Shown piece by piece: positions 1 through 64,000 of a stretch of DNA of 64,000 bases. The stretch is taken from NCBI RefSeq assembly GCF_006345805.1, contig NC_042997.1:127658001-127722000 (forward strand), in the 5' to 3' direction. The stretch comes from Octopus sinensis. Lineage: Eukaryota. The notes under the pieces are model-generated. The model searched no databases and had not been told where the DNA came from. It saw only the letters and a list, made by a program, of their open reading frames with translations. Positions within the stretch are counted from its first letter, which is position 1, and each line of letters begins with the position of its first letter. Position numbers and translations under genes: made by a program.

Positions 1-28
1 ACATACATAGATATATATATATATATGC

Positions 29-185
29 AATGGGATTCTTTTGGTTTCCGTCTACCAAATTCACTCACAAGGCTTTGATCAGCTATAGTAGAAGACACTT
101 ACCTAAGGTGCCATGCTGTGGGACTGAACCCAGAACCATGTGGTTGGTAAGGAAGCTACGTACCACACAGCCACTCCTGCACCTA
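29..185 (-). mobile_element. tRNA-derived SINE family A, 5' half
   Basis: Reverse complement matches the family head ggcgcaggagtggctgtgtggtaag...ggttcagtccc (A/B-box-like) seen in more than 10 copies in the window. Confidence 0.85.
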
Positions 186-437
186 CATCATCTTTCTTTC
201 TTATACCAGTGGCTCTCAAACAGAATCCATATGACCCTTGGGGGTTGGGGTCCATATAAGATTTATTTTGTTCTTAAAATTTATCTGCAATAAATAGTTT
301 ATACTTCTTTGATACACAAACTATTTCAACAAGTTTTTATACAATTCTTAATAATATTCAGTCATAAAAACACAGCTCAGTTAAGACACATATCCAGCCC
401 AGTTAAGAATACCCCTGATACATCCTGCGATATGATA

Positions 438-765
438 TGCTTGAGAAGACCTGTTGAGTCAACTAAAACGAATATCGTAGCTGTGGTCAGTGCCCTCTGA
501 CTGGCTCCCATGCGGGTGGCACATAAAAAGCACTATCTGAATGTGATTGATGCCAGGCCCACTTGACTGGCTCTTGTACCAGTGGTATATAAAAAACACC
601 CACTACACTCTCAGAGAGGCTGGCGTTAGGAAGGGCATCCAGCTGTAGAAACATTGCCAGATCAAATTGGAGCCTGATGCAGCTGCTGGCTCTCCAAACC
701 TCAGTCAAATCATCCAACCCATGCCAGCATGGAAAATGGACATTGAACGATGATGATGATGATGA
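438..765 (+). mobile_element. SINE family E (internal ~60-80 bp sub-repeats, (GAT)n tail)
   Basis: Starts tgcttgagaagacctgttgagtcaa, contains ggcgttaggaagggcatccagctgtagaaac, ends ccatgccagcatggaaa...(gat)n like many other copies here. Confidence 0.85.
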
Positions 766-914
766 TAACAACAGCAAATGGCTATGGAGATCCAGTAGGG
801 TAAAGTAGAAAGCAAAGGGGCCAATAGCCAAAAAATGGTTGAAAATCACTGTTCTATATTGTGGCTCACTTCCTTAATTCTCACATTAACCATCCATTCA
901 CTTGCAGGTGAAGT

Positions 915-1172
915 AAAGGTAAAGTTATCTGCTTGAGTCATGCCGACTCATAAGTATACCATGAGGCTGGTTTCCCAGTTTCGTGGCATATATATTCCTT
1001 CACCTGGATGGGACACTGGTCCATCACTGGCTTACTAATTTTTGCTAGCTCAGTGGACTGGAGCAACATGAAATGAAATGTTTTGCTCAATGTGTCAACC
1101 GGTCTAGGAATCAAAACCACAATCTTATGATCATGGATCCAGCACCCTAACCACTAAGCCACACACCTCCAC
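915..1172 (-). mobile_element. tRNA-derived SINE family C (central domain resembles Nin-type SINEs)
   Basis: Minus strand gtggaggtgtgtggcttagtggttaggg...gttgctccagtccactgagct; homologous to 1418-1565, 28148-28567 and 33100-33426. Domain name is from memory. Confidence 0.7.
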
Positions 1173-1179
1173 AAATTAC

Positions 1180-1565
1180 CCTCTCAAGTCATACTGACTC
1201 ATAAGAGCCAATTTCCAGGTTTCCATGTCATATAAATTCACAGGATTTATATGCCATGGAAACCTTTTTCAGTTCATCTAACTTCTAGAAACAGGGTGCA
1301 TAAAAAATTTTAATTCTGTATGTAGATTCTATTAAATTTTTAAAATGAAATGTATTTTGAAAAACACCGACCTTATAATCACTCAATGTGTGTATACATT
1401 TTTTTGGGACACACTGTGAATTTTTGCCAGCAGAGTAGACTGGAGCAACATGAACATACATTGTGTCTTGCTCAAGAACACAATGTATTGACTGGTCCAG
1501 GAATTGAAATCACAATCTTATAATCATGAGTCCAACATCCTAACCACTAAGCCATGCACTTCCAC
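1180..1565 (-). mobile_element. SINE family C copy interrupted by a ~180-bp Tc1-like fragment (~1240-1417)
   Basis: SINE tail at 1180-1240 and head at 1418-1565. The insert ends tttttgggacacactgt, resembling a Tc1-type terminus (cagtgtgtccc). Confidence 0.5.
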
Positions 1566-2081
1566 ATTTACCTGCAGAGCTATCCTTTTCTCCTTAGAAA
1601 CTCAGTTCTCTGTATATCTTTCTCAGGTCAATATCTGTGATCAAGCTGAACATCAACCGTATTGCTCTCCTCTGTGTGGAAAAAAGTGTAAAAATCTGGG
1701 AAAGTCATAGGTAGCACCTTTTCCACTCAACAAAGCCATAAAAATCGATACTTTCTCTGAATTCAAAGTATTCTTTGCTGCATAGCATTTAGCTTGGTGT
1801 GTAGCGAAAAGAAATCTTTTATTCATGTTGAAGAATAACTCGCTTCCATCTCAAAGATGGGTTATACAAAATATTAGAAGGCATCTCTGATCGTAATGTT
1901 TTCAGTGTTATTACCTGTAATTGTTATCTTCAATACAAAACATTTCAAGGATGAATATAGATTTTAGATCTCTTCTTAGAAACCTACAATCTGTCAGGTA
2001 TATGCTTATGTTTACTAGTTCGCACATTCACATGTTCACATACAAAACACAAAATATAGGTGTGTGTGTGTGTATATATCC

Positions 2082-2116
<35 letters not shown>

Positions 2117-2452
2117 CATACATACACACACACATATATACAGATATACATATGTATGTATGTATGTACATATATATATGTATATAAGTATGCATGCATG
2201 TATGTATGTACGCATGTATGTTTGTATGTGTGTATAGTTTACCGTTCTGTTAAGATCAACAAAAATGTACTCCATCCAGTGAGAGATAAATATTGTTTTA
2301 TGTACACAGTATAAAGATATGAATGTTATATGTATCTATAGCTCTGTGTGTGTGTGTATATGTATATATATATATATATATTATATATATATGTATATAT
2401 ATATATATGTATATATATATATAATATATATATATATATTATATATATAATA

Positions 2453-2492
<40 letters not shown>

Positions 2493-3647
2493 CGAGAGAG
2501 ATATGCACATACATATAAACATATATATATATAGATACATATATACACATATACATATACATACGTATATACACACGCACACACATGTATATGTATGTAT
2601 GTATGTATACACTGAACATACGCACACATATAATTATATATATATATGTATATGTATTATGAGAACCACTCCTATGCCATTATTATTTACGGCTGACACA
2701 CAGTTTATCTTATTGTTCTATCACATCAGACCTATCTACAGGACACAATATTCAACAAATATCTTAATCTGATATATCTCTGAGATAATCCTCTTTCTGG
2801 TTACACATGTCTTACACCTTTGGTTGCACATTAAATATTAAGTAGAACTGAAAGCACTTAGAATGTATATGACCATTTTGCTTCAGAGGCATTATTATGT
2901 ACCAGATGACATGGCTATAAACATGTTCTACTCTTTTTTCTATATGTCTAAGTTTCTAGTCTACTGGAAATAAGGTTGGACAACTGTCTTGCTGATGACA
3001 GGTATTGAGATAGAAACACATGCCCACAACTGTCCTCTAATCACCAAACAATAAGCTTGTCCTTTTCCTTAAAGGCATGTCAATTTTAGAAAAATTTTGA
3101 TTCCTGGGCTTATCTTCCTTTCTCAGGTTAACCTGGTCTCAACTGGCATTTGATCGCTATAATATGTCCTCTAGAGCTAGGGATAATTTTAATAAATCAA
3201 CCATTTATGTTGCATGGTATTTGATCTACTTGTATTCATTTTATATTAGATAGATATGTATATATATATATATATATATAATATCCAAAAATGGGACAAG
3301 TACACAAAACATCCAGACAGTTATGTGAAATAAAAAAAAAGGAAAAAAAAATATCCAGACAGATGATACAAGGAAAACAAGGAGGACGGATCATTCGGAG
3401 TTTTTTATCCTCAGTCGAGTTCCAGATTATCTTTGCAATTTTGGTTGGTTATACTCGAGATTGCTCTAATCTGGCCAGCCCCAAGGAAAAAATAAGCTAA
3501 GAGCATTACATTCCTTGGAAGAAAGCAACGAATGTATACAAAAACAAGGACGGAAAAGAAAAACAAAACAGAAATGTTACACAAATACAAATAACAGGAC
3601 ATAACAACAGGTGTCCTTCGACTACAGACGAATTAAATTAAGCTGGC

Positions 3648-3739
3648 ATGTGTGGAGCTCAGTCGATAGAGTATCAGACTTTTATGTACTGTCGAGTGAT
3701 GAAATCTGGTGGTTGCGGGTTCATGTCCCTCTACGGGCG
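3648..3739 (+). pseudogene. Intron-containing tRNA-Lys(UUU)-derived sequence with damaged 5' acceptor strand
   Basis: D arm GCTC-AGTCGATA-GAGT; anticodon arm TCAGA-CT-TTT-A[19-nt insert 3685-3703]A-TCTGG; T arm GCGGG-TTCATGT-CCCTC; 3' acceptor TACGGGC-G. Close to the eukaryotic tRNA-Lys(TTT) consensus. Confidence 0.8.
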
Positions 3740-4143
3740 ATAAAATTTTAACACTGGTGCATCAGCATGGCTGCAGCTATGAGCTGAAACTACAGCAAAA
3801 AAAAAAAAAAAAAATCATTATCATTTAAACGTGTTTTCTGTGCTGGTATGGATAACTTGACAGGGATTGATCAAGCCAGGGACTACATCAGGACCAGGTT
3901 CTCCTAGTTTGTAATGGCTTGATGCCAACAGCTTGATGTGTTTCCTAATACTGGGCACATTTTATGTGACACCATCACCAATACGTGGCACCAATACCAA
4001 TGCTTCTATGCTACATCTTGATTTTAGGACACCAGTTCTGTTGTTGATAGATGGATCTTGTTGAGTACAGCAATGTGCCACACAATACACACACAGACGC
4101 ATATAATTACACACACACATATATATGTAATTATATATGTATG

Positions 4144-4210
<67 letters not shown>

Positions 4211-4420
4211 GTATATATATATAAATGCAAAGTGTGGGGGTTTAGTTCACAGGTGATCTAAATGATTAGGTACACTAAGTAAGTGTTGTAATGGATTACT
4301 GGGGCTCCAAGGTTATAGTTGAGACGGTAGTTGTGGAGCCATTGCAGATTTCTGATGCCCGAGATTTATAATTGTTAAACAGGATGTCAAACATCTCAAG
4401 TCATATACAATTTCTTCCTT

Positions 4421-4517
4421 ATTACAAAGAATAAGTCCTGGGGTCGATTTGCTCGACTAAAGGTGGTGCTCCAGCATGGCCACAGTCAAATGACTGAAAC
4501 AAGTAAAAGAGTGAAAG
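4421..4517 (+). mobile_element. SINE family A, 3' fragment
   Basis: ttacaaagaataagtcctggggtcgatttgctcgactaaagg...gactgaaacaagtaaaagag matches the family tail. Confidence 0.85.
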
Positions 4518-4908
4518 GGTAAGGATTGAGGGTGGAAGACCAAAATCAGCAGATGTGAGTGGAGTCAAGAATTGATGAAGATGAAAGAAGCTAAGAATAG
4601 GGGAAGAGGAGAGGTTGAGAGTTTAAGGCAAGGAAAAAGAGAAGGGGAACTCAATTAAAGAGGAAACATTAGTTGGTGAGAGAAAGAGTGCATTCCCTTC
4701 ACATACACTCACACGCACACGCACACATACAGAGTCATACGTACACAAACGGTCATACATATAAACGCACAGATGCTGTTGGTCAGAGGAAGCCCAGGGT
4801 TACTATATCCTTCAAAAGGCTGAATTATTTGACCACCAGTCTTAAATACACATTCATAAACTCCTTATTTATATATATATGTATACACACACTGTGACTG
4901 ACATACAT

Positions 4909-5218
4909 GTAGAGGCACATGGCACAGTGGTTAGAGCAGCGGACTCGCGGTCAAAAGATCGTGGGTTCAAATCTCAGACTGGGCGATGTGTGTGTTTATG
5001 AGCGAAACACCTAAGCTCCACGTAGCTCCGGCAGAAGGTAATGGTGAACTTCTGCTGACTCTTTCACCACAACTTTCTCTCACTCTTTCCTCCTGCATCT
5101 TGCAGCTCACCCGCGATGGACCAGCATCCTGTCCAGGTGGGGAACCTATACGCCAAGGAAACCAGGAAACTGGCCCTATGAGCCAGGCATGGCTTGGGAA
5201 GGAACAAACAAAACAACA
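4909..5218 (+). mobile_element. tRNA-derived SINE family B, full length, 12-bp TSD
   Basis: A box tggcacagtgg and B box ggttcaaatc; TSD actgacatacat at 4897-4908 and 5219-5230; second copy at 9440-9745. Confidence 0.9.
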
Positions 5219-6218
5219 ACTGACATACATAGTTGTATGAAGACAAAAACCAGAGCAATCCTTTAGAGATACAGTACCACATTGAAAGCTAGCTCCACAT
5301 GTAGAAAGAGATAAACCAATACAATCCTTCAGAGATACAGTCCTATAGTCAAAGACAGACTCTCACAGTGTGTTGCATTCAAAGTGACCACCCAACATCG
5401 TTACAGATAGAGCAACACAATGACTTAAAGATAGACCACCACAGAATGAGGTGAGAGTAGACCATTAAATAAATTAACGACCAATGAAAACCTTTGGTAA
5501 TTAGTGTCGGCTTATTCAAATCTTCGTGATTGTTTTAACAAAAACTGATTAAAATTGAATTAAAAATCTGTTCACAAAAAACTTAAAATATCTTCAATGA
5601 GAGAATGAGAGAAGAAGGGAAAAAAATTAAATGTAAAAAAATTAAAATGAAATAAAAGCAACTAAAAAAAAACTTGTTTGATATAAGAAGAATAACAAAA
5701 AAAATGAGGAAAAAGATAGAAACAATTCTTAAAAATCAATTAAGCTGAATCAAAATCAAACTCAAATAATTTGGATGAAAAAAAAAGTCTATAAAGTTAA
5801 TTAAAAACTTAATCCAAAAATCAATAGCTAATCTTATGTTTCTCCTGGCTTTTATAATTTTTTTTGTTAGTTGTGGGTGGTGGCTAAAGAAATGGTGAGA
5901 CATTAGCAGCCTCTCTCTATCTCTCTTTCTCGGTCTTTCTCTCCATCCCACTCTCACTCAATCTCTCTTTCTCTCTTCATCTCTCTTTTGCTCTTTGTGA
6001 CTCCCCCTCCACTGACACATTACACATACAAAATCAGTTGTGATTTCAGCTTATTTCATCACATGTCAACGTTTGTTGGTCCCCCGCAAAAAAAAAAAAA
6101 ACCCCAGCTTCATCTCTCCTTTTGTGCACTGTCTTTCACATCAGCAACTCAGATTATCTCTGCTTCTCTTTTTCTCTCTACTTCTCTGTCTGTCTATCTG
6201 TCTATCTGTCAATCTGTC

Positions 6219-6274
<56 letters not shown>

Positions 6275-6302
6275 TACTCATGTCTGTTATAACATCGCTC
6301 TC

Positions 6303-6304
<2 letters not shown>

Positions 6305-6361
<57 letters not shown>

Positions 6362-6372
6362 AAATAATAATA

Positions 6373-6446
<74 letters not shown>

Positions 6447-6520
6447 AATAATAATAATAATAATAATTATAATAATAATAACAACAATAATAATAATAAT
6501 AATAATGATAATAATAATAA
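6305..6520. repeat. Compound (AAT)n-(GAT)n-(AAT)n microsatellite
   Basis: Directly visible; it generates the poly-N/D/I/M ORFs. Confidence 0.97.
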
Positions 6521-6934
6521 GTCCTCCCGTAGTGACACATACAGTTCAAAAGTAGGAGACAAATGTTAGATATAGGAAAGTTTTATTCAATACTAATCAG
6601 TTTATACAGAAAGCCATAAAAAACAACAAAACCACACAACACAGAACTAACAAGAGTGAGAACCAATTAACACATGCAGTGTGGAAACAGTTGCTAGAGA
6701 CTTGTGTTAAAACAACATACTATGATGTGGGATAAACTGTGTACTAAAAAATCTATATATATCTATGTGTGCACATGTGTGTGTGTGTGAGTGTATGTGT
6801 GTGGGTGTGTGTGTGTGTATGTGTGTGTGTGTGTGTATGTGTGTATGATCATGTGTACGTACCTTTGTGCATCTAGGCTTGTGTATATGTGTATTTGTTT
6901 GTGTATGTATTTACATATTTGTACATTTGTGTGG

Positions 6935-6966
<32 letters not shown>

Positions 6967-7056
6967 ATAATAATAATAATAATAATAATAAAAATAATAA
7001 TAATAATAATAACAATAGCAATAATGATAATAACAACAACAAAAATAATAATAATG

Positions 7057-7113
<57 letters not shown>

Positions 7114-8774
7114 TGAGGGAATAAGGTGTTTTTTCTAATTTATATATATATATATATATATTTATAAAAGTACATATACATATCTGTGTATGCAGGTGTG
7201 TTTATCTCTGTATTATTGCTTGCGTGTATGTTAACGTACGTATGTGAGTGCATGTTTATATGTATACGTACATATTTGTATGTTTATGTATGTGTGTTTG
7301 CATACATGCCTGTATGTATGTTGATTTCTGTATCTGCAGCTATGTACAAATGTTTGCAAATATATGTATATATGTGTATGTGTATCCATGTATATTTATG
7401 TATCTCTGTGTGTGTATGAGTGTATATATTTCCACATTTGCATTTATATGTGCATATGTGAATGTTATGTATATGAAATTATATGCATATATGCACATAT
7501 ATGTATGCATATACATGTATGAGCATGTATATATTTGCATATATATATATATGTGCATGTATGTGAATATATATATATGTATGCATATGTATGTGCATGT
7601 ATGTATTTGCACATATATATGTGTATATGTATGTGTATATATGTATATATATGTATGCATGTATATGCAAGCATGTATCTGCTTCTATGTGTATATGTCC
7701 TATGTGTGTATTTTATAGCTTTGTGTTTTGTGTTAATTAAATTATAGTTTTAGATCCTCCAACTTAATTTCACTTTATGTTGTTCCCTCTGTAATAAACA
7801 CCCAATTAAAATACACCAGAACCAGCCTCTACTTGATCACTCAATCTGCTAGAAATAGCAGCCAAATCACTTGCAAATGACACCATACCATTTCAAAAAT
7901 AGAATAACACATTGCATATTGTAGTCCCATGAGATAACCAAAACATTTATGAGATTTTTTTTCATAGTAAGTCTTGAATGTTTATTAAATGTTTATTAAA
8001 TGTCTTACTCATTGGTTTCAAATTTTGGCACAAACCAGCAATTCTGAGGAAGCAGGTAAGTTGATTACATCAACCCCAGTGTTCACTCTCTAGGATTTTA
8101 ATTTTTTGAGCCCAAAAGTATGAAAGCCAAAGCTGGTCCTGGCAGCATTTGAATTCAAAATGTAACAACAGAAGAACTGCCTCTATTCATTTTTCGAACA
8201 TGTTAATATTACTACCAGCTCACCACTTAAAAAAATGTCTTGTTGAAAGAAGGACTTTTCAAAGTCACAACTCTTTCTCAAAGAAGAATAAATTTATTAA
8301 TCCCAACTCCATAAAATACTTAGCCACCTACTCTTCAATTTGTTTTATTGTAGAACAGTTTGCTTCACATATGATTGTCTAGCAACAGAAACATAGAGAT
8401 TATCACCAGTAGAAATGCAAGGAGAATCATCATCATCATCATCCCCACCACCACCAACATTATCATCATCATTATCATCCCCACCACAACCACCACCATC
8501 ATCGTCATCATCAGCATCACCACAACCAGCATCATGGTTATTGTTGCCATTGTCAATTTAGGTTGCCACTCACCAGAAGGGATGGGTGTCACATTTCTCA
8601 AAAGGAGCAACACCTCTGATCCTGCCACCTAAGACTCCTTGTACCCAAAATGTGGTGGAAGGGGAAGTTCATTGCTGTTGTCTAGTTTTAAATCAGCCCT
8701 GACTTTCTGAGGATGTTGCACTTGTGATTATCTCATCTTTTATTCAAACAAGTTATATCAAGGATCATGCAATT

Positions 8775-8841
<67 letters not shown>

Positions 8842-8919
8842 CTTTTTAAGTCATAAGAAGGGATTTGAGTAGGATTTGCAGCTATTTCTACCAGATAATG
8901 AACCACAATGTATGTCTCT

Positions 8920-9155
8920 TATTTCTTATTTCTTTATTGCCTGCAAGGAGCTAAACATAGAGGGGAAAAACAAGAACAAAGGGATTAAGTCGATGTTATC
9001 GACCCCAGGGCATAACTGGTACTTAATTTATCGACCCCGAAAGGATGAAAGGTAAAGTCGACCTTGACAGAATTTGAACTCAGAACGTAAAGGCAGACGA
9101 AATACCGCTAAGCATCTTGCCCGGTGCACTAACGTTTCTGCTAGCTCACTGCCTT
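8920..9155 (-). mobile_element. SINE family D (MetaSINE-like core)
   Basis: Minus strand has gtcgactttacctttcatcctttcggggtcgataaattaagtaccag, shared with copies at 45679, 56672 and 63106. Resembles the Meta domain (from memory). Confidence 0.8.
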
Positions 9156-9439
9156 ATGTCTCTTGTTGGCTTGTGATGGGTTAGTTCTAAATGATGGGAC
9201 ATTTTGTCACTCTGAGTCATTCCTTACTTTGTGATGCTCATACAAATAATGCTTGGCCTGACACTCAAAATAGCCATTTCATTCTGATAAACAAAGAAAA
9301 ATCCACCACTAGCAAACAAATATAACATGACAAGTACCATGTTCCATGCTCTCAGTAATGGTTTTAATTGCATCTGTCATTGTGAACAGACATCAGAACC
9401 CTCTCGGCATTTGTGCCCTTTTGAGCCAGCAGAACATTG

Positions 9440-9745
9440 TGTTTGTTTGTTCCTTCTCGAGCCACACCTGGCTCATAAGGCCAGTTTTTCCGGTTTCCTT
9501 GGCATATAGGTTCCCCTCCTGGACAGGACGCCAGTCTGTCACAGGTGAGCTGCAAGATGCAGGAGGAAAGAGCGAGAGAAAGTTGTGGCAAAAGAGTCAT
9601 CAGAAGTTTGCCATTCCCTTCTGCCGGAGCCACCTGAAGCTTAGATGTTTCGCTCATAAACACACACATTGCCCAGTCTGAGATTCGAATCCGCAATCCC
9701 TCGACCACGAGTCAGCTGCTCTAAACACCAGGCCATGTGCCTCCA
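9440..9745 (-). mobile_element. SINE family B, full length, 13-bp TSD
   Basis: Reverse-complement homolog of 4909-5218; TSD cagcagaacattg at 9427-9439 and 9746-9758. Confidence 0.9.
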
Positions 9746-9972
9746 CAGCAGAACATTGATGGTATGACAATTGGAGTAGAAAGGGCTGCATGAGTACCAG
9801 CAGAAAATGAGTTACAAGCATTAAATTGGTTCTTATTTCCTGTGAGAAACTGGAGCAATGTGGGATGAAGAGTTTTGCTCAAATATATAACACACAATTC
9901 AGTTGAGGAATTGAATCTACAACCTCATACCTGTAAATCCAACACTTTAACCACTGGACGAGATACATACAT

Positions 9973-10390
9973 AGGCACAGGAGTGGCTGTGTGGTAAGTA
10001 GCTGGCTTACCAACCACATGGTTCCGGGTTCAGTCCCACTGCATGGTACCTTGGGCAAGTGTTTTCTACTATAGTCTAGGGCCAACCAAAGCCTTCTGAG
10101 TGGATTTGGTAGATGGAAACTGAAAGAAGCCCGTCGTATATATGTATATATATATGTATGTATGTGTGTGTATATGTTTGTGTGTCTGTGTTTGTCCCCC
10201 ACCAACATCGCTTGGCAACCGATGCTGGTGTGTTTACATCCCTATAACCTAGCGGTTCAGCAAAAGAGAGCGATAGAGTAAGTACTAGGCTTACAAAGAA
10301 TAAGTTCTGGGGTCAATTTGCTCAACTAAAGGCGGTGCTCCAGCATGGCCGCAGTCAAATGACTGAAACAAGTAAAAGAGTAAAAGAGTA
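9973..10390 (+). mobile_element. SINE family A, full length
   Basis: tRNA-like head, internal (TA)/(TG) tract, 3' stem-loop cagtc-aaat-gactg and (gtaaaaga)n tail. Confidence 0.92.
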
Positions 10391-11139
10391 TAACTTTGTT
10401 ACACACCATTAATATAAATGTAGTGGTTCAACACAAATGTTAACTTATGAGTTCAAATACTGTTAAGTACAGCTTTGCTTTTGTACTTGCAGGGTGCTGA
10501 TAAAATCAAGCAACAGTCAAGTTGTAGGGTTGATGTAATCAGCTCTACCTTTCTCCATCAAATTTGAGAGCTTGTGTCTATGTTAGATATATTTCACACT
10601 TTAGAACTTTCTGCAAAAAAAAACAGTGGTCTTTCTGTTGGAATCATGAGATAGTAACTCTTTTTGATATCAGAATATTCGAGGAACATTCTGCACCAAT
10701 GGACTCCTTTCATCATTCATTTCTGATACTTCCATGTTATCATGCATTCTTTAAACTACATTCTTTCAGCACAAGCAGGTTTAGATATGTCTTTCACACA
10801 CTTCCTTCTATACATAAGTAATCTGTTCACAATTACACACATATACACACACACATGCTCACACCCCTACACAAACCTGCACACATCTGTACACATGCAT
10901 GCATATGTACAGATATACATACAGAAATTCATACACTCATATGTATATATATATATATATATACAATATCTTTGGTAGAAAGATAGTATGACTGTAAGTG
11001 GAGTTATAAAGATGGAAAATTAATAGTGTGGCTATAGGGGAAGAAAAAGATAGGGAAGAGATATGGTATTTATAGAGTATGATACAGAGATATATTCCTG
11101 TTATGTATTATTAGTAAATTCCTCTGCAGCATAGCCTTT

Positions 11140-11240
11140 CAGAATACATATGCACACACATATACATATAAGTATATATACATATACATCTATATATTTA
11201 TAAACATATATACATATGTATTTAAATATATACATATGTG

Positions 11241-11283
<43 letters not shown>

Positions 11284-11473
11284 CCAAAAACGAAATATAT
11301 ATATATGTGTGTATGTGTGTATATATATATGTGTGTGCATGTGTGTGTGTGTGTATGTATGTACATATATATCTTATGAAAGACTATAATTATGTGAATG
11401 TATGCATGCATACATATACCCATATATTTGATATGTGCAGTGTGTATATGCATGTGTGTATGTGTGTGTGTGC

Positions 11474-11510
<37 letters not shown>

Positions 11511-11652
11511 AGTATATACATTTATAGAGGATAAGTATGTTCATGGCTTAACATGAGAAAACATTGAAGTGTTCAGTAAGTGAAAACATAACTCAGTCAC
11601 AAGTACATTTGTCAGTTTGTGTGTCTGTGTGTGTGTGTATACATATATATAG

Positions 11653-11711
<59 letters not shown>

Positions 11712-11845
11712 CATGTATGTGTGTATATTTGTGCATGTATGTATATATATATACATATATGTATATTTATATATGTATGTATATATATACACATATATAT
11801 GAATATATATACACATATATAGGTATATATATATATATATATATA

Positions 11846-11934
<89 letters not shown>

Positions 11935-12045
11935 TATGCAGATATACATATGTGTGTGCCTCTATCTATCTATCTGTCTATACTATGTATGTATTTGTGT
12001 ATATATATGTATACGTCATTATCATCATTTATATATATATGTGTG

Positions 12046-12105
<60 letters not shown>

Positions 12106-12240
12106 GTATGTATGTATGTAGTATGTATGTATGTATGTATGTATGTATGTATGTATGTATGTATGTATATGCATGTGTGTGTGTGTGTGTGTGTGCATGT
12201 GTGTGTGTGTACAGAAATACACATATGCACACACATATAA
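11140..12240. repeat. Compound (TA)n/(TG)n/(TATG)n microsatellite field
   Basis: Directly visible. Similar fields lie at about 2060-2660, 7140-7720, 24200-25170, 29630-29790, 32900-33100, 51160-51600 and 53570-54090. Confidence 0.95.
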
Positions 12241-12813
12241 CATCACATACCATATTAACAATCTCACACAAGTACATATTTATATGAGACTAATAAGCCG
12301 GCAGATTTAAAGTTGATTTTGGTAAAGTCTGATGATGAAATGGTTCCAGAATGAAATAGTATCCTCTCAAACACCACATAAAATTATTGTTTTTACTGTA
12401 GATTTAAGTATAATTTTTAATGCATATTCCTTTCAGAAAAATATAGTTTTAATATTTGATAAATAAATATTTTTTGGTGGAGAAAAGATTGCTATTAAAT
12501 TGAATAAATAAATATAAAGGATTTTTGTTAAAAATTTTGATTTCTTTCAGATAATTGAGCATAATTGAGTATATATATATATATGTGTTGAATATTATAT
12601 AAATTTATTGAGTCTACTTTAAAATCAAACTTTTTTGTTTGTTTTTCATCTTTTTATGTATTTGATAATATATATTTGTAAAAATTGATTTGTGTGTGTG
12701 TGTGTATACATGTGCATGTGTGCGCGCGTATACATACAAATACACACACACACAACACAGATATTTATATATATATATACACATACATATATACATACAT
12801 TTATATATATATA

Positions 12814-13166
12814 TCATCATCATCATCATCATCGTTTAACGTCCGTTCTCCATGCTAACATGGGTTGGACGGTTCGACTGGGGATCTGGGAAGCCAGAAG
12901 GCTGCACCAGGCTCCGGTCTTATCTGGCAATGTTTCTACAGCTGGATGCCCTTCCTAACGCCGACCACTCTGTGAGTGTAGTGGTTGCTTTTCATGTGCC
13001 ACCTGCACTGGTGCCAGGCGAGGCTGGCATTGGCCATGGTCGGATTGGTGCATTTTACGTGCCACCTGCACGGAAGCCAGTTGAGGCGGCACTGGCTTCG
13101 GCCACGATTCGGATGGTGCTTTTTACGTGCCACCGACACGGAAGCCAGTCGAGGCGGTGCTGGCGT
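12814..13166 (-). mobile_element. SINE family E
   Basis: (cat)n cgtttaacgtccgttctccatgctaacatggg...cagctggatgcccttcctaacgcc plus gtgccacc sub-repeats. Confidence 0.9.
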
Positions 13167-13190
13167 ATATATGAATGTATATATATATAT

Positions 13191-13332
<142 letters not shown>

Positions 13333-13359
13333 GTGTGTGTATATATATATATGTATATG

Positions 13360-13390
<31 letters not shown>

Positions 13391-15270
13391 ACACACACAT
13401 TCATACATGCATACATATAGGTATATATTTACCTGTATGTATGTATACAAATATATGTATATATTCATATATATACACACACACATACACATAGGTGTGC
13501 GTGCATATATAGTCATCATCACGATCATCATCATTTTAACATCTGCTTTTCCCTGCTTGCATGGGATAGATGCAATTTGCTGAAGCAGATTTGCAGTAAC
13601 TGGATGCTCTTCCAGTCACCAACTCTTACATGTTTTCCAGGAAGATAATGTTTCCCTATGACTGGATATGTTTTCATAGAAGATTCAAAATGAATGACAT
13701 TATTTGCAACATGATGACATTCGTCAACAACTATCATGTGATGTCAAGACAAAGAGAGGCAAAAGGCCGCATGTGCATGCACACATAGATGCAGATACAT
13801 ACACACAAACACATCCACACATGCATACACACACACTCACCCGCACACAATAGGCTTATTGGTACAGGCGATACATAAAAAGCACCCAGTACACATTGTA
13901 ATGTGGTTGGCATTAGGGAGGACATTCAGCCATAAAGACCATGGCAATGATGATATCGGAACCTGATGCAGTCCTGCAGCTTGCTACTTGCCTGTCAAAT
14001 TGTCCAGACCCATACCTGCATGGCAAGCAGATGTTAAATGATGAGGATAACGATGACAACAATATATATTCAACCAAATTCACTCTTAAGGCTTTGTTTG
14101 GCTTGAGGCTATAGAAGAGAAAACACTTGCATAAAGTGCATGCAGTAGGGTTGAACTTGAAATCATAGAGTTAGGAAGCAAACTCATTGATCACAAAAAA
14201 CCACGCCTGCACTATATATAGTTGAAATTTACAGAAAAACAAAAAACAAAGACAGGTGTATAAACAACAAACAGGTGTATTAGTTTAATGCTTGGGAAGG
14301 TGAGAAAATCTTCTATATTTCAATCCTACGCTCTTCAGCAGAAAGGAATGTGATGAATTAAACAGAGAAAGAATAAAAAATCTTTTGGAGCTATGTATAT
14401 ATCATTTTTCTATAACATATTGTAACTGAAAAAGGATTAGCCAAATCCCCCAAATACATGCTATCTTATAGAGTAAATACATCCCAGTACAATGAAGAAA
14501 ATACTAATACAGAGCAGACTCTATACAATAATAATAACAAAACCAACGGTAAAAAATTTGGATCATCAAACTGTTTTATATGTTTTAGTCTGACAGAGGG
14601 ATCAGAGATCCATTTCAAACAGGGATAACTCTTCACAATAAAAAAAGTCCTTCATAATCAAATACCAACCACATCTAAATTCTTGTAGTGTAGAAAAGGA
14701 AACAGCAACAGCCACCACCAACAATACTGCAACTCTTACTGGTGCAAGCAAGCAACTACTACTGAGTTGAAGATGGAAAACTGGTCTAAGTCAACAACAC
14801 AACTACTAATTCTGTCCCTTCCATCACCAAAAAAACCTAACTGCAACAAGTTTTATTAACTGGCCATCATTACCAACTAGCATCAATCCAAAGGTCCCAA
14901 AATGCAGTACCATATGATCTTTATAAGAAAAATAAATGAATTTCTGGAGCTGATTATTATGAAAGATTTAAACTATTTAAATTTTCCTTTCCATTTTATG
15001 GAAAAGTGCTAAGTAGCAGAACATTTTGCTAGACTGAAAGGAGAAGAAGTACCCAGCATGGCTATTCCAATAAGGCTGGCTGTTGAAGATTACCAATCCA
15101 GTTAGTATGGAGAATGTTTACACCCATTGCATTAAGAGAAAGAGTGGGAAGTGCAGCTGTGTGCAGGATAGGAGAGGTGCAGAAAGTGCATTTTGTTGGT
15201 TATGAAGTAAGAGGAGTTAAGTTGGAAACCGAAAGAAGGAGTTGAAAAGAGGTTTGGACAATATTGCTAA

Positions 15271-15491
15271 CCCTTTCATTACCGTATTTATTTTGAGATG
15301 CTCTGTGTTTCTTTTAATTATTTTAAATATACCAAAGAATTTATTAAAGTAATTTAGTTACCATTAAGCGAGTGTTAGTAATATAAATTGTGATTAAGGT
15401 TTGGTGGAAGATTTTAATTCAAAACTTATGAAAACAAGACATTTGTACTACAGAGCCAGAGGCGATTTCAGCCAGGTTGGCAATGAAAGGG
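15271..15491. mobile_element. piggyBac-type MITE
   Basis: TIRs CCCTTTCATTACC / GGCAATGAAAGGG (13 bp, 1 mismatch) flanked by ctaa / ttaa (TTAA-type target); no ORF. Confidence 0.8.
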
Positions 15492-15634
15492 TTAACCCAC
15501 AAACAAGAGGGTGGTGCTATGGTTCAGGGTCAAAACCCTTGATGATTATTGGTTAATGTCTCAAGACATCAGTTCCTCATTGTCAAAGCTACATTCACCA
15601 AAGATGAATGATAGAGAAGCAGCTTCTTTTAGAT

Positions 15635-16458
15635 GTTATCAGCTTTATTACATTATTACATGCACGTATGCTCATGCACACATGCAAATACATAAACACA
15701 CATGCAATATATATACACACACAAACTACCCCTACCCCATATCATCATCATCATCATTCTCATCGTTTAATGCCCGCTTTCCATGCTGGCATGAGTTGGA
15801 CGATTTTGACTGAGGGCTGGTGAACCAGATGGCTGCACCAGGCTCCAATCTTGATCTGGCAGAATTTCTACAGCTGGATGCCCTTCCTAATGCCAACCAC
15901 TCCCAGAATATAGTGGGTGCTTTTTACATGCCACCAGTATGGGGACCAGTCAGGCGGTACTGGCAACAACCTCTATATATATTCATATATAGCCAAAACA
16001 TATATATATATATGTTTTGGCTATATACTGGCAACAACCTCTATATATATTCATATATAGCCAAAACATATATATATATATATATATATATATGTTTTGG
16101 CTATATATGAATATATATAGAGGTTGTTGCCAGTACCGCCTGACTGGTCCCCATACTGGTGGCATGTAAAAAGCATCCACTACATTCTGGGAGTGGTTGG
16201 CATTAGGAAGGGCATCCAGCTGTAGAAATTCTGCCAGATCAAGATTGGTGCCTGGTGCAGCCATCTGGTTCACCAGCCCTCAGTCAAAATCGTCCAACCC
16301 ATGCCAGCGTGGAAAGCAGGCATTAAACGATGAGAATGATGATGATGATGATATGGGGTAGGGGTAGTTTGTGTGTGTATATATATTGCATGTGTGTTTA
16401 TATATTTGCATGTGTGCATGAGCATACGTGCATGTAATAATGTAATAAAGCTGATAAC
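15635..16458. repeat. Long spacer-less inverted duplication (~375-bp arms) containing a SINE E copy
   Basis: gttatcagctttattaca at 15635 is the reverse complement of tgtaataaagctgataac ending at 16458; about 7 substitutions between arms; centred on (TA)n. Confidence 0.95.
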
Positions 16459-16565
16459 CAACCAATGCTAAGTCCAACCCATGCTTGAACGGAAAACGGA
16501 TATTAAACGATGATGATGTATATAAATGCATTTGTGTTACACATACATATGTCCTTTCAAATTGT

Positions 16566-16780
16566 AGACCAAGTTTAAGCTATATTGACACCAAATGCCC
16601 ACAGTAACAGCTGTTGCACATACAGCCATAAGTATTAGTGACCAGATCATAAATATATTGACATCCAATGTCTACAGCAACAGCTGTTGTACACATGCAC
16701 ACACAAACATTATATACCAAATTTAAAATATTTTGACATGAAATGTCCACTATAAGAGCTCTTACATATTCACACACACA
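16566..16780. repeat. Degenerate ~75-bp tandem repeat, 3 units
   Basis: Recurring accaa...tattgaca..aatg.c.acag.aacagctgttg motif. Confidence 0.7.
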
Positions 16781-17440
16781 CACATATCAATATTAATTTA
16801 ACTAAATATATAATAACCTGAACTATCAACAGAACAGACTAATAGATCAAAAGGAATAAAAACCTGTAATAAAATTAAATTTTTCTCAATTAAATAAGTA
16901 GAGGTTAAATATATTGATTTGGATAATTACTAATATATATTTATATTTTTCATTTTTTTATTTTCTTATTCTTTTGGCAAGTGAGTAGGGATAGAAGTGG
17001 TTGTCAGCCTCAAAAAAATAAACTTACATTTCATAAAGAGTGAATAGTAGCATGACCTAGTTTTTCAGGACTACTACTAGCCATTGTCCTCTGTAGTTGT
17101 CATTTAACTTCTAGCTGTTTTTAAAATGAACTTCAAAGACACATATGCTCTCTCACACACACAAAAACACAAATACAGACACACACACACACACATACAC
17201 AAGCTAATATTTCAGTCTGCAAGAAACTCTTCATCCTTCATGATGTAAATGAATTTATATCAATTTTGCCTTGAAGAGATTTTTACCTTTTAAATTCATA
17301 ATACAATTTAATTTAAAAATATGAATGAAGGTAAATCAAGACGTATATAGGGAATATGAAATTGACTACTAATATGTAAATATATACTGATTTGTTGTGT
17401 TCACACTCTTCATTTTCATTACATGATATATATATGTGTA

Positions 17441-17493
<53 letters not shown>

Positions 17494-17659
17494 TAATAAT
17501 AATAGTAATAATAATAATAATAATAATGATAATAAGGAATATGATTCCAAACTTACAGGGAGAAATTCAATTTAGTAATACTAAATCAAATTTCACATAT
17601 AATATATGTATATATGTATATATGTTACAAGGAGTTTTGCATGTATATATATATATATA

Positions 17660-18275
17660 GCATTGGGCCTCATGGAGACAAAAAGGCTAAGATTCTTCTG
17701 AGTGTTGGTCCTCACGGAGGCAAGGTGGATGAGTTCCTTTCAAGTGGGCCTCATAGAGGTGAGGTGTCTGAGTTCATTTCGAGCATTCAGCTAAGCTCCT
17801 GGGTTGCTTGGAGGCAATGTGGCTGAATTTCTTTCAAGTATTGGGCCTCACAGAGGCAAGGTGGCTGAGTTCCTTTCAAATGGGCCTCACGGAAACAAAG
17901 GTGGCTAAGTTCCTTTCAAGCATTGGGCCTCATGGAGGTAAAGTGGTCGAGTTCCTTTTGTGTGTTGGGCCTCAAGGAGGCAATAATCAAGACCTTTGGT
18001 ATTATGTCATGCTTGAGAAGAATACCTATCAAGCCAAGGAAAGTTGCAGATACCAGTGTCAAACAAATGAAACCTGTGATAGTGGCATGTAAATGCATCC
18101 ATTACACTCTCAGAGTGGTTGGTGTTAGGAGGGGCATCCAGCTGTAGAAACCATGCCAAATCAGACTGGATCCTGGTGCAGCCTTCCAGCGTGCCAGCCC
18201 AGTCAAACTGTCCAACTCATGCCAGCATGGACAATGGATGTTAAATGATGAGGATGATGAGGATGATGATGATGA
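17660..18275 (+). mobile_element. SINE E variant preceded by a ~42-bp minisatellite (~8 units, 17660-17985)
   Basis: Units ttgggcctcacggaggcaaggtggctgagttcctttcaa run into tgcttgagaag and the family E 3' end. Confidence 0.8.
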
Positions 18276-18283
18276 TAATGATA

Positions 18284-18333
<50 letters not shown>

Positions 18334-18377
18334 TCATCATCATCATCTTCATCGTTTTGCGTCTGTTTTCCATGCTA

Positions 18378-18412
<35 letters not shown>

Positions 18413-18417
<5 letters not shown>

Positions 18418-19297
18418 GATGAGCTAATTGTTGCCATTTTATATTTTTAATTTCGCACCTGCACATTGTTTGGTTTTGATTTTGTTGACTATACAGTACA
18501 GTAGGGTCAGTTTGGCACTGTCTGTGAGTAAAACAGCACCATGACACAATTCACTCTGCCAGAAATTTGGTAATGACATGCTGCACTGCTTGGCATTCAT
18601 GCTGGAAGTGCCAATACAAACATTTCAGAATGTTTGGGTGCCAATCTGAGGACAGCGCAATCTGAGGATATGTACCAAGAGTGATGAAAATCAAACATCT
18701 AGTCAACATCAAGGTGCTTGGAGTGATCACTAGTGATGGCGACATTATGCCTCCATTCATCTTTCCACACAGTTTCAGACGCAACACTGAGGCCTACATC
18801 AAGTGTCTGCAGAAGGTAGTGCTGCCCTGGGTCAAGAGGGTGGCTTCTGGAAGACCCTGTGTCTGGCAAGAGTACTCTGTGCCATGCTACACAAGCTTGA
18901 GAACCCAGTCATGGCTATCAGACAATTTCTGTGACCACACCACCCTTAATATCTGGCCACCTAACTCCCCAGACCACAACCCCCTTGATCATTATGTGTG
19001 GGGCACAGTTGAGAAAGAGACCAACAAAACTCCTTGTAGCACCAAAGATGAACTGAAGGCAAGGATTATGGCAACATTCACCAACTTAAACAGAGTCCAT
19101 CCAGAAGTGTTGCAGGAGATTCCAAAGTCGTCTGGAGGTCGTGGTTGACGCCAATGGCAATTTTATTGAATAAATTTACTCTTTAGTATTTCAAAATATT
19201 TTTATGTCATTTTGGTAAATATATCTGTCAAAATGAGATGTCAGTGTTAGTTTCACTTATGCATAATTTAGACGACGGTCTATTTACCATACCCTGT
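18413..19297 (+). mobile_element. Tc1/mariner-superfamily DD37D (maT-type) transposon relic, internally deleted
   Basis: ORF 18681-19148 has WQEYSVPCY...WPPNSPDHNPLDHYVWG: 37 residues between the second catalytic position (D changed to Y) and the third D. The N-terminal stub at ~18541-18670 has stops; the right end is ...ataccctgt. Confidence 0.88.
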
Positions 19298-19915
19298 GTG
19301 TGTGTGTGTGTGTATACATTATATATATATATATATGCACATTCACACACAAATATGTTGAGCTTCTTTCAGTTTACATCCCCTCACTAGGCTTTAGTTG
19401 CCCTATGGTTATAATAAAAGACATTTGCCTTCAGGTGTGACACATGACCAGGAAGCAAACTTATTAAACACACAGCCACACTTATACATATATGTATGAA
19501 TGTATGTATGTATGACCATATGTGCATGTGAGTGCATTATCTGAATTGTTGCTTAAGGGCAAATGATAGTAATTCTTACTTAACCTCCAGGACAGTGCAG
19601 GTTTATGCAATATGTTAAGCAACAATTTACACATGTTGATGACTGAAGAAAAAAAAGATTGGCAAGGTAGGATTAGGAGAAAGATGGCTTCATGGTGAAG
19701 AAGCTTACTTCCTAATCATATGGTCTCACATTCAGTTCCACTATGCAGAACCTTGAACAAATGTCATTTACTTTAGCCCCAGGCTGACCAACCAAAGCAT
19801 TGTAATTGATTTGATAATTTGGTTGGTAGAAGCTCTCAGAAACCTGTCACTTATACATGTGTATATATATTGTGTGTGTGTGTTGTGATATGTGAATGCA
19901 TGTGTACATATATAC

Positions 19916-19956
<41 letters not shown>

Positions 19957-20009
19957 AATATATATATGTGTGTGTGTGTGTGTGTTGTGATATGTGAATG
20001 CATGTGTAC

Positions 20010-20095
<86 letters not shown>

Positions 20096-20303
20096 GTGTG
20101 TGTGTGTGTGTGTGTGTGTTTGTACAGAGTAGCAACACTAAGCAGTGATGTATATAAATACAAACTTGTTTCCAGTTTAAATTTGCTTCAGGCATATTTG
20201 AAACTGTAAGACATCTACTGTATATTATCATGGAGAAAATGTCTTGCTGTACACAAATCAGTGCATGTAACACCAAATTAGTTCACAGCACTCTTTAACT
20301 AGA

Positions 20304-20351
20304 CTGTTGGATGCATGCATTCCAGAGTGGTTATCTCCTCTTCAGCAGCAG
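20304..20351 (-). ncRNA. Minimal type-I hammerhead ribozyme relic (A13G)
   Basis: CTGCTG-CTGAAGA-GGAG ataacca CTCT-GGAA-TGCATGCA-TC-CAACAG; palindromic helix III ATGCATGCAT. Confidence 0.65.
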
Positions 20352-20739
20352 ACCCTGGAACGGCAGACTCTGAGTACTAACATGATATTTTGGTTTGTAT
20401 TTTCTTTTTGTTTTTCCTGATGTCACCCACTTTACAAAGGGCACTGAGTGCATTTACCCATGGCACCAATAACAGAGAGAGACTGTAAGTCCCTAGTAAG
20501 ACAAAACGAATGAGATCTCTTAACCTTACTTTCCTCTGCTTATCCACCAATCATTCCAGTACATGCATGTTGGTGGGGTAGCTTTCTGTTGTAGCCTCTG
20601 GTACAGAAGAATTGGGGTACCTTGGAAGCTATTATGTTTAAGAGTACTCAGTAACCAAAGATGTGATAGCAGCTATTACATGCTTCAGGGATAACTGAGC
20701 ATCTAACACCTGTAATTAATAATCTATGTCTAGTAAAGG

Positions 20740-21125
20740 TGCTGGCATAGCTGTCTAGTAAAAAGCTTGCTTCCCAATCACATGGTTATGGGTTCAGTCC
20801 CAGTGTGTGGCATCTTAGGCAAGTGGTTTCTAATATAGCCTCGAGCTGACTAAAGCCATGTGAGTGGATTTTGTAGGTGGAAACTGGAAGAAGCCCATCA
20901 TATGTGTGTGTGTGTGTGTCATTGTGTCTGTGTTTGTCCCTCACTACCACTTGACAACTGGTGTTGGTGTGTTTATGTCTCCCATAACTTAGCAGTTCAG
21001 CAAAAGTGACTGACAAAATAAATACCAGGCTTAAAAATATATACTGGGTTTCAGTTCATGTAAAAATTCTTCATGGCACTGCCCCAGCGTGGTCACAGTC
21101 TGAAACGAGTAAAAGATAAGTAAAA
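20740..21125 (+). mobile_element. SINE family A, diverged
   Basis: Colinear with 9973-10390, with many CpG-type substitutions. Confidence 0.8.
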
Positions 21126-21361
21126 GTGGTGAGCTTGCAGAACTGTTTGCTTGGTGGGCAAAATGCTTTATGGAGTTTCTGCTGGCTTTACGTTCTGTGT
21201 TCAAATTCTGCTGGGGTAGACTTTACTTTTTGTCCTTACAGGGTTAATAAAATAAGTACCAGTTGATCCTTGTAGCTGATATATTTGATTAGATCCCACA
21301 CTTAAACATTTCAGGCCTTGTGCCTAAACTAGAAACGATTAATTTATGTCTACACATTCAA

Positions 21362-21894
21362 CCCTTTAGTCTTCAGATTACCAAATGTAATGCTTATGCA
21401 TTCATTATCCTCCTCATCCTCCTCATCCTCCTCCTCATCATCATCCTCCTCCTCCTCATCATCATCATCATCATCCTCCACCTCATCCACCTCCTCCTCC
21501 TCCTCATCATCATCCTCATCCTCATCCTCCTCCTCATCATCATCCTCATCCTCATCATCATCATCACCACTATCATCATCATCATCATCATTATCATCAT
21601 CATCATCATCATCATCATCGTCATCGTTTAATGTCCATTTTCCATGCTGGCATGGGTTGGATGACTTGACTGGAGCTGGGGAGCTGGGGAGCTGGTCGGA
21701 CTCCAATTGTCTGTTGTGGCATGGTTTCTACAGCTGGATGCTCTTCCTAACACCAACCTAAAGTATTGTTTTTAATTAATCATGTATTATCTGGTAGGTC
21801 ATTGTAGGATAGGTATGAAACACCAGATTTGGTGGGTTTGAACAAAGCAAGTAGAATATTCGAACTGGATATGGGTGATTTAAATGCCAAAGGG
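21362..21894. mobile_element. piggyBac-type MITE interrupted by a (CCT/CAT)n tract and a SINE E 3' fragment (~21405-21760)
   Basis: Ends tcaa-CCCTTTAG ... CCAAAGGG-ttaa. Confidence 0.6.
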
Positions 21895-22184
21895 TTAAGG
21901 CTGTGTGAAATACCTGTAGAAATTTGTTGTTAATTATTGATACATGTCAACACGTGTGTAATAGCAGTAAATATTTGGTGTGAATTATCAATGTATTTTT
22001 ATACCTTTATATATATGTAGAATCTCTTGACATTTGATCTCAATTATTAATGCCTGTGCACACATATATGTATGTGTTTAATAATTGTAGCCATTTTTTT
22101 CTTAATTATTAATGCATGTGTGTAATAGTCATTAATGAATGTGTGTAAAAGCTGTAGATATTTGATGTGGAGTATTAATGTATA

Positions 22185-22730
22185 TCATCATTATCATCAT
22201 CATCGTTATTTAACGTCCGCTTTCCATGCTAGCATGGGTTGGACGATTTGATTGAGGGCTGGTGAACTAGATGGCTGCAACAGGCTCCAATCTTGATCTG
22301 GCAGAGTTTCTACAGCTGGATGCCCTTCCTAACACCAACCATTCTGAGAGTGTAGTGGGTGCTTTTTATATGCCACTGGCACAGGGGCCAGTCAGGCGGT
22401 ACTGGCAATGACCTCACTCGAATTTTTTACACATGCCACCGGCACAGGTGCCAGAAAGGCGATGTTGGTAACACTCACACTCGAATGGTGCCCTTTTACA
22501 TACCACCGGCATGGAAGCCAGTTGGCTGCTCTGGCAACAATCACGCTCAGATGGTGCTCTTAGCAACCTACTTGCACGGGCACAAGTGCCAGTAAGGCGA
22601 CGCTGGTAACGATCACACTCGAATGGTGCCTTTTATGTGCCACTGGCACGGAAGCCGGTTAGCCACTCTGTCAATGATCACACTCGTATGGTGCTCTTTG
22701 CACCCCACTAGCGCGGATGCTAGTCATCGA
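22185..22730 (-). mobile_element. SINE family E with expanded internal sub-repeats
   Basis: Family tail plus about 6 gtgccac.ggcac sub-repeats. Confidence 0.88.
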
Positions 22731-23177
22731 ACCCATTTATGTATATATGTAACAACCTCGAACATATGGTGTTAATTGTATTCTAGATGTGGTTTACAAA
22801 GTCTATGAATGTGTTTGTATAAGATCTGAGATGATGGATATTCAATGTGGTCTACAGTGCTAATGTGCATGTTTGTGCAAGAGATGTTACTGAGAATATT
22901 TAATGTTGAACTTTTGGAGGACACCTACAATGTCTGTTTGTAGCAGTAAGACTACTCTCTTTGTTTTTCTTTTAGTTTTTACAAATAAAACTCCGTAAGC
23001 TGCTATTAATGAGCTTCTGTCTTTGAGGAAATCTGTAATCCCAATTAATATTATATTTCAACTTATTATTAAAATACTATGATTAACATTGAGAAAAGTT
23101 CCCAGTAAGATCCAAATACAGATGCACACACATGCATACACACACATATATTTCTGTACATAAATATGCATATATAT

Positions 23178-23220
<43 letters not shown>

Positions 23221-23221
<1 letters not shown>

Positions 23222-24203
23222 TTTTTTTTCTCTAGTTTCAGCTCAGAGCTGCGGTAATGCTGATGCACAGCCGTTTTGTGCTACACTGTTATTACGAAGA
23301 ACCTCGTCTAATATGTGGCACTTGGTGAAGAATTGAGTTTGATATAGCTACTCTCATTTGCACCTCTTGCTGTGAGGTAGGTTCATCTGGGACTGTCGAC
23401 AGGAAGATGTCCAGCTTTGATTTAAAAACTGCTACATCTACTTTGTGCAAGTTCCTCAGACTCTTTGGGAGAATATTAAAAAGCTGTGGGCCCTTGAAAC
23501 CCAGGCTGTTGCAGAAGCTGGTCCTGAAGCATGATGGCATTGCTGGGATCTTTGGCACTATGCAGTGTCGTCCCGTTCTAACATTGGTGTAGCTTACAAT
23601 GCCAAAATTTGGCACAATTCTTTCCAGGATCTTCCAGACATATATTACTGCATACCTCTCCCGTCTTCTCTCCAGGGAGTAGAGTCTTAGCTGTTTCAAC
23701 CTTTCCCAGTAGCTGAGCTGTTGCAAAGAGACGATCTTCTACATACATACATACATATATATATATACACATACATACATATATATATATGCACATTACC
23801 AAGATGGCGACAAAGTGCAGACGACTGGCTGGGTGGATCCTAAGAACATTCAGAACCAGAGATAAGGAAACCATGATGGTCCTCTGGTGAACATTCATCC
23901 TCAGCCACCTGGATTACTGCTCACAACTATGGTCACCCACCAGTGTAAAATTAACAGCGGACCTTGAAGCAATCCAGAGAAGATTCACAAAGAGACGATC
24001 TTCTTTGTGAATCTTCTCTGGATTGCTTCAAGGTCCGCTGTTAATTTTACACTGGTGGGTGACCATAGTTGTGAGCAGTAATCCAGGTGGCTGAGGACGA
24101 ATGTCCACCAGAGGACCATCATGGTTTCCTTATCTCTGGTTCTGAATGTTCTTAGGATCCACCCAGCCAGTCGTCTGCACTTTGTCGTCATCTTGGTAAT
24201 GTG
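23221..24203 (-). mobile_element. 5'-truncated CR1-group LINE (ORF2 C-terminus + 3' UTR), disrupted by an inverted duplication
   Basis: LDYCSQLWSP...LEAIQRRFTKKIVSL joins QQLSYWERLKQLRLYSLERRRERY...FKSKLDIFLSTVPDEP, typical of the CR1/L2-group post-RT region; 3' stem-loop cagct-ctg-agctg then poly(A). Confidence 0.9.
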
Positions 24204-24235
24204 CATATATATATATGTATGTATGTGTATATATA

Positions 24236-24258
<23 letters not shown>
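23740..24258. repeat. Inverted duplication, ~254-bp arms, 8-bp spacer
   Basis: 23740-23993 is the reverse complement of 24002-~24258 with 3 substitutions; 17-bp direct repeat caaagagacgatcttct at 23724-23740 and 23988-24004. Confidence 0.95.
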
Positions 24259-24271
<13 letters not shown>

Positions 24272-24297
24272 TGTATGTATGTATGTATGTATGTATG

Positions 24298-24340
<43 letters not shown>

Positions 24341-24546
24341 GTATTTATGTATGTATGGATATATATATATGTGTATATATATATATATATATATGTATGT
24401 ATATATATATATGTGTGTGTATGTATTTATATATATATATATATTATATTATATTATATTAGAGGAAAGAAAAAGAAACAAACACAGCACATAAATACAA
24501 ATATATATATATAAAACATACGAATACTTACATATATATGTAAGTA

Positions 24547-24606
24547 TATTCTACTGAAGAGGCAAAGCATTTCTTATGCAAAGCCAGAAATCTGGAATCT
24601 GGAATA
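24547..24606 (+). ncRNA. Type-I hammerhead ribozyme candidate
   Basis: TATTCTA-CTGAAGA-GGC aaa GCAT ttctt ATGC aaa GCC-a-GAAA-TCTGGAA-TC-TGGAATA; 7-bp helix I, AUC site. Confidence 0.6.
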
Positions 24607-24835
24607 ATCCAGTAATTTTTTTGCTAGTTTATTTTGTCTTTTCATCTTCTCTCCTGGTTCTGTATAATGTGGTTTTAGAGTCAAGTTTTGGATGCTATTT
24701 CAAGCATGGTGGTATCTCTTAGATACCCTAAATTATAATTTTAAAAATAATTATTACCTTTGAAGGTTTTTATTCCCTTGCTGGCCACTTGATAAGTTCG
24801 ATATTTAAATAATGATCTTATTCTTATTTATATAT

Positions 24836-24880
<45 letters not shown>

Positions 24881-24935
24881 CATATGTATGTATATATATA
24901 TGTATGTATACATATATATATATATGTGTATGTAT

Positions 24936-24969
<34 letters not shown>

Positions 24970-25035
24970 GTATGTATATATAGTTATGTATATATATATA
25001 TATATATATATACATAACTATATATACATACATAT

Positions 25036-25082
<47 letters not shown>

Positions 25083-25705
25083 ATACATACACATATATAT
25101 ATATGTATACATACATATATATATATACATACATATGTCTGTATGTATTTAAATGTGTGTGTGTGTGTGAATGTTCAGATTCGATGTGTTTTTAAATTAT
25201 ATCATTTGAGGAAAATGCTGAGATCTTCCTTAGTTCCCCAATAAATAATGCAGCCTGTAACTCTGCAAGCAAGGTGATAGTCCTCCATGACAAGACATAT
25301 TTCTATGTGGTGTTAAAACAAAGACACGCAAACATACACATACATATATATACATCAATTTACCATCTATTGCTCTATGTTGACATGGGTTGGACAGTCT
25401 GAAAGGTGCCCGCAGACCAGAGGACATGCGTTAAGCTCTGCTATTTGCTTTGGCATGGTTTCTGCTGCTGGATGCATTTCCTAATGCCAACAACTTTAGA
25501 GTGTACTGGGTGCTTTTTTATGTGGCACCAGCAGCAGCTGTAAAATCTACTCACAAGGCTTTTGTTAGCCAGTGCAAGGGACTATAGTAGAAGAGACTTA
25601 CCCAAGCTGCTGTGCAATGGAACTGAACCCAAAAGCATGCAGTTGGAAAGCAAACTTCTTAACCACACAGTCAAGCTTATTATTTCCTTTCATATAACTA
25701 TATTA

Positions 25706-26090
25706 GCGCAGAAGTGGCTGTGTGGTAAGTAGCTTGCTTACCAACCACATGGTTCTGAATTCAGTCCCACTGCGTGGCACCTTGGGCAAGTGTCTTCTAC
25801 TATAGCCTCAGGCCGACCAAAGCCTTGTGAGTGGATTTGGTAGACTGAAATTGAAAGAAGCCCATCGTATATATGTATAAATATATATGTATGTGTGTCT
25901 GTATCCCCGCAACATAGCTTCTCAACCGATGCTGGTGTGTTTATGTCCCCGTATCCTAGCGGTTTGGCAAAACAGACCGATAGAATAAGTACTTGGCTTA
26001 CAAAGAATAAGTTCTGGGGTCAATTTGCTCAACTAAAGGCGGTGCTCCAGCATGACCGCCGTCAAATAACTGAAACAAGTAAAGAGAGTA
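25706..26090 (+). mobile_element. SINE family A, full length (older inverted partial copy at ~25545-25672)
   Basis: Colinear with the other family A copies. Confidence 0.9.
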
Positions 26091-26650
26091 TTGGAATAGC
26101 TCTCTGTTTTTAGTATATAATTTTACCTATGAGACAGTTACCTGTTATGAGGCAAGTGATAAAGGTGTAGCACACTAACACCATCTTCATCAGTGTTTAT
26201 GTAATTATTCTTTCAGAATTTTTTGGAATCGTCCATTATCGAGATCACTTTAGGGAAGCAATTTCGAGGGGATTAAAAAGAGAGCTAGAAGGCCATTTAC
26301 ACCTGGAGGTGAATTCATACAACATTTTATTAATTCAACCACATGCTGTTTAGTCAAGTCCATGTCAGTGCTTAGTTGGTGTTAGTTGGAGTTATCTGCC
26401 AGAAGATCAACTCTTGTGTTTTGATCTTTATTTCCTTCCATATCTATTGCAAAAGAGGAAAAAGATATTTCCAAAGTTTTCTAGGTTGGAAATGAAGTAA
26501 TATGCTGGAAAATGGATGTGGTCTGGGAAATTAATGTTAAACTTACATGGAATGTTAAAATATGAAAAAATCGTTGGAAAGAATGGTAATGCCATCGGAT
26601 ATATAGGAATTTGTCCCACTTGAAGTTAGAATAATGAAATTTTATTGAAA

Positions 26651-26681
<31 letters not shown>

Positions 26682-26971
26682 TTATGTATATATAGTATAT
26701 ATACATACATATATATTATGTGTATGTATATATACATGTATATATATATATATACACACACACTCATATGTGTATATACATATATATCACACACATATAT
26801 GTGAATATACATATATATACACTCACATATATATGGATATACTTATACATATACATAAATAATATATATATGTACATATATATGGGTTGAGGTATGTATC
26901 CACATTTACTATTATGTATGCATATTGCTTTTTTGCTTTTAGAATGTATTGTTAAAGTCTGACATGTATGC

Positions 26972-27022
<51 letters not shown>

Positions 27023-27064
27023 CCCACATATATCATCATCATCATCATATATATATATATATAT

Positions 27065-27095
<31 letters not shown>

Positions 27096-28147
27096 CATAC
27101 ATACATACATACATACATACATACATAAATGCATATGTATATATGAATGTAGATTGATAAATAGACAGATAAATGGACAGACATGTATGTAGGTAGGAAG
27201 GTGGGTGTTTGTGTGCATGTATATGTGTGTATACGTCCATATATGTGTGTATGCATGTGTGCATGTGTACATATGTATGTGTATGTGAGTTGCAGTTTTT
27301 GAGGTAAGTAGCGATATTACGTGACATAAACAATATTTTACAGATAAATTCTTTCTGTTACAAAAGACTACATCAGTTATCACTGTCCTGCAAAAGGCTA
27401 AAACCTAACACATATGTCTGGCAGCCAGGCAGCAATTCAGTTGGAAATATACTGGAGATTTGACAGAGACGCATCGCCCACTTATAAAAGCTAGGGGTTA
27501 CTTCATAAATTTAGGCCATAGCATCTAAAATAGTAGTTATATCCCAATGATAAAAATACTGTAAGTCACAGAAAATGCTGTTGTTCATTTTTCTATATAT
27601 TATGATAAGTCTAAGATATAGAAGGAAGAAAACCAGAAAGTTGGCATATTTATTCCAAGTATTTCTGCAATTTCTTCAATAGACACCAATTCAATAATCG
27701 ATAGGAATCATCCCAAAATTCAGATTGAAAGAAATCAATAACAATTTAGTGAGATTCTGGTGATTTATTGAATAAATAAATAGATTTCAGAATGGATGTT
27801 TGTTGAATGGCGGAGTTATGTCTGTATATGTGTGGTTTAACTTGAATGGAAATAGTCTATACAGTATAGTTAATATCTTGTACCATACTGACTCTACTGA
27901 CTGTATACTAGCACAGTATATGTGATCCACTTTAGTATTCAGTATATGTGATGTACTGTGCTGTTCAGTAATTGTAATATATTGTATAACATATGCAATA
28001 GACTTTACTGTACAGTATAATATACAACTAGTATACTGTTCAGTAGGTGTACGGATGTATTGTACTGACTGCACAGGACACTCTATGTGGTGTTCTGTAA
28101 TGTTTAGTAAAATGTGATTTTTCCATTCTGTTCAATAGATGTGATAT

Positions 28148-28567
28148 CATGTGATATCATGTGATCATATGATCGACCAGGCTGTCTGTCGGATGTTGTT
28201 ATAATTCACTAGTCACAATGTCCTTTGCTTCGTTTTAGGTTTCGAATGATGCCTCCCCAATGGCTAGCTGAAGCAGGCCAACATTGCCCCCCCCCCCCAC
28301 CACCACCATCACCACCACCACTACCATCACCACCACTATCACCACCACCATTGCTGCCGCCGCCGCCACCACCATCAGCACCACTGCCACCACCACTGAT
28401 CAGAAGGCTAGTCTGTCACAAGGTATCTATTTACAGCTGAATAAACTGGAGCAATGTGAAATGAACTGTTTTACTCAAGAACACAATGTGCAGCCAGTCT
28501 GGGAATTGAAACCATGATCTTATGATCGTTAGCTCAACACTCTAACCACTAGACCATGTGCCTTCAC
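28148..28567 (-). mobile_element. SINE with family C head, internal (CCA)n expansion, 11-bp TSD
   Basis: TSD agatgtgatat at 28137-28147 and 28568-28578; inserted in a degenerate ctgttcagtagatgtgatgtattgta minisatellite (~27860-28700). Confidence 0.8.
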
Positions 28568-28696
28568 AGATGTGATATACTGTATAAGGAATGTGATAAA
28601 CTGTACTATATATGGTGTGTGAGTTTACTATTCAGTAGATGTGACGTATTGTACTGTTCTGTACGAACTGTATAACATATGTAATGTATAACATAT

Positions 28697-29177
28697 ACTG
28701 CCAGTGGCACGTAAAAAGCATCATTCGAGCATGATCATTACCAGCATTGGCTTACTGGCACTTGTGACCTGCTGTGCTTGAGAAGACCTATTGAGTCAAG
28801 TGCATCAACATCAAAATAAATATCAAATGGAAATTGTAGTTGTGATATCCATGCTGGTGGCACGTAAAAAGCACCATCTGAATGTGGCTGATGCCAGCGC
28901 CACCTTGACTGGCGTCCGTGCCAGTGGCATGTGAAAAGCACCAACTGATCATAGACGTTGCCAGCCTCCTCTGGCCTCTGTGCCGGTGGCATGTAAAAAG
29001 CACCCACTGCACTCATGGAGTGGTTGGCATTAGGAAGGGCATCCATCTGTAGAAACACTGCCTGATCAGAATAGAGCCTGGTACTGCCTCCTGGCTTCCC
29101 AGACCCCGGTTGAACCGTCCAACCCATGCTAGCATGAAATACGGACGTTAAACGATGATGATGATGATGATGATGAT
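28697..29177 (+). mobile_element. SINE family E
   Basis: Sub-repeats ggtggcacgtaaaaagcacc plus the family 3' end and (gat)n. Confidence 0.88.
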
Positions 29178-29724
29178 CTCACACTGATAGACCAGCCATG
29201 CTAGTTACTGAGACTTAAAGTGTTATTGGCTATGTAGACATTCTAATAACATGGTGAGCTGACAGAATCATTAGTATGACATTATAAAATGCTTAATGGC
29301 ATTTGTTCAGGCTCTCTTTATCTTGTGAATACAGAGGCCACTGAGGGCAACATTGCTTTTCATCCCTTCGGGGTCAATAAAATAAAATAAAGTGCCAGTC
29401 TGGGGAAGTTTTCAGTAGGAGTGTCTAGTTTCTCTTACCCAATGGTTTAATTAGTATTGAAGGTGATTCTAATGATTGTAGTGTAGGTAGAGAAAAAAAG
29501 AATAAAACTGGTTCTAAGTCAGTGTTTTAACTGGCAACCAAACAGGTCTATTCCCAATACAAACATATTTACCCATGTATATGGGGTGTAATACTTCTTG
29601 TTTATTACTGAGATATAAATGTTGTATGAATTATATACATATATGTATATGTATATATATATATGTATATATATGTATGTATATATATATGTATATGTAT
29701 ATATATATACATATATGTATAATG

Positions 29725-29755
<31 letters not shown>

Positions 29756-30035
29756 GTATATACATATGTATATATATATATATATATATAACATAAGGGG
29801 GATCAGCCATCTGAATGTGGCTAGGGTCAGGGCGGGGTGGTGGGGGTGTTACTGATGCATTTAGCCCCAGGCGAACATCAACGTCACCAGAAGAGCTGAC
29901 ACCATCTCGGTGTCCTTGCCAGCCTGCAAAGGGAGATCAGCCTCCCTGAAGATACGGATACGGATACTACACACGGACCGGTTTCGCTCAGAGATTTATT
30001 ATTGTTTATATATATGTATATATATATATATATAT

Positions 30036-30447
30036 CTTTTACTCTTTTACATGTTTCAGTCATTTGATTGTGGCCATGCTGGAGCACCACCTTTAGTCGA
30101 GCAAATCGACCCCGGGACTTATTCTTTGTAAGCCCAGTACTTATTTAATCGGTCTCTTTTGCCGAACCGCTAAGTGACGGGGACGTAAACACACCAGCAT
30201 CGGTTGTCAAGCAATGCTAGGGGGACAAACACAGACACACAAACACACACAGACATACATATATATATATATATACATATATACGACAGGCTTCTTTCAG
30301 TTTCAGTCTACCAAATCCACTCACAAGGCATTGGTCGGCCCGGGGCTATAGCAGAAGACATTTGCCCAAGATTCCACGCAGTGGGACTGAACCCGGAACC
30401 ATGTGGTTGGTAAGCAGGCTACTTACCACACAGCCACTCCTGTGCCT
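30036..30447 (-). mobile_element. SINE family A, full length, young
   Basis: Near-consensus, CpGs retained. Confidence 0.92.
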
Positions 30448-30454
30448 ATATATG

Positions 30455-30485
<31 letters not shown>

Positions 30486-30486
30486 T

Positions 30487-32898
30487 GCTGTGCATGAGAG
30501 GACCCGGCAGGACTAGTCAGGCCATATCCCGTGGCCCCTACCTGAGACGTAGTCGATCCACCTGTGCATACCTTCCTTCTTGTGACACTTGTGAAGACCT
30601 GCTGAGGCAAGTGAAAATCAATCAAAATAGATGAACATCAATGGAATTTGTATCTTTGTGGTACCAGTGCCTGTGGCACACAAGAAAACCATCCGAACGT
30701 GGCCGTAGCCAGTACCGCATCGACTGGCCTCCGTGCTGTGGGAACATGGTGGCACATAAAAACACCATCCGAAGACCCGGCAAGACTAGTCAGGTCATAA
30801 CCCGTGGGCCCTACCTGGGACGTAGTCAGTCCACCTGTACATACCTTCCTTCTTGTGACACTTGTGAAGACCTGTTGAGGCAAGTGAAAATCAAAACAAA
30901 TCAAAATAGATGAACATCAATGGAATTTGTATCTTTGTGGTATCAGTGCCGGTGGCACACAAGAATCCATCCAAACGTGGCCGTAGTCAGTACCGCTTGT
31001 GGTACCAGTGCCGGTGGCACACAAGAATCCATCCGAACGTGGCCGTAGTCAGTACCGCATCACTGGCCATCGTGCTGTGGGCACATAACAAACACCATCC
31101 GGTCGTGGCCGTTCGCCAGCCTCATCTAGCACCTGTGTCGGTGGCACATAAAAAGTAGTCAGTACCGCTTGTGGTACCAGTGCCGGTGGTACGCAAGAAT
31201 CCATCCGAACATGGCCGTAGTCAGTACCGCATCACTGGCCATCGTGCTGTGGGCACATAACAAACACCATCCGGTCGTGGCCGTTCGCCAGCCTCATCTA
31301 GCACCTGTGTCGGTGGCACATAAAAACACCATCCGAAGACCCGGCAAGACTAGTCAGGCCATAAACCATGGCCCCTACCTGGGACGTAGTCAGTCCACCT
31401 GTGCATACCTTCCTCCTTGTGATACTTGTGAAGGCCTGTTGAGGCAAGTGAAAATCAAAATCAAAATCAAAATCAAATCAAAACAAATCAAAATAGATGA
31501 ACATCAATGGAATTTGTATCTTTGTGGTACCAGTGCCGGTGGCACACAAGAGAAAACCATCCGAAAGTGGCCGTAGCCAGTACCGCATCGACTGGCCTCC
31601 GTTCTGTGGGCACATGACAAACACCATCCGATCGTGGCCGTTCGCCAGCCTCATCTAGCACCTGTGTCGGTGGCACATAAAAACACCATCCGAAGACCCG
31701 GCAAGACTAGTCAGGCCATAACCCATGGCCCCTACCTGGGACGTAGTCAGTCCACCTGTGCATACCTTCCTTCTTGTGACACTTGTGAAGACCTGTTGAG
31801 GCAAGTGAAAATCAAAATCAAAATCAAAACAAATCAAAATAGATGAACATCAATGGAATCTGTATCTTTGTGGTACCAGTGCCGGTGGCACACAAGAGAA
31901 CCATCCGAACGTAGCCGTAGCCAGTTCCGCATCGACCGGCCTCCGTGCTGTGGGCACGTAACAAACACCATCCGATCATGGCCATTCGCCAGCCTCATCT
32001 GGCACCTGTGTCGGTGGCACATAAAAACACCTTCCGAAGACCCGGCAAGACTAGTCAGTCCACCTGTGCATACCTTCCTTCTTGTGACACTTGTGAAGAC
32101 CGGTTGAGGCAAGTGAAAATCAAATCAAATCAAATCAAATCAAAATAGACAAAATAGATGAACATCAATGGAATTTGTATCTTGTGGTACCAGTGCCTGT
32201 GGCACACAAGAAATCCATCAGTGCTGTAGTCAGTGCGGTGGGCACATGACAAACACCATCCGATCGTGGCCGTTCGCCAGCCTCATCTAGCACCTGTGTC
32301 GGTGGCACATAAAAACACCATCCGAAGACCCGGCAAGACTAGTCAGGCCATAACCCATGGCCCCTACCTGGGACGTAGTCAGTCCACCTGTGCATACCTT
32401 CCTTCTTGTGACACTTGTGAAGACCTGTTGAGGCAAGTGAAAATCAAATCAAATCAAAACAAATCAAAATAGATGAACATCAATGGAATTTGTATCTTTG
32501 TGGTACCAGTGCCGGTGGCACGTGGTACACAAGAAAACCATCCGAACGTGGCCGTAGCCAGTACCGCATCGACTGGCCTCCGTGCTGTGGGCACGTAACA
32601 AGCACCATCCGATCGTGGCCGTTTGCCAGCCTCATCTGGCACCTGTGTCGGTGGCACATAAAAAACACCATCCGAGCGTGGCCGTTTGCCAGCCTCGTCT
32701 GGCACCTGTGTCGGTGGCACATAAAATCACCCACTACACTCTCGGAGTGGTTGGCGTTAGGAAGGGCATCCAGCTGTAGAAACACTGCCAGATCTGACTG
32801 GACTGGTTCAGCCTTCGGGCTCCCCAGACCCCAGTTGAACCGTCCAACCCATGCTAGCATGGAAAGCGGACGTTAAATGATGATGATGATGATGATGA
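30487..32898 (+). repeat. Six-unit tandem multimer of the SINE E body with a single 3' tail
   Basis: gacccggca recurs at 30501, 30774, 31338, 31695, 32039 and 32327; one family tail at ~32725-32898. Confidence 0.93.
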
Positions 32899-33047
32899 TA
32901 TATATATGTATGTATATATATATGTATGTATATATATATGTATGTATATATGTATATATATATATATATATATGCATATATATATGTATGTATATATATA
33001 TGTATGTATATATGTATTATATATATATATATATATATATGTGTATA

Positions 33048-33099
<52 letters not shown>

Positions 33100-33101
<2 letters not shown>

Positions 33102-33421
33102 TGGCTCAGTGGTTAGAGCGTCGAGCTTACGATCGTGAGGTTGTGAGCTCGAATCCCGGACCGGGCTGCGTGTTGTATTCTCGAGCAAGGCACTTTATTT
33201 CACGTTGCTCCAGTTCACTCAGCTGTAGAAATGAGTTGCGACGTCACAGGTGCCAAGCTGTATCGACCTTTGTCTTTCCCTTGGATAACACTGGTGGCGT
33301 GGAGAGGGGAGGCTGGTATGCATGGGCGACTGCTGGCCTTCCATAAACAACCTTGCCCGGACTTGTGTCTGGGAGGGTAACTTTCTAGGTGCAATCCCAT
33401 GGTCATTCATGACCGAAGGGG

Positions 33422-33426
<5 letters not shown>
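33100..33426 (+). mobile_element. tRNA-derived SINE with family C head and a different 3' tail
   Basis: tggctcagtggttagagcg...gctcgaatcc head, cactttatttcacgttgctccagttcactcagctg core; tail not seen in the other C copies. Confidence 0.85.
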
Positions 33427-33472
<46 letters not shown>

Positions 33473-33477
33473 ATATA

Positions 33478-33521
<44 letters not shown>

Positions 33522-35003
33522 ATACCTACCGCTTTCCATGCTAGCATGGGTTGGACAATTAGCTGCACCAGGCTCCAATCTTGATCTTGCAGAGTTTCTA
33601 CAGCTGGATGCCCTTCCTAAAGCCAACCACTTTGAAAGTGTAGTGGGTGCTTTTATGTGCCACTGGCATGGAAGCCAGTTAGCTGCTCTGGCAATGATCA
33701 CACTCGGATGGTGCTCTTAGCACTCCACTAGCATGGATGCCAGTCATTGAATTTGATCTCGATTTCGATTTCCATATTGAAAAATGTTTTAACTGATATA
33801 TATATAAGCACATAAATATGCAGGATACATACATACAGATGCACACACATACATATATACATATGCATACACACACATATATACATACACATGCAAACAT
33901 ACACACATACATGCATGCATGTATAGGCACACCACACACACACACATGCGCACAAACAAACAAAAGGGAATGCAGTGTAAATAACGGACAGAGTGAAGAC
34001 TATTGAAAAGGTTGCAAAAATTTTAGGAAAATAAAAATGAGAAATAAGTGGAAATTTTACTGGTGAGTGTGTTACATTATAAGGCACAAAAAGGAAATGA
34101 CTCTCCCCAGATACAACAGAATATGCTTCAACACATGAACTCATATAAAGAATCTTGCAAACCAAATCCAAAAACGAAATATATATATATATATCATCAT
34201 CATCATCATCATTAAAAATGGCTTTCTGATCATTTTTCCACTTTAATAATTAGATGTTTATAAGTTTACAAAAGATGAGTCTGATGGGAATTTCTCAATT
34301 ATAAGTGGTTTTCAAACTGATATTTTAGAGTAAGAAGCTCCTAGCAAAGTCACCTTTTGTAAACTTATAAATATCTAATTATTAAAGTTGAAAAATTATC
34401 ACAAAAGTCAGTTCTCTTCATTGTTTTTGTTTTTTTTTCAAATATATATTACTGTACCAAGGATTTTCATTTTCATTTTCTATTTTCAAAACTATTATTT
34501 CTATTAACAAAGCTAACATGAAGACAATGGATCATGGTGGAGTATGAGATAGCAGACTCTTTCATAACTATGTAAGAAGGGAATAAACAATTGGATATAT
34601 AATATGAAAAATATATATGTCTGTATATATATGTTTTATGCATATACATATGCACAATATATATATATATATAAATTAGAAAAACCACCTTTTATCAATT
34701 CAAAATGAACAATTAAATTACACCATCTAAAAAATTACATATAATAGAAATATTAAAATTAAAATAACAATAATATAGCAATGATTAAAACGTATGTATG
34801 GTGTAATTTAATTGTTCATTTTGAATTGATAAAAGGTGGTTTTTCTAATTTTTATATATATATATTATATTTTGTGAAATTTGATTTAGTATTTCTAAAT
34901 TGAATTTTCCCCTGTAAGTTAGGAATAATATTCCCTCAAATAATTATTATATATATATCTATACAGTCTTGTTTTTTTTTTATCTTATTACGCAAAAAAT
35001 TCT

Positions 35004-35037
<34 letters not shown>

Positions 35038-35134
35038 TGTATGTATGTATGTATGTATGTATGTATGTATTTGCTATTCTGCATCAAATTCAGTATATAA
35101 ACAACACACATACACTGTGTATGTGCAATTGATA

Positions 35135-35168
<34 letters not shown>

Positions 35169-35849
35169 TATGTATGTTTTTATATGCATAAACACATACA
35201 TATAGACATATGTTATTCATATTATATATCCAACTGTTTATTCCCTCCTCCTCACACACTTATGAAAGAATCTACTATCTCATTCCCTACCATGATCCAC
35301 TGTCTTCATCCTCATGTTCACCTTTTTTTTTCCTTGTTTCTTGAGAGTTTGCTCTAGCATCCCCGTCACTATCATCCTCTTATCTCCTTCAGCTATATAT
35401 TTCTGCTGTAGCCAGACACCTGCTTGTTCCTGCCAAAGATGACACTGGAATTTGACACAGCCCTGCAGCTCACCTGTTCCTTGTCAAACTGTTCTACCTA
35501 TACCAGCATAGAAAGGGGGACATTAAATGATGAGGATGAAGCAGAGTAAGATAATGATGATGGTGATGATGATGATGATACATGAATTACTCTTAGCAGC
35601 CGAACAACACAGAAGTGAATGTGTTCTATGATCCACTGATGTCAATCATAACCCCAAAGCAACAAATGCTTTTGCACCTGTCTGGGTAGAGAATTCCCCA
35701 CCAGAATAATTACCACTGCAAAAGGTCTTGTCATGTCCATATCCAATTAAATGAATTAGATATGAGTTTGCACAAATATATATTATTCATCGCTTCAGTG
35801 TCCATTTAAAAGTACCTGTTTAAAAGTACCCTTCAATTGTTGGGTAATA

Positions 35850-36244
35850 TACTGTGCTTGAGAAGACCTGTTGAGTCAAGTGAAACCATTGTCATGGCCG
35901 ATGCCAGTACCACCTGACTCCCACCTGTACTGGTGGTACATAAAAAGTATCATTTAAGTGTGATCGATGCCAGTGCCACTTGACTGGCTCCTGTGCCAGT
36001 GAAATGTAAAAAGTGCCACCTGACTGGCTCCCATGGCAGTGGCACGTAAAAAGCACCATTCAAGTATGGTTGATACCACTGCTGCCTGACTGGCATGTAT
36101 AAAGCACCCAATACACTCTCAGTGTGGTTGGCACTAGAAAGGGCATCCAGCTGTAGAAACCTTGTTGGATCAGATAGGAGCCATCCAATCCATGTCAGCA
36201 TGGAAAGCAGATGTTAAATGATGATGACGATGATGATGATGATG
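35850..36244 (+). mobile_element. SINE family E (further copies at ~13860-14060, 25360-25530, 33528-33775, 43990-44115)
   Basis: actgtgcttgagaagacctgttgagtcaag start and the family 3' end. Confidence 0.85.
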
Positions 36245-36847
36245 CTTTAGGTGAGATTATTTAATTAATTCTAGCTCAACTTAAGTTTACACACATCAGC
36301 AAACATAGCATAAACTATTTCAATGAGAATAATTTTGTTCTTATTAGGATGTGAGCAACAGATTCGGTTTCCACAGCTGCCAAAGCAGAATGACATACAA
36401 ATGCACGTATCTTATGATACAATGATGTCATTCACAGTTCTCCTCACAAAATGAAGTCTAAGTGGTGAATTTTTCGCAGGACAGTTCCTGTAGTGAAGGG
36501 TCTTGTCACATCCAAATACACTGCAGGTGTGGGTATGCCATAAGATGTTTGCTTGCATATGTGTGTGTGTGTGCACATATGTGTATGTTATATGATGTAT
36601 GTATGTATAAATATGAGTGTATATGTATTGGAATAAAAAGTTTTTGGTAGTATACAGAATGGTATATTAATATTGATGAAAAAAGAAAAATTCTCTATTA
36701 TATTTAAACAAGTGCAAAAGGCCTTTGAATTATCCTTAAGAGATAAAATGAAATACTTATATACATATATGTAGTGCTTAAGAGTCAACCTCTTTGTTGC
36801 TGAGAGACACACAGACTAACATGTAGACAAAAATGTTTAAGCAGTAT

Positions 36848-37053
36848 TACTCTTTTACTCTTTTACTTGTTTCAGTCATTTGACTGTGGCCATGCTGGAG
36901 CACGCCTTTAGTCGAGCAAATTGACTCCAGGACTTATTCTTTGTAAGCCTAGTACATTTTCTATTGGTTTCTTTTGCCGAACCGCTAAGTTACAGGGAGA
37001 TAAACACACCAGCATCGGTTGTCAAGCAATGCTGGGGGGGGGACAAACACAGA

Positions 37054-37085
<32 letters not shown>

Positions 37086-37253
37086 TACACACATATACAT
37101 ATATACGATGTATCAACCAAATCTACTTACAAGGCTTTAATCAGCCCGAGGCTATAGTAGAAGACACTTGCCCAAGGTGGCACACAGTGAGACTGAAACC
37201 GGAACCATGTGGTTGGTAAGCAAACTACTTACCACACAGCCACTCCTACACCT
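36848..37253 (-). mobile_element. SINE family A
   Basis: Colinear with the family consensus, small internal deletion. Confidence 0.9.
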
Positions 37254-37355
37254 TTAATTTCTGAAAATGAGATCTTTTATACCTCTCAATAAACAATAAA
37301 CTAAGAAATGATGCCTTCATTACCTCTGACTAATTTTTCTGTTTTATTATTATAA

Positions 37356-37359
<4 letters not shown>

Positions 37360-37388
<29 letters not shown>

Positions 37389-37807
37389 TATATATGATAC
37401 ACACATGCTCACACACACACTCACACACACATATATACAATTACACACACACATTCTTTCTTTCTTTTATTCTTTTACTTGTTTCAGCCAATTGACTGCA
37501 GCCATGCTGGAGCACCGCTTTTTGTCAAGCAAATATATATTATTTATTTAAAGGACACAATACATGTCTATAAGTGTTACTAACAGTTTCATATGTTGAG
37601 AAATATCTCAAACATATTCATCAGGCACATAACGAACCATGTATGGAAAACAAAGTACACACACACACATAATTATTTGAACTTCAAATTTTTGGGACTT
37701 AGTTTAATGGTTTCATGTATTAATATATCAAGATTATTTTTCTACACAAATATACACATATGCATATGTCTACCTGTGCATATATGTGTGTGTATGTATG
37801 TGTATAC

Positions 37808-37869
<62 letters not shown>

Positions 37870-38617
37870 TAATAATAATAATAATAATATTAATAATAAT
37901 AATAATGATATGAGGGAATATAATTCCAAACTTACAGGGAAAAATTCAATTTAGAATACTAAATCAAATTTCACAAAATATAATATATATATATATATAT
38001 ATATATAAATTAGAAAAAAACCCACCTTTTATCAATTCAATAATGAAAAATTAAATTATATTATGCCATCTAGAACATTACATATTATAGAAAGATTAAA
38101 TATAAGATAAAACATATAACGATGATTAAGTAATGTGCAAAATAATAAATAAAACGTAAATATTTGTGCATGTATATATATATATATATATATATAGATA
38201 TATATGATACACACATGCTCACACACACACTCACACACACATATATACAATTACACACACACATTCTTTCTTTCTTTTATTCTTTTACTTGTTTCAGCCA
38301 ATTGACTGCAGCCATGCTGGAGCACCGCTTTTTGTCAAGCAAATATATATTATTTATTTAAAGGACACAATACATGTCTATAAGTGTTACTAACAGTTTC
38401 ATATGTTGAGAAATATCTCAAACATATTCATCAGGCACATAACGAACCATGTATGGAAAACAAAGTACACACACACACATAATTATTTGAACTTCAAATT
38501 TTTGGGACTTAGTTTAATGGTTTCATGTATTAATATATCAAGATTATTTTTCTACACAAATATACACATATGCATATGTCTACCTGTGCATATATGTGTG
38601 TGTATGTATGTGTATAC

Positions 38618-38699
<82 letters not shown>

Positions 38700-38999
38700 T
38701 TATAATAATAATAATGATATGAGGGAATATAATTCCAAACTTACAGGGAAAAATTCAATTTAGAAATACTAAATCAAATTTCACAAAATATAATATATAT
38801 ATATATATATAAATTAGAAAAAAACCCACCTTTTATCAATTCAATTATGAAAAATTAAATTATATTATGCCATCTAGAACATTACATATTATAGAAAGAT
38901 TAAATATAAGATAAAACATATAACGATGATTAAGTAATGTGCAAAATAATAAATAAAACGTAAATATTTGTGCATGTATATATATATATATATATATAT
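37360..38999. repeat. ~810-bp direct tandem duplication
   Basis: 37381 and 38191 begin identical sequence (offset 810); both ends lie in (TA)n. Confidence 0.95.
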
Positions 39000-40029
39000 C
39001 ATAATATATAATATATATACATGCACAAACTCACACACATGCACACACACATTTACATACATCTTATGAGTGAGTGAGCAAATGAAAAAAACGTAATGTT
39101 AAATGTATTTTGTTGAAGTTATATAAGTTTTGCAGCAGCAGAGCATGTAAACATCATCAAAGGTTTGGAGAGATGCAGAGAATTTAAAAAGAAAAGCAAA
39201 ACAGCATTTCAGTGATGTTCTGGGCTTCCACTGATCATTTCAAATCATGCAAATCTTTTTTTTCCCATTATAGTGATGTCCTTTACTCTATTGCTATATT
39301 CACGTGATAGTGTAGATTGAATGTTAACTCACTTAGTCGGCATTTGACAGGATGTGACATTTCATTGACATCAACTTTTTTTTACATTGGATTCAAAACA
39401 TGGTAGGGTAAACAAGATGCTAGTATCTATTAGTCATCATTTTGTTGGGAGGCCACATTACTTCATTGAAAAGGTGCATGTCTAGCACAGGATATATTAT
39501 AAGCTTTAATCTCTACAAGTAGCAAGAATTATATACCATGCCCATTATACATGGATCAGCTTGGCCTAAGGGTGCATATCCAAGTTATCAGCAAGCCAAT
39601 GGTTTGATGTTCTTTAATAGGATAGAGCTCTGGTTGAAACAATAAGCCAGGTAAGTTTTTCTGACCTGTCTGCAAAGACAGAATTAGCAATTACAGGTTC
39701 TGGGTAATGAATGAAGGAATCTGTGAAGAATGTTTTATGTGATGCTGGGTAAATCATTTCAATGGTCCCAGAGCCACCAAATGAAGCAGGACAGGATGGT
39801 GGATGGAGTTTCTCTGTCCTTACACTTGAAGGAGTGTATATTGTGCATGTATCTTCCTTTGGTTGTCATAGAAATATAGTGCCTTATGATGCCATTGGTT
39901 TCAAGTTGGCTCTATTGATCACAACCTTCAAGAGGCAAGACCTTCCCAATAGGTAGGTAGTAGGTAGGATTTTGGAAGTTACAGATTGGAGAGTGGGATA
40001 AATATTGTGTGTCTACTGTAGTGTACCAT

Positions 40030-40803
40030 CTTAGAAGCAATATTAGCTAAGCATGTGTAGCTAACCTTGTGTTATAGAAATTAAATAATTTATTGTATCC
40101 ATGGGTGTTTGGGGAATGCTTTCTAATTAATTTCAAGAAACTTCTATCTAAATTAGCATTGAATATCTAGATTGAAAAGAAGATTAAATCAGATTAGCTT
40201 TCCTTTTTCAAACCTTCTCCAGGTTTGTGATGGCTGATCCTTCATATGCACTAACCTTGTTATAGTAAGGTTCTGAGCCATAGAAGACCACTCTGTCTAC
40301 CACTAGACTGGAGATTCTTCCGCTGATGCATATGGTTAGGTTTTTAATGCCAGCTGGGGTGAATGGAGTGCCTATGAATATAAACAATTTCCTCATTGGG
40401 TTTTTTGTAAAGGCAGTACTGAGTTTTAGGGTTAATTTCAGGAAATCCACCTGTCTTAAGTTGGTGGTAACAGATATTTATAAGATTCTTCCTGAATTCA
40501 TTCATGGCTGTTCGTATAACTTGAGAATACCAGACCATCATCCCTGTACTGGTCTGAACTGTAGGGTTGTGTACGTTTTCTTAGGCTATCTAGGATAATT
40601 AACCTGACAAAGTCAGGGACTTTAGCTTCATCATAATTTTCCATGGATGTATTTAGCAGGAATCTTTGTGAAACAAGGGTGACTTTCTGACATTTATCAT
40701 GTTTATCATATTGAGATTCCTAATTCTAGCATATCATCAGTCAAAGTTTAGTGCCTTCAAGATGAGGAATTTACATATTGAAGAGTAGAAATCCACAATA
40801 TTG
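40030..40803 (-). mobile_element. Penelope-like element RT/thumb remnant
   Basis: Frame-broken NIVDFYSSI..LKALNF, DDGLV, VDFLKLTL, YKKPNEEIVYIHRHSIHP and FLKLIRKHSP: PLE RT motifs in the expected order. Confidence 0.8.
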
Positions 40804-40807
<4 letters not shown>

Positions 40808-40841
<34 letters not shown>

Positions 40842-40997
40842 TTATTTATTATTTATTTATAACAAACAAGACTAAAATAGAAGGCACTCATCCAGGGTAC
40901 TGCAATGTTGAACTGAACCCAAGACCACTTTGCTGAGAAGCGATTTTTTTCTCCAAACAACCATTCATGTGCATCTATCTCTCCCCTCTCTCTTTCA

Positions 40998-41042
<45 letters not shown>

Positions 41043-41228
41043 TATATATATATATAATATATATATATATTTATTTATTTATTTATTTATTAACAAACAA
41101 GACTAAAATAGAAGGCACTCATCCAGGGTACTGCAATGTTGAACTGAACCCAAGACCACTTTGCTGAGAAGCGATTTTTTTCTCCAAACAACCATTCATG
41201 TGCATCTATCTCTCCCCTCTCTCTTTCA

Positions 41229-41300
<72 letters not shown>
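40808..41300. repeat. ~231-bp direct tandem duplication
   Basis: aacaaacaagactaaaatagaaggc at 40861 and 41092; junctions in (TA)n. Confidence 0.93.
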
Positions 41301-41325
<25 letters not shown>

Positions 41326-41408
41326 ATACACATATATATGTGTGTGTGTATGTATGTATGTATGTATGTATGTATGTATCTATGTTTATATATTATATAT
41401 ATATATAT

Positions 41409-41447
<39 letters not shown>

Positions 41448-42009
41448 TATGTATATACACACACACACATATATATTATAACATATATATATATATATAC
41501 ATACACTGATATGCTTATACGTACATATATAAATCATGTGAGAGTGTGTATGTTAACACATGCATGTGTGTGAATATGTGCGGGTGTTCTATAATTTAGA
41601 TAAGAAAACAGAGACATAAAGAAAAAAAGAATACTTATTCTATATCATTTTACAGCATATGAAAACAATAAATGAGATATCTATTTAATATCTCATGAAC
41701 AATGGAGCAAGTTATATCAACATACTTACAGCCAATCTGTGATAAATAATGTTGGTCACATCAAACTTGAGTGAGTGATGTGATTATTATTATCAACTAC
41801 TGCAAGAATATGTCAGTGATGCATCAACTTTAAAAGAAACATGACTTTATCAGAAAATTTTTCTTGTCTTCTGTATGTCTTTCATTCTTTTAATAATATT
41901 TTTCATAATTGGACTTCAACTATGTTTGGGCACCACCTTCAGTCATATTGACTCCATAATTTATTTCAGTCTGTTGCAGAAACAAAGTGGAAAAAAAAAA
42001 GCAACTGGA

Positions 42010-42672
42010 AAATGTGGCTATGTGGTAATAAGCTTGCTTCCCAACCACACGGTTCTGGGTTCAGTACCACTGTGTGGCACTTTGGGCAAGTGTCTTTATA
42101 CTATAGCCCCTGACCAGCCAAAACCTTGTGAGTGCATTTTGTAGACGGAAACTGAAAGAAGCCTGTCATAAATATGTGTGTGTGCCTGTTTGTATCTCAC
42201 CACCGCTTAACAATATTGGTGTGTTTATGTCCCCGTAATTTAGTGGCTCAGCAATGGAGACTGATAGAATAAGTATCAAGCTTTAAAAAATAAGTACTGG
42301 GGTTGATCCATTTGGCTACAAATTATTCAAATTATACTATAGCCTCGGGCCGACCAAAACCTTGTAAGTGGATTTGGTAGATGGAAACTGAAAGAAACCC
42401 GTCGTATATATGTATACGTATATATATGTGTGTGTGTGTTTGTGTCGCTTGACAACTGATACTGGTGTATTTGCATCCCTGTAACTTAGCGGTTCAGCAA
42501 AAGAGACTGATAGAATAAATACTAGACTTACAAAGAATAAGTCCTGGGGTCAATTTGCTCGGCTAAAGGTGGTGCTCCAGCATGGCCGCAGTCAAATAAC
42601 TGAAACAGCTAAAAGAGTTAAAGCGATGCCTCAGCATGGTCTCAGTGTAATGACTGAAACAAGCAGAAGATG
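42010..42672 (+). mobile_element. Nested SINE A: 5'-truncated young copy (~42336-42620) inside the tail of an older copy
   Basis: The older copy resumes at gcgatgcctcagcatgg after the inner copy's tail. Confidence 0.75.
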
Positions 42673-42675
42673 AAA

Positions 42676-43529
42676 ATGCATGGTCATTTCTTAAGAGAGA
42701 TACCAAGGAACACAGATCCAGAAGAAATGTGGAAGTTGTTACTGAAAAGTGATTGATCTAAAACCTGAAAGAGAGGCCTTGATATGATATGCACAACACA
42801 TGTATGAACGTTGAGAAGAAATTACTACAAGCACGGAAGTAAGTATCTCTCAGAATTGAACAAATGTAGAATATGTGGTGAAATTGGAAAGACAGTGTGT
42901 TATATATTAAACAAATGCAGTAAATTGACTGTGAGAATACATAACAAAAACGTACTTAAAAAATAGACATGACAATGTTGCCAGAAGGGTTTACTGGAAA
43001 TGATATAACAATGTTTGGATTGGAAAAGGCAAGAAAATTATATCGAAATTAACCATAGGATGTGGGGGGAAATGACAGAGGATAGATATTTAGGGGCTTC
43101 ATAATATAATGTAATCATGAAATCAAACATCAGAAACCTGGTAATGTGTTGGTAGACAAGGGAGAAAATGCCTATCTAATGATATACATCACACGTCTGG
43201 GAAACAGCAGAATTGTCAAAAAAGGAGAAATACTGACAAGATATAAAGCTCTAAAGAGAAAAATCAACAAAGCTATGGTCGTTGGAAAAGGTGTATGTTG
43301 TACCAGTAATTGTCAGTGGTCCCAGTACATTAAGCAAAGAAACTGAAAAGTGGGAGAAAAAAAATAGGCACAAAAATGAAAATAGAGTACATTCAGAAAA
43401 CAGCATTACTTGGCAGTATAAGGATTCATGGCAAAGTGCTTGAAACTTAAAAAGAACACACCACGTTGCCTCGTAACAAGTGAACAACTGGTATATCGGG
43501 CTTGCAAACTATTCTGCCAACACACTACC

Positions 43530-43531
<2 letters not shown>
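42676..43531 (+). mobile_element. R4/Dong-like LINE 3' remnant (zinc knuckle + restriction-like endonuclease)
   Basis: Frame-broken MHGHFLREIP, KCRICGEIGKTVCYILNKCSKL, RHDNVARRVYWK and CNHEIKHQKPGNVLVDK; followed directly by (TAA)n. Confidence 0.82.
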
Positions 43532-43617
<86 letters not shown>

Positions 43618-43771
43618 CATTTACTTGCCACAAGGACAACACAAAGGCAGACATAAAGTGTTGGGGCTTACATATAATGAAATGATAAAAGAAAAAAGAA
43701 AAAAAAGGTAAGTATACATAGTATATACTGAAAAGGATGGAACACAAAGGTTTAAAAAAAAGAAAGTGAGG

Positions 43772-43854
<83 letters not shown>

Positions 43855-43870
43855 GTAAGGATGATGATGG

Positions 43871-43919
<49 letters not shown>

Positions 43920-44649
43920 CTTTTCTACTATAGGCGCAAGGCTTGAAATTTGGTGGGAGGGGACTAATTGATTACATTGACCCCAGCATAGAAGCCTTGC
44001 CAAATCAGTTTGGAGCCTGGTGCAACCTCCTGGCTTGCCAGTCCTCAGTCAAACCATCCAACCCATGCTAGCATGGAAAGCGGACCGTAAGCGACAACGA
44101 CAATGATGATGATGATGCTGCTGATGGTGATATTATTATTGTGTTATACTCTTGGGATATTGGCCAAGTGTCTTCAACCTTAGCATCGAGTCAACCAATG
44201 TCTTTGTTAAGAGAAGTTTGCTAGACAGAAACTGTAAATGCCCCTCTCCTTGCATACATACGTACGTACGTACATACATACATACATACATACATACATA
44301 CATACATACATACATACATACATACATACATACATACATACATACATGTGTGTATGTGTGTATTAAGTGCCAATGTATAGTTGTACATATCAACGAGAAA
44401 AACTGATGAAGTAAAGCCTTTGAACAAAAATACCTTGAGGTATTTATTTCTATGATTTGCACAGACGGTTTCTTGACCCTCTCGCCATCGTGAATGCAGT
44501 GAACCAGTAAGTATCCTGTTGAAAATCTATAACTAATGATGCTATTTTTCACAATATCACAATGTATGAAAAGAAAGTTGTTAATAAAATAATTATGTTG
44601 GTCACATTGCTCATATTCTCCAAAAAAGAAATTGTTTAGTTGCCAAGAA

Positions 44650-45620
44650 TATTTAAATGAATTCAGAGTATTTTGGGAGGACTGAATCTAAAAATGACAT
44701 TAATTTTGCAAAATTGGCTCTAGCTTTTAAGATATTGGATATCGACTCAAATATTAATTTTTTAGTGGGTTTGGTCAAGAAGTTGTCTTTGGTAGCACAC
44801 AGTTTTAGGTTGGCTGTGGATGTAGTTGAGAATGACCGCACTGTTATTTATATAAGTTTCCATATTTTACATTATCCGGAACATTTGTATCTACATATGT
44901 ACAACAATTATTTGAATAAAACAACGTACAAGAGAAAGTGAACGTGGTAGTTAGAATGTCTTCATTGCATAAAGTATTTCAGTTATTTACACGAAAATTG
45001 TTCATGGTTATTAAGGACAGACTAAATAGAAAGAGCGAGGCGGCCTTACAATAAAAGTGACCGACAAAGTTCGGTGTTGCATCTGAAGTTGTTCAGTTTA
45101 AGAGTTCGGTATTCCAGATTTTTAAAACACTTAGTCAACCTTCTAGAACATTCGACAGAACCATTTAGTGGGAAAAATTCAAAATACTTTTGTTGTTCTT
45201 TTCTGACAATTGCATCATCAACGGTGCAAATGTTCTTGGATAGATAGTATGTATTAGATAACTTGATTTAAAATTCAGGTATCGATGTGTGTCTAAAATT
45301 GACCGACAAAGTTCTGTGTAGCATCCAAAATTGATATATTTAAGAGTTGGCTAGTGAGAAGAGAAAGAGGTTGAAGGGGTGAAGGCGATGGTTGCTTACG
45401 AGTGTCTCGATCACTTTTGAAATGTTGGGAAATGAGAGCGAAAGACTATTTGTATATTAAACCAAAGAGCACGAACGTAGGACCGGACTATATAAATGTT
45501 TGAAAAAAAAAAACAGTTTGGTTGTTTACAAACTCAACTTCAAGTTAGGTTCAAGTTCTGACTGAACATTCTCTGAATAACCGAACAGTAATGTATTTCC
45601 ATAAAATCCTGCATCCTAAT
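44650..45620. mobile_element. Possible non-autonomous DNA transposon with ~55-bp internal direct repeats
   Basis: tgaccgacaaagttc.gtgt.gcatc...tttaagagtt.g at ~45058 and ~45300; termini not resolved. Confidence 0.3.
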
Positions 45621-45678
45621 AACTCAATTGGTTCATACCACTTGTTACATCGGACCAATATAAGTTTGAAGGATGAGA

Positions 45679-46094
45679 GGGCGGCGAGCTGGCAGAAACG
45701 TTAGCACGCCAGGCAAAATGCGTAGCCGTATTTCGTCTACCGTTACGTTCTGAGTTCAAATTCCGCCGAGGTCGACTTTGCCTTTCATCCATTTGGGGTC
45801 GATAAATTAAGTACCAGTTACGCACTGGGGTCGATGTAATCGATTTAATCCATTTGTTTGTCCTTGTTTGTCCCCTTTGTGTTTAGCCCCTTGTGGGTAG
45901 TAAAGAAATAGGTATTTCAGCTGTCTTTACTTTCTGAGTTCAAATTCCGCCGAGGTCGACTTTGCCTTTCATCCTTTTGGGGTCGATAAATTAAGTACCA
46001 GTTACGCACTGGGGTCGATGTAATCGATTTAATCTGTTTGTCTGTCCTTGTTTGTCCCCTTTGTGTTTAGCCCCTTGTGGGTAGTAAAAGAAAT
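45679..46094 (+). mobile_element. SINE D head-to-tail dimer with a single 19-bp TSD
   Basis: TSD atataagtttgaaggatga at 45658-45676 and 46095-46113; the second monomer lacks the 5' ~45 nt. Confidence 0.9.
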
Positions 46095-46899
46095 ATATAA
46101 GTTTGAAGGATGAAAGATTGGGACTGGCTCTGCACAAACCCAGCTAATTATAATAATATTCATCGCGAAAGACGTTCAGAAAATCAAGACAATCACATCA
46201 ATACAATCACACTTTTTTTTTATATAAGTTCAGTGGCAATAGGAACAGAAGTGGCAAGAACATTCAGAGGATATAACTGGAAGTTTTCAGCTTTGGCCCT
46301 GCACACAGGCGACCACAGACTGACGCTGTCTTCCATAGATCGTATCCTGCTGAACTGCTAATCGTTGAAGCGATGAGGAAGTTCACCGGCAAAGTAACAT
46401 AATAGCCTGCCCAATACACTTACAACGTTTCTGAGGTGTTAATCATATTACTGGTACCAGGTAAGACAACGAGGTGGCAGAATCGTTACCAAGCCGGGCA
46501 AAATGATTAGCGGCATTTTGTTCATGTTCTGAATTCAAATTCCGCCGAGGTCGATTTTACCTTCCATACTTTCGGTGTCGATAAAAGAAATACCAGTTGT
46601 ATACTGGGGCGGGGGTGATATAATCAATTTACCACCGCCGTCGGAACTTCTGGCTTTGTGCCAAAATTCGGAGCCGATATTACTGGTACCAATTTGTTAG
46701 GACAAGGAAACCCTGAACACGCTTCTCTAGCACATTAAGTTAAGTATTCTACCATTTTAGATATTCCTGTTAATATTTTAAATTTTCTGAGCTGTATATT
46801 ATAAGGAGTGACCGTTGATACTAATAAAGAAATCTTCGTCCACACATTCACATACATACACCGGCACATACGTACATGCAAACATACATGGATTGATAC

Positions 46900-47930
46900 G
46901 TGCATGCATTCATCTTCTGAAGGCTAACCCATCTAAATGATTTTGTAAGCTTCAAAACAAATATGAACAGAAGGAGCGAGGTCCGTGAAATAAGGCAAGT
47001 GAAGGATTTTTTCCAGAGAAGTTCTTCAATTTTTTCTGACGTAATTTTTGCAGTGTGAAGCCTTGCATTATCTTGATGAAACGCCACTCACGATTTACCA
47101 AAGCAGGCCTATTTTTCAACAAAACAACATTGTTGGGAATAAGTGTGAGCAGAAATCACTGCATTGGTTGGTAGCAGCTCAAAGTAGATGATTCCAATGC
47201 AGTCATATACCAAACAGGAAGAAAAACCTTTTTTTTCAGGGGGTCCTGTTTTGGTTGTAGATTAACCTGTTCTTCGCAACCAAACCATTACTTGCATTAC
47301 TTAACATTATCATAAAAGAATTCAGTTTTCATCACCAGTCGCTAATCTGTCCAAAAATGGTGAGATACGTTCACGAAAGTGAAGAGATGAGCAAATATCC
47401 ACTCGTGATTTTCGTTTGGCTTCTGTCAAATCATGGGGAACCCATTTTCTGAGTTTGGGCGCATTTCCAAGCTGTTAAAGATGGCAGTAAACAGTTGAAT
47501 AGCTTTAATTGAGATTACTTTCCAGTTCTTCAACTGACACAGCATTATCCTTCTCAAGCCCATCATCAAATTCTTAGGCTGAAATTAACATTTTTGAAGA
47601 TTGCAAATCATCTTCTGCAACTTCTTTGGTTCAAGCACTCTTCCCCATAAACAGAATGGATATTTCGGGTTGCTTTTGCTGCACTGTTTTCCCTTTTCAA
47701 CTCATAAAGCATTATGCACTTTAAATGTTCCTTCCATACGTCTATTTTTGAGGGGTTAATATTAGTAATTAATTCAGTCAGACTATTCTATAAAAATAAA
47801 TTATATCAAATTAATGGTTACCAGATTCATTTACGTATAAATCAATACCATTTGACGTTTTAGAATACTGTAAAATTTGGTGGAAATTACGTAATAAAAT
47901 TATGGACATTATTTATGGGATGACTTAATA
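46900..47930 (-). mobile_element. Mariner transposon relic
   Basis: Frame-broken KEHLKCIMLYE, PFLDRLATGDEN*IL and HQDNARLHTAKITSEKIEEL; terminus tattaagtcatcccataaataatgtcc (minus strand) at 47904-47930. Confidence 0.88.
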
Positions 47931-47991
47931 CATACATACATACTACATACATACATACATACATACATACATACATACACACACACATACT

Positions 47992-48645
47992 AAAAAGGAG
48001 TACTGGTGGAATGTCTCAGTGAAGACCTCAATAAAATGTAAGCACAACAGACCTGATATAATGGTTTGGGATGGAGAAGAGAAACTATAGTTGTGGAAAT
48101 TAGCTGCTCAGCGAATATTAACATAAAGCTGAAGAACAGTGAAAAAGAGAATACCTATGCTGAATTATTGAGAAATCTGCAGTTACTCTATTCAGGGCTC
48201 TGGTAACACACTGCCTAAATAACAATCTTGAGAAAAAAGGCTTCTCAAAACAGAAAGGAGAAAGCTAATTCGAAGGCAAAAAATCCAATCCATCACTAGA
48301 ACTGTAAAAATCTGTAAAACTTTCCAGAAGTTTATCATTTAAATATATATGAGCACGTCTAGATATTCAAATATTTGCATGAGGACACATACATAAAGCA
48401 AAAACATACAAATCTGCACACATACATACATACATACATACATACAACACATACACACACACACATACATACATACATACATACATACATACATACATAC
48501 ATACATACATGCAAAAATACATACATACATACAAACATACATACATACATACATACATACATACATACATACATACATACATACATACATACAAAAATAC
48601 CTTGTTGATGTCGAAATTCCAATGAAGAAACCTTGGATCTAGGAG
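47992..48645 (+). mobile_element. Restriction-like-endonuclease LINE 3' remnant with putative (CATA)n-rich 3' UTR
   Basis: KEYWWNVSVKTSIKCKHNRPDIMVWD..VVEISC..EKENTYAELLRNL matches the PD-(D/E)xK RLE motif; the ORF ends at ~48342. Confidence 0.8.
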
Positions 48646-49101
48646 TTTAGCATTTCAAAGAAACCTACACATATACATACATGTATGTATGCATGCATAC
48701 ATACATACGTACATACATACATACATACATACATACATACATACATACATACACGCATACACGGGGCGTTTTTGCGTGCAGGTGTGCGTGCGTACTCAAG
48801 ATTTCGATAAATACTACTTATCGAGCGCTTTCATGCCCTTCAAGGATTCATCCTAAATAGTGGGTTATTGAAAATTTATCCCTTTTATATATGTGAGTTA
48901 CTTCAAAAATGGCAAGAGCTGAATTTGTTTTCTTGGGTTTTTAAGAAAGAATGTTTTGGGATTGGTTATTTGAGACGTTGATGGCCATTTTGAATCTGTG
49001 TGTGTGTGTGTCTATATATATACATATATATATATATATTGGTAAAAACGGTAAGTTAACAAAAGAAAGAAAGAGACCTCCATATTATGTAAATAGAGGA
49101 A

Positions 49102-49135
<34 letters not shown>

Positions 49136-49159
49136 TATCTATCTATCTATATCTATCTA

Positions 49160-49275
<116 letters not shown>

Positions 49276-49969
49276 ATGTGTGTGTATATAGGTGGGGGGA
49301 TTTTAAAAGAAAGTATATATTAGAGATCTGTTGAGGTTTGGTTAGAGAAGGAAGAAAAAATTGTAAATAAAATGAAGAAATAGCGAAATAAAGAGGTGTT
49401 TTCTGGGATGGTTGATTTGAGGACAAGTCAAAAGAGACCAAACAGTTTATTGCAATAAATTGTTGCCTCTTTTAGTCACTGAACGACTGACAGTATTCTT
49501 GGTCAACTATTAGTCTGCTTAGCTAGAGAATTCAACATATTGTTTGGGAACGTTTTTAAATGTGTGTGTGTGTGTGTGGTGTGTGTGTGTGTTGATTTTT
49601 CCAGTAATTTCGGTAAGCGTAACGAGAACATCATTGATAATACCTAGAGATTATTTAGTTTGGCTCATCTGGAAAAGTAATTGTTTTTAATAAAAATTTC
49701 TCATGTTTTTATATATATATACTTTTTACGTTTATTTTCAGTGAAAATTTTTTATAAAATGTATTTCTTTTTCTTTCCAGTATTTTGGGTCATCCCTTAG
49801 GGATTTGTGGTAAGGAAAACTCTTTGAATCTTTTGTTTCTGCATCTTTCTAGACGTTTCCCCAATGGAATCTTACCTAATACTACTTGCCTAATATACTG
49901 TCTATGAATTCTTGAACGTTGGCAAAGTCTCGCTAATATATTTCTCTTTGCAAATAGGACAAGTTCTAT

Positions 49970-50370
49970 TACTCTTTTTTCTCTTTTTACTTGACTGCGG
50001 CCATGCTGGAGCACCGCCTTTAGTCGAGCAAATCGACTCCGGGACTTATTCTTTGTAAGCCCAGTACTTATTCTATCGGTCTCTTTTGCCGAACCGCTAA
50101 GTGACGGGGACGTAAACACACCAGCATCGGTTGTCAAGCAATGCTAGGGGAACAAACACAGACACACAAACATATTCACACACACTTATATATATATACA
50201 TATATACGACAGGCTTCTTTCAGTTTCCGTCTACCAAATCCACTCACAAGGCATTGGTCGGCCCGGGGCTATAGCAGAAGACACTTGCCCAAGATGCCAC
50301 GCAGTGGGACTGAACCCGGAACCATGTGGTTGGTTAGCAAGCTACTTACCAAACAGCCACTCCTGCGCCT
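49970..50370 (-). mobile_element. SINE family A, full length, young
   Basis: Near-consensus. Confidence 0.92.
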
Positions 50371-51407
50371 ATTAGGGTTTATTTTAGAGTTAATGTTTAC
50401 ATGTATTTGGAAGAAGAATCCACTTTTAAATTTTATTTGAAAACCAGTATCCAAATATTTGAAATTGTTGTTGTTACTGTACATCTATTGTCTCCAAGAA
50501 TTTCACTTATTCTCTCAGTTTCCTTCTCTCTCACTCTCATTGTTGTTAACATTTCTATATCACCTTGTACTTTATTTAGATTCACAGTTGCAAAATCATT
50601 TGCATCTTTCTTTCACATAATTACATTTATATTTAAAATCACATTTCTTTAATTTCTCTTCTATTTAAAATTACTTTATTATTCATGCGTGGTGCATCGC
50701 TAATAAATCGGAAAATTACATTTGGTCGTGACTATAATTTGAACTTACACCCACTACATTTGACTTCCCGCTTCAATTAATTTAAAAAGAAACGACAAAC
50801 GATAAAAGATAGAGAGCGTCAGACAAGGACAAGTAAGAGGTGGTAATAGTATGAGAGACAGTCAGGCGGTAAGGGAAGTTTAAAGAGAGGAGGTAAAAAG
50901 GAGGCAGAGAGGTGAAAGAAATGCCGGTAGTGTTTGTTGCAGCAATGGGGAGGAAGAAAAATACAATGAAAGAGCGATGAAAGAAAGAGAAAGCAAAGGA
51001 TAAAGTGAGAGACTGGATGAAGTAAAGATTTCAACAAAGAGTAGTAAGAAGCAAGAAAATAAAACACAATGGTACAGCACTGTGGTAACAGCAGAGAATA
51101 ATCGATAGCTACATGCGAAAGTAAGTGATGGGGGTAGAGGGACATGCATACACAAATTATATGTGTGTGTGTGTGTGTGTACATATATATATGTATATAC
51201 ATATGTATATATATATATATGTGTGTGTATATATATATACATATATATATATGTATATATATACATATATATATGTATATACATATATATATATATGTAT
51301 ATACATATATATATATATGTATATATACATATATATATTTATATATATATTTATATATGTATATATATATATATTTATATATATACATACATATATATAT
51401 ACATATA

Positions 51408-51441
<34 letters not shown>

Positions 51442-51496
51442 CATACATATATATAATATATATATATATTTATATATATAATATATATATATATAC

Positions 51497-51547
<51 letters not shown>

Positions 51548-52269
51548 TATATATATTATATTATATATATATATATATATATATTGTGTGTGTGTGTACG
51601 TGTATCTTTCACCAATGTATATTGACTGAAGATATAAACACCAACGAGGAAACAGAAAAAAACCGGTGGTTTAAGAACAAAGTCCTTTGATATAGACTGA
51701 GTTTGAGGAAATCTCTTGTCAGTTTCGCCGACAGAAATACAATAAGTCAGCGATTGGTCTATTGGAAACATGTAACCAACGACACTATCGATCAGAAACT
51801 GCGATATGAAATAAACAAACAAATATGATCCATACTGATGCAGACACACGCTTACAATGATGCATGTATGATACAGCAACTCCTTTGCAGCTTCACCAGT
51901 TTACATCATGCTGCACATGTCATGGCAGCACATCATACAAAATGCATTTCTAACATTGCAGCACAGTGACACCAACTTGCATTTACTGAGACAGCATGTT
52001 TGAGGCGCGCACATTTTATCAACAGTTCATTGCAACTGATCTTACTGGCGATATTTCTTACAGATGTTACTTTCTGAATGTACAGACGGTTGCAAAAAGT
52101 TAACATAAGCATCTGTAGTTACGTACTTATGTACGTATCTATGTTCGTACATACGCACACGCGCACACATATGCTCAATCACATACAACATACATATATA
52201 TAGACTTGTATTTATGATGTTGGTCTATATATGTATATAAATGCACACACATACACACATATATATGCT

Positions 52270-52432
52270 AGGCGCAGGAGTGGCTGTGTGGTAGGTAGCT
52301 TGCTTACAAACCACATGGCTCTGGGTTCAGTCCCACTGCGTGGAACCTTGGGCAAGTGTCATCTACTATAGCCTCAGGTCGATCAAAGCCTTGTGAGTGG
52401 ATTTTGTAGACAGAAACCGAAAGAAACCCGTC

Positions 52433-52436
<4 letters not shown>
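52270..52436 (+). mobile_element. SINE family A, 5' half ending in its (TA)n tract
   Basis: aggcgcaggagtggctgtgtgg...gaaacccgtcgtata. Confidence 0.88.
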
Positions 52437-52482
<46 letters not shown>

Positions 52483-52521
52483 CATATATATACGTACACA
52501 CACACACACACATAGAGTAAA

Positions 52522-52850
52522 CCAGATATCCGTCAGATATCTTTGAGTAACAATCTAGCAAAATGTGGTCGGAAAATATTTATAAGGCTTCCATTCTACA
52601 AAATACACAATCCAAGTGAAATTGATAGAAAAATCAGAGAAAAAAATTTTATTAATAAATTCCAACCCAAGCTAAATAAAGAATAATACTAATACTTAGA
52701 GGTACTATTTCTACAGCTACGACTACTACCACAAACAACAACAACAAAATTACTAAAGTTTCTCATGATGACGATAGCAGGAAAATACTACCCAAGTCAA
52801 GAGAAAAGTCAGTAAAAATTATCTTGTCTTGGTGATTAAAGTTCTATTAC
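52522..52850 (+). mobile_element. Penelope-like element 3' end: GIY-YIG endonuclease C-terminus (52522-52686) and downstream repeat
   Basis: Open frame PDIRQISLSNNLAKCGRKIFIRLPFYKIHNPSEIDRKIREKNFINKFQPKLNKE* fits the R..RE..FI....P.LN end of PLE endonucleases. Confidence 0.75.
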
Positions 52851-53450
52851 CACAGCTACTCCAACCATTACCACCACCACCACCACCACCACTACCACTA
52901 CAACGACAATAACGGAAATGATAATGGTGATGATGGAGATTAAAATGTAAAATCCCTGGGAAATGTTTACAATATTTCCAAAACTAGCCCAACAATTATT
53001 GCTTTGGCCAGGGTCAAAATACAGGTCTCCTGACATGTTCAACAAACCATGACGCCTAAAGAGAACACCAATCAACTTAAGTAATTTCGTAAAGCCACAC
53101 ACAGCTTGATCAGAATACAGTTTGCAAAAATTAACATTGTGGAGCCTATACAAATGTATTTAAGTCACACAGTTTAGCCATCCCACTACAGTTGTTAATT
53201 GTAAAGCATAACTGTTAGCACTACTACACGAACGTGAAGATTGCATAGTTTAATGCATGAAAGTACTAGTTCATTCAGAATGGACATTTCATATTCTATC
53301 ATTTCATTATATTACGTTATATTATATTATCATAAGATTGTGAATAAAACGTGAAAATCAAAGTTGGGATTTCTTTGAACAACATATATATATATACGTA
53401 TACACACATATACACACACATACATACACACGAATATACACACTTACACG

Positions 53451-53488
<38 letters not shown>

Positions 53489-53667
53489 TATACTACTACA
53501 CCAACGTTTTTGTTGATTATTTTCTTTTCTTGCATCTGTATGTAAACACGTATGTATGTATGTATCTATTATCTATCTATAATACATACATATATATATA
53601 TACATGCATGTATACATATATAATATATATGCATTATATAATAAATATAATATATATATAATATATA

Positions 53668-53726
<59 letters not shown>

Positions 53727-53807
53727 CAATTGCAGCGTGGAAGGTGTTTGTAAGCCATTTAAGAAACACACAAAAGCCGTTTGATTCACTTCAACATTTA
53801 AGTTTAA

Positions 53808-53858
53808 TTTGTCAAAATATTTTCGTCGCTATAAGACCGCGACCTGTTCACTGACAAA
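53808..53858 (-). ncRNA. Minimal type-I hammerhead ribozyme candidate with G3-C8 core
   Basis: TTTGTCA-GTGAACA-g-GTCGC ggtcttata GCGAC-GAAA-ATAT-TT-TGACAAA; perfect 7-bp helix I and 5-bp helix II, palindromic AATATT helix III. Confidence 0.7.
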
Positions 53859-53935
53859 AATCTGTGTTGCATCTCATTGTTTTCGTTCCAGCACACGATC
53901 TCAGATCAAATCACTTGCTATGCAAGTACATCCCT

Positions 53936-54036
<101 letters not shown>

Positions 54037-54043
54037 CGTATTA

Positions 54044-54092
<49 letters not shown>

Positions 54093-54479
54093 TATAGTCA
54101 TCATTCGCCTGTGAACTGGCGAATGATAGTTGTCTCAATGAATATATAAATACATACTTACACGCACACACACAAGCACACATACATATCATCGCACACG
54201 CACACACATACTCACTCACATGTATGTATATACGTATGTGGAAATATATAATATGTGTTCATATGTGTGTGTATATGTGTATGTATAAATATATTAGATT
54301 AGTTTAAATGAAGCCTTGAATAATGGACTGGGTAATATTTTTAGAAGCCAGTGTAACGCAAATTAAAAATACTGCAGTGAAACAAAAGGAAAATAAACTA
54401 TCACTTTACATTTCCCTTATATTTCGAAAAACTTGATATTTCAAAAGAAAATGAAGAATGGAGACAATCTGGTATTTAT

Positions 54480-55530
54480 ATGTAAAATGTATGTGTAATG
54501 AACAAACTGGTATTGTTATTATATACAATCTATTTTGGATAGTTCGCTTCTATTGTTAACAGATGGGTTCAGTTTATTTATGTGGATAGTCTTGATCCTT
54601 AAATTACCAATGTTCCGTTCTTTACTTTGATGGTAGACATGATTTTTGTTGTACAGCATTTCTTCAAGAATTTCTTAACTGTATTCCTTGATGCAGATAT
54701 GTAGTTTTCGGATAACCCTACCGATGCATCATCAGTATCAGTTCCTCTTGTGCTCTGGAGTATGTTGGCAGCAAGTTGACGTCATTGGTTTCTTTGGGCT
54801 GTAGTTTTCTCTGCGTCCAGCCATGTCGGTTATGAATGTTCTTTGCCTTGTAGTTTCGATCTTCCTCTCTTTTTCCGACCAGTGGTGTCCATTTGAAACC
54901 TTTTTTAGAATAGTGTTCTTCTGGTAGCCAGAGTACATGGCCTGCTAGTTTTAGTCTTCGTTCTGTGATTATATGGTTAAGTGGTCTTGTATTGGCTCCC
55001 TTCTGAATACCGATTTAAGATCCGCGTCATTCTGTTCACTTCATACACCATCAAGTAATTATTTACGTGAGTAATGGGTAAGTTTTCTACTGTGAACACA
55101 ACTAGCTGTCAACTCGGAATTGCCAGTCATAAATTTCCACAAGAACGGATTGAACTGTGGATTGCATCAGTAGTTCCGTTGTCAAAATATGGCAGCCTCA
55201 AGAAGCACATGCCGTCTCTGGGAGTGTAAGACTTCCTTGGGGGATATTTTGGCAAGATGGCATTTGGCGAAAGATGATGTGTAGCTGTTGCCTAAAAAAA
55301 TTTTAATCAGTTACTATTGACGACTTTATCTCCTACCTCACTACACTTGTTGTATATCCAGTAAATTTTATTTTGTTTGTAAACTGCCTCAGCTTTATTG
55401 AGTACATCTGATTCATGCTGCACAAATAGGCTTCCTGCTGGCAGCTTCTCTATAAAAATTACATGGATTCCTCCTCTGTAATCAATAGTAGGAAATCAAG
55501 CAGAGAGACAAAGAGGGAAAGACACATGTG

Positions 55531-55561
<31 letters not shown>

Positions 55562-55700
55562 CTGATGTCGATGTGTTGAATTTCGAATTCGATGTGGTCG
55601 TCAATGTCGTTAAATTTGTGATATATGTTGGTTTCCAGGTGAGAGGGATTCGGTATAAAGATATCATCTACATACATGAAGAATAAGCCAAAAGAGCAGG
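54480..55700 (-). mobile_element. Penelope-like element RT remnant, heavily decayed
   Basis: MYVDDIFI...FNDIDDHIEFEIQH...LSLLDFL matches PLE RT domains 5-7; downstream SGYQKNTI. The left boundary is approximate. Confidence 0.65.
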
Positions 55701-56671
55701 CTAGCTTTCAAGCTGGTTCATGCTAGTGATGGCCTGACAAACCTGTTAGCTCCAACTCAAAGTTTCAACAAATAAAATTATGTAGCTGTAACAGCTGACA
55801 AAGCGACAGAGGTGGAGAGAAAGTCTCTGTTCTAATATTAGGAACATCTTAATTTAATGCATACGATAGGGTTGGTATGTAGAATAGTAATTAAAAAGTT
55901 TCTATCAAAGGGTAATCTCCAACACGGTGTTGTCCTGGATAGCTAAATCTCTGTAAATAATGCCGTCACTATATATACATGGATCAGATGTGGAAGATCG
56001 ATGTAGGAGACAACCTTGAAATTATATGGGAGCTTATCAAAGCTGAAAAGTACCTCTCAACTATTTGGCCCCACTTCAATTCAAGGGTCACAAAACTAGA
56101 TGTGTTCTTCATTGTACATGTATTACGTTGACCGAACTGAAGGCAAGCCTTCTTCATTTCTGATGATTCATTTTTGAGATACAATAAACACAGACCAACA
56201 AGAGTATCTCTGCAACACATAGGAGCCACGAGACTTGGAAGACTGTTAACAACGGTAACATGAGGAAAATATATTCTATAGATTTAGATTTGGAACTATA
56301 ATTTACCAAACGGAATATGTTACTACTGTCCTCACTATTTAGTAATTTCTCAATGGTGTTGCTAAAGTGTGTTCCACCAAGAGCAGCTTTTGAGATGGCA
56401 CCCTCCTCCCGCTACACAAGTTTGCACACTAGTCACCAAAGTGCCACTTCCATAAAAGTAGTGTCCAGGGTCAACCGCCCACCACAGTTCCGCTACAACT
56501 CCTCCACGACATACAACCAGATTTGAACATCAGAAACAAATAACGATACACAACAATATATGAACTTTTTTGTTTATCCCAGTGGAGTCGGGGAATCAGT
56601 ATGCCAATAATAACACATGCACTGGTTCTATTTCGCTTCTTTTATTATCATTATTAGTCAACCTAAATTAG

Positions 56672-57092
56672 TGAGCTGGCAGAAAAGTTAGCACGCCGGA
56701 CGAAATACTTTAGAGGTATTTGGTCTGCCGCTACGTTCTGAGTTAAAATTCCGCCGAGGTCGACTTTGTCTTTCATCCTTTCGGGGTCGATTAAATAAGT
56801 ACCAGTTATGCACTGGGGTCGATGTAATCGACTTAATCCGTTTGTCTGTCCTTGTTTTCCCCCTCTGTGTCTAGCCCCTTGTGGGCAGTAAAGAAATAAG
56901 AATCGTTAGTACATCGGACAAAATGCTTAGCAGTATTTCTTCCAGTTTTACGTTCTGAGTTCAAATTCCACCGAGGTCGACTTTACCTTTCATCTTTTCG
57001 AGGTCGATAAAATAATTAGTTAAGCATTAGGGTTGGTGTAACCGACATTTCATTCCATCAATATTGCTCGCCCAGTGCTAAGATCAGAAAGA
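56672..57092 (+). mobile_element. Two adjacent SINE D copies (young 56672-56900, older 56900-57092)
   Basis: Both carry ccgaggtcgacttt..ctttcatc.tttcg.ggtcgat. Confidence 0.85.
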
Positions 57093-57379
57093 ATTATTAT
57101 TAGTCAACGCGTTAACCATTTAACCAAATAACAATCGATTTTTCCTTTTTTTATTAATCGTTCGGTCATTCAATCAGCTAAGTTTGTCAAAGTCTTTTCA
57201 TCACCATTCGCGACCTCATCAAGGGCATTCCCCTTTGACTCCAGGTCTGCTTCGGATCTCGATGAATCGCAAAGGACAACGAACAAACACTGACAATCCT
57301 AGCTGATTGATTGTTTGATTAACCGACCAATTAATCGAAAGATCGAACAATTAATTGGTTAAATGGTTTAACTAGTTTG

Positions 57380-57410
<31 letters not shown>

Positions 57411-57450
<40 letters not shown>

Positions 57451-58897
57451 TCATTTATTAGCCACTCGGGCCGACATATAGGCGACGATACTGTAGACAT
57501 GGTCAGTGGAGATTTTACACAGAAAAAGAACGTGTACCCAAGTAAAACAATAACAATGATAACCAACAAAAAGAATGTAACAATGAAAGTTCCCCAATAG
57601 GGGGGAATAACCACCTGGAGTTAGCTCATGTACCCCATCATTCCTGAACCACACGACGCTTCGAGGGCATCTGCGAAGAGCACCCTTCTCCCTCTCAAAT
57701 TCACTAGCCTGCAGACGCATTAATAGAGTAGGTCTACTCACACGTGCCATTTTTGCTACATTCACCCACCTTTTAGCCATCAAAATATCTAGTCCTGGTG
57801 GGATTCTAGGAATGCGGACACAGGCTGTACGTTTCCCCCTGTGGGAGGGGTACATGATGACTTTGCTGGTTTTGCTGCAGGGGGTCATTGAATGTTTCAT
57901 AGCGAGGGCTTCTGACTTAAACAGCACCGAAATGGTGCCGTATTGTTTGCCCCTCGCTATGTATTTGATGTCATTTCTGATGCACCTCAGCTCCGCTTTA
58001 ATTTCTACTTGGGATATCAAAGCCACTCTTTTCGTGTCTGCTTCAATTGCCTCTGATGGGATTGTCAGATTTGCCCAATTCTTCTCTTGTTTTATTAGTT
58101 TCCATGCCTGTGGTAGCATCTGCTCTCTGTTTGTGAGGTCTACGGTAAAACGGTGTTTGGTCTGCGCTGCTGCTGCTGCTGCTTCAAAACTGTTTTTGTT
58201 ATTATTATTGGTATTGTTCTCGTTGTTGTTTTTGTTGTTCTTACTGTTGCTGCTGCTGCCGTTGTTGTTTTGTCGTTGTTCTTATCGATGTTGTTGGTAT
58301 TGGTTTTGTTGTTGTTGCTGTTGTCACGTTTGTTCTCGTTGTTGTTGTTGCTATCGCTACAGCCACTGCCGTTGCTGTCTTTTTCGTGGTTGTTGTTGCT
58401 ATCACTACTATTATTACTATTACTGCTGCGGTTGCTGTCACTGTTGCAGCAGCTTCTCCCGCCGTTAGTGTTTGTCCTTCTATTGTTGTTACTGTTAGTT
58501 GAACTTTGTACCATGATAATCTTGTTCTTCTCCCCCTCCCCTTTCCCTGTATTGTTGCCTGTGACGGAAGGAAGGGGAGGAAAGTCTTCATTCATTACCA
58601 TATTGGTGGCAGGGTTTGTTTTGTGTTTTCTCAACTCTTTCAAGACGCGCTCTGCCATCTCGTTGAGTTGCATTTGATTCAATTAAATTTAATGCCCACT
58701 GAAGTTATTTGGTGGACTGAAAATCGCTCCTCTGGGGGCTACGCAACCATAAAAAACAAGTAATAGATTCTTGGTGTTTCTATTCACAACTTGGAATAAA
58801 ATAATTATTGACAAAGGATACCAATCCTGGTGTAAGTAGATATTTTGAACTGGACTTACTTGGAGCGTTCGAAAACACGTCCGATGTATTCCGCAGC
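57411..58897 (-). mobile_element. Internally deleted L1/Tx1-like LINE (5' UTR, ORF1 N-half, putative ORF2 tip, 3' UTR, (AAT)n tail)
   Basis: ORFs 58140-58682 and 57451-58119 join with one frameshift near 58270 (EDFPPLP...RRM-like ISVLFKSE...VRIPRIPPGLD), then switch abruptly to KRWVNVAKMARV; AATAAA precedes the tail. No RT present. Confidence 0.6.
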
Positions 58898-58922
58898 AAA
58901 TATAATAATAATGATAATAATA

Positions 58923-58957
<35 letters not shown>

Positions 58958-58969
58958 AATAATAATAAT

Positions 58970-59530
58970 AAATGCCCTGATGCAGTACCAGGCAGTGGCT
59001 CTCATGGCTTCTGATCTTAACTGATTGGAAGTGTTATCATGTACATTGTTTTGTCTTGGTATAAAAGATGGGCTACAGCAAATTTTCTACTCAATACCAC
59101 AGATTTGCTTGTCAGTTGTTTGACCTTAACCAGTTGAGCATGTCCCTTAGTGGCTGACGATATGTGCATCTCTGATCACGAGCAGAAGTAGTGGGGGAGC
59201 ATCATAGCCATGTGTTGAGAGGGATTCTTTGGGGTTTGAATAGTTCACCTCTGGAAACATGGGTGGTTCTTTCAACATCCTTAAACAACCCTTATTCAGG
59301 GACCGTTTGAGCGGGATGGGCTACTCAACCTGAAGAAAATTCTAACTGGGCCCCACCTGCAAGGTCATGTGCTGTTTATCTTGATATGAGATCACCATGT
59401 CGCGCACATATGGTTGTGATGCATGTGCCTGATGTACCTTTATCAGACGGGTAGTCATGATAGGTATATTGGACTTCGTATATTTTACCCCAGTGTCACT
59501 TTGATGGCATGAACTGCTCTCTCACTCAAT
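58970..59530. mobile_element. ~560-bp non-coding element embedded in (AAT)n on both sides
   Basis: Sharp compositional boundaries, higher GC, no ORF; single copy in the window, so repeat status is inferred. Confidence 0.55.
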
Positions 59531-59533
59531 AAA

Positions 59534-59586
<53 letters not shown>

Positions 59587-59700
59587 TAATAATCCTTCCT
59601 ACTATAGGCAAAGGGCCTGAAATTGGTGGAGGGAGCAGTCGTTTAGATCGATCTCAGTACACAACTGCTACTTAATACAGACAGACAGGTAGGTAGGTTC

Positions 59701-59956
59701 TCTTTTTACTTTTTTACTTGTTTCAGTCATTTGACTGCGGCCATGCTGGAGCACCGCCTTTAGTCGAGCAAATCGACCCCAGGACTTATTCTTTGTAAGC
59801 CTAATACTTATTCTATTAGTCTCTTTTGCCGAACCGCTAAGTTACGGGAACGTAAACACACCAGCATCTGTTGTCAAGCGATGTTGGAGGACACACAGAC
59901 ACACAAGCACACACACACACACACACACATACACACACACACATACACACACAAAC

Positions 59957-59989
<33 letters not shown>

Positions 59990-60171
59990 CATATATATAC
60001 ATATATACGACGGGTTTCTTTCAGTTTCCGTCTACCAAATCCACTCACAAGTCTTTGGTCGGCCCGAGGCTATAGTAGAAGACACTTGCCCAAGGTGCCA
60101 CGCAGTGGGACTGAACCCGGAACCATGTGTTTGGTAAGCAAGCTACTTACCACACAGCCACCCCTGCGCCT
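59701..60171 (-). mobile_element. SINE family A, full length
   Basis: Near-consensus. Confidence 0.92.
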
Positions 60172-60939
60172 ATAAGGTTGACAAAAACATGTAAAAAGGC
60201 AAATAACAAGATGGCATTGTGAAAATATAAAATTATGTGGAAATACAAAGGACAGTTCACGTCGCAAGTTATACAACCATCCTCTCCCACTAATGAAAAA
60301 AATTGAGAAATCTGCAACACTCAGGAACGTTGCAACGTCATACACTAATAACTCTCTCTCTCTCTTTCTCTCTCTCTCTCATTAACTTATGACATAGAAA
60401 ATAACGTTAAACGACTCCCAACCGCCCAAAGAACACATTCTTAAGCAACAACAATATCAATAATCTCCAAACACTGCGATAGGGTGCACAGTACCAATAG
60501 TGATTGCAAAGCGAAGCAAATCTCACTTTCAGACCGTGTTCATCTTACGCTCCACTACTTACGGTTGTGGGTGCCTCTATGCGGTCAGTTGACTTGCTAG
60601 AAATAACAACTGAATTTCTCTTAAGTTGCTTCTTAATCGATTAATACAGTATGAATATTCTAGATAATGTAAATAATGTAGATCATCAAAAAACGATATT
60701 ATAATAATTGGAATGTCTTATGAACAGAGATTTGCTTAATCAGAGCTGTTCTTGGGGTTAAACAACAACCACATTAGACGTACAGAAACAAACGGGTTAA
60801 TAGAGTGAGGAGAGTATTTCCTGGCTGCAACACTGCGCAACAATTAATTAGTCAAACTGTGAAGTGTGATCCTCCACCAGACGGAGCTGTGGGAGGTCCA
60901 GAGCAGTAGATTTGTGGAAGTTCGATTAGCTCAGTGTTG

Positions 60940-61333
60940 AGGCGCAGGAATGGGTATGTGGTAAGAAGCTTGCTTACCAACCACACGGTTCCGGATTCAG
61001 TCCCACTGTGTGGCACCTTGGTCAAATGTCTTCTACTGTAGCCTCGGGCCGACCAAAGCTTTGTGAGTGGATTTGGTAGACGGAAACTGAAAGAAGCCCG
61101 TCGTATATATGTATATGTATATATATGTTTGTGTGTCAGTGCCCTCCCCCCACCAACATCGCTTGACAACCGATGCTGGTGTGTTTACGTCCCCGTAACT
61201 TAGCGGTTCGGCAAAAGAAACCGATAGAATAAGTACTAGGCTTACAAAGAATAAGTCCTGGGGTCGATTTGCTCGACTAAAGGCGGTGCTCCAGCATGGC
61301 CACAGTCAAATGACTGAAACAAGTAAAAGAGTA
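60940..61333 (+). mobile_element. SINE family A, full length
   Basis: Near-consensus. Confidence 0.92.
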
Positions 61334-62539
61334 ATGATTGGTAGGGCTGAATTTGGCTGCGTGCTGTTTCCCCATTTAAAAACAAGTCCGTTTTAGGTTT
61401 GTAATGAGACCATTTATTTATACATAAACTTAACAAACACAATCGTTACTTGCCGGAAGCCGTATTAGTAGAGAGTCTTGTATGTGTGCTGTGTTTTGGC
61501 TAAGAATCAGCCAGCTACTTTTCTTGCTCTGAGAGGCGGGAAAATTATATGTTCATGATAGACAAACGATTCCTTTTAACCCAGGGTTGAACAGTGACCA
61601 AGAAACCTGTCTTCTCAAGGACCTCTGTCCCTTATCTCTTTTGACTGTGACGCGTATCTTAATTTACAGCCAAGTGTTGGCAGGAAACCTATGGTAATTT
61701 CCACTCGAAATCGCAGGATCAAATGACCGCAACTGAAATACCATTGGCTGGCAATGAGGCAGGAATCGCCTGATATGCTGTAATCTATCTCTCGTTACTA
61801 ATTTAACGCGGATTCAGTTCGAGACCCCGCTGCTGATCTCTGGATCACATCTAGTTGTTTGCCCTACAATCTCTGTGAGCCATACATTTTGTTCGATTAG
61901 GACAGGCCAAACAATGTTATACAACAACAATAACAGCTACAGTGTACAATGTAAATTCTACATGGCTGCATGGCTTGCTAGAACTAACAACCAAATCAAC
62001 CTCAAATAATGCCCTATTGTCTTAAGAATGGAAGAACGCTAAAATGAATATTGCAGGTTTGAGATTTTTGTTTTTGATGTTTCTAAGAGACTTTATGCAG
62101 TTTCGCTTTCAGATTACAAATATACTTTAATCTACTGACTACATTATAGTAGTAGTGTTGGGTAACAGGAACATACAAGACTTTTTTATTATCATTACTG
62201 ACAAGTTGCTAATCATCAATCACAACAGACATACAGAAACAAACTGTTTAATAGAGATAGTAGAGTATTTCCTGGCTGCGATATTACATTGTCTAAAGTT
62301 TGTGATGTCTTAATCGCACCGGTAAGTTTGAAGACATCTTCCTGGAATTTAGGCACCTCAGAAATGAAATGAGAGGAAAATATTCATTTATTGAAGATGT
62401 ATATACTTTGAATTACCATTTCTTGAGAATAGTCATAATGCACTGTTAACAAGTGTATTATGCCAGCCAAAATTTGCAGATGTGTAGCATAGCATCTACA
62501 TTCGTGCAAAGTAGATACAGCTATAGATAATTGTTTCTG

Positions 62540-63003
62540 TTTAGGTACAAGGCCTGAAATTCGGTGGGCGGGGAGGTGTGGCTAATTGATTACATCGACT
62601 CCAGTACTTGACTGGTACTTATTTTATCGATCCCGAAGGATGAAAGGCAAAGTTGACACCGAAGGAATTGAATTCAGGACGTAAATCTGAAGGAAATACC
62701 GCTAAGCATCTTGTCCTGCGCGGTAAAGATTCTGCCGGCTCTCCTCCTTGATAAAGCTATAATGATTTCAAATTTTGGGTACAAGGCCACTAGCTTTTGA
62801 GGAGGAGTCGATTATATCGACCTCAGTATTCAGCTGGTACTTATTTTATCGACCTCAAAAGATGAAAGGCAAACTTGATGAAAGGCAAACTTGATGAAAG
62901 GCAAAATTCCTAACTTGGCGGAATTTGATCTCAAAACATAAGGCGGACGAAATACCGCTAGGTATTTTACCAGCTGCCAACGATTCTGCCAGTTTGCTGC
63001 CTT
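62540..63003 (-). mobile_element. Two tandem older SINE D copies
   Basis: ctggtacttattttatcga...gatgaaaggcaaa cores at ~62610 and ~62835; the second has a 17-bp triplication gatgaaaggcaaactt. Confidence 0.8.
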
Positions 63004-63053
63004 ATAAACTATAAATAAAAGCTAAAGAAAAATAAACTTTGGATTGAAAGAAA

Positions 63054-63357
63054 TGTCAATGGCAGGTCTCGAACCCGCATCGGCAAACGTGACAGATGTG
63101 TAACCTATTTCTTTACTACCCACAAGGGGCTAAACACAGAGAGGACAAAAAAGGACAGACAAACCGATTAAGTCGATTATATCGTCCCCAGTAGGTAACT
63201 GGTACTTAATTTATCAACCTCGAAAGGATGAAAGGCAAAGTCGACCTCGGCGGAATTTGAACTCAGGACGTAACGGCAGACGAAATACGGCTACGCATTT
63301 CGCCCGGCGTGCTAACAATTCTGCCAGCTCGCCGTGTAACCATTCAACCAAAGCAAC
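63054..63357 (-). pseudogene. tRNA-like sequence split by a SINE D insertion
   Basis: Rejoined minus strand GTTGCTT-TGGTTGAATGG-TTACACATCTGTCACGTTTGCCGAT-GCGGG TTCGAGA CCTGC-CATTGACA has A box, B box and a paired T stem. Confidence 0.5.
63106..63333 (-). mobile_element. SINE D, full length, young, 8-bp TSD
   Basis: TSD gtgtaacc at 63098-63105 and 63334-63341. Confidence 0.92.
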
Positions 63358-63611
63358 ATTTCGAATTTTCACAACGGCGTAACTCGGAGTAGAAAAAGCT
63401 ATAACAATAGTGTGCAGAATATTGTGTTTAAATTACGAGAAAGTATGAAGTTTTATTGATAAAAAGTTGGGTACTCTAGAGTAATGTCCATTAATTTAAC
63501 CCGTTTGCATTCACATTATGCACTTGAGAATTTAGGGGCCCTTTACATTTAATTAGGTCGCTTAACCTCTTTCAGCGTGGTTTGATTTGTTTTGGTCGGT
63601 ATTACTTCATC

Positions 63612-64000
63612 TCTTTACTCTCTTTTATTAATTTCAATCATTTGACTGTGGCCATGATGGAGCACCGCCTTTAGTCGAGCACATTGACTATGGACTTATT
63701 CTTTGTAAGCCTAGTGCTTATTCTATCGGTCTCTTTTGCCGAACCGCTAAGTTACGGGGACGTAAACACACCAGCATCGGTTGTCAAGCAATGTTGGGGG
63801 GAACAAACACAGACATATACACTTTGAATTACTATTTCTTGAGAATGGTATATACACATATATATACGACGGGCTTCTTTCAGTTTCCGTATACCAAATC
63901 CACTCACAAGGCTTTGGTTGGCCCGAGGCTATAGTAGAAGGCACTTTCCCAAGGTGCCACGCAGTGGAACTGAACCCGGAACCATATAGTTCGTAAGCAA
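63612..64000 (-). mobile_element. SINE family A, running off the window
   Basis: Colinear with the family consensus. Confidence 0.9.

Follow-up and report, generated by a model that had tools for sequence, protein, structure and literature searches.

The minus strand of an Octopus sinensis locus carries, at positions 53808–53858 of the window (the whole 64,000-nucleotide stretch of DNA that was analyzed), a motif that resembles a type I hammerhead ribozyme and has G3 and C8 where the consensus has C3 and G8. The locus raises the question of whether a hammerhead with an inverted 3-8 pair is in use in nature, which element carries it, and what it could do there.

Sequence and predicted fold of the motif

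A letter-by-letter check bore out the layout given in a preliminary description, namely the helices, a GTGAACA core, an extra G, GAAA, AATATT, and a UUU site. By sequence and folding, helix I pairs TTTGTCA (53852–53858) with TGACAAA (53808–53814) over 7 bp. The core (53845–53851) reads G3 U4 G5 A6 A7 C8 A9, with G3 at 53851, C8 at 53846, and A9 at 53845, and an extra G (53844), usual in hammerheads of Penelope-like elements (PLEs), lies between A9 and G10.1. Helix II (53825–53843) joins GTCGC (53843–53839) to GCGAC (53829–53825) over 5 bp and closes a 9-nt loop that differs among subfamilies. The segment at 53815–53824 comprises GAAA (53824–53821; G12, A13, and A14), the palindromic helix III AATATT (53821–53816), and U17 (53815). 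From hammerhead numbering, the cut is predicted to fall between 53815 and 53814.

Sequence, folding, and a descriptor search all identified the motif as hammerhead-type. The 3-8 pair is Watson-Crick, U4, G5, A6, A9, G12, A13, A14, A15.1, U16.1, and H17 are retained, and three helices surround the junction with helix I open, as in type I hammerheads; helix III has just 2 bp in the monomer. Features of minimal PLE hammerheads were likewise present: the extra nucleotide between 9 and 10.1, a G10.1-C11.1 pair, a palindromic 15.2-16.2 helix, and a location in pseudo-LTRs (pLTRs). When any Watson-Crick 3-8 pair was allowed, 53808–53858 was the sole descriptor site in the 64-kb window, and shuffled controls gave matches in 0 of 200 cases with the strict descriptor and 3 of 200 with the loose one. 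The motif folded with a minimum free energy (MFE) of -14.5 kcal/mol (z, -2.5), and within the surrounding transcript, formation of helices I and II was predicted (p > 0.9). The monomer MFE structure lengthens helix I through a G3·U17 pair, and this extended fold is likely inactive. Folding energies did not favor the dimer (-25.4 for the double hammerhead versus -27.6 for two monomer MFEs).

An Rfam search of the motif stretch returned no hammerhead at E ≤ 10, as had been anticipated for standard searches. Because G3 and C8 replace the literal C3 and G8 of the consensus at 53808–53858, and because Rfam gave no hammerhead match, we classed the motif as a variant and did not assign it to an Rfam family. 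Over the whole window, the 150 of 460 Rfam matches listed contained only microsatellite-driven miRNA matches. A long TA-rich inverted repeat at 15940–16153, where plant miRNA models scored below their thresholds, is likely a foldback duplication.

A Penelope-like retrotransposon as carrier

The motif had been placed in an ORF-less module at 53727–53940, which proved to be a truncated PLE insertion holding the first ORF codons. Judged from its sequence, this copy is a short insertion in which an inverted pLTR is joined to a direct-copy tail stub. The 3' part of the pLTR occupies 53727–53874 on the minus strand, from a putative transcription start at A 53874 to a short 3' end, CAATTG, and includes the start codon of the element ORF (minus strand, 53756–53758; MAYKHLPRCN... 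in the full unit). An untemplated G at 53875 (minus strand), likely copied from a cap, stands ahead of the first element base. The stub, on the plus strand at 53876–53936, represents the PLE tail of about 57 nt, corresponding to the beginning of the ORF, and (TA)n target tracts lie to the left (53673–53726) and right (53939–53991) of the insertion. No ORF was detected in the window by tblastn.

Many relatives of the 214-bp module, with 86–99% identity, are present in the genome and are referred to here as family F1. Their layout is that of PLE insertions, with a unit of approximately 150 nt that carries the motif and may have a 57-nt tail; head-to-head inverted copies occur, the targets are (TA)n, and a clear target duplication is present for at least one copy (L002). 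Linkage to a PLE ORF, proposed as a check in the preliminary description, was found. One locus (L175) holds a full unit, in which two pLTRs enclose an ORF that spans about 1,070 codons and has one frameshift, with GTGAACAG in both repeats, and a pLTR lay inside the fetched stretch at nine of 10 ORF loci. One marine RNA-library contig covers the motif, which is too little to show expression.

The F1 ORF translation contains YVDD, a CX3CxxC linker (CQSNCAVC), and YIGET. The element thus has the makeup of an EN+ PLE: by motifs in the translations, a single ORF encodes a reverse transcriptase (RT) plus a GIY-YIG endonuclease at the C terminus, and direct pLTRs around the ORF occur together with inverted 5' copies and an optional tail. 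The linker also conforms to the CX2-5CxxC pattern found ahead of the endonuclease in Neptune/Nematis-type elements. Atlas neighbors of the ORF were RT/PLE-type clusters at 0.97–0.98, some members of which had RVT_1, HTH_animal, or GIY-YIG. The long open ORF pieces of L175 and L177 gave no RT or GIY-YIG match in Pfam-A at E ≤ 0.1 (3 of 3 pieces), indicating that such PLEs escape Pfam-based annotation. Non-LTR retrozymes consist of non-autonomous head-to-tail tandem repeats that each carry a hammerhead; F1 copies are solo, in inverted pairs, or ORF-linked, and F1 is therefore not a retrozyme.

Several published systems resemble F1. EN+ PLEs of the Neptune/Nematis type, described by Craig et al. 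(2021, PMC8557442), share with F1 the C-terminal GIY-YIG, the CX2-5CxxC linker, inverted 5' copies, an optional tail, and (TA)n targets, a likeness drawn from motifs and element layout; the F1 tail measures about 57 nt versus 30–40 in those elements. As in the minimal type I PLE hammerheads of Cervera and de la Pena (2014, PMC4209133), the F1 motif occurs in both pLTRs and has the extra nucleotide 9/10.1, G10.1-C11.1, and a short palindromic helix III, and those hammerheads also form thousands of solo copies and opposite-strand pairs. U17 occurs in 24 of the 56 rows of Fig. S3 of that paper (our own count), and UUU in one mollusc row. U17, the palindromic helix III, and the additional nucleotide following A9, all of which appear in the preliminary description, are standard in PLE hammerheads as described in PMC4209133 and are not further oddities.

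The 3-8 pair in F1 and in related families

The sole new feature of the motif is G3-C8, the remaining features being ordinary for PLE hammerheads. When positions 3, 7, and 8 were left free, the core had 6,264 matches in the genome, and 5,686 of these were G3-C8. G3 and C8 are therefore conserved jointly in homologs, as had been expected, and the term "rare variant" does not suit a state with at least 5,686 copies in the genome. Y3-R8 accounted for only five of the 6,264 core matches, none of them C3-G8 or U3-A8. G3-R8 was found in 248 core matches, with, by our count, about 73 G8 versus 27 A8 among the first 100 listed. We also sampled 100 F1 copies by their 3' part, 81 of which span the motif; 71 of these were G3-C8, five G3-G8, and five other (G3 in 78 and C8 in 72). 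Every copy in the youngest ORF clade was G3-C8. In contigs of three other organism labels, no variant reached 5% at position 3 or 8. Matches to the G3-C8 core plus helix II in metagenomes numbered 50 and were judged to be chance, as helix I of at least 5 bp was present in 0 of 50.

Loss of the pair was seen in ORF-linked G3·G8 copies (L068, L071, and L073, contig C20), which have different flanks and fall in a small young clade with a C8 copy; all five members of this clade lie on this one contig. The existence of this young ORF-linked clade indicates that a broken pair was no bar to spread. G3·G8 as a preserved evolutionary intermediate was disfavored, since the clade is young and lies among C8 lineages in a tree of 25 ORF copies that was midpoint-rooted with no outgroup.

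A second motif in the window, at 57184–57228, had been presented as a related motif with TTGATGA and the same TGACAAA strand, consistent with covariation. Both sequences are present on the minus strand (TTGATGA..GAAA at 57222–57196 and TGACAAA at 57189–57183); its 3-8 pair, however, is U·G and not Watson-Crick, and its helix I 5' strand, TGCCC, is unpaired with TGACAAA. The site (57183–57228) is a decayed copy of an older related family, F2, with broken helix I. F2 features are TTGATGA, U17, and a G-C 15.2-16.2 pair, and its majority core state is U3·G8 (19 of 30 loci examined; U3 in 60 of 81 matches by manual count), so the motif is not the covarying partner of F1. We also considered that 57184–57228 was a chance match in a foldback element, which was rejected because it belongs to a repeat family with a hammerhead fold. 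F2 loci (window 57100–57380; L085–L104 and L110–L139) have a GA loop in helix III, and several copies, including that in the window, have inverted arms.

The C3-G8 partner is instead found in a third family, F3 (L140–L168), which has a canonical CTGAAGA core, C17, and a G-C 2.1-1.1 pair (18 copies aligned; 22 matches to a tight pattern). Pairs 2.1-1.1 and 15.2-16.2 vary among the families yet stay paired. Beyond the motif, F1-F2 homology had a score reached by 2 of 2,000 shuffles, and F2-F3 homology had a best E of 3e-6, the 3' part of F3 being homologous to F2; direct F1-F3 homology beyond the motif was not significant (1,077 of 2,000 shuffles). No clear ORF link was detected by tblastn in the 3-kb loci of F2 and F3. 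Since F2 amplified with U3·G8, position 3 is relaxed in this lineage.

According to the literature, C3G or G8C alone abolishes cleavage, and the double change partly rescues it. The Anolis Poseidon element PAc (Frangieh et al. 2024, PMC11167929) provides the closest comparison: C3G/G8C in this lizard PLE hammerhead is the same swap as in F1 and partly restores cleavage, with protein required, but it is a laboratory mutant. Natural U3-A8 variants (Perreault et al. 2011, PMC3088659) likewise represent a compensated 3-8 change; U-A keeps the pyrimidine-purine order, whereas G-C of F1 inverts it, and no G3-C8 was found in the accessible part of that paper. In the 56 rows of PMC4209133, unlike F1, position 3 was C in 53, U in three, and G in none, with descriptors that could not find G3-C8; the covariation reported there is U3-A8, and U3·G8 appears in one row. 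In the part of the relevant literature that was searched, among it passages of PMC8495972, PMC6765202, PMC6155905, and bioRxiv 10.64898/2026.07.22.740005, no natural G3-C8 hammerhead was found. Going by its sequence, the F1 pair would be the natural counterpart of a change that the searched literature shows solely in an engineered mutant. The 3-8 pair is known from engineered swaps, and U3-A8 alone was found in print as natural covariation; thousands of G3-C8 copies beside C3-G8 and U3·G8 families form a natural series on core tolerance. Standard descriptors thus undercount PLE hammerheads.

A selected hammerhead is the best reading of F1. ORF lineage A departs from lineage B at 30 of 141 fourfold-degenerate sites (21%), yet the core is the same in both. 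Common subfamily variants affect one of 42 structural positions, where a wobble pair is kept, versus five of nine loop-2 positions (p = 0.0003). The 3' flank is conserved almost like the motif (common variants at 4 of 58 versus 1 of 42 positions; p = 0.40), so the constraint within F1 is not specific to the ribozyme.

Copy 5' ends and the role of the motif

The 5' ends of the 100 sampled F1 copies formed a main cluster 13–28 nt upstream of G3 (about 22), around AGATGC. The cluster at -7/-8 is partly an artifact of the reference subfamily. At the predicted cut (+36) only one of 100 copies ended, with two more within 4 nt; insertions starting at the ribozyme cut were thus rejected, 5' ends being nearly absent at U1.1. 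Among 56 copies with the AG boundary, 44 end there and 12 run on. A G directly precedes the boundary in 32 of the 44 ending copies, and C or T does so in all 12 that run on; bases farther upstream are variable. An untemplated G marks reverse transcription that has run through a cap, and the TCAGAT at the boundary resembles an initiator. In Penelope, the promoter is internal and contains an initiator (PMC2377424). The 5'-end cluster, the untemplated G, and the initiator-like TCAGAT together suggest that the RNA likely starts there and is capped and copied uncut. An ACTAAC...YAG sequence resembling a branch point and acceptor overlaps the boundary in the full repeat. A splice junction was nevertheless disfavored, read-through RNA apart, because the copies retain the AG, and upstream of it a single base is invariant.

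In L175 the predicted cut lies 58 nt past the inferred start and 56 nt ahead of the AUG. A capped, uncut template for F1 would agree with the finding in Anolis that uncut RNA is the insertion substrate (PMC11167929). F1 and PAc also share a tail that is the start of the ORF; in PAc, of the Penelope/Poseidon clade, the ORF begins within helix II, and in F1 about 56 nt past the predicted cut. The copy-end data touch on what PLE hammerheads are for, as insertions here seemingly come from capped, uncut RNA.

These data point to F1 as a PLE terminal-repeat hammerhead with family-wide G3-C8 that probably acts as a weak self-cleaving ribozyme and would need a second copy or an element protein. In published work, cleavage by minimal PLE hammerheads is poor even in dimers (PMC4209133). 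Capped F1 RNA would begin roughly 22 nt upstream of G3, which would place the motif within the 5' UTR. Two copies could pair through the palindrome AAUAUU into a 6-bp helix III, and G3-C8 would fix the position of nucleotide 8 in the same way as C3-G8. A rare cut after U17 may then remove the cap or process tandem transcripts. Since most insertions apparently derive from uncut RNA, cutting would affect RNA fate and not make the insertion template.

How the inverted pair was tolerated may involve nucleotide 17. G3 could pair with it and extend helix I, and a G3-C8 variant reportedly had higher activity when nucleotide 17 was G than when it was C (PMC3884650, in which the data were not shown). 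U17 in F1 versus C17 in F3 is consistent, at the sequence level, with avoidance of such a G3-C17 trap. Against this, U17 is common anyway (24 of 56 published rows), and the monomer MFE structure still makes G3·U17. More speculatively, and with some doubt on our part, a recently active family may run on a cleaving inverted G3-C8 hammerhead reached from C3-G8 via a permissive U17 that avoids the trap; located between cap and start codon, it would be a conditional off-switch for the mRNA of the element itself and not a template maker. If so, CUGANGA-based surveys missed whole families.

Alternatively, the fold may be kept for a non-catalytic role, such as binding a protein, controlling translation, or serving as promoter DNA immediately downstream of the start site, the ribozyme being dead or nearly so. 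Copies apparently made from uncut, capped RNA, the spread of the G3·G8 lineage, and conservation of the entire 5' UTR would all fit such a role, as does the finding that catalytic mutants of another PLE left in vitro insertion unimpaired (PMC11167929). We nonetheless regard it as unlikely, because the sole two altered core positions pair with each other and stay complementary (about 1 in 165 by a rough count over 11 core positions), and because three families retain all the other catalytic nucleotides despite divergence in loop 2 and the flanks. The complementarity of the two changes also counts against the idea that the swap was a chance double substitution in one master copy with an unselected ribozyme, spread by retrotransposition. 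High copy number is by itself uninformative on function, and F2 has an uncompensated U3·G8, both of which would allow for chance; the core has, however, stayed constant despite the 21% fourfold divergence (over 28 positions, some 6 changes would be expected, and the probability of none is about 0.001), and a purely fortuitous swap seems very improbable. A weak but cleaving hammerhead remains our preferred account of F1.

Other repeats were seen near F1 copies and elsewhere in the window. A short repeat (…tcgaccccag…gaaaggatgaaag…aactcagaacgt), presumably of the SINE type, is present several times at 56700–57030 and recurs in fetched loci. Fragments of another GIY-YIG-type ORF, which contains asparagine-rich stretches, adjoin F1 copies at three loci (L061, L082, and L179), which suggests that a second PLE family occupies the same AT-rich sites.
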